From Candidatus Poribacteria bacterium (GTDB lineage Bacteria > Poribacteria > WGA-4E > WGA-3G), in the NCBI GenBank assembly GCA_965205025.1, contig CBDBFU010000023.1, positions 60,455 to 124,454 on the forward strand: DNA of 64,000 bases, read 5' to 3'. The notes below the pieces were generated by a model. That model saw nothing but the letters and a program-made list of their open reading frames with translations, had not been told where the DNA came from and searched no databases. A program made the position numbers and the translations under genes. The stretch's first letter is position 1, and each line of letters starts with the position of its first letter. Of the stretch, positions 1 to 64,000 are shown one piece after another.

Positions 1-410
1 AGTTCTTCTTGTAAAGTCTTTTTAAAGGAATCTATAGTAAAATAATTGTGTATACTTTCATGCATACTTTTTGGAAGATCCGATAATAAAAATGATCTGT
101 CAATCATTGCCATTTTCCGTTGGATAATGTGCTTTTCTTCTTTTAACAAATCTTGACCATTTAATAATTCTCTCAGTAAAGGTTCAAGACTACTTGGTTC
201 AGAATTATAGATTAGATTTGGACCTGTAAAGTCGTTAAATACTCCATGCAGAACATACATCAAGGTGGCAAGATATGTTTTTCCAGTATTACTCGGACCA
301 ACAAACACAGTCAAGGGACGCAGATCAATGTTGGCTTCGTGAATTGGTCCAAAATTTTTGACTTCAATACCTATCTTCAATTCTTGACTGGAGTCTTCTT
401 TCTTACTCAT
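1..410 (-). CDS. AAA/ABC-type ATPase (AAA_15/AAA_21-like), 5' part; runs off window
   Basis: Manual translation from ATG at 410: MSKKEDSSQELKIGIEVKNFGPIHEANIDLRPLTVFVGPSNTGKTYL; KNFGPI plus Walker A GPSNTGKT; RBS AAGGA upstream. Confidence 0.8.
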   Translation of the reverse strand, partial: MSKKEDSSQELKIGIEVKNFGPIHEANIDLRPLTVFVGPSNTGKTYLATLMYVLHGVFNDFTGPNLIYNSEPSSLEPLLRELLNGQDLLKEEKHIIQRKMAMIDRSFLLSDLPKSMHESIHNYFTIDSFKKTLQEE

Positions 411-473
411 GTTTGTCCTTTACAATAATCTTCCCAAATCATTAATTTACAAATACGATATATAATTTAACAC

Positions 474-1844
474 TTAAAAAAATGTAAGATACGGTTTGCC
501 TTCTATCTCGCGGAGCAACAATAGTGCAAGTTCTCTTCCATGATAGTCTCCCCACATAGATGCCTCTCCACATGGTATTTTTCTATCTTCTGGAACATAG
601 TCCCACCCGTTGGGTCTGTGATATACTGAATGAAGAAGTAAACCTTGATGTGTTTCTGAGGCTGATAAATAGGGTTCATCAAAGAGAGTGTTTGCTACTG
701 TTAAACCAGCTTGGTAGTATTTGGAACTTGATTCTTCTTCACCATGTTTTGAAAGGAAGTTCCCATATCTAATTAACCCTTGTGCCGCGATTGCTGCAGC
801 AGAACTATCAACGGGTTCATAATCATTGTATGGTTCGGACGGAATTGATAGGTAATCTCCTAATTCAACCAGACCCGGAGCCCCTGTATCCCAGTAAGGT
901 ATTCCATCCTGTGCTGTGTTCTCAATGAAGAAATCTGCAGTTGCTTCAACTGCTTTCCTCATATGGGATGTCACTTCGAACTTCCCACCAAAAGAATCAA
1001 GGTCATCATCAGACAATGTATCAAAAAACTCAAGCTGCTCTGCATAACCTGTTATAATCCATGCTAAACCACGAGTCCAGGTAGAAAATGGGGAATAACC
1101 TTGTTGTGTACTGGGACATCGGTAATTTCCATCATTAGTATTGAAGATAGATTCATGAACTACCCGTCCCCGAATATCAAAAGCATCACGACCTTCACCG
1201 TAGTAAACATTATACTTAGCAGTTGTTTGAGAATGTTGGATTAACCGTTCCAATAAGTTTATTGCTACATCACCTTCACCCATAAGGACAGCCCCAAGTG
1301 TATGTCCTATAGCTAATACACGTAATGAACGTATGGTATCTGAGAATAAAGAATGTGGTCCGTTGAAAGAAGCAATATAACCTGCTCCATCCTTAATCTC
1401 TGTCCATCGACTCGCTTGTACGGCTGCTGAAGATTTCAAAGCAATTTCATAAAAGTGCATTTCATTTTCATCAGTTGGGATAACACCTTCCCGCATAAGT
1501 CGACAAAGATTACCATAAGTGGAGACGTTATTAAACCCGTGATCATGTACGCCAATATGTGTAACATGTGGATGCATTTTTTCAATAGTGTTCCGTCTTC
1601 CAATTTCTAAGAATTGTTCATCCCCAGTTGCATCATATTGAAGAATAGCAGATCCAAATTGAAATCCTTGCGTCCATTCTGTCCATCCTCTGGTTGTGTA
1701 TGTACCAGCAACTGTAAAAACAGGTGTGCCATTTTCTGGTAGCCAAGTGTCTTCAATTGACAATATTTTTTCACCTGAAAACTCAAAAAACCTGTCTATT
1801 TTGGTTTTCAGATCATGTATCTTTAATGAATTGTTTATCTTCAT
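474..1844 (-). CDS. glycoside hydrolase family 88 (unsaturated glucuronyl hydrolase-like)
   Basis: HDHGF, STWTRGLAW, IPYWD, DSSAAAIAA, WGDY motifs. Confidence 0.8.
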   Translation of the reverse strand: MKINNSLKIHDLKTKIDRFFEFSGEKILSIEDTWLPENGTPVFTVAGTYTTRGWTEWTQGFQFGSAILQYDATGDEQFLEIGRRNTIEKMHPHVTHIGVHDHGFNNVSTYGNLCRLMREGVIPTDENEMHFYEIALKSSAAVQASRWTEIKDGAGYIASFNGPHSLFSDTIRSLRVLAIGHTLGAVLMGEGDVAINLLERLIQHSQTTAKYNVYYGEGRDAFDIRGRVVHESIFNTNDGNYRCPSTQQGYSPFSTWTRGLAWIITGYAEQLEFFDTLSDDDLDSFGGKFEVTSHMRKAVEATADFFIENTAQDGIPYWDTGAPGLVELGDYLSIPSEPYNDYEPVDSSAAAIAAQGLIRYGNFLSKHGEEESSSKYYQAGLTVANTLFDEPYLSASETHQGLLLHSVYHRPNGWDYVPEDRKIPCGEASMWGDYHGRELALLLLREIEGKPYLTFF

Positions 1845-1880
1845 GTATCCTCTATTTCTTATATGAACCTACTTTAGGTT

Positions 1881-2375
1881 TCAAGATGTTCCATACTGTT
1901 CACATATTACTTCAATCAAGTTAGTTGTTGATTTACCTGGAACATTAATACCTACAACTACCTTACCACCATTTTCTTCAACAATTTCTCTTTCTACAAG
2001 CTGCTCTAATTTGTAATCTCCACCTTTTACATGAATGTTTGGTTTGAGATCTGAAAGTAATTCGATTGGTGTCAATTCAGGAAATATCACAACATAATCA
2101 ACACATGCTAATCCTGCTAACATCTCTGCTCGTTCATCCTCAGGAACAAGTGGACGATTCTCTCCTTTGAGTTGTCTAACAGAATCATCACTGTTAACAG
2201 CGACAACAAGAAGATCCCCCATCTTCCTTGCAGCCTGAAGATAACGTAAATGACCTAAGTGTAATACATCAAAACAACCATTTGTTGTTACGACAATTCT
2301 GCCTTGTTTTCTAAGGTCATTTAACTGCAATGATAGTTCAGATCGTGTATATATTTTCTTCTGTGTCATTATCAA
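1881..2375 (-). CDS. rfaE2: D-glycero-beta-D-manno-heptose 1-phosphate adenylyltransferase (HldE domain II)
   Basis: TNGCFDVLHLGH, NSDDSVRQLKG..RP, VKGGDY, STT motifs. Confidence 0.9.
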   Translation of the reverse strand: MIMTQKKIYTRSELSLQLNDLRKQGRIVVTTNGCFDVLHLGHLRYLQAARKMGDLLVVAVNSDDSVRQLKGENRPLVPEDERAEMLAGLACVDYVVIFPELTPIELLSDLKPNIHVKGGDYKLEQLVEREIVEENGGKVVVGINVPGKSTTNLIEVICEQYGTS

Positions 2376-2523
2376 CTTTACTTTATAAGTACTTTTTAAA
2401 AATTGCTGTCAAAATTGTTGATGTTATATTCATACATTATTGCATATTCACTATACTTTTGCTATAATAAACAAACACTAAAACAAAATCCATCCACATC
2501 ATACAATTCCTTACGGTGTAAAA

Positions 2524-3681
2524 ATGAATAAGAAAAAGACATCCATTCATCAATCGTTACCTATATGCATGCTTGGTGCTAATGGACATGGTAAGACTAC
2601 GTTAACAACTGGTATGGAAAGAGTCGTTGAAAAAATTGGAACAATTCGTTCAGATACCAATACTGATTTTGCTGATCAGTTGCCAAATCACCACCAGATA
2701 TGTGAAGGAGTTGGTTTTACTTTTCGATCTATTGACTATGAAACAAGCGGAAAACACTATACACAGATAGATTGTAATACACATCAGGATATAATAAAAT
2801 TATTAGTTAGTGGTACTCTGGATATTCAAGGTGCAATATGGGTAGTCGATGCAGATGAAGGTGTAACGCCAGAATCTGAAGAACTGGTTTATATTGCCAA
2901 TCGTGTTAAAGTATCCAATATTGTATCATTCTTAAATATTCATAATACCGATGACAGTGAGTTAGTAAATATCTGTCAACATGAAATGAGAGAATTACTC
3001 ACTGAATGTGGATGGAATGAGAATAATTCACCAATATTAGTTGGTGATGCACATAATACATTAAACTATAAAACTGTAAATTTGGGTTCAGACCAATGGA
3101 AACCTATCGTTGATACCATTTCTGCATTAAACAGCATAATGCCGGATCCAATTGATAAATCACATCTTCATCTGGTTTTACCTATACATGAAATTGTGAA
3201 GGAAAGTAAAGAGACTGTGACATTTTCAGGTGAATTAATACAAGGTCATCTTTCTGTAGGTCAATCCATTGATATTGTTGGCAAAGGAGACAGGGTTAAA
3301 ACAAAATGTTTAAATATTAAAGAAGATGAAATAACAGTAGAATCTGAACCAGACTGGTTATCTGTTGGACAGGTTGTATGTTCCCCAAAGACTATAAAAG
3401 CACATACAGAATTTATAGCTATTGTTTATTTACTAAGCCAGGAAGAAAGCGGAACACATATCCCTATAATTCAAAATGATAAGCTTGATATCCACCTATG
3501 GGGTATAGATGTTCATGCACGTGTTCAACTTCCACCAGAACTATCAATCATATCTCCAGGATCAAATTGTGAGCTTTCTATTTACCTTGATCTTCCTCTT
3601 GTGATGGAAGTTGGTACAACATTCGAAATAAAAAAGATGGATCTGAGAATCGGTTTGGGAATCGTAACAGAAGTTACATAA
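2524..3681 (+). CDS. divergent EF-Tu-like protein with degenerate GTPase motifs
   Basis: GANGHGKTTLT, YETSGKHYTQIDC, GAIWVVDADEG, EMRELL, C-terminal IGLGIVTEV align by eye to EF-Tu; DCPG is DCNT, NKCD is NIHN. Confidence 0.75.
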   Translation: MNKKKTSIHQSLPICMLGANGHGKTTLTTGMERVVEKIGTIRSDTNTDFADQLPNHHQICEGVGFTFRSIDYETSGKHYTQIDCNTHQDIIKLLVSGTLDIQGAIWVVDADEGVTPESEELVYIANRVKVSNIVSFLNIHNTDDSELVNICQHEMRELLTECGWNENNSPILVGDAHNTLNYKTVNLGSDQWKPIVDTISALNSIMPDPIDKSHLHLVLPIHEIVKESKETVTFSGELIQGHLSVGQSIDIVGKGDRVKTKCLNIKEDEITVESEPDWLSVGQVVCSPKTIKAHTEFIAIVYLLSQEESGTHIPIIQNDKLDIHLWGIDVHARVQLPPELSIISPGSNCELSIYLDLPLVMEVGTTFEIKKMDLRIGLGIVTEVT

Positions 3682-3699
3682 AGTTCTTCTTGGTTCAAT

Positions 3700-4407
3700 T
3701 TAATTCACAATCTTAAGTACATCATTGAGTAAGAGATCACCTGTATATAAAGCACGTCCTATAATAGCACCAGATACTCCAATGTTTTTCAAGGATTCTA
3801 TATCTGAAAGAGATGTAACCCCTCCCGATGCAATGACATTTGCAGAAACAGCATCCACTATTTCTGCGGTTGCTTTTAGATTAGGACCTTTCAACATTCC
3901 ATCACTTTTTATATCTGTATATATCAAAGTCTGAACTACCGAAAGTTCTTTTGCAAAATGTATAGCAGATTTTTCAGACACTTCTAACCAACCATCTGTG
4001 GCGACCATTCCATCTCTCGCGTCAATTCCAACTGCAATTCTTTCACCGTATAAATCACATGCTTCTGATACAAGATTAGGTTGTTTTAAGGCTGCTGTAC
4101 CCAAAATTGCTCTATCAACCCCTAATTCCAGAACAACCTTGATCTGCTCGATATTTCTAATGCCGCCACCAAGTTGTGTAGGAATTGTAACTTCAGAGAC
4201 GATCTCACCAACTATCTTTAGGTTTGCTGATACACCTTGAAATGCTCCATCAAGATCGACAAGGTGTAGGTATTCTGCTCCTTCCGATTCCCATCTTAGT
4301 GCCATATCAACAGGATTATTAGAAAAAACTGTTTCTTGTTCAGCAATACCTTGGATCAGATTAACACATTTTCCACCACGTAGATCAATTGCGGGTAATA
4401 TTTTCAC
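3700..4407 (-). CDS. hisA: ProFAR isomerase
   Basis: ILPAIDLRGGKCV, HLVDLDGA, QLGGGIR, VIASGGV, GRALY. Confidence 0.95.
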   Translation of the reverse strand: MKILPAIDLRGGKCVNLIQGIAEQETVFSNNPVDMALRWESEGAEYLHLVDLDGAFQGVSANLKIVGEIVSEVTIPTQLGGGIRNIEQIKVVLELGVDRAILGTAALKQPNLVSEACDLYGERIAVGIDARDGMVATDGWLEVSEKSAIHFAKELSVVQTLIYTDIKSDGMLKGPNLKATAEIVDAVSANVIASGGVTSLSDIESLKNIGVSGAIIGRALYTGDLLLNDVLKIVN

Positions 4408-4419
4408 TTAATTTCCTTT

Positions 4420-5322
4420 CTATTCCTCACGAAAAATACCGAGTAATTTTAATTGTGCGATTGAGATGATTGCAATAATTATAAAAAGCACCCATCCTAT
4501 TGTTGCAGCATAACCAAGTCGCATAAATTGAAAACCATTCTTATATAAATACATTACAATTGTAGAACCCGCATCTGCAGGTTCACCACCATTCGTTAAT
4601 ATAAATGGTAGATCAAACAGTTGGAATGATCCTATCATTGAAACAACAACCACAAATGCAATTACAGGTCGTAATGAGGGAAGAGTAACATGAATAAATG
4701 CCTGCCACCAATTTGCACCATCTACAGCTGCAGCTTCATATAAATCCTGACGTATTCCTTGAAGTCCTGCAATAAAGTAGATCATGTTAAATCCTGCCCA
4801 TTGCCATACTCCTGTAAGAATCACAGCCGGCATTACATATTTTGCATCATTTAGCCATCCTATCTCTTTTCCAAGAAGTATATATTCGTTGTTGATAATT
4901 CCTGCGCGCTGATCATAGATAAGATTAAAGATGATGGCAACAAATACACCTGCGACAAGTACAGGTGTAAAAAATGCTAAACGTAATATGTTCTTTCCTT
5001 TGACATATTTTGAATTTAAGATTATGGCAAGTAATAAAGCTATAGGTAATTGTAGCGTTAATGTACCCAGTGCAAAATATGTCGTATTCCATGCAGATTT
5101 CCAAAAGATAGGATCAATAAAAAGATCTATGAAGTTGCTAAATCCTACATATATTTTACTTTGAAACCCACGCATCTCATAGAAACTCATAATGAGAGAT
5201 GAGAGTAGTGGATACCCCATAAAAACAATGAATAGTATATAGAATGGAGCAATAAACAGGTAGGGAGCAATTTTCTGTTGTTGATTCCAGATATTCTTAC
5301 TAAAGGTTTTATTAATCGCCAT
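4420..5322 (-). CDS. carbohydrate ABC transporter permease
   Basis: Multiple hydrophobic segments; EAA loop YEAAAVDGA. Confidence 0.9.
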   Translation of the reverse strand: MAINKTFSKNIWNQQQKIAPYLFIAPFYILFIVFMGYPLLSSLIMSFYEMRGFQSKIYVGFSNFIDLFIDPIFWKSAWNTTYFALGTLTLQLPIALLLAIILNSKYVKGKNILRLAFFTPVLVAGVFVAIIFNLIYDQRAGIINNEYILLGKEIGWLNDAKYVMPAVILTGVWQWAGFNMIYFIAGLQGIRQDLYEAAAVDGANWWQAFIHVTLPSLRPVIAFVVVVSMIGSFQLFDLPFILTNGGEPADAGSTIVMYLYKNGFQFMRLGYAATIGWVLFIIIAIISIAQLKLLGIFREE

Positions 5323-5360
5323 AACTGATTAGGACTAACTTTATTTAGAAATTGAATTTT

Positions 5361-6725
5361 CTATTTAATCTCTTCTGTTCTCCATCTTGTTTGGTCTTTT
5401 GAGATAATATCCCTAACTGTAGTAGCAAGTTCAGTCAAAGCCTTTCTTGGTGACTTATCTTCAGTAACGACTTCAAAGATGGTATCATTCAATAAATCTG
5501 AAGCTTCCGACCAATACGGATTCTGATATCGTGGTGGTATATCTGGTGCCAAATCAATAAACAATTTTCCAATTCTCTGTCCACCTAAGTATTCGTCAGG
5601 TTCATGAAAAATCGGTATATCCAATGCAGATTTGATCGGAGGTATAATCATAGTGGTTTCAAACCTATTTGCTAATCCTTCTCTATTGAAATATGTAAAT
5701 TCAATCAGTTCCCATGCAAGTTCAGGATTCTTGCACTGTTTTGTAATACCAATCATTGTACCACCACGTGTTGTTGTGCGTCTTCCCCCTTCTTCCCACG
5801 CAGGCATTGGTATTGCTTTCCACTTTCCCGCCATCTGAGGAACTTGACTTTTTAATATCCCAACATACCAATCTGGTGCTAAAATGGAAAGTATCTTATC
5901 ATCCTGCATTGCAGCGAAATTACTTGGATGTCCATGCCATGTTCCGTAAACAGGAGTTGCAATTTTATGTTCATTGAAGAGTGAACTATAAAAGGTTAAA
6001 GTATCTATCGCAATCTCGCTATCTATAATCACATTTCCATTTTCATCAAAAAACCCACCTCCCCTTTGTAGCAGAAAGTTGAAGTAATCGCTCTCTGTCT
6101 TGTTATCCAGAACAATTGCATAACGGTCAGTGCTACCATCCCCATCCGTATCACGAGTTGCTTTTTTAGCAGCAATTATAAATTCATCCCAAGTACTGAT
6201 TTCTGTCAGATCAACTCCTACTGCTTTAAAAAGATCATCTCTATATAGGAGAACTACAGGATGTAAATCATGTGGGATTCCATATATTCTTCCATTATAA
6301 GACCAGGGTGTAAAACGATTTGGAACTAAATCATCCATCCAACCTTGACTTTCCAATAGAGGACGAAGGTCCAAGAACCCAATTTCATCTATTGCTCCCT
6401 TCAAGAAACGGCCAATTGAGGTAATTTCTACTTCAACAATATCGGGTGCACCGAAATTTGAAAGTAGTGCTGTTAGAAGCTTGTCATGCATCGTGTCACC
6501 AAAGTTAATCAACTCAACATTTACATCAGGATAAAGTTGATTAAATAGTGGGAGTCGTGCTTGATATTCGTCATAATGAGTGGGTGCAAAAATCCAGAAC
6601 TCTAAACTCTCATCTTTCTTTTCTAAAGATGCAACAAGAAATATTGAAGAGACTACAAACAGAACCAACATTGCTATGGGTGCTTTGCCAATTGGGAAGT
6701 TATCACTATCAAATGGAATTGTCAT
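5361..6725 (-). CDS. carbohydrate ABC transporter substrate-binding protein
   Basis: GAPDIV, YNGRIYGIP, LLYRDDLF; adjacent to the permease. Confidence 0.85.
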   Translation of the reverse strand: MTIPFDSDNFPIGKAPIAMLVLFVVSSIFLVASLEKKDESLEFWIFAPTHYDEYQARLPLFNQLYPDVNVELINFGDTMHDKLLTALLSNFGAPDIVEVEITSIGRFLKGAIDEIGFLDLRPLLESQGWMDDLVPNRFTPWSYNGRIYGIPHDLHPVVLLYRDDLFKAVGVDLTEISTWDEFIIAAKKATRDTDGDGSTDRYAIVLDNKTESDYFNFLLQRGGGFFDENGNVIIDSEIAIDTLTFYSSLFNEHKIATPVYGTWHGHPSNFAAMQDDKILSILAPDWYVGILKSQVPQMAGKWKAIPMPAWEEGGRRTTTRGGTMIGITKQCKNPELAWELIEFTYFNREGLANRFETTMIIPPIKSALDIPIFHEPDEYLGGQRIGKLFIDLAPDIPPRYQNPYWSEASDLLNDTIFEVVTEDKSPRKALTELATTVRDIISKDQTRWRTEEIK

Positions 6726-6899
6726 GGTTTTGCTAAGAATTTATGGTGCTATATTATCTTGAGATGAATCATGTGTTCTACTACAAGTCTTAGTATTTTA
6801 TCAAAAAGGTCAATTTTGTCTTGACATTTAGGAACTGACTAATTAAAATTTATCAAAACAATTCCTTTTTTTCAATGAATAAATGGAGTATCGTTTACA

Positions 6900-7198
6900 T
6901 GCCTACATATGATTATAGATGTCTTGAATGTGAAACAGAATTTGAGAAATTTCAAGGCATCACAGAAGATCCGATTAAAGAATGTCCAGAATGTACAGGT
7001 AAAGTGAAAAGACTGATTGGTGCAGGGGCTGGATTGATCTTCAAAGGGTCTGGTTTTTATATCACTGATTATCGAAGTGATGGATATAAAGAATCTGCTA
7101 AGAAAGATAATAATACCTCAACCGATAAAGGTGATAAGAAAGAAAAGAAAACCGATAACAGTAGTGAATCAAAGAGTAAGAAAGAAACTTCTGACTAA
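6900..7198 (+). CDS. FmdB-family zinc-ribbon protein
   Basis: MPTYDYRCLEC...CPEC...FKGSGFYITDY; GGAG RBS before ATG 6900. Confidence 0.85.
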
Positions 7199-7236
7199 CT
7201 GGAATTTCTACATCTAATCTACAATAGGATTCCAAT

Positions 7237-8178
7237 TTGCATACTCACCATGACCATCATCACCATAATCAGGGTGAAGAACATTCCCATCAATATCATC
7301 TTCAAAAAAAGTTCAAGATAGCTATTCTTATTACATTCTGTGTGTTTTTAGGTGAACTTATTGGGGGTATTTGGTCGGGTAGTCTTGCTCTATTGAGTGA
7401 TGCTGCACATGTAATGTCTGATGTAATTTCTTTATTATTAAGTTGGTTTGCCATATATCTTTCAACCCGTCCAGCAACTTCATTCCGTACTTACGGTTAC
7501 CACAGAACAGAAGTATTTGCAGCATTTTTAAATGGTATCACCCTCATAGGTATTTCTATTTGGATTTTTTATGAAGCATATCATAGATATATTTCCCCCA
7601 CTGAGATAAAAGTAACAGGAATGTTCATTGTTGCATGTATAGGCTTTATAGCCAACCTGATTATTTTATGGCAATTACACGGTGAGAGTCATGGGAACCT
7701 AAATGTGCGAAGTGCTGTAATACATGTGGTTGGAGACGCACTGTCCTCCGTTGCCATCGTAATCGGTGGTGCAGTAATTCTTTTTTTTGGATGGACACCT
7801 ATTGACACCATATTAAGCATACTTATTGGAGGGATCATACTGATTAGTGCGATAAATGTAACGAAGGAGGCAGTATATATTCTTCTTGAGAATTCTCCGC
7901 GTAACGCTGATGCCGATACAGTTGCAGAACACCTATGCAGTTTGGAATCTGTTAAGGGAATCCATGATATGCATGTATGGTCATTATGTTCTAACTATAG
8001 TGCATTAAGTGCCCATATAGTAATCCATGAACACACAACACTCCCCTACGATCACATACTAAAACAGATCAATACCGAATTAATACAACGTTTTGGTATA
8101 CACCATACCACTCTTCAACTTGAGAATGTCGCATGTACACAAGACACCAATCTATTGTGTAATGCCCAACACACCTAA
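7237..8178 (+). CDS. cation diffusion facilitator (CzcD/ZitB-like)
   Basis: His-rich N-terminus, SLALLSDAAH, LNVRSAVIHVVGD, HDMHVW, HTTLQLE. Confidence 0.9.
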   Translation: MHTHHDHHHHNQGEEHSHQYHLQKKFKIAILITFCVFLGELIGGIWSGSLALLSDAAHVMSDVISLLLSWFAIYLSTRPATSFRTYGYHRTEVFAAFLNGITLIGISIWIFYEAYHRYISPTEIKVTGMFIVACIGFIANLIILWQLHGESHGNLNVRSAVIHVVGDALSSVAIVIGGAVILFFGWTPIDTILSILIGGIILISAINVTKEAVYILLENSPRNADADTVAEHLCSLESVKGIHDMHVWSLCSNYSALSAHIVIHEHTTLPYDHILKQINTELIQRFGIHHTTLQLENVACTQDTNLLCNAQHT

Positions 8179-8190
8179 AATCCAATCTTC

Positions 8191-8766
8191 CTAAATATGT
8201 TCTTCCTTCAATCTATGTGCTTTCCTAATTAAGGTAGTGTCTTTTGAAAACTGTCGTGTTGCTTTGATCAGACCATCAACGTGTGAAACCATTTCTCTCT
8301 CAATTTGGACGATCCTTGATAGCAAATAGGGTTGATTGCTCTCCCGTATTGCTTGTCTGATGATGGATAATAGATACATATATATCGTATCTGACTCACT
8401 TCCTTCAATAGCAATTGCAATTTCAAAACCTTCATCTAAAGATATCCTACCACTTTTGACCTTCTTTTCATGGGATTGTAATGCATCTGTAATTTCTTGG
8501 ATGGAAACATCTGGAAATGGTTGTAGGTCAGAGTCTTCATTGAGTCCATTAGAAGATATGTCCTTATTAATTCCAAATGTCTCAATACATAATGCACGAC
8601 CAAAATCGACGAGTATATAGTGTTGCCATTCCTCTGTACTCATTTTTTCCCAAAATCGCGCAATGCGTTCATCAACATCACCCAATAATAGTGAAAGTGA
8701 TGCATATAATTTCGCTTGCCGTAATTCCAGGTCTTTACAAAGTTCAAAGAGAGTTTCTAATGTCAA
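8191..8766 (-). CDS. ferritin-like (rubrerythrin-type) protein
   Basis: E..Y / EEWQH / E / E..H spacing typical of a diiron four-helix bundle. Confidence 0.55.
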   Translation of the reverse strand: MTLETLFELCKDLELRQAKLYASLSLLLGDVDERIARFWEKMSTEEWQHYILVDFGRALCIETFGINKDISSNGLNEDSDLQPFPDVSIQEITDALQSHEKKVKSGRISLDEGFEIAIAIEGSESDTIYMYLLSIIRQAIRESNQPYLLSRIVQIEREMVSHVDGLIKATRQFSKDTTLIRKAHRLKEEHI

Positions 8767-8820
8767 TTTATCTCCTCATACAATCCTTAGAAGTTCTATC
8801 GTTATGCTATCTATTTTAAG

Positions 8821-9858
8821 TTATATTTGTAGTGGTAATGAAATCGTCGTACCTGACATCATACTTCGTGTAACGGCTTCAGTAAATTCCATATACTTTA
8901 CCCCAGTATCAAAATCAGTGTGTGTTATTTTTTCTTCTCCGCGTATTGCGTTTATAAATTCTGCTTCAACTCTCCAACCACCTTCTTCTTCCTTAGGTAT
9001 ATCAATTTCGATTAATTCTTCTTCAGTTCTTTTTCCACCATATAATGTGTTTTCTGAGAAACGCAATGTTCCTTCACTACCAAATAAAATTGCCTCAGGA
9101 TTACCCGCTAATCCTGTGACAGAGGATATTTGCATGTGTAATTGAGCACCACAAGTAAGTTCTCCAACAACATCAATATGTTCAGGAATTCTGACCGATT
9201 TCATATTACCATCAGAATCAGTACGCATTTTAACAAAGGTATTCCCCATAGCCATTATCTTTGTAGCCTCACCAACCCATCTCATCAATGCTTCATACCA
9301 AATCCCCATACTCATTATATTCATACCGCTAAGATCAAAATCCTGTCGCCATTGAATGTCTGATTCTCTGTCCAGAAAACTACCACCGGCGCGTACTTCA
9401 ATAGCAAGTATGCTACCAACATATCCTTCAGCTATAAGTCGTTTTATAGTCTTGTCTACGCGTAAGGTCATCGGTGAAGGAACAATCTGTGCTATTAGTC
9501 CGGGTTTTCTCCGAGATATCATTCGCATTGCATGTGCCTCGCGGGCGTTCATTGCCATACGAGCTTCACACATCACATGTTTATTTGCCATTAAAGCTGC
9601 AACTGTAGTTCGGCAATGCATATAAGGCCATGTCCCAATCACAATTGCATTTGTCTCGTCATCTTTAATGACATCCTGCCAATTATTATATATCTTTGAG
9701 ATACCAAATTCATCAGCAACAGCTTGGGATGAATCCTTACTCCGATTGCATACTCCGATTACTTCTACACCATCAATTGCTTGTAAACCAGGTATGTGTC
9801 GTGACTTTGTGTTTCTACCCGCCCCTATGATTCCAACTCGAATTGGTTCTGATGTCAC
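8821..9858 (-). CDS. Gfo/Idh/MocA family oxidoreductase
   Basis: RVGIIGAG Rossmann motif; KHVMCEARMA (EKP variant). Confidence 0.9.
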   Translation of the reverse strand: MTSEPIRVGIIGAGRNTKSRHIPGLQAIDGVEVIGVCNRSKDSSQAVADEFGISKIYNNWQDVIKDDETNAIVIGTWPYMHCRTTVAALMANKHVMCEARMAMNAREAHAMRMISRRKPGLIAQIVPSPMTLRVDKTIKRLIAEGYVGSILAIEVRAGGSFLDRESDIQWRQDFDLSGMNIMSMGIWYEALMRWVGEATKIMAMGNTFVKMRTDSDGNMKSVRIPEHIDVVGELTCGAQLHMQISSVTGLAGNPEAILFGSEGTLRFSENTLYGGKRTEEELIEIDIPKEEEGGWRVEAEFINAIRGEEKITHTDFDTGVKYMEFTEAVTRSMMSGTTISLPLQI

Positions 9859-10074
9859 TCCTATACTCCTTTCGTGTATAACTAATTAGTGATTATCATA
9901 GCAAATGAGGAGTATCATGTCAAGGTATAGTTTGGATTTAAAATGTATGTTTCTTTACAGATTATGTCAGTTTGCAAATATAATTATTATTTAAAATATA
10001 GGAATAGACACATTAACAACATAAGAATCATAATGGAATTGATATATTCATTCGTATGAAGTATACTCAATTGT

Positions 10075-10740
10075 ATGAAATCCATAGACAATAAAGGAAA
10101 TGGTATCATAATAGGAATCACTGGAGGTATTGCATGTGGCAAGACTACTGTCTCACAGTTACTTGCTAATAAAGGTGCAATTCCACTCAATGCTGATGAG
10201 ATTGGACATCAACTTCTATTAGCTGATAGTCCTGTAATAGATAAGCTTATTGACGCCTTTGGGTCTGAAATACTTGAGGAAACAGGGGATATTAGTAGAG
10301 ACAAATTGGGTTCTATTGTTTTTAAGGATGAAGATGCACGCAAGAGATTAAATAATATACTACACCCAATAATAATAGAAAGATCCCGTACAGAAGCAAG
10401 ACGACTTGTTTGTAATAATCCTGGGTGTGTGGTATTGTTGGATGCACCACTTCTTATTGAGGCAGGTGCATACGATACCGTAGATCTGATTGTCGTTGTA
10501 TCTGCTTCACAGGAAACACAATTAAATAGAATCATTGAAAGAAGTTATTCATTAGATAGACCAATTAATCGAAAAGATGCACAAGCCAGAATTGATTCAC
10601 AGATGCCAGTGTCAGAAAAAGTTAAATATGCTGATGTCGTAATAGAGAATGAAGGGAATCTAAATGAACTTAATGACCAGGTTGATGATCTGTGGGAACA
10701 GATTCAGACAAGTCTAAGGAATCCTGCCATAGTAGATTAA
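10075..10740 (+). CDS. coaE: dephospho-CoA kinase
   Basis: IGITGGIACGKTTVS, LHP, DAPLLIE, ARIDSQMP. Confidence 0.95.
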   Translation: MKSIDNKGNGIIIGITGGIACGKTTVSQLLANKGAIPLNADEIGHQLLLADSPVIDKLIDAFGSEILEETGDISRDKLGSIVFKDEDARKRLNNILHPIIIERSRTEARRLVCNNPGCVVLLDAPLLIEAGAYDTVDLIVVVSASQETQLNRIIERSYSLDRPINRKDAQARIDSQMPVSEKVKYADVVIENEGNLNELNDQVDDLWEQIQTSLRNPAIVD

Positions 10741-11809
10741 CAGCGTTTGCTTTGATAACACAATAAACATCTGAGTTTTGTGATAAATTCAGTTGTTCTT
10801 TTGCACTATGTGTAATTTTCACTGATAGATGTAATCCTTCAACAATAATATTCAATATTGTCTTATCACCAACTTTCTCTATTTTATCAATACTCCCTTT
10901 TAGTGAATTACGTGCACTTATAGGGAGATTGGGTTCGAGCGATACAATTATATCTTCAGCACGAATTCCAACCGGAACAGATTCACCAATATCTTTATCA
11001 ATATAGGGTATTTTAAGAGTTTGTTTACCTATTTCTAATTCCGTAATACCTTTATATTTATCAGATTTCCTAACTGGTAATGAGAAGACATTTTCTATTC
11101 CTGTAATATTGGCAATAGGCATAGCGGATGGGGAGGTAAGTATTTGATGTGGTTGACCATTTGCAGTTATTTCCCCATCTGTCAATACATATGCTTCATC
11201 AGCAATTGCTATTGCTTCCGAAATCATATGAGTGACATATAGAATTGGTATCTCAAACCTTTCTTTTATATGATGTAGATATGGTATGATCCTGTTTTTT
11301 AAACCTGAGTCAAGCGAAGCAAGTGGTTCATCCATAAGCAGAAGTGATGGTTCCATAGCAAGAGACCTTGCTATGGCTACTCTTTGACGTTGTCCTCCTG
11401 ATAATTGCTGGGGGTATCGTTCCAGTAGATCTCCTATCTCAAGTATATCGATAATATCTCTAATATCCTCATGCGGTTTTCGTTTTTTTCGCGATTGTCC
11501 ATATCGAATGTTATTCTCAATATTTAAATGTGGGAAAAGGTGTCCTTCCTGAAAAACATACCCAATTCTTCTTTTTTCAGGTGGGAGATTTATCCGTAAA
11601 TTTGATGAGTAAAGTTTACGTTCCTGAAATACAATTTCACCTTGATCTGGACTTACAATTCCACTAATGCAATTTAGAAGTGTAGTTTTACCACTTCCTG
11701 ATGCACCTAAGAAGGCTGTAACCTTTTCTTTCAGAATACTATCAATATTCAATGAAAAATTGGTAAACTTTTTTCTGAATTGGAGGATTAAGTTTGTATT
11801 GTTTGACAT
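10670..11809 (-). CDS. modC: molybdate ABC transporter ATP-binding protein
   Basis: GASGSGKT, LSGGQRQR, LMDEP, C-terminal TOBE-like region; linked to modAB. Confidence 0.9.
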   Translation of the reverse strand: MSNNTNLILQFRKKFTNFSLNIDSILKEKVTAFLGASGSGKTTLLNCISGIVSPDQGEIVFQERKLYSSNLRINLPPEKRRIGYVFQEGHLFPHLNIENNIRYGQSRKKRKPHEDIRDIIDILEIGDLLERYPQQLSGGQRQRVAIARSLAMEPSLLLMDEPLASLDSGLKNRIIPYLHHIKERFEIPILYVTHMISEAIAIADEAYVLTDGEITANGQPHQILTSPSAMPIANITGIENVFSLPVRKSDKYKGITELEIGKQTLKIPYIDKDIGESVPVGIRAEDIIVSLEPNLPISARNSLKGSIDKIEKVGDKTILNIIVEGLHLSVKITHSAKEQLNLSQNSDVYCVIKANAVNLLWQDSLDLSESVPTDHQPGH

Positions 11810-11890
11810 TATATGAAAATAGATACTTGAGACTATTTGAGAGAATCTCTTGATGACAATTAGTTTAAATATAGAATTTTAATTATCTGC

Positions 11891-12163
11891 TTAGAATAGG
11901 TCTCCATCAAAACTATCATCATATATATCCTCACTCGTTTCCTCAACTATTTCCTCCTCAGAAGAATTATCATCAAATACATCACCAAGTATTAACCTAG
12001 TCAGGAGGACATCTTCAATATCGTCATTTGGATTCGTCTCTTCAACTGTAGTTGTCCTCTCTCTTTTATGTTGTTTTTTCTTCGGTTTTCGACGGGATGA
12101 ATATACCTTCCAAATTATGAATGCAAATAATAGAATTGTTATAATTACAATAAGTTGAGTCAT
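11891..12163 (-). CDS. small membrane-anchored acidic hypothetical protein
   Basis: AAGGAGA RBS; N-terminal TM, basic patch, acidic tail. Confidence 0.6.
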   Translation of the reverse strand: MTQLIVIITILLFAFIIWKVYSSRRKPKKKQHKRERTTTVEETNPNDDIEDVLLTRLILGDVFDDNSSEEEIVEETSEDIYDDSFDGDLF

Positions 12164-12213
12164 AATTCTCCTTCATAAAATAATTATATTCTACACAAGA
12201 AAATCTCTATGGA

Positions 12214-12894
12214 TCAATCACCTTTATTAAGTCGATAAATATACCGTTCAGTTACCCATATTGCTATAAAGGCAATTATTGTAGAAATTAAAACCAATCG
12301 AAAAACAGCAGTATCATTCCCTAATTGGACAGCATCAAAGATTGATAGTGCAATCGTCTGGGTCTTACCTGGAATGTTACCAGCCACCATATATGTAGCC
12401 CCAAACTCTCCAAGAGATTTTGTAAATCCAAGTATAACTCCTCCAAGTATGCCTTTATATGCCAAAGGAAGAGTTATTGTAATAAATACCTTTAATGGAT
12501 TCGAACCGAGTGTTCGAGCAGCATTTTCCAGTTCTACAGGAACAGAAGAAATCCCCGTCATAATCCCTCTTACCAACAGTGGAAACGAGATAATTGAAAC
12601 AGCAATAACCACGGCTATAGGAGAAAATACGATATTATGTTTCAGTATACTATATAATACACTTCCAATTGGACCTTGTTTACTTAAGAGAATTAACAGT
12701 AGGTATCCACTCACCACTGGAGGAAGGACTAATGGAGACATGACAATTGTATTTAGCAATGTCTTTCCAATAAAATCTCGTTTAACCAGTAGCCATCCAA
12801 AAAATAGTCCGGGTGGTAACATTATTATCAGACTAAGCAATGCGACCTTTACTGATAGTGTTAGTGCCGCAATTTCTATAGATGTAATCCTCAT
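12214..12894 (-). CDS. modB: molybdate ABC transporter permease
   Basis: PLVLPPVVSG, AARTLG, SLGEFGAT..VAGNIPGKTQT. Confidence 0.95.
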   Translation of the reverse strand: MRITSIEIAALTLSVKVALLSLIIMLPPGLFFGWLLVKRDFIGKTLLNTIVMSPLVLPPVVSGYLLLILLSKQGPIGSVLYSILKHNIVFSPIAVVIAVSIISFPLLVRGIMTGISSVPVELENAARTLGSNPLKVFITITLPLAYKGILGGVILGFTKSLGEFGATYMVAGNIPGKTQTIALSIFDAVQLGNDTAVFRLVLISTIIAFIAIWVTERYIYRLNKGD

Positions 12895-12913
12895 TCTTTA
12901 TATGAATTTGATA

Positions 12914-13702
12914 TTATTGTGACAACTCAGAAGTTAGACTGGTAAAACCGTAGCGTCTAAATATATCTGACGCGAATTCTGATCTTAAATATGAAATAAA
13001 TTCCGTTGCCAATTCTTTCTGTTTTGTATTGCTGATTATAGCTGTTGGATATTTAATTTTCGAATGGGTACCGTTAGGTATGTCAAGTATGATCTTTATG
13101 TTATTACTTATTATAGCATCTGTTTGATATACTATTCCTAAATCTACATTTCTGGTTGAAACAAAGGCAAGTGTTGAGCGCACATTATTCCCAAAGATCA
13201 GCTTAGAGTATATCTTATCCCATAAATCTTGTTGAACTAATGACTCTTTTGTATATGTACCTGCAGGAACGATTCCCGGTTGTCCAATTGCAATTTTTTC
13301 AATTTTTGGATCTGTAAGGTCATTTAACTTATCAAGAGAGAGTCCATTGTCCTTATGTGTAACAACTACCAATTCATTTGTAAGTAAATCGTGTCGAGTA
13401 GTGGGATTTATGAGATTTTGCTGCTGGAGAGCATCTAACTGATGGGAACTTGCTGAAATGTATATATCTACAGATGCACCTTTCTCAATTTGTCTTTGTA
13501 ATGTTGTTGAAGCACCAAAATTGTAATATATTTTTACATTATGTTTATCAGTGAAACTACCACCAATTTCAGTTAATGCATCCTTCAAACTAATTGCTGC
13601 AAAAACAGATAGTTCGTTATGTTTATCTGATCCACATCCTAAGAATAGAATGAAGGGTATAAAAAATCCAATTGAAAAGAAAGGGATAATACCTTTGTAC
13701 AT
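12914..13702 (-). CDS. modA: molybdate ABC transporter substrate-binding lipoprotein
   Basis: Lipobox FLGC; VFAAISL, FGASTTLQRQIEKGA, VPAG.Y, GIVYQTDA. Confidence 0.9.
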   Translation of the reverse strand: MYKGIIPFFSIGFFIPFILFLGCGSDKHNELSVFAAISLKDALTEIGGSFTDKHNVKIYYNFGASTTLQRQIEKGASVDIYISASSHQLDALQQQNLINPTTRHDLLTNELVVVTHKDNGLSLDKLNDLTDPKIEKIAIGQPGIVPAGTYTKESLVQQDLWDKIYSKLIFGNNVRSTLAFVSTRNVDLGIVYQTDAIISNNIKIILDIPNGTHSKIKYPTAIISNTKQKELATEFISYLRSEFASDIFRRYGFTSLTSELSQ

Positions 13703-13948
13703 CAGATCTCATTTATCAGTTATAATAATGTGGATTTTAACAGTTTTTTTCTGTCATGTCAAGGATGACTATAATAACAATAAGTTCTATTATGCTGCAT
13801 TTCTATCTAATCTTGATACCAATATTTGTCTATGATATACTTAGATACTGACAATATTGTTATTAATTTCAATACATAGCATAAGATTAAAACCATCAAA
13901 TAATAAGGAAACCTGTTAAATCTATCTCTAACCTGTTTTATAATTTCT

Positions 13949-16406
13949 ATGAATAATCATTCATTACCAACCGAAATTACTCTATCTGAAAACAATATTC
14001 AGATTCTTGAAAATATACTTGATTGTAAAATCGATGATCTTTTAGCAGATTCTGTTTTTGATTCAAGTATAATTGAGACCTTCCTAAATAGTCACCCAAC
14101 AGATTCACTGGAAAGATATCTAACCCCACAATGGGTTATTCTTGCTGCTGGTAAAGGTACAAGAATTGATCCATCAGGTAGGATGAGTAAAACCCTTGAC
14201 ATAATGTTGGGAGAGCATAATATACTCCAACGTTCACGGCAATATCTACCGGGAAATCTACCCCATATAGTTATAATTAACAAACAGATGGCAGCTCGTA
14301 TTTCTAAAGATAAATCTCAAGAAGATCTATTAGGTATTGATGTAATACCGTGTGTTCAGGAGAAGATGAATGGAACAGGTGGAGCATTGCAAGCAGCAAT
14401 TTCAGAAATAAAAAAATCAAAAGCTGAGTGGATTGGTGTTGCATTCGGTGATGAACCTTTTTTAGACAGAAAGATCGTAGCAGGTACATTGCTTTCACAT
14501 CTATTATCAGATTCGGATATAACATTATGTGGCAAAATCCCTGAAACTGTTAAGGATAAAGGTGGTCTCTTTTTTGATGGCAAAGGGGATTTAGTATGTA
14601 CTAAAGAATGGTACGATATGACAGAAGAAGAACAAGATGAGATGTGGCATCGATTAGACAATGGGAATGCATATACCAATACTGGGATAACAATTATACG
14701 TAAAAATGAGTTATTAAAACATATAGATAAGTTGCAACCCCATGCTAACCGAAATGACGAATTACATCATGTTGATTTAATTCGTCATTTTCTATGATAA
14801 CGGACTTAAGACCAACGCATTCATTTATAAGGGTGAGGTATTATCTGGAGTAAATCGGTGGTCAAATGTGCTGGTTGGAGAAGAAGCTTTATATGTACAG
14901 ACAAGAAAATTACTCACTGCAAAAGGTATACGGGTTGACCCCTCTGCTCAAATTACGCTTGCTTATGATGACATCAATATTGGGACAGGTTGCTACCTAA
15001 TAGGGAAAGTTCATATTGGAAAGCAAGTCAAAATTGGAGATTACTGTAGACTTGAGAATGTAAATCTGAAGAGTAATACATCTGTCGGTGATTCAGTTGG
15101 ATTACAGAATGTAGAAGCAATCGACACAGTATTTGTTAATAATACATTACCATCCACAATTTCAAAGCAGGTAGATGGACTTAATACTATCAGTAACATT
15201 CATCATAGTAAGTTTGATCAAGTTTCAGTTGGTCATAATGTACAATTATCTCGAATCAATGCACATGTAACAGTAATTCCATCAAGCATACATATAGATG
15301 GCCAAAACCTTGGTGTACCATATTCTCAACCACCAACTGAAGTTCCAAATCAATTATTCAAACAGATTGTTCCATTAGATTATAGACCTGGCGTTTATAC
15401 ATTTGGAGAGAAAAAGGGTTTACCAGATTGGGAAAACCTAAGAAATCATATTGATTCGCATAGCATAGCAGAATTGATCCCACGATCTACCAGAAATCAG
15501 CAAATTCAAGAAACTATTCATAATGCAGTGTTGACTCTCTTAGATATGCGTTGTGGAAATGGTGATTATGTCATTGAATCTCTTACAGCAGAAGAAGTAT
15601 GGGGTACAATTTTTGAGATGACAAAAATTCATACAGGTAATCTTAATCCATACCATCGAGATAAGATAAAAGCACGACAGACGGCACTTGAATTGATGCC
15701 CAAATTTTGGAATGATAATTGGTTAACCCGTTTGAAACTTGTCGTGGCAGGGAATGTAATAGATTACAGTAGTTCGAGGGTTGTGGAAAAGGTGAATTCA
15801 AACCCCCGATATTTCACTGAAGCACTTAGTGCTGCAGTAGAAACTCCTTTCGCTATAGATTACTTTGACAAATTTGTAAAAAAGGTAATTGATGCACCAC
15901 CACAACAGATATTATGGCTCGCGGATAATGATGGAGAGATCATATTCGATCTTGCATTCATTCAGGATCTACTTAAATGCGGACATCAAATATGTATCGT
16001 AGGAAAAGTTGAAAATGCAAGTAACGATGTAACACTCGATGATTTGAATGACCTATCCAATTATCCTCAATTTGAGTATCTGAAGACAGCCATTCAGGAT
16101 GGAAATGTTACCCTCATCTCTTCTGGTTCTAAGACTATTGGAACGAATCTATACCGTTCTTCACCTGAATTTATTAATGCATTATTAGAATCAGACATAG
16201 TGATTTCAAAAGGACAGGGTAATTTCTTTACAACACCGGGATGGAAGAAGGATACATTCTATCTGTTAATGTCAAAAGGGGTTACGGCTGAACGTACAAC
16301 GGGTGTTGTGGCAAATAAAGATCTTCCAGTAGACGGTCTTATTTTAGCATATCTTGAAGCAGGCACAGAACGAAATAAGACACTAATGGAGCTATGTGAC
16401 TCTTGA
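13949..16406 (+). CDS. GlmU-like nucleotidyltransferase / beta-helix / ARMT1(DUF89) phosphatase fusion, split by one extra T at 14788-14791
   Basis: VILAAGKGTR and NGTGGA (N-part); removing one T gives RHFYDNGLKTNAFIYKGEVLSGVNRWSNV in frame with the 14868 ORF; GNVIDY, DNDGE, SNDVT, ISKGQGNF (DUF89). Confidence 0.75.
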
Positions 16407-17759
16407 TATTGTGAATTCCCGTTTACCTGACTTGGGTAAAGGAATTTCATCAACAAATTCTATAGATAAAGATACATCTGATCCTAAACAATCCTTGATA
16501 ACACTTTCAATAAAAGATCTTTCGTCTTCGTTCCAATCATTATCTATTACCAGCTTTAAACTACAACGATCTAATGTCTCTTGAATCAGTTGGAATTGAG
16601 AAACCCCTTTGAGATTGTAGAACTTTTGTGTGAAATAGCCACCGTGTATTAATTTCCCTTCTTTTGTTTTGAATGTTGCTGTGCTTCTACCCAACAATTC
16701 CGCAAGAATAGGTAGTTCATTTCCACATGGACACATTTCATCTGATAGACGTCCAATATCACCAATCCTATATCGAATAAAAGGCATAATATAGTTATTG
16801 AATTGCGTAATGAGAATATCTCCAGGTTGACTATATGGATCAGGACTATCTATCTCCAAATATAGGTCTCTACAGTTAATATGCATCCGTCCTTCAACAC
16901 ACTCCATTGCAATTAACCCTACCTCACGTCCCCCATACCGATTATATACCTTTGTGTTAAATACAGATTCTGCTAATGTTCTATAATGTGGGTGCAACAT
17001 CTCAGCAGAAGATATGATTCCTTGTATATCCCAATCTGGTAATAGATTATTCTCGGACAAGAACTTTGAAAATTGATATAGAGATGATGGATAGCTGAGA
17101 ATAGTAGTTGGTTTAATTTGCTGCATCTTATCGAATGTTTTCCTCATTTCCGATTCAGTAAGATGATACCCATTCAACCAATACTGATTCCGGCAAAACC
17201 GATTTATTTTCTGCTTCCAGTTTCCATTTTTAAGATCTGCTAATGACCCCCAAATTATCAATTGTGGTTCACCAAAATCCCATCCTGCCCACCGATCAAA
17301 ATAGTAAACACTCAGATTACGACAATTCCAATAATATCTATTTTGATAGAAATTGAGTGGAGTTCCAGTTGATCCACCTGTTGCATTTTTTATTCTTTCT
17401 CTCGGTTTGTATCTTGTGGAACATAACTCATCAAGATGATTTCTAATATGTTGTTTCTCAAGCGGAGGCATGAATGATAGATTAATATTTTCATCAGTTA
17501 TATATTCATATAACTGATTAAGCGTTATTCCTTCTATTAATTTCGAGTAATAAGGGGTTGATTGTTCTGCATTGTGTATAAGATAACGTAGACTGTCCAC
17601 CTGATGATGTCTAATCTCTGGATGTGATGAATTAAAAGCGTCCGATTCAAAAAGAAGAAGACTCTGATAATCTCTTCCAAAACGAAAATAATTATACGCA
17701 TTCCATGCTGTTTTTGAGAACTTTTTTTTCAATTTACGTGTTTTAGACATCATGAACAA
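16392..17759 (-). CDS. phenylacetate-CoA ligase / CapK-like adenylate-forming protein
   Basis: TGGSTGTP, YGGREVG, MPFIRYRIGD, SGKR. Confidence 0.85.
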   Translation of the reverse strand: MFMMSKTRKLKKKFSKTAWNAYNYFRFGRDYQSLLLFESDAFNSSHPEIRHHQVDSLRYLIHNAEQSTPYYSKLIEGITLNQLYEYITDENINLSFMPPLEKQHIRNHLDELCSTRYKPRERIKNATGGSTGTPLNFYQNRYYWNCRNLSVYYFDRWAGWDFGEPQLIIWGSLADLKNGNWKQKINRFCRNQYWLNGYHLTESEMRKTFDKMQQIKPTTILSYPSSLYQFSKFLSENNLLPDWDIQGIISSAEMLHPHYRTLAESVFNTKVYNRYGGREVGLIAMECVEGRMHINCRDLYLEIDSPDPYSQPGDILITQFNNYIMPFIRYRIGDIGRLSDEMCPCGNELPILAELLGRSTATFKTKEGKLIHGGYFTQKFYNLKGVSQFQLIQETLDRCSLKLVIDNDWNEDERSFIESVIKDCLGSDVSLSIEFVDEIPLPKSGKREFTISRVT

Positions 17760-17768
17760 CCGATTGTA

Positions 17769-19256
17769 TTAATTCCGTCTTCTCAGTGGATCAATTTGTG
17801 GAACATATCCTGGTGGGAGTCGGTCACTTGACGACCGTCCATCTTGGTAAAGTTGTTCAGCATCCGGATTTTCATTTTCATAAGGAGGCGTAAATTCGCG
17901 CCATTTATTACCATCAAGTGGTATATCATAACCATCCTCTTTGAACCAGTTAATCAATCTGTTTCTATATTCATTTAATACACCACCATAGCCATGATTA
18001 CCAGCAAGACTTCTATCATCAAGTTGTCCCGGTAATCGTCTAAACAACCATTCCTTTCTATCAGCAGCAGAATATATGTATTTAAATTCATCAGTCATAT
18101 ACATATATACACCTCTATTCTGGTCTGCCAATTGTCCAATAATCCCCTCTCGCTCTACATGACCGCTTGCTATATCTGCTAAGTCAAGACCACTATGGTC
18201 AGATGAAGGAGTTAAACCAGCGGCACAAAGACTGGTGGGTAAAACATCTACCAGACTTGTAGGTGTATCACACCGAATATTTGCTGAAAACCGTTGAGGA
18301 TAACGAACCAACAGAGGTATTCTGGCAGCAGCATCAAGGAATGAACGTTTACCATAGCAATCATAATCACCGAGTAATTCCCCATGATCAGAAGTATATA
18401 TAATGAGTGTGTTATCAAGTTCATCCTCATCTTCAAGATATTCAATTATTCGTCCAACTTGATAATCTATGAAAGAGATAGCAGCATAATATGCTGCACG
18501 CATTGTTCGTAACAAGTTCATATCTCGTCCTTGATCACGGTATTTATATCGATTTTGATGACGATTCCAGTATGTATATAGATGTTCATAGTCCTCAGGT
18601 AGATATGGGAGTGGCATCTCAACAGGACGATATAGTCTATTCCAAGGGACAGGTGATTCAAACGGTGGATGCGGTTTGATAAAACTGCTCCAACATAGAA
18701 ATGGTCTATCTGTATCTCTATCTGAAAGAAATTGTAGTGTTCTATCACCAACCCATTGTGTATGATGGAGTCTTTCTGGAACTTGTGATTGTTGTGGTAT
18801 ATAGTAGTATTCGCTTCTTTCACCATGGGGTGCAACAATATGGTCATAGCCATTTTCAACCAAAAACTCTGTATAATCGTCTGGTCCTGGTCCCTCTTCA
18901 GAAAAATCGCGTGTTTCATACCCCCACATTTTTTTTCGTTGTGGAGTAAAGTGCATTTTTCCGATTCCATGTGTTTGATATCCAACTTCATTGAGTAATT
19001 CCATTACGGATGGACGATCTTGTGGCATTGCGGAATTGGTTGTACAACCAGTTTCGTGTGGCCATTGACCAAGTAGAAAACTACATCGAGAAGCCACACA
19101 TACTGGTGAAGGACAATATGCGGATGTATAACTCGTTCCTTCACGTACTATTCGATCAAGTGCAGGGGTTTGAATTATTGGATTACCAAGTGCTCTAATC
19201 GTATCAAAACGTTGTTGATCAGTCATCAGAAAAAGAATATTCGGTTGTTTTGCCAT
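17769..19256 (-). CDS. sulfatase
   Basis: PNILFLMTDQQR, CVASR (CxAxR), GKMH, KPHPP, SDHG. Confidence 0.95.
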   Translation of the reverse strand: MAKQPNILFLMTDQQRFDTIRALGNPIIQTPALDRIVREGTSYTSAYCPSPVCVASRCSFLLGQWPHETGCTTNSAMPQDRPSVMELLNEVGYQTHGIGKMHFTPQRKKMWGYETRDFSEEGPGPDDYTEFLVENGYDHIVAPHGERSEYYYIPQQSQVPERLHHTQWVGDRTLQFLSDRDTDRPFLCWSSFIKPHPPFESPVPWNRLYRPVEMPLPYLPEDYEHLYTYWNRHQNRYKYRDQGRDMNLLRTMRAAYYAAISFIDYQVGRIIEYLEDEDELDNTLIIYTSDHGELLGDYDCYGKRSFLDAAARIPLLVRYPQRFSANIRCDTPTSLVDVLPTSLCAAGLTPSSDHSGLDLADIASGHVEREGIIGQLADQNRGVYMYMTDEFKYIYSAADRKEWLFRRLPGQLDDRSLAGNHGYGGVLNEYRNRLINWFKEDGYDIPLDGNKWREFTPPYENENPDAEQLYQDGRSSSDRLPPGYVPQIDPLRRRN

Positions 19257-19417
19257 AATCGTCCGTTTCCTTCATTGAAAATAGGGTATTAACAGATTTT
19301 TTTATTACTATTATGAATTGAATAAAGACTATGTTTATGGTATTATCATAAGCATTCTATGGGATATTATATCATTAATTTAGGTAGGAGTAATTAACAT
19401 TCTTCTAATCCAAACTT

Positions 19418-19612
19418 ATGTATAAGTGGTATGAGAACACGACATTATTAAACACTTTTATTCTCTTTATGGTGGTATGTATTTTTTCATATTTTTTCTT
19501 TCAATGGAAAATAGGTCTTTATCTCTTTCTCTTTTCTGGTACCGCTATAATGGTAAGGGGTGTTACTAAGATTACTATACGTATGCGAAGACGGAAGAAT
19601 AAACAAAATTAG
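19418..19612 (+). CDS. small two-TM hypothetical protein
   Basis: Two hydrophobic stretches and a basic tail; directly upstream of the oxidoreductase. Confidence 0.45.
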   Translation: MYKWYENTTLLNTFILFMVVCIFSYFFFQWKIGLYLFLFSGTAIMVRGVTKITIRMRRRKNKQN

Positions 19613-19628
19613 TCCAACAGGAGACGCA

Positions 19629-20620
19629 GTGAAACGAAGATCTTTCATCAAATTAGCAGCAATCAGTTCTGCTGGATGGTATTGCCGATAAAGTTAGAAA
19701 CATTGGCTAATGAAAATCCATTGCTAAAACCACTCACACTAATTACACCTAATGACCAGTTCTACATACTTCAGATTGGTAAACCAGCGCAAATCGAAGA
19801 AAATAATTGGCGTTTGGCAGTGACTGGAATGATAGAAAAAATGGTTGCACCATTCACCTTGGATTCAATCAAGGCTATGGAATCAGTAGAAACAATGCGT
19901 ACTTTAAAATGTATTGGAGATCCCATTGGAACTGAACAAATGAGTAATGCGATGTGGAAGGGAATACGTTTAAAAGATGTATTAGAGAAAACAGGTATAA
20001 AAGACGGTGTTAAGGTAGTCGTTTTTATATGTGCAGATGGGTATCATACCGCTATACCTTTAGAGGATGCAATTCGAGAAGACACGATTCTTGCCTATGA
20101 AATGAATGGCGAACCGCTGCCAATCGAACACGGGTATCCATTACGGTTATTAAACCCAGGACATTATGGAACCAAGAATCCAAAATGGATTGTTAACATA
20201 CAATTAGCCGCTGAACACGAAAGTTATTGGGAGAAAAGAGGATGGGATCCTGTAGCCAACATAAAATTGGCCACAGTGATTGGAACCCCTTCACCGGATC
20301 AGAAGATTGTTGCCGGTTCTGAATTCATCGTAAGTGGTGCTGCTTTTGATGGTGGACATCATGACGGTATTAAAATGATTGAAGTCAGTATTGATTATGG
20401 TGAAACTTGGTATGAAGCTGAGATTTGGGCAAAAGATTCTCCTCTTGCATGGGTGTTGTGGAAATGGGTTTGGGATGTGCCAAAAGATACTGGACCTGTA
20501 GAGATTTATGCCAGAGCCACGACAAATAGTGGTATAACTCAAGATGAAATTGGAATAACCGCTGATCCTGTCGATGCAATAGGATATCATACAGTTGATG
20601 CTATGGTAGTTGATCCATAG
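19629..20620 (+). CDS. Tat-exported sulfite oxidase family molybdopterin oxidoreductase (one base missing near 19675)
   Basis: AGGAGA RBS + GTG 19629 gives MKRRSFIKLAAISSAG (twin-Arg) one frame off the ORF from 19676; TLKCIG, LAYEMNGEPLPIEHGYPLRL, PGHYG.K.PKW. Confidence 0.85.
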
Positions 20621-20685
20621 TTAGGACTAACAACTTTCTTACAAACAGATCGAATCATCTTTATCCTGTCATAGATTTGTACTAA

Positions 20686-21858
20686 ATGCAGTTAAAATCC
20701 AGTCACCTAATAATCATCTATTTTCCTGCCCTTTTTATTGATTATGCATTTGGTAGTGTTCTCAGTAATTCATCCTTTTATTCAAGCTATCTGACATTTT
20801 CCTCATCATTTTTTGGCATTTTAGTAGCGGTTGCAACAGCGTGTTATACATTGCTTGCGATTCCGATGGGTAAATTATCCGATCGTATAGATCGCCGTAA
20901 GATGCTATACGCTGGGTGTCTCCTTCTTGCTATTGTAGGTCTGCTACTCCCCTACTGTAACACAAGACTACATCTTTTAGTTATATTTCCTTGTATTGGT
21001 ATCAGTATGTCTCTGTTTTGGCCAGCTTATGAAGCCTGGCTTGCTGAACGTGAAAGTGAAGGTAAACTTTTACACCGAATCATGCTCTTTAATTTATTCT
21101 GGAGTACGGGTCTAACGCTGGGACCAGCATTTTCAGGTTATTTATACCAAGATTCAAATCCTTTCAGACCTTTTTACTTATCATCTCTATTTGGTATTAT
21201 AACAATTGGTGTAATAACAATCTGTAAATCGAATCAACCTTATGAAAACTCATCCGAAGACAGTAATACCCAACAAACATTGTTTCCTTCTGCCAATATA
21301 CGAAATAGTTATCTGAACATTGCAAGGTGTGCAAATTTCGCTTCTTATTTTACTTTAGGAGTGTTGCGATGGTTATCACCTAAATTGACAAAGGAAATGG
21401 GTATACCCCCATCAATGTTTGGAAACATGATGCTTGCTCTTGGTGGAATTCAACCGATTGTATTTCTCTTTCTTGGTACAGGTTATTCAACTCGGTGGCA
21501 CTACCGTCTAAATCCATTAATTGTAGTCCAATTACTATCTATAGTTAGTTTGTTAAGTATTGGAATGATTCAAAACAACTATATATGGATATTCGCCTTC
21601 ATAGTAATAGGTATATCTGTTGCCTTTACTTATTTTAATAGTCTGTATTACGGATTAGATAGACATGATGATATGGGAAATAAAAGTGGATGGCATGAAG
21701 CTATTTTAGGTTTGGGTAGTCTATTAGGACCACTGTTGGGAGGCTATATATCTGATTCTAAATATGGAACTCAGAGTCCATATATATTATGTGCTGGTGT
21801 TATCTGCATTTCAATCTTGGTTGAGATATTAATCAGACCTAAGAATCAAGATGTATAA
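20686..21858 (+). CDS. MFS transporter
   Basis: GKLSDRIDRRK motif A; about 12 hydrophobic segments. Confidence 0.9.
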   Translation: MQLKSSHLIIIYFPALFIDYAFGSVLSNSSFYSSYLTFSSSFFGILVAVATACYTLLAIPMGKLSDRIDRRKMLYAGCLLLAIVGLLLPYCNTRLHLLVIFPCIGISMSLFWPAYEAWLAERESEGKLLHRIMLFNLFWSTGLTLGPAFSGYLYQDSNPFRPFYLSSLFGIITIGVITICKSNQPYENSSEDSNTQQTLFPSANIRNSYLNIARCANFASYFTLGVLRWLSPKLTKEMGIPPSMFGNMMLALGGIQPIVFLFLGTGYSTRWHYRLNPLIVVQLLSIVSLLSIGMIQNNYIWIFAFIVIGISVAFTYFNSLYYGLDRHDDMGNKSGWHEAILGLGSLLGPLLGGYISDSKYGTQSPYILCAGVICISILVEILIRPKNQDV

Positions 21859-22966
21859 GATGAGCTTTGATATATTCTTCATCAGGTAAAATGCCTAAAC
21901 CAGGTCCATCTGGTACTGATACAACATGATCCTCTATTTCAATTCCATCCGCGACCATAGAATCCAAGAATACGGGAGCATTCAGTTCAGCAGGTAATAC
22001 CAGGTCAAAGGTAGAGAATAAATGCACACTTGCAATAAATCCGATACCTGCTTCTGTTAAACCACTTCCAAGGATTTCTATAGAATTTGATTCTGCGATA
22101 TTAGCAGTCTTTAGACATTCTGACAACCCACCTGATTTACATAGTTTAAGAACTACTGCATCAGCACATTCGAGTTTCGCTATTTTAGCAAGATCAAAAT
22201 GTGAAAAACATCCTTCATCAATTGCAATTGGTAGATGTGATCCATCTTTTACTCGCTTCATACCGAACCAATCCTGACTGGCAACTGGCTGTTCCATACA
22301 GTAAATCTGGTTTACATCTTCAATCCTTCTTAGTAGTTCCAAAGCATTAGCAGGTGTGTAGGATTGATTTGCATCGATCCAAAGATTTGCTCTTGGTGTT
22401 ATGTCGTTAATTGTTCTAATCCGTTCTTCATCTTTTTCTGGTATTCCTTCAACTTTAACCTTAAAACATGAACAAGGTTGAAGTGCTTTTGCTTTCAATG
22501 CCATGATTTCTGGTGAATCGATACTCAAGGCATAACATAACGGTAAGGTATCGTGTTGTTTTCCTCCGAAGAGTGTATGTAAGGGGGTGTCTAATATTCT
22601 TCCGCAGAGATCGTGTAGTGCAATGTCAACGGCAGCCTTTGCAAATGGATGGCCATTACTCACGGCAGGTTTCAAAGCATTATATATACTTTTTGCTATC
22701 TCATTTCTTGAGAGTGGATTTTGTCCTAAAAGTAAAGGAGCAATATGATACCGTATAGTAGATGTAATTGATTCAGTGGTTTCATAACTCCAGGATGGTA
22801 ATGCACGTTGTTCACCCCATCCTATGTACCCATCATCGGTTGTAATCTTGACAAATATATGGTTGCCTGCAGCATCTGGATCCCCCACAAATCCAGTTCC
22901 AATGGTGAATTTATCAATCATTCCAACGGAAGTAGGAAAAACTTCTATGTTTGATATTTTACTCAT
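21839..22966 (-). CDS. mandelate racemase/muconate lactonizing enzyme family enolase
   Basis: GWGE, AAVDIALHDL, FKVKV, IDAN, MEQP, IDE, GPGLGI. Confidence 0.9.
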   Translation of the reverse strand: MSKISNIEVFPTSVGMIDKFTIGTGFVGDPDAAGNHIFVKITTDDGYIGWGEQRALPSWSYETTESITSTIRYHIAPLLLGQNPLSRNEIAKSIYNALKPAVSNGHPFAKAAVDIALHDLCGRILDTPLHTLFGGKQHDTLPLCYALSIDSPEIMALKAKALQPCSCFKVKVEGIPEKDEERIRTINDITPRANLWIDANQSYTPANALELLRRIEDVNQIYCMEQPVASQDWFGMKRVKDGSHLPIAIDEGCFSHFDLAKIAKLECADAVVLKLCKSGGLSECLKTANIAESNSIEILGSGLTEAGIGFIASVHLFSTFDLVLPAELNAPVFLDSMVADGIEIEDHVVSVPDGPGLGILPDEEYIKAHLIHLDS

Positions 22967-23224
22967 AAGTATTAATCATACCATTTCCTATTATTAATTG
23001 AAAGATCTGCTTTATACTATACCATTTCAGATAATTAAAGTCTCTATTATGTTGGGGTATGTAAAGTTTTTGTCACTAAACATTACACTCTTATGGTATC
23101 TGTATACCGATATCTATCTCAAGTATCATCTTAAGTATTCATCTCAACCCCAGTTATGTTAGATGTATGGATACTGTGTATTGTAAAAAACTGTTAATTT
23201 TTGTCGTCTTGAAATGTTTACACT

Positions 23225-24420
23225 TTCACGGAAACCTTCACGGAGCAATTTTACGAACCCTTATTCTATATAGGTTTATAATTTAAAGTAGATCAATCCT
23301 CCGTGAATCACATACGTTAATATTTATATAACTAAAGCGTGAGTGAGATTTATCTTTGGTTTTTATCTGATAGCATTTCTATAAGTGTTTATTTCATGAA
23401 TAGTTGTTATACGGTGCTTGAAATACTGCACAAACTGGAAGTTTGTGCTACATTTAAGAGATCTTAATTATAAGAAATAGTATGACTCTGAAGTCTGAAT
23501 GTTTTCAAGTTTTTCAAACTCTTTTAGTTTTTCAAGTTTTTTTAGTCGCTTTTTCAGGATTGCCATTCTAAACAGTCCCTAAACCCTGTGGTAGACAGGG
23601 AGTATAAAGAATTCGATTGATCGGTGAAAAATTTCAAAATTTGAAAAACTTGAAAAATTTGCTGTGTAATTCACTTTATATTCCTCTATATTCCTTTCTT
23701 GGACTTTGTTTGTATATGTTTTGATAACATTCTTCAATAACTGATAATTCTGAAGGTTGAAAGAACAATATAAACATAGGGTTCATCTTAATTTCCAGAG
23801 GGTGAATCAAGTTAGTATTGGATAAAACCTTAGAATAGAAAATATGAAAAAAGTTACACTTTTTGTCACACGGATTGAAATTGGGGTAAAAAACGGCTAT
23901 AAACCCTGTATTAGACTGACACCACGGCAAGTTAAAAAGATAATTAAGAATTTCTAAAAATGTCATTTTTTCTCTTGTTTGCTTTTTGTCATTTGGAGAT
24001 TCAATGTTCGCAAATTGGGGTGTATTCTTAGACGTATTTGTTGTTTGGTTATGGGAATAAAATTTTTGGAATTTCATCATGTTTTTTCTAATTTATCTTA
24101 CGAGATGGTGCATTTACCACCTGGAAATTGTTCTTTAGTGATCTTCTGTTGGTCAAAAAGACATAAAAACAGATATTTAATCCTAATATACAGACAGAAA
24201 ATAGGGTCTAAAAATAGGCATTTAATCCTAAATACTCAGACAGTAGATCGTGTTGTTGTTGTATGAGTCTATGCGCCGAAAAGATGGAAAAAGTTACACT
24301 TTTCGTTACATGGTGTAACTTTGAAATTGGTGTAAATTACTCCTGTCAGCCCTGTCATAGACTGGGTTTACTCCACTTTGAATTGATTTTATAAGAATTT
24401 CTAAAATGTGTGATTTTGTG
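23225..24420. repeat. non-coding region of repeated modules (short direct/inverted arms around AAACCCTGT-N-TAGAC(A/T)G-like cores)
   Basis: TTCACGGA x2 / TCCGTGAA (23225-23307); 17-bp IR 23502-23518 vs 23640-23656; AAGTTACACTTTT at 23851 and 24291; cores at 23256, 23581, 23901, 24348. Confidence 0.6.
23427..23452. repeat. GTAG-type REP-like palindrome
   Basis: TGCACAAACTGGAAGTTTGTGCTACA; related copies at 37462 and 54372. Confidence 0.7.
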
Positions 24421-24835
24421 TTCTTTTTGTACTTTCTGATTTTGACCTTCCTAACGGTTAAAAAGGTATGCTTTTTTGACGTATATGAAACTTTGTATTT
24501 AGGATTGTTTTTATAAATATTCATTGGTTTTAGTTGTTGGTTTTTAGTTTGTGTTCTAATCTTTAATTTTATTTTCATTTTGACAGATATTCTTAATATG
24601 TACTTCTGTTTTTGTGATATATGTATGTTAGTTGTTATTGATGGGTGTTTTCTTCAATTAATTTTAAAAATTTTATAAAAATGTTTGATCCGTTTCATTT
24701 AATGCTTGTAAATGGCAAAAACTTTAAACACCCTATGAACAGTCGTAATTTGAATTATTTAAATAAAAATGGTATAAGTAACGATTATCCGAAAATGAAT
24801 AGGCAAATATTCAAAATATTAAGGAGAAGCGCTAT

Positions 24836-25225
24836 ATGGCAAAGGTAAAGGTTTTTTTGAGTTTTGAGTTTGATAAAGATAAAGAGCTTCAACCCAATTT
24901 TTACGCGCAAGCCAAGGATCACTCTTGTCATGAGATTGAAAATTATTCGCTTAAAGAGACAAGTCGACCGAATGATAATAGTTGGTTGAGGAAAGCAGAG
25001 GAGCTGATTGCGCTTTCGGACATAGTGATTGTCGTTTTAGGGCAAGATACGCATAATGCACCCGGTGTTAAAAAAGAGGTAACAATTGCTAATCAGTTGG
25101 AGAAACAGATGTTTCAGACTCGTCCGCAGAAAAGAACAAGCGGTGCTGTACCTGGTGCAGGTGATGAGATTACGTGGAACTGGAAGAAAATTGATGAGAA
25201 TATTTCTGAGTGCTTGAAGAAATGA
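24836..25225 (+). CDS. TIR-like domain protein (MTH538/DUF1863, ThsB-like)
   Basis: AAGGAGA RBS; KVFLSF, SDIVIVVLGQDT..APGVKKEV with the putative catalytic Glu. Confidence 0.8.
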   Translation: MAKVKVFLSFEFDKDKELQPNFYAQAKDHSCHEIENYSLKETSRPNDNSWLRKAEELIALSDIVIVVLGQDTHNAPGVKKEVTIANQLEKQMFQTRPQKRTSGAVPGAGDEITWNWKKIDENISECLKK

Positions 25226-25229
25226 TGAA

Positions 25230-25266
25230 GGTGTGGGATAGCGAGCGCGTTCTGTTATCCCACATC
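25230..25266. terminator. hairpin between convergent TIR and membrane-protein genes
   Basis: GGTGTGGGATAGC ... GTTATCCCACATC 13-bp stem including G-U pairs. Confidence 0.5.
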
Positions 25267-25668
25267 TTGTCCAATGAACTGCCAAAGCAAAACTATGCCG
25301 ATAACAATTAGGATTGTAAGGTAAAAAGGTAAAAGTGTTTTAGAAAATATGGATTTTATCCAATCCCATTTCTTCTTAAATGGAGTGGTGTTCATAGAGA
25401 AGTCTATTTTACCTTCATCTGTTTGTCTAACTGCATCGTATAACCTTCGGTACAACTGTTCTTGATTGAGATAGAAACCGTCTAATGCCCAAAAAGAAAG
25501 GGTTGGAATTGCTGCTAACCAAACATACATGGGTTTGGAATCTTTTGTAGCAAAACCTAACACAGCAGCAACGAATATAACCGTCCATCCTTTCAAGAAA
25601 AAAGAACTGTTTGCCAACCTGTTGATGACGTTCTGAATCATTTCTAAATGTTTTAGTGTTTTTTCCAT
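25255..25668 (-). CDS. small multi-TM protein (HLEMIQxVInR..SF.LKGW family), candidate TIR-associated effector
   Basis: HLEMIQNVINRLANSSFFLKGWTV, FWALDGFYL..E.LYR.LY; about 3 TM segments. Confidence 0.75.
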   Translation of the reverse strand: MEKTLKHLEMIQNVINRLANSSFFLKGWTVIFVAAVLGFATKDSKPMYVWLAAIPTLSFWALDGFYLNQEQLYRRLYDAVRQTDEGKIDFSMNTTPFKKKWDWIKSIFSKTLLPFYLTILIVIGIVLLWQFIGQDVG

Positions 25669-25928
25669 TGATGGATCATCACTTGCTCGGAAAGCGTTTC
25701 CTTATGTGTGCGCTAATTTTGAGTGAATTCACATTTGTCACATTTACCGATAGTATTATGCATCAAAACCTATATGTCAAGAAAAACGGAAACAATCATA
25801 AATGCAATGTGGAATAATTAATATGGTTGCTTTGAAATGGAGTGAACGTTGATAGAATGGAAGCCATAGTTTTCTGTTGAACAGTGAGCTGATATTAGCG
25901 AATTGACAACTCATTACAACAAAAATCG

Positions 25929-27041
25929 TTAGCGTTTAAGTTTCGCCCGTCCATCATCGAGTATTTCAACTTCAACTAATTCAAGTTGTTTTTCTGAGAA
26001 AAACTCTTTTATATCTTCAGTAAGTTGTTCTATTGGTTCTGGTTCAACTATATTCATCAATTCTTTCCCAACTGAAGATAGCAGGATCCCAGGCATTTTG
26101 AAATCCCAGTCCGGTTTATCTTTATCATTATGAGATTTTAGCAAAAAGTATTTATTTGCATATAAAAATGGGGCCGATGGTTTTTCAATATTTCCTATGA
26201 AACTATCTTTTAGGTTGAGTGAAAATCCACTATAGAAATGGCCCGGGTCAACCGCGGCTGATAGCAGCGAGAATTCTTGTAGATTATTTAACATCAATTG
26301 GCTTAATCCGTAATTTTCAAGAAAATTGTTACTGTCCATAGGTTGAAATTTTGGAAAAATTGAAGTATAGATTATACCAGAACCACGTGGGTTATCGAAT
26401 GAAACGCACCCAGAACAGAAAATCCTAAATATTGATGCAGTCTCTGAATCTATTTCACCTAATAGTTTTATAGCACGTGTTGAAAAAGTTCCGGGGTTCA
26501 TAATTTCGCCTGCGATAACTCGTGCAAAGCGTTCTTGCATTTCTTTGGAGCTTTTCTGACAGGCTTCTTTCTCAAAAATGTTAAACCAATCATCACTTAT
26601 TGTCTTTTCCGATTCATTATCACCTTCTTGATTTGCTGAATTATTGTACTTCTTTCGTTTAAGTATATCCGTAGCAAAACCCATGATTTTCTCAAGATTG
26701 AACTGCTCTCTCAGTATCCTTTTTGCAAATGTGTTACTCGCTCTCTGTGAAAATTCTGGGTCAACCTTTATTTGTTGGAGGATTTGGGCGTTAACCTCCT
26801 CTCCAATTTTAATCCGTGCTTCCGATTCTGCCCGTTTTTCGGCAGACCTCCGCTCAAGAGCTCCAACCGGTACATCAATTAAAGCAGAGCACAACCTGTC
26901 TAAAGCCTTAAACATATTACGCCTAATTGGAGCAGGAATAGTTGAATCTGATATAAGGTCGGTAACAACGTCCAAAGTAGTATTTGTTTCATCTTCGGAA
27001 GTTGAATCTGGTGGAGTCAGTAAATCTTGCTCTTTATTCAT
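25929..27041 (-). CDS. DUF2806-like domain protein
   Basis: REQFNLEKI, ISDDWFNIF...S.EMQ..FARVIAGEI..PGTFS.R; GAGG RBS before ATG 27041. Confidence 0.75.
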   Translation of the reverse strand: MNKEQDLLTPPDSTSEDETNTTLDVVTDLISDSTIPAPIRRNMFKALDRLCSALIDVPVGALERRSAEKRAESEARIKIGEEVNAQILQQIKVDPEFSQRASNTFAKRILREQFNLEKIMGFATDILKRKKYNNSANQEGDNESEKTISDDWFNIFEKEACQKSSKEMQERFARVIAGEIMNPGTFSTRAIKLLGEIDSETASIFRIFCSGCVSFDNPRGSGIIYTSIFPKFQPMDSNNFLENYGLSQLMLNNLQEFSLLSAAVDPGHFYSGFSLNLKDSFIGNIEKPSAPFLYANKYFLLKSHNDKDKPDWDFKMPGILLSSVGKELMNIVEPEPIEQLTEDIKEFFSEKQLELVEVEILDDGRAKLKR

Positions 27042-28388
27042 AATTATTTTCCTCAAATGATAAAGTGATACTTCAAGTATGGAGTTGTCTGGTGAACTTT
27101 CTATCATTCCGTAACAACCGTTTCCTCTCCAAGCATGTCAATAATTTTCACAGCGACTTGTGCATCAGCGCAGGGCAGCGATATAGTGTAATTTCCCTCA
27201 ACAAAATCGGTCTTTTTCTTTGGAACATCACTCTCAACGATTGTGAAATGTACTCCCGTATAGTCGGTATCAATTAACACACAATCAATCTGTGCGCGGA
27301 AGTCGTCAATTTGTTCGTCAAAGATAGTTCGGTCTATGTCCATGCGTGCTAAGATGGTTGGACTGATATAGTCTTCTATGGTGATTGTGATGTTTTCTCC
27401 GTCCCTTTCGAATTTAACATCTGCTTCGGCGGGGACGTAGGTGGTGACACCGTCGCGTTGAATATCACGGACAATGAATTTGTTGATGGGACGTTGTCGG
27501 TTTTCCTTTACAAGTTCTTCTTGGATTCCAATTTCACTGCCGTTGCAAAGGACTGTGATGTCGCGCGTCTCATCTGGTCGGTTTTTGAGTTCGTTCTTGA
27601 TAGTTTGAATATCTAAAGGGGTGAGGGGTTTATTTAGGTCAATGATTTTGACAAGTGTTCCGTCTAATGTGCCGTCAAAAAAAGCAGCATTGCGATCAAT
27701 TTCTACACCGTATTTTGCAGTGACAATGGTTTTGAGTTCATGTTCGACTTGAAAGTCGTAGTTATTGACGCGATAGTGTGCAATTCCTCGTGATTTGTCA
27801 TTGCCATTCTGCATACGTTTTATTGTTGTTTGAATTGCTCCTCTGTTGAGATCTGCAGCGATCCAGCGTCTACCAAGTTTTTCTGCTACGGCTGCTGTTG
27901 TTCCGCTTCCGATAAAACAATCCAGAACGATGGAATCTTCATTACTCGATGCGTTGATGACACGTTCAAGGAGTGCTTCCGGTTTTTGAGTAGGGTAATC
28001 AACTCGTTCTTTTGATTGTGAATTGATAATTGATATTTCAAAAACATCATCAGGTAATTTGCCAAGTGGGTTTACTTTGACGACTTTACCAAAAGATTTG
28101 ACACCTGCTTTAGCTTGTTTAAGAGTTCCCTCTGAATATGGCACTCGAACTTTATCTACGTTAAAGATATAATCTGCAGTTTTTGCGTAAAAGAGGAGAA
28201 TGTCGTGTTTTCGTCGGAAACTACGTGTTGTTCCACCCGATGGGTCTTTATACCACCAAACAATCTCATTTACGAACTTATCTTCACCGAATATTTCGTC
28301 TAACAATAAACGGAGGTGGTGACTTTTATGCCAGTCGCAGTGAAGATATAAGCTCCCTTTTTCACTTAATAGTTCACGCATTAAACTA

Positions 28389-29293
28389 TAGTGACTATCA
28401 GAATTAAAGAGACATTTTTTGTATTTTGTAGTAGAATGTGTCTATTATGGCATATTCAACAGATTTACGCAAACGCGTTTTAGATTTTATTGAAGCTGGC
28501 GGGAAAAAAGCCGAAGCTGCCCGTCGTTTTTCTCTGAATCGTTCAACGATTTATAGATGGTTAGCCGCTGAAGACCCGCTTTCGACCCAAAAACCGGGGC
28601 CCAAAAGCATGAGAGTGCTTGACGAGGCAGCACTGAAAAAACATGTCGCTGATTTCCCAGACTTGACGCAAAACGAACGCGCCTCACATTTCGGTGTTTC
28701 AGAGTCTTCTATAGCCTATGGGTTGCGGAAACTCGGCATCACACGAAAAAAAAACAATCGGATATAAGGAGCGGTGCGATGAGAAACGGAGGGGCTACCG
28801 TCAGACACTCACCGAGAAACACGCCGCTGGTAAAAAGATAGTTTATGTTGATGAATGCGGTTTTCGTGCTGAAAGTTATAGGCGTCATGGCTATGCCCCG
28901 AAAGGTGAATGTGTCTTAGGTTTGATCTCAGGCACAAGAACACGAACAACGACGCTGGTCGCAGCGCGTATCGGTTCGACTTTTACGGCACCTTGTTTGT
29001 TTGATGGAAGCTGCGATTCTGCGTGTTTCAATGCGTGGCTTGAAGCCTATTTATGTCCACGGCTGTCTGTCTCAGACGTGGTTGTTCTTGATAATGCGAA
29101 GATCCACAAGACGCTTCGGACGCGTGAGTTGATAGAAGCATCGGGAGCAGAGGTATTGTTTTTACCACCTTATTCACCGGACTACAACCCGATTGAACAC
29201 GACTTTGCGAATATCAAACGTCTCAGAGAATACAATGCTGATATAACCATTGATGAAGTTATAAACATGTATCATTAATTCTAAAGTTTACTA
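28389..29293 (+). mobile_element. IS630/Tc1-family insertion sequence (905 bp) with TA target duplication
   Basis: Imperfect terminal IRs TAGTGACTATCAGAATTAAAGAGACA / TAGTAAACTTTAGAATTAATGATACA; TA at 28387-88 and 29294-95. Confidence 0.92.
28438..29278 (+). CDS. IS630 transposase in two frames joined at an A9 run (28746-28754)
   Basis: ORF1 HTH (AYSTDLRKRV); ORF2 DDE: VYVDE, VLDNA..H, LPPYSPDYNPIE. Confidence 0.9.
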
Positions 29294-29803
29294 TAAGTCG
29301 CTCAAACATAAACTGAAGGTAGTTATCATTTGTCCAGATATCCATGTATTGTACTTTCTCAATATTTGAGTGTTCTTCCCCTTCCAATGACACCTTTGCA
29401 CCTCGTAACTCTACCTTTCTAACATAATCTGCTCCGCTGGCGAACGGTGGATCTATATAAATAAGGTCTATTTTACCTCGAAAACCATGCGCGAGGAGTG
29501 TTGAAAGGATTTCTTTGTTGTCACCGTGAAATAGGAGGTTGGGACCATCTTTAAAGTTGTCGTAAGACGGTTCTTTTTCTGGGTTTTCAACGTTATAGGA
29601 GTCTACCAATTGGGCGGGATAGGCGTTGACTGTGTCTATTGGTCGTTTGCCGACCCAGTGGAGCATGGGTCTGCCTTTAACTGACTTGATTTTCATTGTG
29701 TTTTCCTTTCGTATCGAAGTTTAGCAACTGCACGTTCTACATCTTGTTGGAATAAAACTACGGAATAAAGCAGTAATGTTTGGTTCCGTGTTCCTGGCAG
29801 TAG

Positions 29804-31291
29804 TTAGTTTTGCTCTTGATTTTTCCTAATTTGTAGGTTTAACAATGCCTCATTGAGATTAGCATGTGCTGTAGTATAATTAGGATCAAGTTGTATAGCT
29901 TTTTTATAGTCTTGAATCGCTTGTTCAAAATCACCTTTGCTATTGTGAGCAAAACCCCGATTGTTATATGCAATAGCGTAATCTGAATTGAGTTCTATCG
30001 CTTTATTATAGTTTTCAATAGCACGATCAATTTCACCTTTTTTGTGGTAAGCATTGCCGCGATTGCTATAAGCTTCTACCAAATTGGGACCAAAGTGTGT
30101 TGCCATGTCAAAGTCTTGGATGGCACGGTCTATCTCGCCTTTGACATCGTAAGAAAGTCCCCGATTGTTATACGCACCAGCATCGTTTGGCTTCAATTGT
30201 ATTGCTATATCAAAGTCTTGAATGGCGCGGTCAATTTCACCTTTTTTGTGGTAAGCATTGCCGCGATTATTATAGGCCTCGGCAAGGTTTGGCATTAACT
30301 GTATTGCGATGTTGCAGTCTTCAATAGCACGCTCATATTCACCTTTGTTTTTGTAAGAAGTACTTCGGTTGCTATATGCTTCAGCATAATCTGGGTTGAG
30401 TTCTATCGCTTTGGTAAAGTCTTTGATAGCTTTGTCAGACTCACCCTTTTCCTCGTAAGCATTGCCACGGTTGTTATAAGCTTCCCAGAAGGATAGCTTC
30501 GATTGTATTGCTTTGGTATAATGTTTAATGGCCTCTTCATATTCCATTCTATTGTCACAAACTAAACCTTTATAAAAGTATGTATAAGAATCCCCATGAA
30601 GATCCTGGTTTCTGATAAATCCATGCAGATCGTTATAGATGGTTTCCTTAGATATACCGTGATACTTCCGCAAATGCTGTAGCATCGCCTGTTTGAGGTA
30701 TGCTGGAATAGTGACTACATCGTCCTCTTGTGGTTCAATAAAGCCTCTGGGATGTCTAACAAATACACTCTTCTGGGCAATTACACGGTGTCTTGGATTC
30801 TTAGGATGCTTGATCCAATTTTTAATTAGATCGGTCTTTTGTAGGATAACCCGACCATCTTCATTGGGGGAACCGTCGCAGGCAAAGAAAAGTGCGATGA
30901 AGTAGTCGGTGGCAAAGTCTATAAGGTTTGTTTTACCCTCGTAGTGTTGGATATCAGTGAGAATTTCAAAATCAATGGTTTCATCAGTATCCTGTCCGGG
31001 CATACCTGGGGATGCTGTGTAATCCATAGGGTAATCCTGAGGTAATTGTCCTATGTGTTTCTTAGCAGCATTAAGGAGTTCTTTTTGGATAACCTCTATA
31101 TCAAAATGTTCGTTGTCAATACAGTATTCGCGCCAAAGGTTTGAAGAAACTTTTCCACAATATGGGTGTTCGTTATGAAGTTTACGTTCACCGCGATAAA
31201 TATAACTGCCATCTGCAGATTTTGCCTCTATTGCGCTGATAATGTCTCGAATTGTAAGGGGCGGTTTTTCTTCTTTAGGTTGAGTTGACAT
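29804..31291 (-). CDS. FRG domain + TPR repeat protein
   Basis: YIYRGE, QHYEGKTNLIDF, ALFFAC, RVIAQKSVF; about 7 AYNNRG-type TPR units. Confidence 0.88.
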   Translation of the reverse strand: MSTQPKEEKPPLTIRDIISAIEAKSADGSYIYRGERKLHNEHPYCGKVSSNLWREYCIDNEHFDIEVIQKELLNAAKKHIGQLPQDYPMDYTASPGMPGQDTDETIDFEILTDIQHYEGKTNLIDFATDYFIALFFACDGSPNEDGRVILQKTDLIKNWIKHPKNPRHRVIAQKSVFVRHPRGFIEPQEDDVVTIPAYLKQAMLQHLRKYHGISKETIYNDLHGFIRNQDLHGDSYTYFYKGLVCDNRMEYEEAIKHYTKAIQSKLSFWEAYNNRGNAYEEKGESDKAIKDFTKAIELNPDYAEAYSNRSTSYKNKGEYERAIEDCNIAIQLMPNLAEAYNNRGNAYHKKGEIDRAIQDFDIAIQLKPNDAGAYNNRGLSYDVKGEIDRAIQDFDMATHFGPNLVEAYSNRGNAYHKKGEIDRAIENYNKAIELNSDYAIAYNNRGFAHNSKGDFEQAIQDYKKAIQLDPNYTTAHANLNEALLNLQIRKNQEQN

Positions 31292-31353
31292 GCTTATTTT
31301 TCACTCCATATACTTTTAGGTTTATCAGAGAAAGCAGGATTCTAGAATCATTC

Positions 31354-34014
31354 CTACGAGAGTGTTACATTCGTTTTATCGTTGCGGATCCACGCGAGGA
31401 CATTATCAATTTCGTCAAGGTTCTCTCTCAGAAAATCAGTATTGGTATAGATGATGTGATATTTGAAACGGTCATTGGATTGCATCTTTTCTAAACGTTC
31501 AACCGCTTTCTTTTTTGCTTTGACTGTCTCATTATTACGGTCTCTTTCAGATTTTATCTCAACGATGTAGAATTCACCCGTCTTTTTTACAATCACAAAA
31601 TCAGGAAAATAGCGGTGAAAGTTACCGTCTTCACCTTTATATTCAAAATGGAAATCACTCTTTTTAGTATCTGTCAAACCACCTGTAAATAGAAATATGT
31701 CCACATCTTCCATTGCAGTATTCAGGGAACTCAGGATTGCTTCAAAAAATTCACGTTCTGGTTTGGTATCAAAATTGTAGGGCATATAGTGGAAACTTAT
31801 ACTGTGATCGTCCGGTAAATCTTCCTCACTGAATAGAAGTCTGTCGTTTTTCATCCGTTCAGCTGTCCGTTTTTGGACACGTAATCTGTGGATGTAGTTG
31901 CCGTTTGCGTCTTGTTCAAAAAGAGGGTTTCCGTTAGTGTCGTGTGTATGAATAAGGGCAAGTACCTCTTTGATTTCTTCTTTGATCACTTTGTAGTTTT
32001 GTATTTTGGTTTCGACTTGTTGAAACAACGGATATATGTGTGCGTTTGGGACTTCACCATTCGGATAGAGTTTATTTATACTCTTGAGTGTATTCATCAC
32101 TGGTAGATGATAGTTTGTTGCAATCCTTCGAGCAATCGTATAACAATCTGTTGTGTGATCAGAGACTTCAATATTATCACTTTCCCCAGTGTCTATAAAT
32201 GGTGAGGTTGTTCCGCGGTTGGTAAAATTGGGTGTTAATATTCTGCGGACAATTGGTGGTGGTTCTTCTACATCGGTAGGAAGTTCCAACTGAATCTCCG
32301 TAGGTGTACGTTCCTTTCGGACGACACGGGATACCTTTCGAGTAATTTCAAGTTTTGGCAATTCTGCTTTGAGAATGCGGATTTCGACATCCTCCGTATC
32401 AGCCGTGTGTCCGCTAAGTCTGCCAAGAGTTGTACCAAAGTTCTCCTCTAATTCTTTGTCTAATATGTATCTGTTCTTTGTATCCAAGAAAATTTTAGCA
32501 GGATATGTATTGCCTTCCACTTGACGGAGGCATCGGGTAGAGGCTTGCAGAACAAAGTTGCTACTTGTTGTCTGTTCCTTAATCAGTGCACAAGCGAATA
32601 AACTGGGACAATTCCATCCCTCTACACCTTTTCCGATGAGCAATAAGATACGTTTTTGATTGTCTGGATCGTTAAGACTGTTGAATTCGTCAATTTCGGC
32701 TTGATTGGATTTTTGTGTATTGACGAGTATTAAGGTGGAATTCTGACCTATTTCTGCTAATGCCTTTTCAATATATGTTCTTGATATGTCGAGATGTTCT
32801 TGAGTCTTAAAATAGAAGGCGATTTTAGCTTTTGCACCGTTAGGTAGGGTTACGTCGCTGTAGTTTTGAAAAAATACTTCTATAACGTTCTGGATGACTT
32901 CTTCCTCAGAACCATCTCCAATATGGTAGTGAACAATGCCTTTGTGTAGACTCTTAAGGATGTTATCCTCTATTCCTTCACCGAGGCTATACCATGCAAC
33001 GACTTCACGGAGCACCTGTCTTTTATAGTACGGTGTACCGGTAGTGTTGACAACTGCAATCAAGTCGGTTTTTTCATCTATATAGTTGACGGTTTCCCGT
33101 ACCCGTTTGAGTTCGCTGTCCATTTTGTTTCCGTATGTATGGTGTGCTTCGTCTGAGAAGACTCCTAAACTGGGTAGACTTGTGATTTTTTGAAGTCGTA
33201 GATTCGCTTCTAATTCTGCCTGTTCTTTCTTTTTCTCAAAGTCTAACAGTGATTGACTTTTACGTTGTTTCAAGTTTGCTCTCAGACTTATTTTCTCGGT
33301 ATTCGTAACAATGACATTGTAAGTACTCTCAGGTTGTACTTGAATGTCTTTTGCACCAGTTTGTGGATAGGTGATTTTGAGATTTGCCAGAAAATCACGG
33401 TGTAGACTGAAGGGTAGAATTTGCTCAAAAGGGATATCGCTTATTTCACGTAGACTTTCAATGATAGTCGTGCCAGGGGCGAATACCAGGGCATTTTTCA
33501 TGAAATTGGCTTCAGGATAGCGGAGTGCCATAGCGAATTCAGTTGCAATAATAGTACCGATCAGAACCGTTTTACCTGTCCCCATTGCAAGCGCGAAGAT
33601 ATAACTTGGATACGGAAGGGTTACCGCTTCATGAACGGGATTGAGTTGGTTTTCCTTAACGTATTCCGGATCGTTTTTTATTTTCTGAAGTACCATGTCA
33701 ACATTCTGGATCCACTGTAGCTGATTTGGGTCAATTGGAATACCGATTGCTTCAAAAAAATCTCTTTTATCAGGATAATAGTGTTTATAGAGTTCGACAA
33801 TATGCGGGGTGTTTCGGACGAGTCTTAAGAACCAATAGAGTTCCAGAGATTGAAATTGCGGTTCACGGAGGTATTTGAGTATGATGTTTTCTTCAACTTC
33901 ACCTTCAAATTGGTAACCTAATATTTCTCCGATGAGAGGGTAATCTTGGCAGGGGTATCCTTCTTTTCGCCAATTTAGTGTGTCTTCACGTAGATTTTCA
34001 AAAAGGTGCTGCAT
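31354..34014 (-). CDS. type III restriction endonuclease Res subunit (DEAH helicase + PD-(D/E)xK)
   Basis: ALAMGTGKT, SDEAHH, TGTP, EGWNCP, YFPDF...VEIKS. Confidence 0.88.
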   Translation of the reverse strand: MQHLFENLREDTLNWRKEGYPCQDYPLIGEILGYQFEGEVEENIILKYLREPQFQSLELYWFLRLVRNTPHIVELYKHYYPDKRDFFEAIGIPIDPNQLQWIQNVDMVLQKIKNDPEYVKENQLNPVHEAVTLPYPSYIFALAMGTGKTVLIGTIIATEFAMALRYPEANFMKNALVFAPGTTIIESLREISDIPFEQILPFSLHRDFLANLKITYPQTGAKDIQVQPESTYNVIVTNTEKISLRANLKQRKSQSLLDFEKKKEQAELEANLRLQKITSLPSLGVFSDEAHHTYGNKMDSELKRVRETVNYIDEKTDLIAVVNTTGTPYYKRQVLREVVAWYSLGEGIEDNILKSLHKGIVHYHIGDGSEEEVIQNVIEVFFQNYSDVTLPNGAKAKIAFYFKTQEHLDISRTYIEKALAEIGQNSTLILVNTQKSNQAEIDEFNSLNDPDNQKRILLLIGKGVEGWNCPSLFACALIKEQTTSSNFVLQASTRCLRQVEGNTYPAKIFLDTKNRYILDKELEENFGTTLGRLSGHTADTEDVEIRILKAELPKLEITRKVSRVVRKERTPTEIQLELPTDVEEPPPIVRRILTPNFTNRGTTSPFIDTGESDNIEVSDHTTDCYTIARRIATNYHLPVMNTLKSINKLYPNGEVPNAHIYPLFQQVETKIQNYKVIKEEIKEVLALIHTHDTNGNPLFEQDANGNYIHRLRVQKRTAERMKNDRLLFSEEDLPDDHSISFHYMPYNFDTKPEREFFEAILSSLNTAMEDVDIFLFTGGLTDTKKSDFHFEYKGEDGNFHRYFPDFVIVKKTGEFYIVEIKSERDRNNETVKAKKKAVERLEKMQSNDRFKYHIIYTNTDFLRENLDEIDNVLAWIRNDKTNVTLS

Positions 34015-34069
34015 TTATGCGTGTTCCTAAAAGTTGTAAGCAAAGTAGTTGGTTTAGTGTCCGTTATTT

Positions 34070-35181
34070 CTAAGTTCCACCAGCAGAATCGGAATTGAGT
34101 TCACGAAGGGCATTCTCAATTATCTCTATATATTTTTCATTATTATTTTGTTTTGCTAATTGTAATCCTGTTTGGTAATCTTGCCTTGCTTCGATCTTGA
34201 GACAAAGACAGGATTTGGCATAACCTCGAATTTCGTAGACATTTGGATTAGGATTCCCTAACCTAATAACTTCATCAAAGTCTTCAATTGCTTCTTGATA
34301 TTGTTGTATGTTGACTCTTGCGTGTCCACGCCAGAAATACGGATTTGCATCTTTTGGATGCCAGTTAATTGCCTTAGTATAGTGCAAAATGGCTTCCTCA
34401 TATTCCTGACTTTGATAAGCATGGTGTCCAAGGTTTATGTAGTCAGGATTGGGGAAAGGCATGTTGTGCCCATGCTGACTTGCGAAACCTTCAAGATCTG
34501 GAAATAGTGTCTTTCCAGTAATATTTGAACAACTCTCCAGAGATTTCAAGATATTTTCTTTACTTCCTGCTTCTATAATGCATTCTTTATCTGGATAAAT
34601 AACTTGATTTCCTCCCAGCAGGAAAACAGAATGTTGTGAAGAAATTCTATTGTTCAGATGTCTCGGTTGCCATCGATAGAGTTGAGGCTGCCATAGTTTA
34701 CTACTTGGGGCGTTGAAATAGGATTCAAGACTTCTTTGTTCTAACATTAGGGGTGTTATTTCTTCAATTTTGTGTGGAGTATTTAGGATTGCACCAACTT
34801 TACCGTTTGATGGCATACCACTACTTGGCTGACAGGCGAACCAAAGGGCAACTTGGGCACTATAGGTAAAGTCAATCAAACAAGTTGCTGCGCGAAAATG
34901 CTGGAGTTCAGCAAGTATTTCTAAATCGGTAAGTTTCGTCCATTTTTGTAATCGTGTCCCTGAAGACGTGCTTCTTTGATTAGAATCTTGTTGATTTCAA
35001 GAAATTCATCGTAACTACTTCTGTTATATGTACTTGGGAAACGACGCCAAGCGGACGCTTCTATTTGGTACGCATCATTTGACAAACCCCGAAATAAATA
35101 TAATTCGGATTCTAAATTGGGATTTATAGATTGTACCCATTTTATGAAATCCTTCAGAGTCTTGATCTGGGTTGCATTCAT
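34070..35181 (-). CDS. FRG domain + TPR protein, split by one missing base near 34935
   Basis: LYLFRG in the 34921-35181 ORF; adding one A gives GRKLTDLEILAELQHFRAATCLIDFTYSAQVALWFAC in frame with the downstream ORF; TPRs at the C-terminus. Confidence 0.8.
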
Positions 35182-35569
35182 ATAGTTTTCCTTATCTGGT
35201 TACAATTTCTAATTTATAATGTTTCATTATCATTTCTGAAGAAAACCCCTAAATCCTCTTATCAGTGGGATGTCTGATCTCTAACTTACAGTGGATTCAA
35301 ATAGAAATGGTATTATTCAACGTCTTTGAAATTATATCATGCTTGGGTAAAAACGGCAAAGAAAGTCGGATGGAATTGGTTATGAGAAGTATGAAAATTT
35401 CGTTGATGTTGTTTGGTATAAGGGTGTGACCTATGAATGATAATATTAGGTAGGTTAATGCCGATAAGAGTATGTATCAAGGACAATTGTTTAGCATTTT
35501 TTGATACGTGTTAGTTAAATCCACATAGACGTCAATTTCGTGCAATTTGTGTATTTTTAGGTTTGTTTG

Positions 35570-35945
35570 AGTTGTCTGAACCACAGATTACACGGATTAC
35601 ACGGAGAAGAGAGGTTATTGTCTGTAAGATTTTCTTCAATGTTGGAACAAGAAATCAAGGAATCAAGAATTCAACAATATGAATGACATCTGAAGATTAA
35701 TTTATTAATTCGGTAATTTTGAAAAAAAAACAGTGCGGTTAGGAAACCGCACCTACCATGGGGTGGGAATAGGATCTTGAAGGATTGGGATTGGAAACAC
35801 AGCAGATAGAATAAATGTAAGAGTCGGGAATTGGAATCCCCTCCCACAGAAGAGGAAGAAAGAGGGAGGAAAAATGGAAGGGAGGAAGAATGGAAGAAAA
35901 GAGGGAGGATGGAAGAATGGAAGAATCGGGGATCGGAATCCCTCG
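35570..35945. repeat. cluster of short repeats: GATTACACG tandem, GTAG-type REP hairpin, GGAAGAAT-like purine tandem
   Basis: CAGATTACACGGATTACACGG (35584; related at 40152); GTGCGGTTAGGAAACCGCACCTAC (35733); purine repeats 35850-35925. Confidence 0.6.
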
Positions 35946-36073
35946 TTCAGAAGAGATGTGAAGATCGGGTAAAGAAGTTTACACACCCATACAACTGATT
36001 TCAGTTGACATGATGGGATATTTCGTCTATATTAAATCTATGCTTCAGGCTCAGACTTTGTAAGGATAAACCT

Positions 36074-36337
36074 ATGTTTTTTGTGTTCTGTATTTTTATT
36101 TTTCCTCTTACTGTACTGGTTATTTTACTCCTTTCTACCAGAGAGAAAAACGACACAGAAACAACACCCACAGAAATAATTAAAGAATGTGCCATCTGTT
36201 ATAATGATTTTCCTATAACAGAGTTATTCGAGAAAGAAATAGGTGATTATGGAAGAAAGTATGTATTTTGTGGTGATTGCATAGAGAATTTATACCAAGA
36301 TTATAAGAATAAATTCAGTATTGATTCAGGAGAATAA
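36074..36337 (+). CDS. small membrane-anchored protein with two CxxC motifs
   Basis: AAGGA RBS; N-terminal TM; CAIC and CGDC. Confidence 0.6.
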   Translation: MFFVFCIFIFPLTVLVILLLSTREKNDTETTPTEIIKECAICYNDFPITELFEKEIGDYGRKYVFCGDCIENLYQDYKNKFSIDSGE

Positions 36338-36343
36338 TTATAT

Positions 36344-37387
36344 ATGTATGATTTAGTGACCTTTGGTGAAGCAATGATTCGGCTTACCTCACCAGATTTC
36401 ATGCGTCTTGAACAGTCAAATTCACTTGATATGACTGCTGGGGGCGCGGAGATGAATGTTGCTGTTAATGGTGCTCAACTGGGATTAAGAACTGCTTGGG
36501 TATCACGCCTTGTTGACAACTGGTCTGGACGATATATACGCAATAAAGGACAAGAACTCGGTGTAGATATGTCCAACATTGTATGGGTAGATTTTGACGG
36601 TGTTGGATTTGAAAGGAACGGTTTTTATCATCTTGAAATGGGTGCAGGACCGCGTGCGAGTAGTGTCACTTATGATCGTGGACATTCTGCAATCTCAAAT
36701 ATACAACCGGGGGATATTGATTGGAAGTCTATTTTCAGTAATGCGCGTTGGTTTCATTTAAGTGGAATTACACCGGCATTATCGGAATCTGCGGCGGCTG
36801 TATCTGCTGAAGCCTTGAAAGCAGCTCGTGCTGCTGGGGTCAGAACAAGCTATGATCTGAATTTCCGTTCAAAATTATGGAGTGCAGAAGAAGCACAAGA
36901 AGCTAATAATCCTATTATGGAACACGTCGGTGTATTGATAGGGAATGAGGAAGACTTTGAAAAATCGTTAGGTTTTGCTGCTGAAGGTGCAACTGAATCT
37001 TATAGTAAACTTGAACCTGAGAGTTATAAAGAAGTGGCATCCAAGGTAAAAAAAGCGTTTCCAAATATTGAAATGATTGGGACAACACTCCGTGATGCTA
37101 AAACCGGTTGGTTAAATGACTGGAGAACACTACTTTTTGATGGTGAGGAATTCTATTTATCGCGTATATACAAGAACTTAGAACTGGTCGATAGGGTTGG
37201 TGGTGGAGACAGTTTTTCTTCTGGATTGATTTTCAGTCTACTTAACGGTAAGTCTCCTCAAGATGCAGTTGATTTTGCAGGAGGATATTCAGCATTAGCA
37301 CATACCTTCCCAGGTGATTTCAATTGGGCAACTGAAGAGGAGGCTGAAAAGGCTATGCAAGCGGGTAGTGTAAGGATTAGCAGATAA
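36344..37387 (+). CDS. PfkB-family sugar kinase (2-keto-3-deoxygluconate kinase-like)
   Basis: TFGEAMIRL, GGAEMNVA, HLSGITPAL, SYDLNFRSKLW, DRVGGGDSF. Confidence 0.9.
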   Translation: MYDLVTFGEAMIRLTSPDFMRLEQSNSLDMTAGGAEMNVAVNGAQLGLRTAWVSRLVDNWSGRYIRNKGQELGVDMSNIVWVDFDGVGFERNGFYHLEMGAGPRASSVTYDRGHSAISNIQPGDIDWKSIFSNARWFHLSGITPALSESAAAVSAEALKAARAAGVRTSYDLNFRSKLWSAEEAQEANNPIMEHVGVLIGNEEDFEKSLGFAAEGATESYSKLEPESYKEVASKVKKAFPNIEMIGTTLRDAKTGWLNDWRTLLFDGEEFYLSRIYKNLELVDRVGGGDSFSSGLIFSLLNGKSPQDAVDFAGGYSALAHTFPGDFNWATEEEAEKAMQAGSVRISR

Positions 37388-37410
37388 TTTATTCATCTTG
37401 ACATAAAATA

Positions 37411-37550
37411 GCGTGAGTTTGATAAGACACATTGTACCTGAACTATTAAATAACGCAAGAGTGCACAAACTGGAAAGTTTGTGCTACAAAGACTATCTTC
37501 AGAACAAAATTCTGTTTATCAAACTGACATTTTTATTATCAAACTGACGT
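37411..37550. mobile_element. MITE with IS982-type ends carrying a REP-like hairpin
   Basis: GCGTGAGTTTTGATAA ... TTATCAAACTGACGT; 7-bp direct repeat TAAAATA on both sides; homologous inverted copy at 54302-54449. Confidence 0.75.
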
Positions 37551-37558
37551 TAAAATAG

Positions 37559-37586
37559 AAGCATCTCCTTCTTGGGGGTGCTTTTG
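37559..37586 (+). terminator. Rho-independent terminator-like hairpin
   Basis: AAGCATCTCC-TTCTT-GGGGGTGCTT followed by TT. Confidence 0.55.
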
Positions 37587-37629
37587 TTATTATAGTGAAA
37601 CCAGAAACTATGTACTCCTCCCAGTGGAT

Positions 37630-37896
37630 CTATTTCTGTTTTTTTGTTCGATGCTTACATCCTGGCCAACAACATGGACGACGTTTTCCATCAATTAACT
37701 CAATCCCTACACGTTCAATTCTTTTGCTTCGAGTCTCTGGTTTCTTAGCGGAAATAACCCAACAAATCCATTCATTTCGTGCAAGTGGTGTTAAATCATT
37801 CCATGCATCTGTGGTATCACTTGTTGAAATTAAAGTCATCCGTAAATCGGTTGGCACTTCGTGCACAACACCTGTGGCAATTGTATTATTTGACAT
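37630..37896 (-). CDS. YdeI/OmpD-associated family protein
   Basis: VPTDL...W..LTPLARNEWICWV.SAKKPETR..RI...RRPCCWPGC. Confidence 0.85.
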   Translation of the reverse strand: MSNNTIATGVVHEVPTDLRMTLISTSDTTDAWNDLTPLARNEWICWVISAKKPETRSKRIERVGIELIDGKRRPCCWPGCKHRTKKQK

Positions 37897-38046
37897 TGTT
37901 TCTAATATTCAGAAGTAATGAAATATGGATACATAAGAATTATTAATGTTTTACCAACTCTATTCGATAATTGACAATATTAACGTTAAGAAATTGTAAA
38001 TTACTACAGATTAAATCCATTCTCTGTGGTTAGGTGGTGTTAAGCT

Positions 38047-39259
38047 TTACTTTATTCCATATATACGTATTTTGTACAAACTTCCACCTGTTTCTTTTGC
38101 TATGCGTTTATGATCGGGGTAATTATTTCCGAATACATTCACATAGATTTTGTTTTTTTGGCAGAGCTTTATAACACTATCTAATGTATGCCTATTTATG
38201 CTGGTGAATTCCTTTTGATCTGTGAGGAGGATAAGATGTTTTATAGAATCTGTTCTAAACTGTATTTCTGTCACCGTTTTATGGATAGCATCTAATACGT
38301 ATTCATCACCCGCGATCCTAATTGAATAAAATTCCCGTTTGTATTCAGATAGGTTCCGTGTGAGTGGTAATATCTCTGTTATATATTCTTTATTTCTCGA
38401 ATATTTTTTGGTATAGAAGATTGTTAGACCGAACATCAAGTCTATCTTTGAAGTTTTGAAGGCATCACTCACATCAGACAGATGTTCTGCCAAAGATCTG
38501 ATATTGTCATTCATAATACCGGATCTGTCCAAGACCAAGATGACATCTACAGGATTACCATCACTACTTTCTTTTATATGATCTGTAAGATTCTCAATGG
38601 TTTTTAGGAATGGGTTACCTCCACCATTACCTGTGCCACCACTACCACTCCCTGTGCCTTTCCCGTTTTTATTCCCCTCCGATTCACCTATACTACTACC
38701 GTTTTTCTTTCCTGTCTCTGTTTTACTGTCCCCTTCCACGGTATTATTTTCTGAATTTCCCTCATTTTTAATACTGCGATTTTTTGAAACTGTCCACCCT
38801 ATGACACCAGATGGTAATTTTGGTGACAGCATTGACTTGGAATTGGGTTTTAAACGGACATCAGTTGAGAGATTAGGTTCATCAAAATGTGGATCATAGT
38901 TTGCTGATGCCAATAACTGCCCTTGACCTGCCGATGGGGTTGCAGGAGCAGGTAACTTGGTAATCTCTTTAGATTGATTGGGTTTAGCAATAGTTACTTC
39001 TCTCATTTGAGGTACAGGTATAGTTTCATTTCGCTTAGTTAATATTGGAGTTGGTGTCTCTTGCTTATCGACCATCTGTCTCGACAGTTCAGGTAGTATA
39101 TCGGCATGTATTTTGTCGACTTCGGTTTCTTCTTGATTGAGAAAAAAGAGGACGAACACCGCTACCATCACTCCATGGAAAACTAAAGAAAGACAAAAAG
39201 CAATTTTTTGACATCTCTGACGAAAAGACCTTCTTAATTTGTTTTTACTGAAGTACATC
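38047..39259 (-). CDS. membrane-anchored vWA-domain protein with Gly-rich linker
   Basis: SLVFH TM anchor, GxG-rich linker, DVILVLDRSGIM (MIDAS variant), LILLTD, IAKETGG; GAGGTG RBS before ATG 39259. Confidence 0.75.
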
Positions 39260-39270
39260 AAAAACACCTC

Positions 39271-39457
39271 ACGGTTATTTAGTTTTAAGAATCTCTCGTT
39301 GATGTGTGTTACTTAGAGTTATTCTTGTAGGTTGGGTTGAGTTTGCGAAACCCAACAGGAACCAAAGATTTCGGGTTTTGCTCCGCTCTATCCGACCTGC
39401 GAATATTATTCACGAATGTGAACATAGTAGCTAAAATATCGAAAACTAAATAACCCT
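39271..39457. mobile_element. MITE with GGTTATTTAGTTTT inverted ends, 11-bp direct repeat and an internal REP doublet
   Basis: ACGGTTATTTAGTTTT ... AAAACTAAATAACCCT; AAAAACACCTC at 39260-39270 and 39458-39468; internal GTAGGTTGGGTTGAG...GAAACCCAAC; solo end at 40311-40333. Confidence 0.75.
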
Positions 39458-39560
39458 AAAAACACCTCTATGTATGTTGGCAGTTTATAGTCTTTAGTTA
39501 TTGGTTTAAAGTTTTTATTTTTCACAACTGTTATATTAAAATTTTCAATATGTTGAAAAG

Positions 39561-39588
39561 AGTTACACTTTTCGTTACATGGTGTAAC
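39561..39588. repeat. 28-bp exact copy of the motif at 24292-24319
   Basis: AGTTACACTTTTCGTTACATGGTGTAAC in both places. Confidence 0.85.
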
Positions 39589-39816
39589 ACTGGTTAAACC
39601 TCTCTCCCGTCAGTACTACACTAAGCTTATAGCTACTTTTTTAAGGTTACAAGAATTTGCGCCAAGTATAAATTGGGTATGATTTTTGTGTCTTTTACTT
39701 TTCTTCTAATCCATTGATTTGGAATCGTTTGAATGTGAAACATCTTAACAATCCATTTTGACATGTTTTTAGAACATATCTCATATTTGGAGAATTCTTT
39801 GATATCTTGCTCTATC

Positions 39817-39958
39817 AGGACTTACGCAACTTAAGCAGAAAAAGGTAAAATTTGACTTAAAAAGCCGTCATTTCAGTGTTTTAACCCCCTAAATCCCCCT
39901 TATCAGGGGGACTTTAAGAGAAAATGTGGAAGACCTAACTATTTATCAAACTCACGTT
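39817..39958. mobile_element. degenerate MITE remnants (CAGGACTTACGCA end; CCCCCT..AGGGGG hairpin; solo IS982-type end)
   Basis: CAGGACTTACGCA ... TGTGGAAGACCTA; CCCCCTAAATCCCCCTTATCAGGGGGACTT (degenerate copy near 35244); TTATCAAACTCACGTT near 39943. Confidence 0.5.
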
Positions 39959-40457
39959 AGTATGTAAGATATTCAATAAATATATTGTTATATAAATAGT
40001 AACATGTTTAAAAAGTAAATGTCAAGCGTATTTGTTATTTAATGAGTTTTTATGTTTAGTTCCTTCCAGTACACTGTTTCTTCATAAATTATTTAATTGT
40101 TATGTTTTTCTATATGATGCCGATGGTGTTAACTTTCTTCATATTTTTTATCAGAATCACGGATTACACGGATGGGATTGTTGTCTGAATCGCAGCATTG
40201 CGAAATACAGCATTATCCGTATTCCTGTTCACAGGAGCTACTCGTATCGCTGATATGATGAAATATTATGCTTTAAATCCTAAACTCGTAGCTAACATCA
40301 TAAAATGAGAATTCTTAAAACTAAATAACCCTGTATCAATACTAATATACCTTGCATTTCTATTCAGAATTTGATAATATAAGCAATATTATTCAATGGA
40401 ATTTAGGATATTGCATATTACATTTTAATACTACTGATAAGTAGGAAGGAATTCGCT

Positions 40458-40715
40458 ATGTTTGTATGTATAGCATGTGGTTATTTGTGGAAAGAAGCAG
40501 ATGAACCCCCAGATGAATGTCCAGCATGTACCGCACCAAAAGAGAAATATATACCTTATGATGATAGAGCAGAAAGGTGGGTTAAAAGAGCCGTTGCTGC
40601 ACATGTTATGTACCCAGATGAAGAAGGTGCTGACCTTAGAGCAGAGAATTCAGCTTTATCATCACATATTAGATTCGCATTAGTTGGATTACTTGGGGAT
40701 CTACAAAAGGAATAA
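40458..40715 (+). CDS. rubredoxin-like small protein
   Basis: FVCIACGY...PPDECPACTAPKEKY. Confidence 0.75.
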   Translation: MFVCIACGYLWKEADEPPDECPACTAPKEKYIPYDDRAERWVKRAVAAHVMYPDEEGADLRAENSALSSHIRFALVGLLGDLQKE

Positions 40716-40752
40716 GAAGAAGGCTCCGGTATTCTTATCGGGGCTTCTTTTT
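40716..40752 (+). terminator. Rho-independent terminator
   Basis: AAGAAGGCTCCGGT...ATCGGGGCTTCTTTTT. Confidence 0.6.
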
Positions 40753-40869
40753 GTCTAACTCGTTATTTCGCAAAAAAATCTATTAGTATGCACATTTGAA
40801 TGTTTTATTATAGAAACAAAGGAATGATTGCATTCTACTTAACTAAATGAGAAAAACCCGGAAGAAATT

Positions 40870-42387
40870 ATGAAGTATATACACATTTTTTTGATTCTAC
40901 TACTGATGATATTACCAGTAATAGCATCAGCACAGGACCTTGAAGACAGAGTCGTCGAACATGTCTATGCAAATGGTCTGAAATTATTGATGATTGAACG
41001 TCATACCTCCCCTACAATTGCACCCTATATTCTTTTTAAAGCAGGCTCAGTAGATGAGTCTGATGATGCACGTGGTATTGCACATATGTTAGAGCATATG
41101 TTATTTAAAGGAACGAATACTATTGGTACGAAAGATTATGAGCAAGAGAAAGTGATACTTGCTGAAATTGATCGAATCGGGGACACATTAGACAACGAAC
41201 GCGCAAAAGGGTCGAGAGCAGATGAGAATAAGATTAAAGAATTAGAGGAAGCCTTAAAAAAACAACAAGAGATGGCTGCGAAGTGGACTGTTGCTGGTGA
41301 ATATACAGAGATCTATACCCAACATGGCAGTACAGGATTCAATGCTGGAACATCAGTTGACTATACGATTTATACTGTTGAATTACCGTCAAATAAGCTT
41401 GAATTATGGGCAATGCTTGAGTCGGATAGGCTAAAAAATAATGTATTACGTCAATTCTATGTTGAAAGAGAAGCCGTAAAAGAGGAACGGAGAATGAGTG
41501 TGGATTCTCGTCCAGGAGGAAAACTGTATGAGCAGTTTATGGCTTCAGCCTTCACAGCACATCCCTACGGAATGCCAATAATTGGATGGCCTTCTGACAT
41601 TGCCATGCTTAATAGAAAAAAGGCAGAAGAATTCTTCAAAATACATTATGCTCCAAATAACTCTGTTATGGTCATTGTAGGTGACATCAACATTGAAAAG
41701 ACAATAGAATTGATTGATAAATACTTTGGGGATATTCCATCACAACCTCTTCCAAAAGAGGTTACAGTAGATGAACCAAAGCAAGAGGGAGAACGAAGGA
41801 TTGAAGTTGAGTATGATGCTGAACCGCAAATGATGATAGGTTTCCATAAACCCACAATTCCGCACTTTGATGATTATGTTTTTGATATGATTAGTGCAAT
41901 TTTGTCAGATGGACGTACATCCCGTTTCTACAAGAATATTGTTGAAGAAGGAATTGCTGTTTCTGCCAATACAATTAATGGATATCCTGGAGCTCGTTAT
42001 GATAACCTTTTCGTTGTAAGTGCTACACCACGTTCACCCAATACCACTGCTGATGTAGAAAAGGCAATTTATGCTGAGTTAGAACGCCTAAAAACTGAAC
42101 CTGTAGAGGAGAAAGAATTTAAAAGAATCCTTAAACAGATTGATGCATCTTTTATCCGTGGATTAAGTTCGAATGCAGGTATGGCAAACCAGCTTACATT
42201 CTATGAAGGTATTGCAGGGGATTGGCGTTATATTCTAAATTGGCGTAAGAAAATGTATGAGATAACACCTGAAGATATTATGAAGACAGCCAAGACCTAT
42301 TTCACAAAATCTAATCGTACCGTTGCTACTATAGTAAAGAAGGAACAAACTGAGACTACTGAGACAGAAGGGGAGGCAAGTGAATAA
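40870..42387 (+). CDS. M16 family zinc peptidase, catalytic subunit, exported
   Basis: Signal peptide; GIAHMLEHMLFKGT (HxxEH); NAGTS.DYT.Y; HPYG.P.IG; YAPNN. Confidence 0.92.
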   Translation: MKYIHIFLILLLMILPVIASAQDLEDRVVEHVYANGLKLLMIERHTSPTIAPYILFKAGSVDESDDARGIAHMLEHMLFKGTNTIGTKDYEQEKVILAEIDRIGDTLDNERAKGSRADENKIKELEEALKKQQEMAAKWTVAGEYTEIYTQHGSTGFNAGTSVDYTIYTVELPSNKLELWAMLESDRLKNNVLRQFYVEREAVKEERRMSVDSRPGGKLYEQFMASAFTAHPYGMPIIGWPSDIAMLNRKKAEEFFKIHYAPNNSVMVIVGDINIEKTIELIDKYFGDIPSQPLPKEVTVDEPKQEGERRIEVEYDAEPQMMIGFHKPTIPHFDDYVFDMISAILSDGRTSRFYKNIVEEGIAVSANTINGYPGARYDNLFVVSATPRSPNTTADVEKAIYAELERLKTEPVEEKEFKRILKQIDASFIRGLSSNAGMANQLTFYEGIAGDWRYILNWRKKMYEITPEDIMKTAKTYFTKSNRTVATIVKKEQTETTETEGEASE

Positions 42388-42389
42388 TC

Positions 42390-44531
42390 ATGTCACCAAA
42401 ATCTTTTAGAATCATCTCTGGTTCACTCATTCTATGTTTGATAATTTTCGGTTCATCTTCAATTAATGCCAAACCACATGAAGAACTAACCTATGAACCT
42501 ATACAATTTAAACCACCAGTTCCACAAAAGCATACTTTATTGAATGGGATGGAACTGTATTTAATCGAAGACAATGAATTACCTGTTTTTGATATCAGTG
42601 GTCTTGTAAAAACCGGAACAATCTATGATCCAGCAAATAAAATAGGTTTAGCCTCAATTTTCGCCAGTGTGATGCGTACAGGGGGTACAATTTCTCGTGA
42701 ACCTGACACATTAAATGAAGAGCTTGAATCAATGGCTGCATCTGTTGAGATTGGAATGTCTCCTGAATATGGTTCTGTAAGTCTATCCACATTAGCTGAG
42801 GATATTGATAAGGGATTAGAGATATTCGCAGACGTATTACGTAACCCGGCATTTCGAGAAGAAAAATTAGATCTACGTAAACAACAAGCTATTGAAGGTA
42901 TCCGAAGAAGAAATGACAACCCAATTCAATTAGCATGGCGTAATTTTTCTGAGATATTGTATGGAAAAGATCACCCATTTGGATGGTATTCTGAAATTGA
43001 GAATGTTGAGAGTATTTCTGTAGACGATCTAAAAGAATTCCATGCAAGATATTTTCATCCAAACAATATCATGCTTTCCATTACAGGTGATTTCGAAACC
43101 GAATCACTAATTACTAAACTTGAGAATGCTTTTGAAGGATGGGAAAAATCAGAAATTGATTTTCCAGAAATTAAACCGGTTGAAAGAGAACGGACTCCTT
43201 CTGTTCATTATATTAAAAAAGAACTACCCCAAACAACAATGTTGATTGGACATATAGGTATTAAAAGGAAACCTGATTTTCCAGATCTGTTCGCATTACG
43301 GGTGATGAATGATATTCTTGGTGAAGGTGGATTTACTTCACGTTTGATGAGTCAAGTACGTGAAAAACACGGACTTGCCTATATGGTGGGAAGTATAATG
43401 CAGACAAGTCTATATACAAATCCTGGTGAATTCTTCGCATATTCACAGACCCGTGCTGAAAAAACTGCAGAAGCTATTACGCTCATAGCAGATATAATCA
43501 AAGGAATGCGTGATGCACCAGTAACTGAGGAAGAGTTAAACCGTACAAAAGATTCTCTCATTAACTCATTTGTCTTCAGTTTCGAGAGTAGTTCTCAAAT
43601 TGCATTTCAACAAATGATGTTAGATTATCGAGGGTTTGCACCTGGATTCCTCGAGACCTTTACCGATAATATTGCTAAAGTCACGGTAGAAGATGTTCAG
43701 ATGGTTGCTCAAAAATACTTACATCCAAATGCTCTAACGATTGTTACTGTAGGAAATAAAGAAAATTTTGACCGACCATTAGACGAATTCGGTGATGTAA
43801 ATGAAATTGAGATTGCACAACCTGAACCTCCACCAGTTGAATCAATACCCGAAGCAAGTGAAACCGATGTTGCTAAAGCTAAAGAGATTCTTGCTGCAGT
43901 CGTTAATGCTCATGGTGGTTGGGAGGCAATTAAAGCAGTAACATCAGTTGTAACTCAAAGACAAACCACATTATCTCAATTAGGTGGAATAAAAGGGGAA
44001 ATAAAAATATCTTCATTGTATCCATACAAATTACGGCAAGATGTTGTAACACCGCAAGAGGAAGTGTCTATAATATTCGAAGGTGAATCTGGATTCATGG
44101 TATCCCCAATGGGTAGTCAACCCTTACCACCAGAAATGATGGTTATATTTAAAGATGTTACTTTCAGAGATGTTATTCCTCTTCTTCAGCATTTAACCAA
44201 CAATGGTACCCCTTTTCAATATTCTGGTTCTGAAGAGTTAGATGGAAAACCAGTATCTGTGCTTCTCTTAACCCAACCTTCAGGTGAAGCACTTAAGATA
44301 TATGTTAGTGAAGAGACCAATCTTATCTTAAAGTATGCATATCGAGAAACAAGAAGTGGGACATCTATGGATAAAGAGACGATCTTTTCTGATTATAGAG
44401 AAGTTGATGGAATACAAATCGCATTCAATGTTATACAGACTGTGAATGGAGAACTATATACTGAATCGCAATTAAATTCTGTTGAGATAAATACTGAATT
44501 GGATGAATCCCTCTTTAAGGTGTCCCAATGA
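42390..44531 (+). CDS. M16 family peptidase, non-catalytic subunit with about 230-aa C-terminal beta-rich extension
   Basis: Signal peptide; no HxxEH; HPFG, YFHPNN, SRLMSQVREKHGLAY; C-terminal FSDYREVDGIQIAF...EINTELDESLF. Confidence 0.85.
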   Translation: MSPKSFRIISGSLILCLIIFGSSSINAKPHEELTYEPIQFKPPVPQKHTLLNGMELYLIEDNELPVFDISGLVKTGTIYDPANKIGLASIFASVMRTGGTISREPDTLNEELESMAASVEIGMSPEYGSVSLSTLAEDIDKGLEIFADVLRNPAFREEKLDLRKQQAIEGIRRRNDNPIQLAWRNFSEILYGKDHPFGWYSEIENVESISVDDLKEFHARYFHPNNIMLSITGDFETESLITKLENAFEGWEKSEIDFPEIKPVERERTPSVHYIKKELPQTTMLIGHIGIKRKPDFPDLFALRVMNDILGEGGFTSRLMSQVREKHGLAYMVGSIMQTSLYTNPGEFFAYSQTRAEKTAEAITLIADIIKGMRDAPVTEEELNRTKDSLINSFVFSFESSSQIAFQQMMLDYRGFAPGFLETFTDNIAKVTVEDVQMVAQKYLHPNALTIVTVGNKENFDRPLDEFGDVNEIEIAQPEPPPVESIPEASETDVAKAKEILAAVVNAHGGWEAIKAVTSVVTQRQTTLSQLGGIKGEIKISSLYPYKLRQDVVTPQEEVSIIFEGESGFMVSPMGSQPLPPEMMVIFKDVTFRDVIPLLQHLTNNGTPFQYSGSEELDGKPVSVLLLTQPSGEALKIYVSEETNLILKYAYRETRSGTSMDKETIFSDYREVDGIQIAFNVIQTVNGELYTESQLNSVEINTELDESLFKVSQ

Positions 44532-45301
44532 AATCACTTGATTTACGTGTTCGATATTTTCAAGATAGCACGCCTGCAGATGAACCGTGTCGTGAAACTG
44601 CATTCATTCGACGTGAGTTCAACATGCCACTACCTGTATCAGAAACCGCTTTGATTCTTGTGGATTTATGGAATGTTCATTTCATTGAAACATGGATTGA
44701 ACGGGCAAAACAGGTGACGGTTGATTGTATTGTACCGGTTATTGATGCTGCTCGAAAAGTAGGATTGACAATAGTACACGGTCCATCACCATCCGTTGCA
44801 GAACAATATCCGCAGCTCAAACGACACAAACCACCTGAACCCTCTACGCCACCCTCTTGGCCACCATCTGAGTTTCGTGGAAGACAAGGTGATTACAATA
44901 TCTACCGTGGTCCTCGAAATCAACCACCTGGTATCGGAGTTCATTGGGATAAACTTGCCTCTCAACTCTCTATGTCTCCTGCCATAGATGTTAAAGATGA
45001 TGACTATGTCATTGCAACCGGATCCCAACTCCAAGATCTACTTGAAGAAAAACGTATCCTTCATCTCATCTATGCGGGGTTTGCTACCAATTGGTGTGTT
45101 ATGGGGAGAGATTACGGAATTCGGGCGATGTCAAGATATGGGTACAACATGATTCTCTTACGTGATGCTACCACAGGTGTTGAGTTTCCTGATACTTATG
45201 AAAACTTATTCACGACTGAGATAACTATCCGGGAGGTGGAACAGCAATACGGGTTTAGTGCTTCTAATGCAGATTTCTTTAATGCAGTAGAGAAAGTGTA
45301 A
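44528..45301 (+). CDS. isochorismatase/cysteine hydrolase family protein
   Basis: ALILVDLW, GFATNWCV, LLRDAT; ATGA overlap with the upstream gene. Confidence 0.8.
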   Translation: MKSLDLRVRYFQDSTPADEPCRETAFIRREFNMPLPVSETALILVDLWNVHFIETWIERAKQVTVDCIVPVIDAARKVGLTIVHGPSPSVAEQYPQLKRHKPPEPSTPPSWPPSEFRGRQGDYNIYRGPRNQPPGIGVHWDKLASQLSMSPAIDVKDDDYVIATGSQLQDLLEEKRILHLIYAGFATNWCVMGRDYGIRAMSRYGYNMILLRDATTGVEFPDTYENLFTTEITIREVEQQYGFSASNADFFNAVEKV

Positions 45302-45399
45302 CTCGTCCTTGTTGGTAGGATTCCACGCCAAATACGAAACACGCATTTGGCGTTGATTTCAACAGTGAATCCTGCACGTAATTCTTCAAATCCAATATA

Positions 45400-45697
45400 A
45401 TGCTGTTGAGAGTTAGGGAGATATTAGATAGAGAAGCACGTTATTTTGAGAAACATGCGAAGCGTATGCGGTATCAAGAGTTTAGAGAGAAAGGGTATCA
45501 GATTATGAGTAGGACTGAAAGCGTTGTAAATATGTTGTTGCTCAAAGATGTAGCGGAAGTTCTAGGAGATGTACAGACGAAGGTCTCAATGCCAAACTGG
45601 AATTGAGATGTATGCTAAAGAATGATACTTGGAAAGAATATTGGAATCCAGATGCAATAGCAGCATAATGTTTAGTGATAAATACTTTACACATCCC
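45400..45697 (+). mobile_element. transposase C-terminal remnant (ISKra4/ISLre2-like)
   Basis: YFEKHAKRMRYQEFREKGYQI resembles YF..N..RM.Y..FR..G..IG; frameshifted downstream; ends TACACATCCC. Confidence 0.6.
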
Positions 45698-45791
45698 TCT
45701 CGCACTAACTGAGTTGATTGGTGGTGCTGAGGTAATACCCATCTGTCGGGGTAATCATCAGAAGTCTGTCATCTGTTGTAGAAGGGTTTGA

Positions 45792-46733
45792 TCAGTCATT
45801 TTCTTCTTTCTTCAACCACATTATGAACGCGTCCAGTTCTTTGAAGATTGTCGGGAATACTTTATTCACTCGTTCGGCGTTTTTGAGCGTTTGTTCATAG
45901 TCCAGTTTCTCTGCATAGATATAAATAAAAACGTGCCGAAACCCTAAAAGTTCGTGTAGTTCCGCGTAAGTTTCTTCAGAAAGTATGGGAGCGCGTGCGG
46001 TCCCTGGTTCCACCATCTGTTTTAAAAGTGTTTTATGCCACTCTTCGCCCTGAGGTAGGTTTCCATCAATATCTTGGGCGATGCGTCTAAAGATATTTTC
46101 AAGGCCTTTATAGAAATCGTAGAGGTGGCGAGCGATAAGCATTTCTAAACTTTCCTTGTATTCAACTGGAGCCTCTTCAAGTTTTTGTAAATCTGCTCGG
46201 ATTTTTTTTACGCTCTGTGCTATCTCTATGTGTTCCTCAGAAATCCGTTGAATCAACCTATTCCTGTTCACTGATGCAGGCTCCTTTCTTCTTATAGAGG
46301 TTGCAAGTGCCGTGTTAGCCGCTGTTCCTCCATTCCGAATCGGAACAGCTTGGCTCTGAACTCGTTCTCGAAAACGCTCTTTACAACTTTCAAAACTGAC
46401 TAAATCAATTCTGAATTCTTGGCTAAAGTCGAGAGTCTCTGCTACGGCGCGAAAATACTTGTCAGATGGAATCCCCCAAGCGACAATATCAATATCCGAC
46501 CCTTTTGAGAACCAATCCCACTCGGCAAGTGAACCGAAGACAGCGACTTGTGTTGCACCGAAGTCTTCATAAAGCATCGCTGCGACCCGATATGCCGTTT
46601 GCCAAGCGCGTTGCAGCAATGCCTCATCTACCTTCCGATTTTTGAAGTGTTGATCAAGCTTGCGGCGATATTCGGCTAATTCTTCTGGCGATAAATCTTT
46701 CGCTGTACGATGGTCTTCTGTGGGTTGATGCAT
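45792..46733 (-). CDS. fused minimal nucleotidyltransferase (MNT) + HEPN/HepT-like protein
   Basis: VFGSLA...SDIDI (MNT); LENIFRRIA...WHKTLL..M...LLGFRHVFIYIY (HEPN); AAAGGAGA RBS before ATG 46733. Confidence 0.82.
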   Translation of the reverse strand: MHQPTEDHRTAKDLSPEELAEYRRKLDQHFKNRKVDEALLQRAWQTAYRVAAMLYEDFGATQVAVFGSLAEWDWFSKGSDIDIVAWGIPSDKYFRAVAETLDFSQEFRIDLVSFESCKERFRERVQSQAVPIRNGGTAANTALATSIRRKEPASVNRNRLIQRISEEHIEIAQSVKKIRADLQKLEEAPVEYKESLEMLIARHLYDFYKGLENIFRRIAQDIDGNLPQGEEWHKTLLKQMVEPGTARAPILSEETYAELHELLGFRHVFIYIYAEKLDYEQTLKNAERVNKVFPTIFKELDAFIMWLKKEEND

Positions 46734-47127
46734 ATCACTATCTCCTTTTAGATTATAGTAAACTATCTTAGAGGACACTCATATGAACAAACATGTTGTA
46801 AATAGCAATCCTATACTTAATGCCATCATCCCTAAACAATTGTTCTTCTTTTTTATTTTCCATCCCTAACTTCTCCTATCACGATAGCAACTAATCCTGT
46901 TGAACTTTGAAAACTTGAACGAAATAATTCTGGTATGGGCAAAATTCTTCATTATAGTTAAGCTCTATCTTAACGTTTGTATTGCCATCGGAGAACCTTT
47001 CAAGTGGATTGTTATTATAGCACAATCTTGGTTTAGAGAGTGGTCTAAATTCCCGATGGCAGTACAGTATAATAATGTCCGGTATTCAACACAAAATCAT
47101 ATATACAAATAGTCCAATTACTCAGGT

Positions 47128-47853
47128 CTAATCAAGACTATTTAACCCTTCAACAATCTGTGTAGATTTTGTGCGATGTCCGAACCTTTCACCAACATCC
47201 CTCCAAGCAATTTTACCGTCTTCATTTATTATATATGCCGCTGGTCGTGCAAAAATATTAGCTGGTGCTTGAAGAACATTGTAGGCGATGATAGTTATTA
47301 GATCCTCATCGCTAAGGATAAGAAAAGTGCCATTAATAAGATCTCGTGAGTTTCCAGCTCCAAATTGCGTATCACTACTAATTGCTATTAGTTCTGCACC
47401 AGCACTCTTAATGTCCTGATATCCATCTCGCAACTCCCTGAGTTGCCCTTGACAGACTGTTCAGGTCGAAGTAGCATAAAACACAAGTACAACCTTCTGT
47501 CCTGCATAATCGGATAGAGAATGTATAGTTCCATCAGCATCTGGTAATGAGAATTCAGGAGCAGTCGCCCCTATTGCTAATCCTTCACCTTCAGGTAATG
47601 GATCAGGTTCCGGTGTTGTTTCCACGATTGTTGGTTCAGGAACTGTCTCTACAGGATTCATTCCTGCTGTCATTTCTGGTGTAGTATCATCTGGTGGGGT
47701 TACTTCTGTACTTATATCTGGTTCTACAGGTGTCGTTTCAATAGGAGGACCGACGACATCCTCAATTACATCTTTTTCAAGACAAGCAGTAATAATTGTC
47801 ATGGATACTATTATTCCAATACTGACAATTGTAATCAATAAATTTGGTTTCAT
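47128..47853 (-). CDS. putative selenoprotein: AhpC/TSA (peroxiredoxin-like) lipoprotein with UxxC, TGA at 47461-47463
   Basis: Lipobox ITAC; [12 protein letters not shown]...[24 protein letters not shown]...LIAISSD...[13 protein letters not shown]; both halves are in one frame. Confidence 0.88.
47430..47446 (-). promoter_or_regulatory. SECIS-like hairpin
   Basis: mRNA GCAACUC-AGG-GAGUUGC, perfect 7-bp stem; loop starts 21 nt after UGA. Confidence 0.75.
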
Positions 47854-48004
47854 ATTCACATCTCCATTCAACATTTCAATGTTCTGTTCATTCTATTTTA
47901 CCATAAATGATAGTCAATATCTACATTAGACCTTTAAATCAAACTCAATAGAACATTCTGATTATATATTGCTCAACCTATATTAACTATAGTCAAAACC
48001 ATTC

Positions 48005-48853
48005 CTATACTCTTTGGAAAGGTTTTGGTGGATGATGATCTTTGTTCTCAATAGTAATTGGTTCCGGTGGAAATTGTCGACAGACTTCTCCATTTTTCAT
48101 TGCCAAATAACAATTTTGTAAACCACGTTTCCTCCTGCTCATGATTTCTGGGTTTGTCCATACCCCTGCTACAGCAATACGACTCTTATCGCTTGTATTT
48201 GGAGGACTATAGTGCCACAAATTGCTATGCCAAAACACTACATCACCTGTATCTAATTCTATATGATGTATACCATTTTTTGTAATCATTTCCTCCACAC
48301 GTCCACGTGGAAGTTCTCCATGGATACTATCAGAATACAGCACGTGTTCCACTATCTCAGTCTGATGACTTTTTGGAATAAACTGCATGCATCCGTTTTC
48401 CTGTGTTGCAGGTTCAAGGGGTATCCAGAAATTGAAAGGTTCAGTTTCTCCATCTCTCCATAATCCATTATCCTGATGCCAAGGTGTTGCACTCCCGGTA
48501 CGCGCGGGTTTTAAGAAGCAACTATTGTACTTAACAATGATATTGTTACCAAGAAAATAACGTGCAATATTTAGGAGTTTTTCACCTGCATGGATATTGT
48601 GCCAAATGAGGGGTGACTGAACACAAAAATTTGCAAGTTTACGATAGCGTGCAATTCTCCCTTGTGGTGTATCCTCCATAGGATTCATCGGGTCAAGATC
48701 TACAAACTTCCCCGGTTCAGGTAGCATAATTACATTCCGTAATACGCCCCGTAATTCAACGGCAAGGTCCTTATCTATAACACTACGAAGAATAAAATAA
48801 CCTTCGTTTTCATATTGAGATTTCTGTTCATTGGACGGTATCCACTGTTCCAT
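48005..48853 (-). CDS. phytanoyl-CoA dioxygenase (PhyH) family Fe/2OG dioxygenase
   Basis: KP...TPWHQD, WIPL..AT.ENGC..FIP.SH, GDVVFWH...WHYS.PN.S..SR. Confidence 0.92.
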   Translation of the reverse strand: MEQWIPSNEQKSQYENEGYFILRSVIDKDLAVELRGVLRNVIMLPEPGKFVDLDPMNPMEDTPQGRIARYRKLANFCVQSPLIWHNIHAGEKLLNIARYFLGNNIIVKYNSCFLKPARTGSATPWHQDNGLWRDGETEPFNFWIPLEPATQENGCMQFIPKSHQTEIVEHVLYSDSIHGELPRGRVEEMITKNGIHHIELDTGDVVFWHSNLWHYSPPNTSDKSRIAVAGVWTNPEIMSRRKRGLQNCYLAMKNGEVCRQFPPEPITIENKDHHPPKPFQRV

Positions 48854-49216
48854 TAATAACTACCCCAAAATCGGATGAAAAAATGAGAAATTTTCAAAAA
48901 ACTGACCAATGTTGTAACCATTATATACGATTTAACGTAGTCATTTAAAAGCAGTAATTATCCTTTTAGAATACTGCTATTATAGGGATCACAAAGAATT
49001 GGCAATTTCTAAATTTAATTTCTTATTAAAATGTTGTAAAAACAAAAAATAGGTTACAAGAAAATTTAGCAGAATATTCATCTTATGTCAATGTAGTGAG
49101 GATAAGTCTTCGATCCAATTTTTTAGTAAATTCAGCCTTGAATTTTTAAAAATACAGATTCATTATCTTTTTGATAAATATAAGAAAACTACAATATTTC
49201 TCATACGGATTCTTAA

Positions 49217-50041
49217 ATGCTAACAAAAGAGATGGTTGAGGATGCACCAATTGATCCTGGGGTCTATATATTCCACGGGGCATCCGGCAAAATACTTTAC
49301 ATCGGTAAGGCAAAATGTCTACGTAAACGTGTACGTTCATACTTACATAATGTCAAAAATCGCAGATCAAAAATAAAGCGTCTAATCCGTTGGACTGAAT
49401 CCGTACAATATCAGATATGCCAATCTGAACAGGAAGCTCTTTTCCTGGAAGCAAGACTAATTAAGAAATACCTACCCTCTTATAATTCAGCACTCAAATG
49501 GGGTACTCAAACCTGGTTTATAAGAATTACTTTGGATGAAGATTATCCACGACTGGAAAGAGTTGCAGAAATTCAAGAGGACAGTGCAGAATACTTTGGA
49601 CCCTTATCAAGTAGAAGATGGACTGATGAAGCAATTGATGTATTGCAACGGATATTTATGGTACGAACATGCCAAGATAAAATCAAACCGACTGTGGGTT
49701 ATCGGGCATGTCTACAATATGACATGAAACGGTGCTATGCTCCGTGTGCTGCATTAATAACAAGAGAATTCTACAGAGATATGATAGTCAATTTATTAAA
49801 TCTACTTGAAGGGGAATATGAAAAAGTACAAACAGATATGATTGAGAAAAGAAACAGTGCTGCTGCATTGCTACAGTTTGAGAAAGCAGCAGCAATTCAA
49901 CAACAGCTTGTTAGGTTACAGAAGGTTTTTCCATTCCTTGATGCACACAGACATCAACCTGAAACAGATCCAAAAAAGATCCGTGAGGATATAATCCAAA
50001 CCCGTCTTCAAGTATCAAGTCAAATCGAAATGCCATTCTAA
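49217..50041 (+). CDS. short UvrC homolog (GIY-YIG + UVR domain, Cho-like)
   Basis: PGVYIF...LYIGKAK.LRKRVRSY, EA..LEARLIKKYLP.YN, C...CLQY..KRC.APC, AA..LQFEKAA. Confidence 0.85.
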   Translation: MLTKEMVEDAPIDPGVYIFHGASGKILYIGKAKCLRKRVRSYLHNVKNRRSKIKRLIRWTESVQYQICQSEQEALFLEARLIKKYLPSYNSALKWGTQTWFIRITLDEDYPRLERVAEIQEDSAEYFGPLSSRRWTDEAIDVLQRIFMVRTCQDKIKPTVGYRACLQYDMKRCYAPCAALITREFYRDMIVNLLNLLEGEYEKVQTDMIEKRNSAAALLQFEKAAAIQQQLVRLQKVFPFLDAHRHQPETDPKKIREDIIQTRLQVSSQIEMPF

Positions 50042-50184
50042 ACGTTGGCTGAATCCTGTTTCAAGAGTCGAATGGGTAATCTCGTTTGGATTGAACACAT
50101 ATCTAAAGGTATAATCACAATTTACTTGCACTCTTACAATTTATATGCTAAAATGAGAATGTTTAAACTAAAGGAGGTATCACG

Positions 50185-50565
50185 ATGTATATGGCGAAAT
50201 ATGCGCTGATTACTCTCGTGGCCTTTGCAATCCTGACAGGTTGTGGTATGGTAAACAAACAGGCTGAAATGTCTGAATCCACAACTATGGCAGCAGATGA
50301 TGGTACAGCATTAAAAGCTGCAGAACCAGCAACTTCTGCTTATCAGGAAGTGACTTTACAGGTGGAGGGCATGACATGAGGCTCATGTCCCGGTATAGTG
50401 CAGGATGCACTAAATAAGGTCACAGGGGTCTCAGAGGTTGTCAGTGTTAGCAGAGATACAAAATTGGTAGTCGTAAAAATTGAAAAGGGTAAAGTATCAA
50501 ACGAAGTTTTAATTAAGACTATAGATGATGCAGATCCGCGTTTTACGGCATCGCTTGCTAACTAA
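50185..50565 (+). CDS. putative selenoprotein: HMA-domain lipoprotein (GMTUGSC), TGA at 50377-50379
   Basis: AAGGAGG RBS; lipobox LTGC; VTLQVEGMT-U-GSCPGIVQDALNKVTGV...PRFTASLAN, open frame to TAA 50563. Confidence 0.9.
50396..50412 (+). promoter_or_regulatory. SECIS-like hairpin
   Basis: UAGUGCA-GGA-UGCACUA perfect stem; loop starts 23 nt after UGA. Confidence 0.78.
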
Positions 50566-50573
50566 CCACTGTT

Positions 50574-50602
50574 TAGGGCGAGTTCTCTCGCCCTACTTTT
50601 TT
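50574..50602 (+). terminator. Rho-independent terminator
   Basis: TAGGGCGAG-TTCT-CTCGCCCTA followed by CTTTTTT. Confidence 0.75.
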
Positions 50603-50673
50603 GTTGAATTCCAAAATTTGATTAACTCATAAAAATACTATATGGTTATTCATAGGAGTTTAAGGATACGATC

Positions 50674-51036
50674 ATGATTAATAAAGTTTGTATTAGTTTC
50701 TTTATGTTATTGCTGGTAATGGGTTGTGCCAATCAACAACAACAAGAAGCAGAGAATACACCAGAAGAAGCAACCATTTCTGAGGCGAAAGCAGAAGTTG
50801 AAGAAGTTAGCTTAACTGTAACAGGTATGACGTGAGGTAATTGTACAAGTAGAGTGCAGGATGCACTTGCTAAGGTTACAGGTGTCACTGAAGTCGTATC
50901 TGTTTCACAAGACGAAAATAAGGCAGTTGTCAAGGTTGAAAAAGGTAAAGTTAAGACAGAAGACTTAATTGCTGCTGTTGAGGGAATTGAAGAAGTTGAT
51001 GGTGCGCCACGTTTTCCAGCAAAAGTTTCTGAATAG
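50674..51036 (+). CDS. putative selenoprotein: second HMA-domain lipoprotein (GMTUGNC), TGA at 50833-50835
   Basis: MINKVCISFFMLLLVMGC lipobox; VSLTVTGMT-U-GNCTSRVQDALAKVTGV...; in frame with the listed 50854-51036 ORF. Confidence 0.9.
50848..50871 (+). promoter_or_regulatory. SECIS-like hairpin
   Basis: AGUA-(G bulge)-AGUGCA-GGA-UGCACU-UGCU; loop starts 23 nt after UGA. Confidence 0.78.
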
Positions 51037-51103
51037 ATTTTCTAACGATACAATTTTCATTAGCCAATGAGCATAATTTAGACCTAACGACTGTTAATAC
51101 CTA

Positions 51104-51144
51104 ATAATCCTCATGGACAGGTTTGTCTATGAGGATTATCTTTT
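51104..51144 (+). terminator. long hairpin, terminator-like
   Basis: ATAATCCTCATGGACA-GGTT-TGTCTATGAGGATTAT followed by CTTTT. Confidence 0.55.
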
Positions 51145-51156
51145 ATACAAACAATA

Positions 51157-52350
51157 ATGAGAACAATAATAATCCTGCTGCAATTACTAATAATTTCTAC
51201 TACGCATATCAATTCTATGGAAAAACAACCAGTATTTGAGAAAATTGATCCTTACTTAGCCACACCCGCTTCAGGACATCTCTATGAGATTCCTGTGGTT
51301 ATCATGAGATTTTTACCAACGAAAGATGGTAAAAATCTTGATGTTAATAAAGCACCAGATTTTTGGGATTTAGGTGAGATAACTATAGAGGAACTGAAGA
51401 CAAAGATAGATGTATTTGACAAACGAATTAAGTATATGCTTGAGGAAGGTACAAGGTTTAGAGGTTATAAGAATCCATCTGCTGTTCCATCTATTGGTTA
51501 TCGGGTAGTAGAATATATCACTATCTACGAACAGACACCCAAAGGTGAAGTGAATAGTCATTTAGAAGATGGTACACCTTTATATTCACCTGATTACCAT
51601 AAGATATTTGAACGGTTTAACATGGAACATTATGTTAATGATTTTGGTGTAAAAGAGATATGGATATGGATGGGTGGTGTTAACTCCGATTTTCCGTGTT
51701 ATGATCCAACAATGCATAAATCTGAGGATTTCAGAAACTGGTGGGAATCCAATATGTCAAGTCCACTAACAGGAGATATATCTAATAGTAATCGTGACAA
51801 TGATGATCTACCCATCTATAATTCTACATATACAGTGTATGGACAGAATTTCAGACGAAGTCATGCTGAAGCAGTGCATAATCACGGTCATCAATTGGAA
51901 GCAATTCTGAGTCATGTTGATCATTTACAGTTTGGTAATACAGATCTCTTTTGGAAGAAATTCGTTGGACAAGATGAGGAAGGGGAATTCATTACAGGAC
52001 GTGTTGGATGGACACATATGCCACCGAACACCACTAAACACTACGATTATACCGATACGATGACGCTTGTGGAAAGTGATATTGAAGATTGGACACCAGA
52101 TAATAGTGGAGAGAAAAAGTTAGTAAACGTTGATACATACGCTAACCTAAGATACCATTGGCGAGATGAGAATACTGAAGAAATACCACAATTTATCGAA
52201 TCACAATGGTATATATACTGGATGCAAAATATGCCGGGATATAAGAATGGAATACTGTATGAAGAAAGAGAGATGACTAATTGGTGGATATTTACTGCAG
52301 ATTGGGATAAAGCGATTTCTTCAGAATTAGGTTTAGTTTCAAATCCCTAA
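51157..52350 (+). CDS. secreted hypothetical protein, possible metal-binding hydrolase
   Basis: N-terminal hydrophobic signal; HNHGHQLE and GWTH.PPN; Trp-rich. Confidence 0.7.
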   Translation: MRTIIILLQLLIISTTHINSMEKQPVFEKIDPYLATPASGHLYEIPVVIMRFLPTKDGKNLDVNKAPDFWDLGEITIEELKTKIDVFDKRIKYMLEEGTRFRGYKNPSAVPSIGYRVVEYITIYEQTPKGEVNSHLEDGTPLYSPDYHKIFERFNMEHYVNDFGVKEIWIWMGGVNSDFPCYDPTMHKSEDFRNWWESNMSSPLTGDISNSNRDNDDLPIYNSTYTVYGQNFRRSHAEAVHNHGHQLEAILSHVDHLQFGNTDLFWKKFVGQDEEGEFITGRVGWTHMPPNTTKHYDYTDTMTLVESDIEDWTPDNSGEKKLVNVDTYANLRYHWRDENTEEIPQFIESQWYIYWMQNMPGYKNGILYEEREMTNWWIFTADWDKAISSELGLVSNP

Positions 52351-52402
52351 TTTCATTATTGGTTCAGATTATAGTATTTATGTGGTGATTTCTGAAAACT
52401 CC

Positions 52403-54262
52403 TTATAGATTATTTAGGTAAGGTGACATATCCCACAAGTAGATAACTCCGTCAAAACCTCCACTTGCTAATAGCGTGTCGTCAGGTGAAAAAGCAACAG
52501 ATTCTACATCACTTTTATGTCCAGAGAATTCTACAACAAGCTGTGTTGTCTTCACATTCCATATCTGTATTTTTGGTTTCCGTCCTCTTCCACCAATAGC
52601 GAGAAATGAGCTGTCTTGCGAAAATACAAACGACTCAACTCTTACTGTTTCAAGTTTCAAAATTTTCTGCCACGACTTAGTATCCCATAGATTGACTTCA
52701 TTATCAGATGTAGTGGCAAGAAGTGTGTTATCAGGTGAAAATGTAACAACTCTAACCAAAGAAGGGTGTTCAAGTGTAACAATTTCTTTTCCTGTACTAA
52801 TTTCCCAGATTTTTACAGTTTGGTCAACAGGACTTTCCTCTGAAGTCGTGAAATAAATAGTTCCATTATCTTCTTGCATTTCAAAATTACGACCTCCTCC
52901 ACTTGCCAAGAGTGTGCCATCAGGTGAGAATGTGAGATCATATACTGCACCAATGTGACCAGTAAACGTATGTAGATGTTCTTCTGTCTCGGTATTCCAG
53001 AGCTTGATATTATTATCCAATCCTCCTGTAGCTGCAATCCTACCGTTCCGAGAAATAGCAGCAGAAACAACTTCAGTCTGGTGCGCGAATACAGCTTTTT
53101 GTATTTCATCTATTAACAACGTAGCAGTGTCTCCAGTTCTGCTTAATCCAATAATGTTACCTTCGGTTGAATACGTCAAGTCTTTTGCTTGTCCGATATC
53201 TCGGTCAATAATCTTAATATCTTTCCCATATACGACATCCCACACCTTTATTGCCGAACCTTCTGTCATACCAACTAAGTTTCTACCATCAGGTGAGAAA
53301 CTGATAAGCCAACTGTACCAACTGTTCGGATGAGTGAGTGGGATATCCTTAATGTGTTCATTTATCCCTATTTCATCTATATTAGCAACTGATGTTCCAG
53401 TAGCAGTACAACGTACATCAGGGCAATCCTTTGAGAAATGGATTGCAATATACTTGTTATCTCTTGAAAAAGTAATTGATGTAGCAGATTCTTTATGAGT
53501 AAGACCCCATATTGGGTTACCAGTTTGAACGTTCCAAAGCACCATGCGAGCATCCCTATTATCAACTACGTGTTCTGCTGAGGCAAATAATTTTCCATTT
53601 GGAGAAAAGGCGATACAATTAACTTCACCATTATCAAAGCTTATAGTTTGTCCCGATTCAAACTTGATATCTGATTCTTTTTTCTGGTGACTGAAACACC
53701 AGCGTATTTTCCCTGTATCGATATCCCATAAGTTGACAATTCCATCCCAACTTGCTGTTGCGATTAGCAACCCATCTGGAGAAAAAGCAACTGAAGATAC
53801 ATAATCGTCATGGGAAATAGTCAAATAAGCTTCATCCTTTATAATATCCCATAGAAATGCTTTACCATTCCGAGTGCCAGTTGCCAAGAGTTTTCCATTT
53901 GGAGAAAATGCGACTGAAGTCACATAGTTAGTATTCGTATAGGTGGCAAGGTTTTCTCCAGTATCCGTATCCCACAATGAGGCAATGCCATCCCAATCTC
54001 CTGTAACGATTTTGGTGCTATCGGGAGAAAATGTAACCTCTGAAAGGAGACCTGTACCTTCTACTGCGATTAGTTTTATAAAATCCTCAGTATGTGCATT
54101 ATAGAGCCAGACACCGATACGAGATGCTACTGCAATCATATTCCCATCGGGAGAGACGGAAGTAGCAGAGAACCCTCCCCTACCAAATCGCGCCATCGCT
54201 TCTGGTGGTAAAGAGATAAGGTTTTCTTCAGGATAATTCTGTAAAGAAGATTCTGTAAGCAT
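52403..54262 (-). CDS. WD40 repeat protein
   Basis: Many VAFSPDG.LLA....DG...LWD repeats; LPPEAMARFGRG N-terminus. Confidence 0.92.
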   Translation of the reverse strand: MLTESSLQNYPEENLISLPPEAMARFGRGGFSATSVSPDGNMIAVASRIGVWLYNAHTEDFIKLIAVEGTGLLSEVTFSPDSTKIVTGDWDGIASLWDTDTGENLATYTNTNYVTSVAFSPNGKLLATGTRNGKAFLWDIIKDEAYLTISHDDYVSSVAFSPDGLLIATASWDGIVNLWDIDTGKIRWCFSHQKKESDIKFESGQTISFDNGEVNCIAFSPNGKLFASAEHVVDNRDARMVLWNVQTGNPIWGLTHKESATSITFSRDNKYIAIHFSKDCPDVRCTATGTSVANIDEIGINEHIKDIPLTHPNSWYSWLISFSPDGRNLVGMTEGSAIKVWDVVYGKDIKIIDRDIGQAKDLTYSTEGNIIGLSRTGDTATLLIDEIQKAVFAHQTEVVSAAISRNGRIAATGGLDNNIKLWNTETEEHLHTFTGHIGAVYDLTFSPDGTLLASGGGRNFEMQEDNGTIYFTTSEESPVDQTVKIWEISTGKEIVTLEHPSLVRVVTFSPDNTLLATTSDNEVNLWDTKSWQKILKLETVRVESFVFSQDSSFLAIGGRGRKPKIQIWNVKTTQLVVEFSGHKSDVESVAFSPDDTLLASGGFDGVIYLWDMSPYLNNL

Positions 54263-54301
54263 ATCAAATCCTAAGTTGAAGTTAAAAGTTAATATAAAAT
54301 A

Positions 54302-54449
54302 GCACCAGTTTGATAATAAGAAATGTCAGCGTTATAAACAGTAATTGACCTAAGGACAGTCTTGCAGCCTTTGTAGCACAAACTTACCAGTTTTATACTC
54401 TGGTGTTAACTAAAAGTTCTGGCTACAATGTATCTTATCATACTCACGT
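54302..54449. mobile_element. second, inverted copy of the IS982-ended MITE
   Basis: Reverse complement aligns along its length to 37411-37550. Confidence 0.72.
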
Positions 54450-54690
54450 TCGAATAGAATTCAATATCTATCCAGCAATGGATTCTGTACTATATCTTCG
54501 TCCCAGTAGGTTTCCAAACCACAGCGAATCAGAAACCCAGATGCATCGAATCTTCAATATAAGGATTATACGTTGATTCAAACGTAATATCGTGGTTAAT
54601 TTTGAATGGGTTGTCTAATATACAGATGTCAGTCCGTCAATACACCATTTGTTGAGAGAAAGAAAATTCAGATCGAAAATACTATCAATC

Positions 54691-56583
54691 CTATAGATCT
54701 ATATCCCACAAAAGGACAGTCCCATCGTCACTGGCGCTAAATAACGTTTGTCCATCTTGACTGAACGTCAAAGTAGTAACCCATTTTGTGTGTCCATCCA
54801 ATTGCCTTTTCAACTCACCAGTCTTTGTATCCCATAGTCTAACATCCCTATCTGAACTGCCACTTGCGAGTAATTTACCATCAGGACTAAATGCTAATGA
54901 GAAGACAGGATACCAATGACCAGTTAATGTCAACTTTGTGCTACCTGTTTCATAGTCCCACAGGTGTATGATCTTATCACCACCACCACTTGCAAATGTT
55001 TTGCCATCAGGACTCAAAGCAAGACTTTTAACCCCTTCAAAACTCAATGGACTTCCGCTATGACTTCCTGATGCATCAGTATGAGCAGTATACGTCTTGA
55101 TATTTTCACCTGTCGTGACATCCCAAAGTCGAATTGAGTTGTCTTCACTTCCACTGATTAGGCTCTGTCCGTTGGGTGTAAAGAGGACACTATGGATCCT
55201 GTGATTATGACCTTTGAGCGTCCTTGTTAATTGACCCGTGTTTATATCCCACAAGCGAATAGTTGTATCCTCACTTCCAGTTGCGATGATCATTCCATCC
55301 GGACTCATAGCAATACAATGTAAACCCTTATGTTCTGAAAGGAACATCTTGTGTTTGCCAGTTTGGGCATTCCAAATACGGACACTGTTATCAACCCCAC
55401 CTACGATTGTTTTACCATCCGGTGTGAAGACAAAACCTGATACTGTATTGATAAACCTATCAAGCGTTTTGACCAGTTGTCTTGTACTGATGTCCCAATA
55501 ACGTATTGTTCCATCTTCATATCCGCAGACTATATGTTTGCCATCTGGATGAAAGATCATGCTGCTAACATTGTCTGTATGTCCAGTGATAATATGCTTC
55601 TGTTTGCCTGTGTGCGTATCCCAGAAGCGTATTGTTCCATCACCACTACCACTACTTGCAAGCGTGTTTCCATTGGGATTATACGCTAAACCCAATAGGT
55701 CCCATGTGTGTTCAGAAAATGTGTGTATTTGTTTACCCGTCCGTATGTTCCAAATACGAACTGTTTCATCCCCATAAGATGAGCTCGCACACATATTTCC
55801 ATCAGGACTGAATGCTATACGTTGAACATCAAATGAGTGTCCAGTGAGTTTCCGTATCAGTTCACCTTTGGTTATATCTACAATATAGATGATACCATCT
55901 GTATTGCCTATGACGATTAATTTTACATCTGGACTGAATCCGACACTAATTACATATCCTGTCATTATTATTGTGAATGACTTCTTCAGTTCACCAGTAG
56001 TCGCATCTGACACACTAACTTCACCTTCACCTGTTACACTGACTATAGTCGTTCCATCAGGACTGAAAGAAAAATCACTAATATTATAAGGTATTCCTGT
56101 GATAGTATGCTTATGTTCACCTGTTATTGTATCCCAAAGAATAATGGTATCCTCGTTTCCACTTGCGAGTGTCTTTCCGTCTAAACTAAATTTCAATATG
56201 TTCCTCGGAAGTATTCTTATGTGTCCGATTAGAGGAATACGTTTTCCTGAATCTATATTCCACAAGAAAATACTACTGTCTTGTCCTGCACTTGCAAAGG
56301 TTTGCCCCTGAGGATTGAATTCAATGTTTGAGATTGCACAATTATGTTCTGTGAGAAGACTGATTCCTTGATATGTGGTTGTGTCATATAACCAAATTCC
56401 AATTGTAGTTGCAACGGCAAGTATTTTGCCGTCAGGAGCATACTCAATCTCTGTAATTTTTCCTTTACCAAGACGTGCTTTTGCTCCTTCTGGTAGATTC
56501 CACTGCATGACATCCTGTGCAAAACTTGTTTGAATGAATAGGATACTGATAAGTGTTACAGTTAGCATTTGCATCAATTTCAT
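54691..56583 (-). CDS. secreted WD40 repeat protein
   Basis: Signal peptide, WNLPEGAKARLGKG, many GH...FSPDG...D.TIRLWD repeats. Confidence 0.93.
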   Translation of the reverse strand: MKLMQMLTVTLISILFIQTSFAQDVMQWNLPEGAKARLGKGKITEIEYAPDGKILAVATTIGIWLYDTTTYQGISLLTEHNCAISNIEFNPQGQTFASAGQDSSIFLWNIDSGKRIPLIGHIRILPRNILKFSLDGKTLASGNEDTIILWDTITGEHKHTITGIPYNISDFSFSPDGTTIVSVTGEGEVSVSDATTGELKKSFTIIMTGYVISVGFSPDVKLIVIGNTDGIIYIVDITKGELIRKLTGHSFDVQRIAFSPDGNMCASSSYGDETVRIWNIRTGKQIHTFSEHTWDLLGLAYNPNGNTLASSGSGDGTIRFWDTHTGKQKHIITGHTDNVSSMIFHPDGKHIVCGYEDGTIRYWDISTRQLVKTLDRFINTVSGFVFTPDGKTIVGGVDNSVRIWNAQTGKHKMFLSEHKGLHCIAMSPDGMIIATGSEDTTIRLWDINTGQLTRTLKGHNHRIHSVLFTPNGQSLISGSEDNSIRLWDVTTGENIKTYTAHTDASGSHSGSPLSFEGVKSLALSPDGKTFASGGGDKIIHLWDYETGSTKLTLTGHWYPVFSLAFSPDGKLLASGSSDRDVRLWDTKTGELKRQLDGHTKWVTTLTFSQDGQTLFSASDDGTVLLWDIDL

Positions 56584-56643
56584 TATCTTTTTATTTCCTT
56601 AATTTTCACAATTCACTCAACTTGACTAAATATTGATTAGGTA

Positions 56644-56892
56644 ACGTGAGTTTGATAATTAAAAACTTGTAAATAGAGAATCCCTTAGTTATTATGATGT
56701 TTTAGCATTAACTCTCTAAACTAAGGAGTTCTCTAATGGATATCATAACACTTTTCTGTGAAATTGACGACTTTTTCCTTGATTATGAACAATATCAAAC
56801 ACAACACCAGTTACCGGATATACTCAGAACAGACAACACAAAAGGCAGACTGTGAAACCTTCATCCGAGCGAAGTCATGACGGTACTTGTCC
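56644..56892 (+). pseudogene. IS982-family left end and truncated transposase
   Basis: ACGTGAGTTTGAT end; AAGGAG + ATG 56736 MDIITLFCEIDDFF...GRL*NLHPSEVMTVLV, then stop. Confidence 0.72.
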
Positions 56893-56946
56893 ATAAATTA
56901 TCGTAGGAATGGGGTTTCCCTGTCCGCATACTACCGAATTAAAAAA

Positions 56947-56993
56947 TTAAACTTCATAAGGCATTCCCGGTATGAACGCCTTATGAAGTTTAA
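56947..56993. terminator. 16-bp stem hairpin
   Basis: TTAAACTTCATAAGGC ... GCCTTATGAAGTTTAA. Confidence 0.5.
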
Positions 56994-57105
56994 ATAATAC
57001 CACTTCCAATTGATAGACTTACATTACAATTAATTCACTTGCATCCCTTCCCCAGATTTTATATACTGTATACTGGTAATTACACATCAATATTGGAGAA
57101 TTTCC

Positions 57106-59307
57106 TTGTCCGAAAACTTATTAAACTCCCTAAACAATATACAACGTCAAGCAGTTCAACATACCACGGGACCGTTGCTCATATTATCGGGTGCTGGTAG
57201 CGGTAAAACTCGTGTCATCACCCATCGCATTGCATATCTCATCAAAGAACACCGGGTCTCCCCCTTCCGTATTTTGGCAGTCACCTTTACTAACAAAGCT
57301 GCCAACGAAATGAAAGAACGATTGGAAATCCTCGTGGATCCAGGGGTTAGCAAAAACCTATGGGTTGCAACCTTCCATTCCACATGTGCAAAATTTCTGC
57401 GCCGTGATATCGAACAATTAAAGGGATTTACAAGTAATTTCACTATCTACGATAAGAGTGAACAGGTTACAGTAGTAAAAGATGTTATCAGGCAATTTGG
57501 ATTAGATGACAAACAGCATAGTCCACGCACCATACACGACATGATAAGTGGTGCCAAAAACAAGAATATTAGTCCTGCAAACTATGAAGATATGGCGGAA
57601 GGATTCTATGAGAAAATCGTTGCAAAGGTATATCCACAGTATCAAGATACACTCCGAAAAAACAATGCATTAGATTATGATGATTTGCTCAATTATACTG
57701 TAGAACTTTTTAAGAAATATCCCGATATTCTTAAGAAATATCAACAACAGTTCCTCCATATTCTGGTGGATGAATATCAAGATACAAATCAAACACAATA
57801 TGAACTTGTTAAGTTGTTGTCTGGTGAGAGGAAGAACGTATGTGTGGTCGGTGACGATGACCAATCTATCTACGGTTTCCGTGGTGCAGACATCTATAAT
57901 ATACTAAATTTTGAGAAACATTATGATAACACAGAAGTCCTTCGTTTAGAACAAAACTATCGATCCACGCAGAATATCTTAGATGCAGCATGGAGTGTTG
58001 TACAGAATAACAAGAATAGAAAAGAGAAAAAGCTTTGGACTGAAAATGATGCTGGTGAACTTGTTACATGTTATAAAGCCATGGATGAAACTGACGAAGC
58101 AGGATACGTTGGGACTAAGATTGAAGAATGGCATGCAGAGGGTGTAGATTTTTCAGATTTCGCAATATTTTATAGAACCAATGCACAATCCCGTATTTTT
58201 GAACAGGCATTACGTTCTGCGAATATCCCTTATCAGATAGTTGGAGGATTAGGGTTTTATGACCGTATGGAGATAAAAGACCTTATCGCATACCTACGCG
58301 TCGTGTGTAATCCGGATGACTCTATCAGCGTTAGACGTATCATTAATGTCCCCGCCCGAGGAATCGGTCCCACATCCCTGGAACGATTGATGAATTTTGC
58401 CGATAAGCATGAAATATCACTGTTTGAAGCCGTTGTTAGAGTTGATGAAAACACCGAGATCAGTACCGGTATCAATCGGAAAATTAACAGATTTGCAAAG
58501 ATCTTCAATAAATACGGTCCAGATGATTTACCTGCTGAAGTGCTTGAACATATCTTAGAAGTCACAGGTTATCTTGAGCATTTCAGAAGTCAACGATCCA
58601 TAGAAGCACAGAACCGTGTAGAGAATATTGAAGAATTGATGAATGCTGTCTACGAATATGAAATGGTGGCAGACGAACCGACACTATTAGATTATTTAGA
58701 AAACATCGCCCTTATTTCTGATATAGATACAATGGATACAGATGAGAACACAGATAAAGTGCCAATGATGACACTACATAGTGCTAAAGGATTAGAATTC
58801 CCATTTGTTTTCATTGTTGGGATGGAAGAGGGGTATTTACCGCATCAAAGGTCTATAAATACAGAAGCAGAAATAGAAGAGGAACGTCGACTCTGCTATG
58901 TTGGTATCACGCGTGCAATGGAACAGTTGTATATTGTCCATGCGGAAGCCAGACGAAGTTGGGGTGGCGTTGAATATAAAGTGCCATCTCGTTTCATAGA
59001 TGAAATTGATGAAAAACTCATTAGACATGTTGATAGGTACAATTCTGCATTTTCAGACACAGATGAGGATGAATATGAAGATGAAAATGAACCGACCGAT
59101 TCCCCATCAACTGAGTATGTTCAGGAAGTAAAGACAAAAACGCTTTATGAAATTGGTCAGATTGTAATGCATCCAAAATTTGGACGCGGTAAAATCATTA
59201 CTATATCTGGTGAAGGAGACGATACATTTGTAACTGTTTTCTTTGACCGGTCTATGGTAAAACAGTTTGCTGCTTCTATAGTACCGTTGGAGGTGCTTGA
59301 AAGTTGA
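57106..59307 (+). CDS. pcrA: ATP-dependent DNA helicase PcrA/UvrD
   Basis: GAGSGKT, TFTNKAA, VDEYQD, VGDDDQSIY, LEQNYRS, TLHSAKGLEF, EERRLCYVGITRA, C-terminal HPKFG. Confidence 0.95.
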   Translation: MSENLLNSLNNIQRQAVQHTTGPLLILSGAGSGKTRVITHRIAYLIKEHRVSPFRILAVTFTNKAANEMKERLEILVDPGVSKNLWVATFHSTCAKFLRRDIEQLKGFTSNFTIYDKSEQVTVVKDVIRQFGLDDKQHSPRTIHDMISGAKNKNISPANYEDMAEGFYEKIVAKVYPQYQDTLRKNNALDYDDLLNYTVELFKKYPDILKKYQQQFLHILVDEYQDTNQTQYELVKLLSGERKNVCVVGDDDQSIYGFRGADIYNILNFEKHYDNTEVLRLEQNYRSTQNILDAAWSVVQNNKNRKEKKLWTENDAGELVTCYKAMDETDEAGYVGTKIEEWHAEGVDFSDFAIFYRTNAQSRIFEQALRSANIPYQIVGGLGFYDRMEIKDLIAYLRVVCNPDDSISVRRIINVPARGIGPTSLERLMNFADKHEISLFEAVVRVDENTEISTGINRKINRFAKIFNKYGPDDLPAEVLEHILEVTGYLEHFRSQRSIEAQNRVENIEELMNAVYEYEMVADEPTLLDYLENIALISDIDTMDTDENTDKVPMMTLHSAKGLEFPFVFIVGMEEGYLPHQRSINTEAEIEEERRLCYVGITRAMEQLYIVHAEARRSWGGVEYKVPSRFIDEIDEKLIRHVDRYNSAFSDTDEDEYEDENEPTDSPSTEYVQEVKTKTLYEIGQIVMHPKFGRGKIITISGEGDDTFVTVFFDRSMVKQFAASIVPLEVLES

Positions 59308-59492
59308 TAGTTATTAGTTTATAGTTTTTGAGCCAAATTACAGTATTTTCCTAAATTTTCGAAATTTTTATGTAGGTAATAAACTTTAAATATGTCCATA
59401 AACCCAAATAGCATAAGCCTTTACGATAAATATTGACATAACTTAAACATTTAACAATAAATAATACGAAAAAAATATAAAAGGATATATCA

Positions 59493-59924
59493 ATGCAAAA
59501 GTACATATTAATCGCACTCTTAATGGTCATTGGATTAGGTTTAACTGTCGTTTTTTCACAGGATGAGAATATTGCAGCTGAACTCGATGTCTTGGTTGAT
59601 GAAAACCTTAGAGCAACTCAGGCTGAGGATATGGATGCTATGTTGTTTACACTCCATTCCGATTCACCTGCTTACCAGCAAACAAAACAGATGTCTGAGG
59701 TGTTATTTCCACAATACGATATAAATTATGAAAAAATTGTTTTTAGATTTATTGGATTAGATGGTGAGTATGCCCTTGGCAGGTTCAAGTTTTGTGCATC
59801 TAAAATTGCAGGACCAGAATTCCAAGACAATTGTCTTGACACCATCCATGTCTTTAAACAAGAAAATGGTAATTGGAAGATATGGAGCATGGCAACACTT
59901 GAATTAGAATTTACCAATCAATAA
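59493..59924 (+). CDS. secreted NTF2/SnoaL-like protein
   Basis: Signal peptide; EDMDAML...H; FKQENGNWKI. Confidence 0.65.
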   Translation: MQKYILIALLMVIGLGLTVVFSQDENIAAELDVLVDENLRATQAEDMDAMLFTLHSDSPAYQQTKQMSEVLFPQYDINYEKIVFRFIGLDGEYALGRFKFCASKIAGPEFQDNCLDTIHVFKQENGNWKIWSMATLELEFTNQ

Positions 59925-59954
59925 ACAGGTCTATCTGAAAGGATAACGAACTAT

Positions 59955-60251
59955 ATGGCAACAATAGACACAGATGGTGTAAGTCATGTTGCAAACTTAG
60001 CACGGCTTGAGTTTAATGACACAGAGACACAAGAATTTACCGAAACCCTTGCTCGAATTTTAGACTATATCAGCAAGTTAGATGAATTGGAGACAGATGA
60101 TGTTGAACCAACATCTCATATCCATCCACTACAGAATATAACGAAAGCAGATGTAGTCAAGCTTTCATTACCTCGTGATGAAGTTCTGGCAAATGCTCCT
60201 GAACCTGAAGAAGGTTTTTTCAGTGTACCCAGAGTAATTGAAACGGAGTAA
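59955..60251 (+). CDS. gatC: Asp/Glu-tRNA amidotransferase subunit C
   Basis: HVANLARL...ILDY...L.ELET.DVEPT...LANAP....FFSVPRVI. Confidence 0.95.
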
Positions 60252-60264
60252 GGAGCATTATTCT

Positions 60265-61725
60265 ATGTCGCTGAACCAATTAACTGCCCACGAACTACAC
60301 AAAAAACTCAAAGCAAGAGAAATCACATCTATAGAATTGACTGAGTCTGTCTATAACCGAATTGATACTGTTGAATCCAAAGTCAAAGGATACTTAACAT
60401 TAACTAAAGATAGTGCTTTAGAACAGGCACAAGCCGCAGATGCAGGTTTTCAGAGGGGTGACGAAATGCCACCGCTTGCTGGTATACCGATAGCTATTAA
60501 GGATGTCATCTGTACGAAGGGGATAAGAACGACTTGTGCATCAAAGATACTCAGTAATTTTGTGCCACCCTATGATGCGACAGTGATGACAAAACTCAAT
60601 CACCATGGCATTGTCATGGTAGGTAAGACAAATATGGATGAATTTGCCATGGGGTCGTCCACAGAGAATTCGGCATATCAGACAACACATAATCCATGGG
60701 ACCTGGACACAATACCTGGTGGGTCAAGTGGTGGTTCAGCAGCAGTGGTAGCAGCTGATACAGCAATTTGCTCATTGGGGTCAGATACAGGTGGATCCAT
60801 TCGTCAACCTGCTGCACTTTGTGGCGTAGTAGGCATGAAACCAACATACGGACGTGTGTCACGATACGGTCTCATTGCATTTGCTTCTTCATTGGATCAG
60901 ATTGGCCCCTTTACCAAAGATGTTACGGATTGTGCTTTAGTATTAAACGCTATTTGTGGTAATGATGAAATGGACTCAACTGCGGTTGATATATCTGTAC
61001 CAGATTTCACACAATCCCTTATCAACGATGTTAAAGGTCTGAAAATAGGTGTTCCTAAAGAATACTTTACAGAAGGATTAGATAACCAGGTCGCTGATAA
61101 GGTAAATGAGGCGATATCAGAATTTGAAAAGTTGGGAGCTTCTATTGAAGAAATTAGTTTACCTCATACAGAATATGCGATTGCAACTTATTATATTCTT
61201 GCACCAGCGGAGGCGAGTGCCAATCTAGCCAGATATGATGGTGTACGATATGGATATAGAACTGAAGATCCGTCCGATATGATTGATATGTATAAGAAAA
61301 CTCGGAGTGAAGGTTTTGGAGAAGAAGTTAAACGGAGGATAATGCTTGGAACTTTTGCATTGAGTGCGGGGTATCAAGATGCATATTACAAAAAGGCACA
61401 AAAAGTACGAACACTTATCAGATCAGATTTTGATACAGCATTTGAAAAGGTTGATATTATTGCAACACCTACATCACCAACACCTGCATTTCGGATTGGA
61501 GAACGAACAACAGATCCGTTGCAAATGTATCTATGTGATGTGATGACAACACCCGCAAGCCATGCTGGATTACCTGGAATCTCTCTACCTTGTGGAATTG
61601 TAGACCGTGGTTTACCCGTAGGGTTGCAACTGCTTGCGCCACCTTTTGATGAGGCAACTTTGTTGAGAACAGCCTATACCTTTGAACAGAACACAGAACA
61701 CCATTTACACAAGCCTAATCTATAA
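60265..61725 (+). CDS. gatA: Asp/Glu-tRNA amidotransferase subunit A
   Basis: [44 protein letters not shown]; AAGGAG RBS before ATG 60265. Confidence 0.96.
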
Positions 61726-61765
61726 TAACGTTCCAAGCGTAAAGAAAGAAGGACGGTTATCAGAT

Positions 61766-62266
61766 ATGAAAGTGATTTCAGCCCCACTCGGTGGACTCTT
61801 AGGAGCAATTTTAGGTGGCGTTCTTTGGGCACTATATATTAAATGGACAGGTAACAGATGGGGATTTTTGGCAGTTGGAATTGGAGCTTTGACTGGAATA
61901 GGTATTGTATTTTCAGGTAGTCAAGGATTTGAAGTATCTGATAAAAAACACTGGTTAATGCTATCAATTGGAGCAGCTTTTTTTTCAATAATTGGATTCT
62001 ACATTGGGAAGTTTCTTGATGTACAATTGAATGCAATAACCCAAATTGCTGAAATGATGATGCAGGAATACAATCTCACTATGGAAGAAGCATTACCCAG
62101 TGCAAGAGTACAATTTTCTGGATATTCACGCTGGGAACTAATGAAGGATAGGATGGATTGGTATGATGCTCTTTTTGTTGGTATTGCTGCATTAACTGGT
62201 TTTTATTTAACATATCATCCGCGACTGAGAAACCTTATTTCAAATATCAATAAACAACGAAAATAA
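61766..62266 (+). CDS. hypothetical membrane protein
   Basis: Gly-rich hydrophobic segments; probable start MKVISA. Confidence 0.7.
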   Translation: MKVISAPLGGLLGAILGGVLWALYIKWTGNRWGFLAVGIGALTGIGIVFSGSQGFEVSDKKHWLMLSIGAAFFSIIGFYIGKFLDVQLNAITQIAEMMMQEYNLTMEEALPSARVQFSGYSRWELMKDRMDWYDALFVGIAALTGFYLTYHPRLRNLISNINKQRK

Positions 62267-62294
62267 GACTTTCAACACTTAAAATGGAGAACAA

Positions 62295-63705
62295 ATGAAG
62301 AATCGCACAATACAATTAAGCATAATGACTATATTAATTGCTATATCCTTTACATTTTACATAAATGCCGATGAACATGAAGAATCGGATACGGATAATG
62401 TATTAGAAAATATAACACACTTTTCTGAAGTATTGGCTACAGTTATGAAGGAACATATAGACCAACCCGATTCAAAGAAAGTGATTGAAGGAGCTATTCG
62501 AGGGATGTTACGTACTTTGGATCCATATAGCCAATATATACCTGATTATTTGGAATTCAATACACAGAATCGTGGTAATTATGGTGGTCTGGGTATGACA
62601 GTTGGTATGCAGGGGAACAGGATTACGGTCATTACCCCTTTTAAGGGGAATCCAGCTGCACTCTCGGGTGTTCAGAATATGGATGTCATAAGCCATATTG
62701 ATGGTGAATCTACTGCAGTGATGACATTAGATGAGGCTGTAAATCTCTTACGCGGTGAACCCGGTACCCCTGTTACAATTACAATCATGCGTCCTAAAGA
62801 GAGTAAACCGAGAGAGATTACCATTGTAAGAGAAGTTATTCGTATACCGAGTGTAGAAAAAGAGATTATAGGAGATAAAGTCGGTTATATCAAAATCAAT
62901 AACTTTCTTGAAACTACAGCAAACGATGTTGATAATGCGTTTGAGGGAGTTTATTCAGAATAATATACGTGCTCTCATTTTAGATCTTCGTTTTAATCCT
63001 GGGGGGTTTACTTACATCTGCTGTTGATATAACAAGCGATTTCATAGCGAAAGATAAACTTGTCGTCTATAGTCAAGGTTTAGAAGATCGAGAGGATTTC
63101 TTGGCAAAAGGTAATAATAGAGAGGAACTCCCTTTAATTGTATTAGTTGATGGTGGAAGTGCAAGTGCATCAGAAATTGTTGCAGGGCAATCAAAGATCA
63201 TCGAAGAGGACTAATCATGGGAAGTAAGACTTTTGGTAAAGCCTCAGTTCAGAAAGTATTTCCGCTTGGGGATACAGGAGCTGCTGTTAAACTTACAGTC
63301 GCAAAATATTATACACCTGAGGGACATGACATTGATGAAATTGGTATCATTCCAGATGTCGAAACCGCTTTCTATAGTCGATCTGAACAACAGATGCAAT
63401 TGAAACTTCGTAGAAACCAAAAGTTGAAAACATTTCTTGAAGCAAATGGAGATGATTTTTTAGATAAACTAAACGCAGCTGAACATGCATCTCGTGAAGA
63501 TCGGAATGCAATGAGATTATTACAACTGTATAGACAATTTACGGATTCTCTAACTGATGAGCAGATTATACTGAGTGATAGTGCGATTAAATATGCTATT
63601 GCATTAGAAACAAAAAACACTAAGGATGAGATCATACATGACCCTCAAGTTGTGGCTGCAATAGAGCAATTGAAAGTACTTGAGCTATTCGCGAAAAAGG
63701 ATTAA
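62295..63705 (+). CDS. S41 carboxy-terminal processing protease (CtpA-like) with three single-base indels
   Basis: LDPYS, PDZ GGLG, GYIKI; reframed ILDLRFNPGGLL, GSASASEIVAGA, TFGKASVQ, YYTP.G; indels at about 62945, 63001-63009 and 63185. Confidence 0.85.
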
Positions 63706-63753
63706 TTGTTAAAGGCGTTATTCTATGATAATGGTTGAAAAGGCATTAATACT

Positions 63754-64000
63754 ATGAACCAACAATCACCGATTCTCAATTATATTGATAATACCTGGCA
63801 AGAATCTCTGACAGAAAATCTACTTGATGTTACCAATCCTGCTACAGGTGAGGTATTATCTCGTGTTCCCCTCTCTCCATCCCGAGAAGTTGGACAAGCT
63901 GTCACCGCTGCTTCCAATGCTTTAGATGAATGGAGAAGAACACCTTCGGTACAACGTGTACAACATCTTTTCAGATTGAAGAATCTACTTGAAGAAAATA
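63754..64000 (+). CDS. aldehyde dehydrogenase, methylmalonate-semialdehyde dehydrogenase-like, partial
   Basis: MNQQSPILNYIDNTW...DVTNPATGEVLSRVPLS...W..TP...RVQHLFRLK. Confidence 0.75.
   Translation, partial: MNQQSPILNYIDNTWQESLTENLLDVTNPATGEVLSRVPLSPSREVGQAVTAASNALDEWRRTPSVQRVQHLFRLKNLLEEN

Follow-up and report, generated by a model that had tools for sequence, protein, structure and literature searches.

Two adjoining forward-strand genes in the genome of a Candidatus Poribacteria bacterium, a sponge symbiont, encode HMA-domain lipoproteins, and the frame of each contains a TGA codon where the metal-binding motif has its first Cys. This raises the question of whether these codons specify selenocysteine (Sec, U) and what a U-x-x-C site would do outside the cytoplasm. 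Analysis of the whole 64-kb stretch of DNA (the window) and of related genomes indicates that these are very probably two true selenoprotein genes, whose products are exported, lipid-anchored HMA domains with a U-x-x-C site and, most likely, a role in soft-metal binding.

Organization of the pair and its HMA domains

The features of the locus are as follows.

47128 to 47874, minus strand: Prx/TlpA-like (AhpC-TSA) lipoprotein, a conserved neighbor and possible accessory, with U138 in UTVC (TGA at 47463 to 47461)
50171 to 50177, plus strand: Shine-Dalgarno-like AAGGAGG, 7 nt ahead of the gene 1 ATG (read from sequence)
50185 to 50565, plus strand: gene 1, 126-aa HMA lipoprotein precursor with signal peptide, lipobox, disordered linker, and HMA domain with GMTUGSC
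50242 to 50244, plus strand: codon for Cys20 of the gene 1 lipobox, LTGC
50377 to 50379, plus strand: in-frame TGA of gene 1 (U65, first Cys position of GMTCxxC)
50397 to 50411, plus strand: SECIS-like hairpin of gene 1, overlapping the codons for V-Q-D-A-L
50574 to 50605, plus strand: terminator-like hairpin (50574 to 50595) and T-run after gene 1
50662 to 50666, plus strand: Shine-Dalgarno-like AAGGA, 7 nt ahead of the gene 2 ATG (read from sequence)
50674 to 51036, plus strand: gene 2, 120-aa HMA lipoprotein precursor with lipobox, disordered linker, and HMA domain with GMTUGNC
50725 to 50727, plus strand: codon for Cys18 of the gene 2 lipobox, VMGC
50833 to 50835, plus strand: in-frame TGA of gene 2 (U54, first Cys position of GMTCxxC)
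50853 to 50867, plus strand: SECIS-like hairpin of gene 2, identical in sequence and spacing to that of gene 1
51104 to 51139, plus strand: terminator-like hairpin after gene 2
51157 to 52350, plus strand: 397-aa secreted protein (P0020) of an uncharacterized family, a candidate partner, present in two genomes as an in-frame fusion downstream of gene 2

The original prediction had placed a TGA exactly in the HMA motif of both genes, with an open and similar frame downstream, and had given each gene its own ribosome-binding site and lipobox, with a terminator between the two; all of this held on closer analysis. Aligned over 128 columns, the two products show 41% identity, and both score above the gathering cut-off of the Pfam HMA model (PF00403; 37.8 bits for gene 1 and 38.7 bits for gene 2 against 24.8). 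Terminator-like hairpins numbered three, as against 1.7 +/- 1.2 in shuffles. The AlphaFold2 model of gene 2, with a pLDDT of >90 for residues 41 to 120, has a beta-alpha-beta-beta-alpha-beta arrangement (strands at residues 42 to 49, 71 to 78, 83 to 89, and 116 to 118; helices at 57 to 66 and 95 to 103), with U54 and C57 at the loop/helix 1 start. A signal peptide and a lipobox-like motif, defined by the pattern [LVIMFA]-x-[GAS]-C following a hydrophobic stretch, occur in all 60 distinct ortholog sequences, for which lipidation is thus predicted. The genome has four HMA domains: TGA occurs in each of the three that carry export signals, and Cys in the fourth, the cytoplasmic domain of the single CopA-type ATPase (GMHCENC, CPC). 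The tandem pair is present in 153 of 176 Poribacteria genomes, and the gene 1 copies form a single clade (99/91) spanning two genera; the pair is an old duplication.

Known HMA systems, genomic neighborhood, and the nature of the site

The proteins had been predicted to be MerP/CopZ-like, and of this the likeness to MerP in fold and location stands, but membership does not: they fall below the cut-offs for MerP, CopZ, and the UxxU family. MerP (TIGR02052; 1afi) is likewise small and exported, with a single HMA domain in which a GMTCxxC-type motif takes the same position (E values of 8.6e-14 to TIGR02052 for gene 1 and 2.6e-5 to 1afi). In contrast to MerP, however, the Poribacteria proteins carry a lipobox and a long linker for lipid anchoring, have Sec for the first Cys, and form a tandem pair without a mer operon. 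The closest solved sequences are the metal-binding domains of Cu-ATPases, CopZ, and MerP, the best matches being ATP7B domain 6 (25.8 bits), CopA, and CopZ. The fold is common to the pair, CopZ/Atx1, and the Cu(I) P-type ATPase domains (ATP7B, CopA), but the latter two groups are cytoplasmic and Cys-Cys, whereas the pair are exported Sec-Cys lipoproteins that score at most 52.9 bits with the CopZ models NF033795, NF047957, and NF033794 (cut-offs of 85 to 95) and have a signal peptide and lipobox.

HMA-related selenoproteins offer further points of comparison. The metal-binding (seleno)protein family NF041115 is also small and HMA-like and has Sec in its metal motif (49.1 and 46.8 bits, where 95 is required; E values of 4.8e-13 and 2.3e-12), but its motif is UxxU, whereas the pair has UxxC in 59 of 60 sequences, a single Sec, and a signal peptide plus lipobox. 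In PMC13188914 this type is listed as "putative mercuric reductase," and a Sec-containing cation-transporting ATPase (UxxC) is listed both there and in PMC2398784. That ATPase and the MerT/CopZ fusion-like selenoprotein NF045683 (40.6 bits, where 375 is required) have Sec in or beside an HMA-type site, as does the pair, but they are membrane transporters or fusions and not free-standing lipoproteins. Probably the same in idea, as an exported Sec-HMA protein, is a GOS metagenome selenoprotein named "Mercuric transport protein MerP," likened here by description only, which PMC2398784 gives as two sequences from one sample, both fragments without organism, context, or SECIS description. The SaoX, SaoC, and SaoB proteins, described in bioRxiv 10.1101/2022.07.06.499078, are exported, mostly lipid-anchored, and proposed to use Sec as a metal ligand, but they have unrelated folds (substrate-binding proteins, CC-COOH tails) and CU motifs and come from anaerobic Firmicutes. 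The kind of protein is thus already known, since earlier predictions include HMA selenoproteins (GOS MerP, NF041115, and NF045683), while searches of the main texts of the open literature on Poribacteria selenoproteins and on MerP/CopZ/HMA selenoproteins recovered no description of this family.

The neighborhood bears out the predicted lack of an adjacent merA, merT, or copA gene: no mer or cop gene lies within ~10 kb of the pair, and no metal transporter, oxidase, or regulator adjoins it. The partner had been called unknown, which needs amending in that the fusion of gene 2 to the 397-aa protein in two genomes makes the latter a candidate partner. Sequence searches of Pfam, NCBIfam, and the PDB with this protein were empty, and Foldseek found nothing in the PDB at an E value of <=0.001, the best match being to ADAM/TACE metzincins (E value of 0.018; TM of 0.24). 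A wide VIA-align search gave a best Z of 6.5, below the meaningful level, with MoaB-like, ADAM, O-glycopeptidase, and Argonaute-MID matches mixed, and the ESM Atlas returned unnamed clusters only, with a weak Peptidase_M64 match at 0.75. A predicted complex of the HMA domain from the natural Cys ortholog with the adjacent ortholog of the 397-aa protein scored 0.00, which gives no answer either way.

Even as selenoproteins, the two could use U-x-x-C as a periplasmic redox center, in the manner of a selenol/thiol oxidoreductase, and not as a metal site. PMC2398784 and PMC13188914 give UxxC as the commonest redox motif among prokaryotic selenoproteins, the Prx/TlpA-like UxxC lipoprotein is a conserved neighbor, and there is no adjacent metal gene. 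The fold and motif are, however, those of HMA metal sites, with GMT-x-x-x-C at the loop before helix 1, and the multidomain arrays in which the module occurs fit metal buffering better than catalysis. To our knowledge, moreover, no HMA protein acts as an oxidoreductase, and we consider a redox center unlikely.

It is still less likely that the pair are MerP-type Hg-binding proteins of a mercury uptake or detoxification path. Among periplasmic HMA proteins with CxxC, MerP is the one already known, and it is recognizably similar to gene 1; the affinity of selenolate for Hg is very high by established chemistry; and PMC2398784 lists a "MerP" selenoprotein from ocean metagenomes. Nevertheless, the scores with TIGR02052 (51.8 bits for gene 1 and 34.6 bits for gene 2) are far below the cut-off of 92.55; the genome, which is 95% complete, has no match to MerT, and its best MerA-like match (383.9 bits) is below the cut-off of 454.45; and the pair, unlike a mobile resistance module, is part of the chromosomal core of an order. 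Soft-metal binding by a U-x-x-C site thus remains the preferred reading.

Decoding of the TGA codons

The column that holds the codon is strongly conserved. TGA is found in 67 of the 68 frames of the ortholog set (34 loci), or 59 of the 60 distinct sequences, with TGT in the remaining one, counts that are not independent because the sequences are related. In-frame TGA is confined to this one column, and the frame is open and the HMA domain complete in all 60 sequences. Scanning the phylum gave TGA in 148 of 150 among the matches listed (171 further matches), and the 80 HMA motifs at 66 loci of other phyla have Cys, the only true TGA there belonging to another Poribacteria record. Contigs from RNA libraries of a relative ~94 to 97% identical (four runs from two studies) span both TGAs and hairpins unchanged, with the proviso that the libraries may contain DNA and that two of the four runs yield identical figures; those of gene 1 end at 50598 (two runs) and 50650 (one run).

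That the TGAs are plain stops, leaving decayed genes or short lipopeptides with untranslated downstream halves, is barely credible: gene callers do end the proteins at GMT (P0015 and P0016), but dN/dS is 0.16 to 0.26 after the TGA, similar to the 0.16 to 0.19 before it (rough ratios, since grouping by the residue preceding GMT mixes both paralogs in one genus), the frame and the single column are preserved as described above, and a hairpin and the Sec machinery are present. This purifying selection supports translation of the downstream halves.

The hairpin, A-GUGCA-GGA-UGCAC-U, has a 6-bp stem and a 3-nt loop and begins 17 nt after the TGA; the sequence GTGCAGGATGCAC lies at 50398 to 50410 and again at 50854 to 50866, at an equal distance from each TGA. 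It recurs with the TGA column in 59 of the 60 distinct ortholog sequences, with a consensus of a 6- to 7-bp stem and a G-rich triloop ~24 nt after the UGA. The stem-loop of Escherichia coli fdhF is likewise a SECIS within the coding sequence just after the UGA, and its apical stem (UGCA/UGCA) and G-rich loop (GGUC) are nearly the same as the GUGCA-GGA/GUC-UGCAC of the Poribacteria pair. In comparison with fdhF, the Poribacteria loop is 3 nt long and ~5 nt further from the UGA (+27 to +29), with no bulged U evident. Stem positions are paired in 92.6% of 420 cells, against 11.7 to 47.9% when the 3' side is slid, and neither the observed paired share nor the covariation score was reached in any of 500 shuffles. 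The stem covariation itself is thin, comprising one pair in four sequences (A-U to G-C in two and to G-U in two); changes on both sides of a pair number two, which 86 of 500 shuffles equal, and the three central pairs are uninformative because they never vary. Extension of the stem by the outer pair 20-36 was dropped, this pair being unpaired in 27 of 60 sequences, as was a long lower stem of gene 1 in RNAfold that is absent from gene 2 and from the alignment consensus. The 60-nt fold is more stable than its shuffles in gene 1 (z = -3.66) but not in gene 2 (z = 0.02). Rfam, in which bacterial SECIS elements are poorly covered, recovered no SECIS family in 50100 to 51100, only five matches far below their gathering scores.

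Further evidence comes from codon usage within the hairpin, where the codons are fixed (GTG in 60/60, CAG in 54/54, GAT in 44/44, and GCA in 60/60 cases) and Leu is CTN in 60/60, its third base being free to vary. In the remainder of these genes, the corresponding shares are 15%, 39%, 70%, 39%, and 60%. Where Cys takes the place of Sec, the stem is lost and the residues V-Q/K-D-A are retained: the TGT ortholog has a C25>A change that breaks the stem, and a relative with five HMA repeats (the G092 protein) has GTT in its two TGT repeats and GTG in its three TGA repeats, with V-Q-D-A in all five. The originally predicted hairpin core, the confinement of synonymous constraint to it, the fixed TGA/Cys column in place of scattered stops, and the existence of a Cys-containing ortholog are all upheld by these observations. 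Both genes have an in-frame TGA aligned with Cys in homologs and, shortly downstream, a stem-loop conserved beyond coding needs, as expected of bacterial selenoprotein genes.

The genome has a complete set of selA (599 bits), selB (366 bits), selC (the tRNA-Sec, 78.5 bits), and selD (364 bits), all above curated cut-offs, with the tRNA-Sec adjoining selB and selD carrying one TGA of its own; selA is above its cut-off in 163 of the 176 Poribacteria genomes. Further selenoprotein genes of this genome have similar hairpins at similar spacing. Decoding of TGA as another residue, whether as Trp, following code 4, or as Cys through near-cognate readthrough, is equally hard to credit: 13 full-length homologs from metagenome gene callers do have W at the site, but TGA terminates 6 of the 32 long open reading frames of the window, Trp is no substitute for a metal-ligand Cys, every in-frame TGA seen in this analysis occupies a Cys-equivalent site in an HMA, Prx-like, or SelD gene, and loss of the hairpin coincides exactly with a change from TGA to TGT. 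The original view of the locus, a tandem of paralogous HMA lipoproteins that each have Sec at the metal motif and a SECIS-like hairpin, is thereby sustained.

Proposed function and significance

We propose that the hairpin lying 17 nt after each UGA would recruit SelB carrying Sec-tRNA(Sec), whereupon the ribosome would insert selenocysteine and not stop. The products would be exported and anchored by lipid at the lipobox Cys, with a flexible linker leading to an extracytoplasmic HMA domain whose metal site is U-x-x-C in place of C-x-x-C. Its selenolate/thiolate pair would then bind a soft metal ion and buffer it or hand it on in the periplasm. Periplasmic soft-metal binding is the most likely function, and the metal is probably Cu(I), a choice suggested by the likeness of the GMT-type motif and the CopA-type ATPase elsewhere in the genome. 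This exporter, the secreted 397-aa protein, and the Sec-containing TlpA/Prx-like lipoprotein are candidate coactors, the last of which could hold the site in a reduced state; in the oxidizing periplasm, the site may be a selenylsulfide. U-x-x-C is also a classical redox motif of selenoproteins. A more ambitious scheme, which we regard as doubtful, is an extracytoplasmic selenium-dependent metal module of Poribacteria, in which exported HMA sites are Sec-x-x-Cys and cytoplasmic ones Cys-x-x-Cys, the tandem lipoproteins load metal into the 397-aa protein, which would be an enzyme, and the TlpA/Prx-like lipoprotein keeps the sites reduced; Sec would be favored at exported sites because selenolate stays reactive and quickly re-reducible in the oxidizing periplasm.

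The pair offers a well-defined, lineage-wide case of Sec as a putative metal ligand in an exported chaperone-type domain. It comes with three natural controls, namely, Sec and Cys repeats in one protein, a Cys ortholog, and, within this genome, a Cys domain that is cytoplasmic. With them, the question of why Sec is used instead of Cys can be put to a direct test in metal binding, as opposed to redox catalysis. The SECIS consensus of the pair could be used to find the remaining poribacterial selenoproteome. As such genes are cut at the TGA or given Trp in public sets, both metal handling and selenium demand are underannotated in these abundant sponge symbionts.

Architecture of the gene pair and the fixed TGA column

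The tandem HMA (metal-binding domain, PF00403) lipoprotein genes, here gene 1 and gene 2, lie 108 nt apart on the same strand and are predicted to be genuine selenoprotein genes, conserved as a pair. Each contains one in-frame TGA, located, as originally predicted, exactly at the first Cys position of the HMA motif GMTCxxC. The features of the region are the following (U, selenocysteine [Sec]).

47128-47874, minus strand: Prx/TlpA-like (AhpC-TSA) lipoprotein gene with its own UxxC Sec; TGA at 47463-47461
49217-50041, plus strand: GIY-YIG/UVR-motif (UvrC-like) gene, 274 aa
50185-50565, plus strand: gene 1, 126 aa; TGA at 50377-50379; motif GMTUGSC
50397-50411: gene 1 hairpin, A-GUGCA-GGA-UGCAC-U, 17 nt past the TGA
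50574-50595: terminator-like hairpin and T-run after gene 1
50674-51036, plus strand: gene 2, 120 aa; TGA at 50833-50835; motif GMTUGNC
50853-50867: gene 2 hairpin, A-GUGCA-GGA-UGCAC-U, 17 nt past the TGA
51104-51139: terminator-like hairpin and T-run after gene 2
51157-52350, plus strand: gene for a 397-aa protein with its own signal peptide, downstream of gene 2

Both read-through products, which are 41% identical, pass the Pfam HMA profile (37.8 and 38.7 bits; cut-off, 24.8), and the domain is incomplete if its second half is omitted. Each product has an N-terminal signal peptide and a lipobox Cys (LTGC in gene 1 and VMGC in gene 2), and a Shine-Dalgarno-like site lies 7 nt 5' of each gene, so that the proposed arrangement of separate ribosome-binding sites and lipoboxes with a terminator between the genes is borne out, as are the other sequence details of the original description. 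The AlphaFold2 model of the gene 2 product combines a disordered linker (residues 17 to 38) with a beta-alpha-beta-beta-alpha-beta domain (pLDDT >90 over residues 41 to 120), in which U54 and C57 are placed at the loop/start of helix 1. The closest solved sequences are Cu(I) ATPase metal-binding domains (ATP7B and CopA), CopZ, MerP, and NmerA.

The tandem pair was present in all 34 loci gathered (20 from same-genus genomes and 14 named Poribacteria records), with TGA at the first motif position in 67 of 68 frames, or 59 of 60 sequences once identical stretches were removed. The search for Cys forms among the orthologs recovered a single TGT, in gene 2 of locus L032; thus, the column is a fixed TGA/Cys column rather than one of scattered stops. 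Across the phylum, matches at E <= 1e-8 were found in 153 of 176 genomes (151/158 in the four families of the window's order and 1/17 in other families). Of the 150 matches listed, 148 carry one TGA; a further 171 fall outside the list. HMA matches from 66 loci outside the phylum (80 motifs) have Cys, the sole real TGA in that set being that of another Poribacteria record, and no close Cys homolog was recovered from the public protein sets searched. The family is systematically misannotated in public gene calls, where it takes three forms: full-length proteins with Trp at the site (entries P0003 to P0014 and P0017), because the gene callers picked code 4 on short contigs; stumps ending at GMT (P0015 and P0016); and one NCBI record (P0019) that skips 10 residues around the site. 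Phylogeny of the 60 mature sequences groups all first-gene copies in a single clade (support, 99/91) that spans two genera; the duplication is thus old, with the TGA and hairpin kept in both copies since.

The SECIS-like hairpin and probable translation past the TGA

The hairpin core is retained despite codon divergence, as had been claimed, with the same sequence and spacing in both genes. It overlaps the V-Q-D-A-L codons, and RNAalifold run on the 60-sequence alignment predicts exactly this 6-bp stem. Paired cells amount to 92.6% of 420, versus 11.7 to 47.9% once the 3' arm is slid, and the observed paired share and covariation score were reached by 0 of 500 shuffles. Covariation proper is thin: three stem pairs are invariant, pair 26-30 departs from A-U in four sequences (two with G-C and two with G-U), the two pairs with double changes are equaled in 86 of 500 shuffles, and 27 of the 60 sequences do not form an additional pair, 20-36. 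More weight is carried by the synonymous constraint that it had been proposed to check: relative to usage elsewhere in the same 60 genes, the hairpin fixes Val as GTG (60/60 versus 15%), Gln as CAG (54/54 versus 39%), Asp as GAT (44/44 versus 70%), and Ala as GCA (60/60 versus 39%). Leu is CTN in 60/60 (versus 60%), and all four letters occur at its unpaired third base.

Replacement of TGA by TGT coincides with changes in the stem. In the TGT ortholog, the stem is altered (C>A). A secreted 398-aa protein of another genome (L130 419-1615, minus strand; G092:C1) has five tandem HMA domains, three with TGA (Sec) and two with TGT (Cys); V-Q-D-A is present in all five, with the TGA repeats retaining GTG and the TGT repeats having GTT. 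The two TGT repeats arose by copying one from the other, so we count two independent stem losses, not three. Similar multi-TGA HMA arrays were seen, by coordinates, in genomes G141, G145, G136, and G112.

The same hairpin occurs at the same distance from the TGA in the third HMA gene of the genome, and the Prx/TlpA-like gene has a 7-bp stem with an AGG triloop and 14 nt between UGA and stem; both speak for a SECIS design shared with these genes. An Rfam search over the hairpin region matched no family, and the 60-nt fold is unusually stable in gene 1 (z = -3.66) but not in gene 2 (z = 0.02).

TGA otherwise serves as an ordinary terminator, ending 6 of the 32 window ORFs of >=250 aa. Selection speaks against the alternative that in the pair, too, TGA is a stop and the downstream halves are untranslated: with the groups assigned roughly, dN/dS past the TGA (codons +12 to +45) reaches 0.26 (gene-1-type) and 0.16 (gene-2-type), versus 0.19 and 0.16 over the 12 codons before it. 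Contigs from RNA libraries (4 runs of 2 studies, two runs with identical figures) of a ~94 to 97% identical relative reach from 50169/50175 to 50516-50650 in gene 1 and from 50610-50718 to 50955-50973 in gene 2, and their listed differences spare both TGAs and both hairpins. Each gene lies on a contig of its own (depth, 13 to 26 versus 3 to 5); such contigs, being proof of neither transcription nor transcript ends, lend weak support to expression as two transcription units.

Selenocysteine machinery, HMA compartments, and candidate partners

Poribacteria are sponge symbionts. The genome of the window (5.66 Mb; 95% complete) encodes selA (599 bits), selB (366 bits) with a directly adjoining tRNA-Sec (78.5 bits), and selD (364 bits; L011, G000:C4:104148-105074, minus strand), all above curated cut-offs; selD itself has an in-frame TGA, and its product is presumably a Sec-containing selenophosphate synthetase. 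Of 176 genomes from the phylum, 163 have a selA match above the cut-off.

The whole genome has four HMA domains. The first, with GMHCENC, is the N terminus of the single P1B ATPase, which also has a CPC membrane motif and which we take to be of the copper-exporting CopA type. The second, with GMTUGAC, is the C terminus of a 532-aa exported protein (L044 1468-3066, minus strand; G000:C15) with a CxxCH planctomycete-type cytochrome c motif, WD40 repeats, and the hairpin GUGCAGGAUGCAC as in the pair; like matches, with one TGA in ~510- to 590-aa frames, occur in 23 further genomes in the relatives scan. The tandem pair supplies the other two. Thus, in this genome, all three exported HMA domains have Sec and the cytoplasmic one has Cys. 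MerT had no match in the genome, and MerA had none above cut-off.

No metal transporter, reductase, or regulator lies within about 10 kb of the pair, so the claim that merA, merT, and copA are not adjacent holds; the accompanying view that the partner is unknown gives way to two candidate leads. The neighbors comprise M16 peptidases, an isochorismatase-like protein, a HepT/NTase pair, a PhyH dioxygenase, WD40 proteins, and UvrD. The UvrC-like gene is directly 5' of the pair in 15/15 loci compared, with no functional link evident. A 328-aa ORF (45792-46778, minus strand) with nucleotidyltransferase (Polbeta) and HepT-like domains resembles a fused toxin-antitoxin pair.

The first lead to a partner is the 397-aa protein, a member of a large uncharacterized family. 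In genome G016 (locus L040), gene 2 runs on in frame into the gene for this protein, and the joint of the fusion is exactly the end of the signal peptide of the 397-aa protein; G099 is alike, judging from coordinates and open-frame length (G099:C44:11790-13226). Of 176 Poribacteria genomes, 50 have the protein (69 to 91% identity); as read from coordinates, it adjoins the pair in ~24 of the 30 other same-genus genomes having it and in few of the other genus. No sequence match was found in Pfam, NCBIfam, or PDB, and its confident model (pLDDT 93.3) gave no clear fold match. Its relatives (1053 representatives) are mostly one domain of long secreted proteins with Laminin_G_3, Big_2, BACON, CBM60/96, PKD, and type IX secretion (T9SS) tails, one having a MopE copper-binding motif. 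The invariant residues H245, E248, and H287 would suit a metal site.

The second is the Prx/TlpA-like lipoprotein (248 aa read through; motif T-U-T-V-C), whose gene appears in gene calls as two ORFs of 137 and 101 aa. Among the 14 named loci, 11 have it 2 to 5 kb upstream of the pair, and at least 9 of these 11 retain its TGA. In other bacteria, TlpA-type reductases maintain the reduced state of cysteines at periplasmic copper sites, so this protein could possibly do the same for the sites of the pair.

Relationship to known selenoproteins and proposed mechanism

HMA-type selenoproteins as a kind have been predicted before: tables in PMC2398784 include a UxxC HMA in a cation ATPase and two sequences of a "MerP" selenoprotein, and a 2026 review (PMC13188914) includes the UxxU metal-binding protein NF041115. 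NCBIfam NF045683 is a MerT/CopZ fusion selenoprotein. The products of gene 1 and gene 2 score below the cut-offs of NF041115, NF045683, and the MerP and CopZ models; hence, of the predicted MerP/CopZ-like HMA identity, the HMA part stands and the MerP likeness is limited to fold and location, and the pair is a separate, new family of this kind. The searched passages of PMC13188914 do not mention Poribacteria, lipoprotein, periplasm, or PF00403, and a search of article texts for Poribacteria together with selenoprotein terms yielded a single paper with the name and both selenium terms, which by title and abstract concerns hydrogenases.

We propose that SelB at the hairpin recodes UGA to Sec, a well-supported prediction, and that both products are exported and lipidated, as their sequence pattern supports. 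By analogy with the family, the selenolate/thiolate pair of the tethered domain would bind a soft metal; Cu(I), perhaps handed over by the CopA-type pump, is a guess that we hold about evenly against other metals. The Sec-outside/Cys-inside pattern prompts the hypothesis that the low pKa of Sec and fast Se-S re-reduction may let an exported CxxC-type site go on working in surroundings that oxidize Cys-Cys sites. The pair is of moderate interest for its natural Sec/Cys controls, its compartment pattern, and its link to an uncharacterized secreted enzyme.
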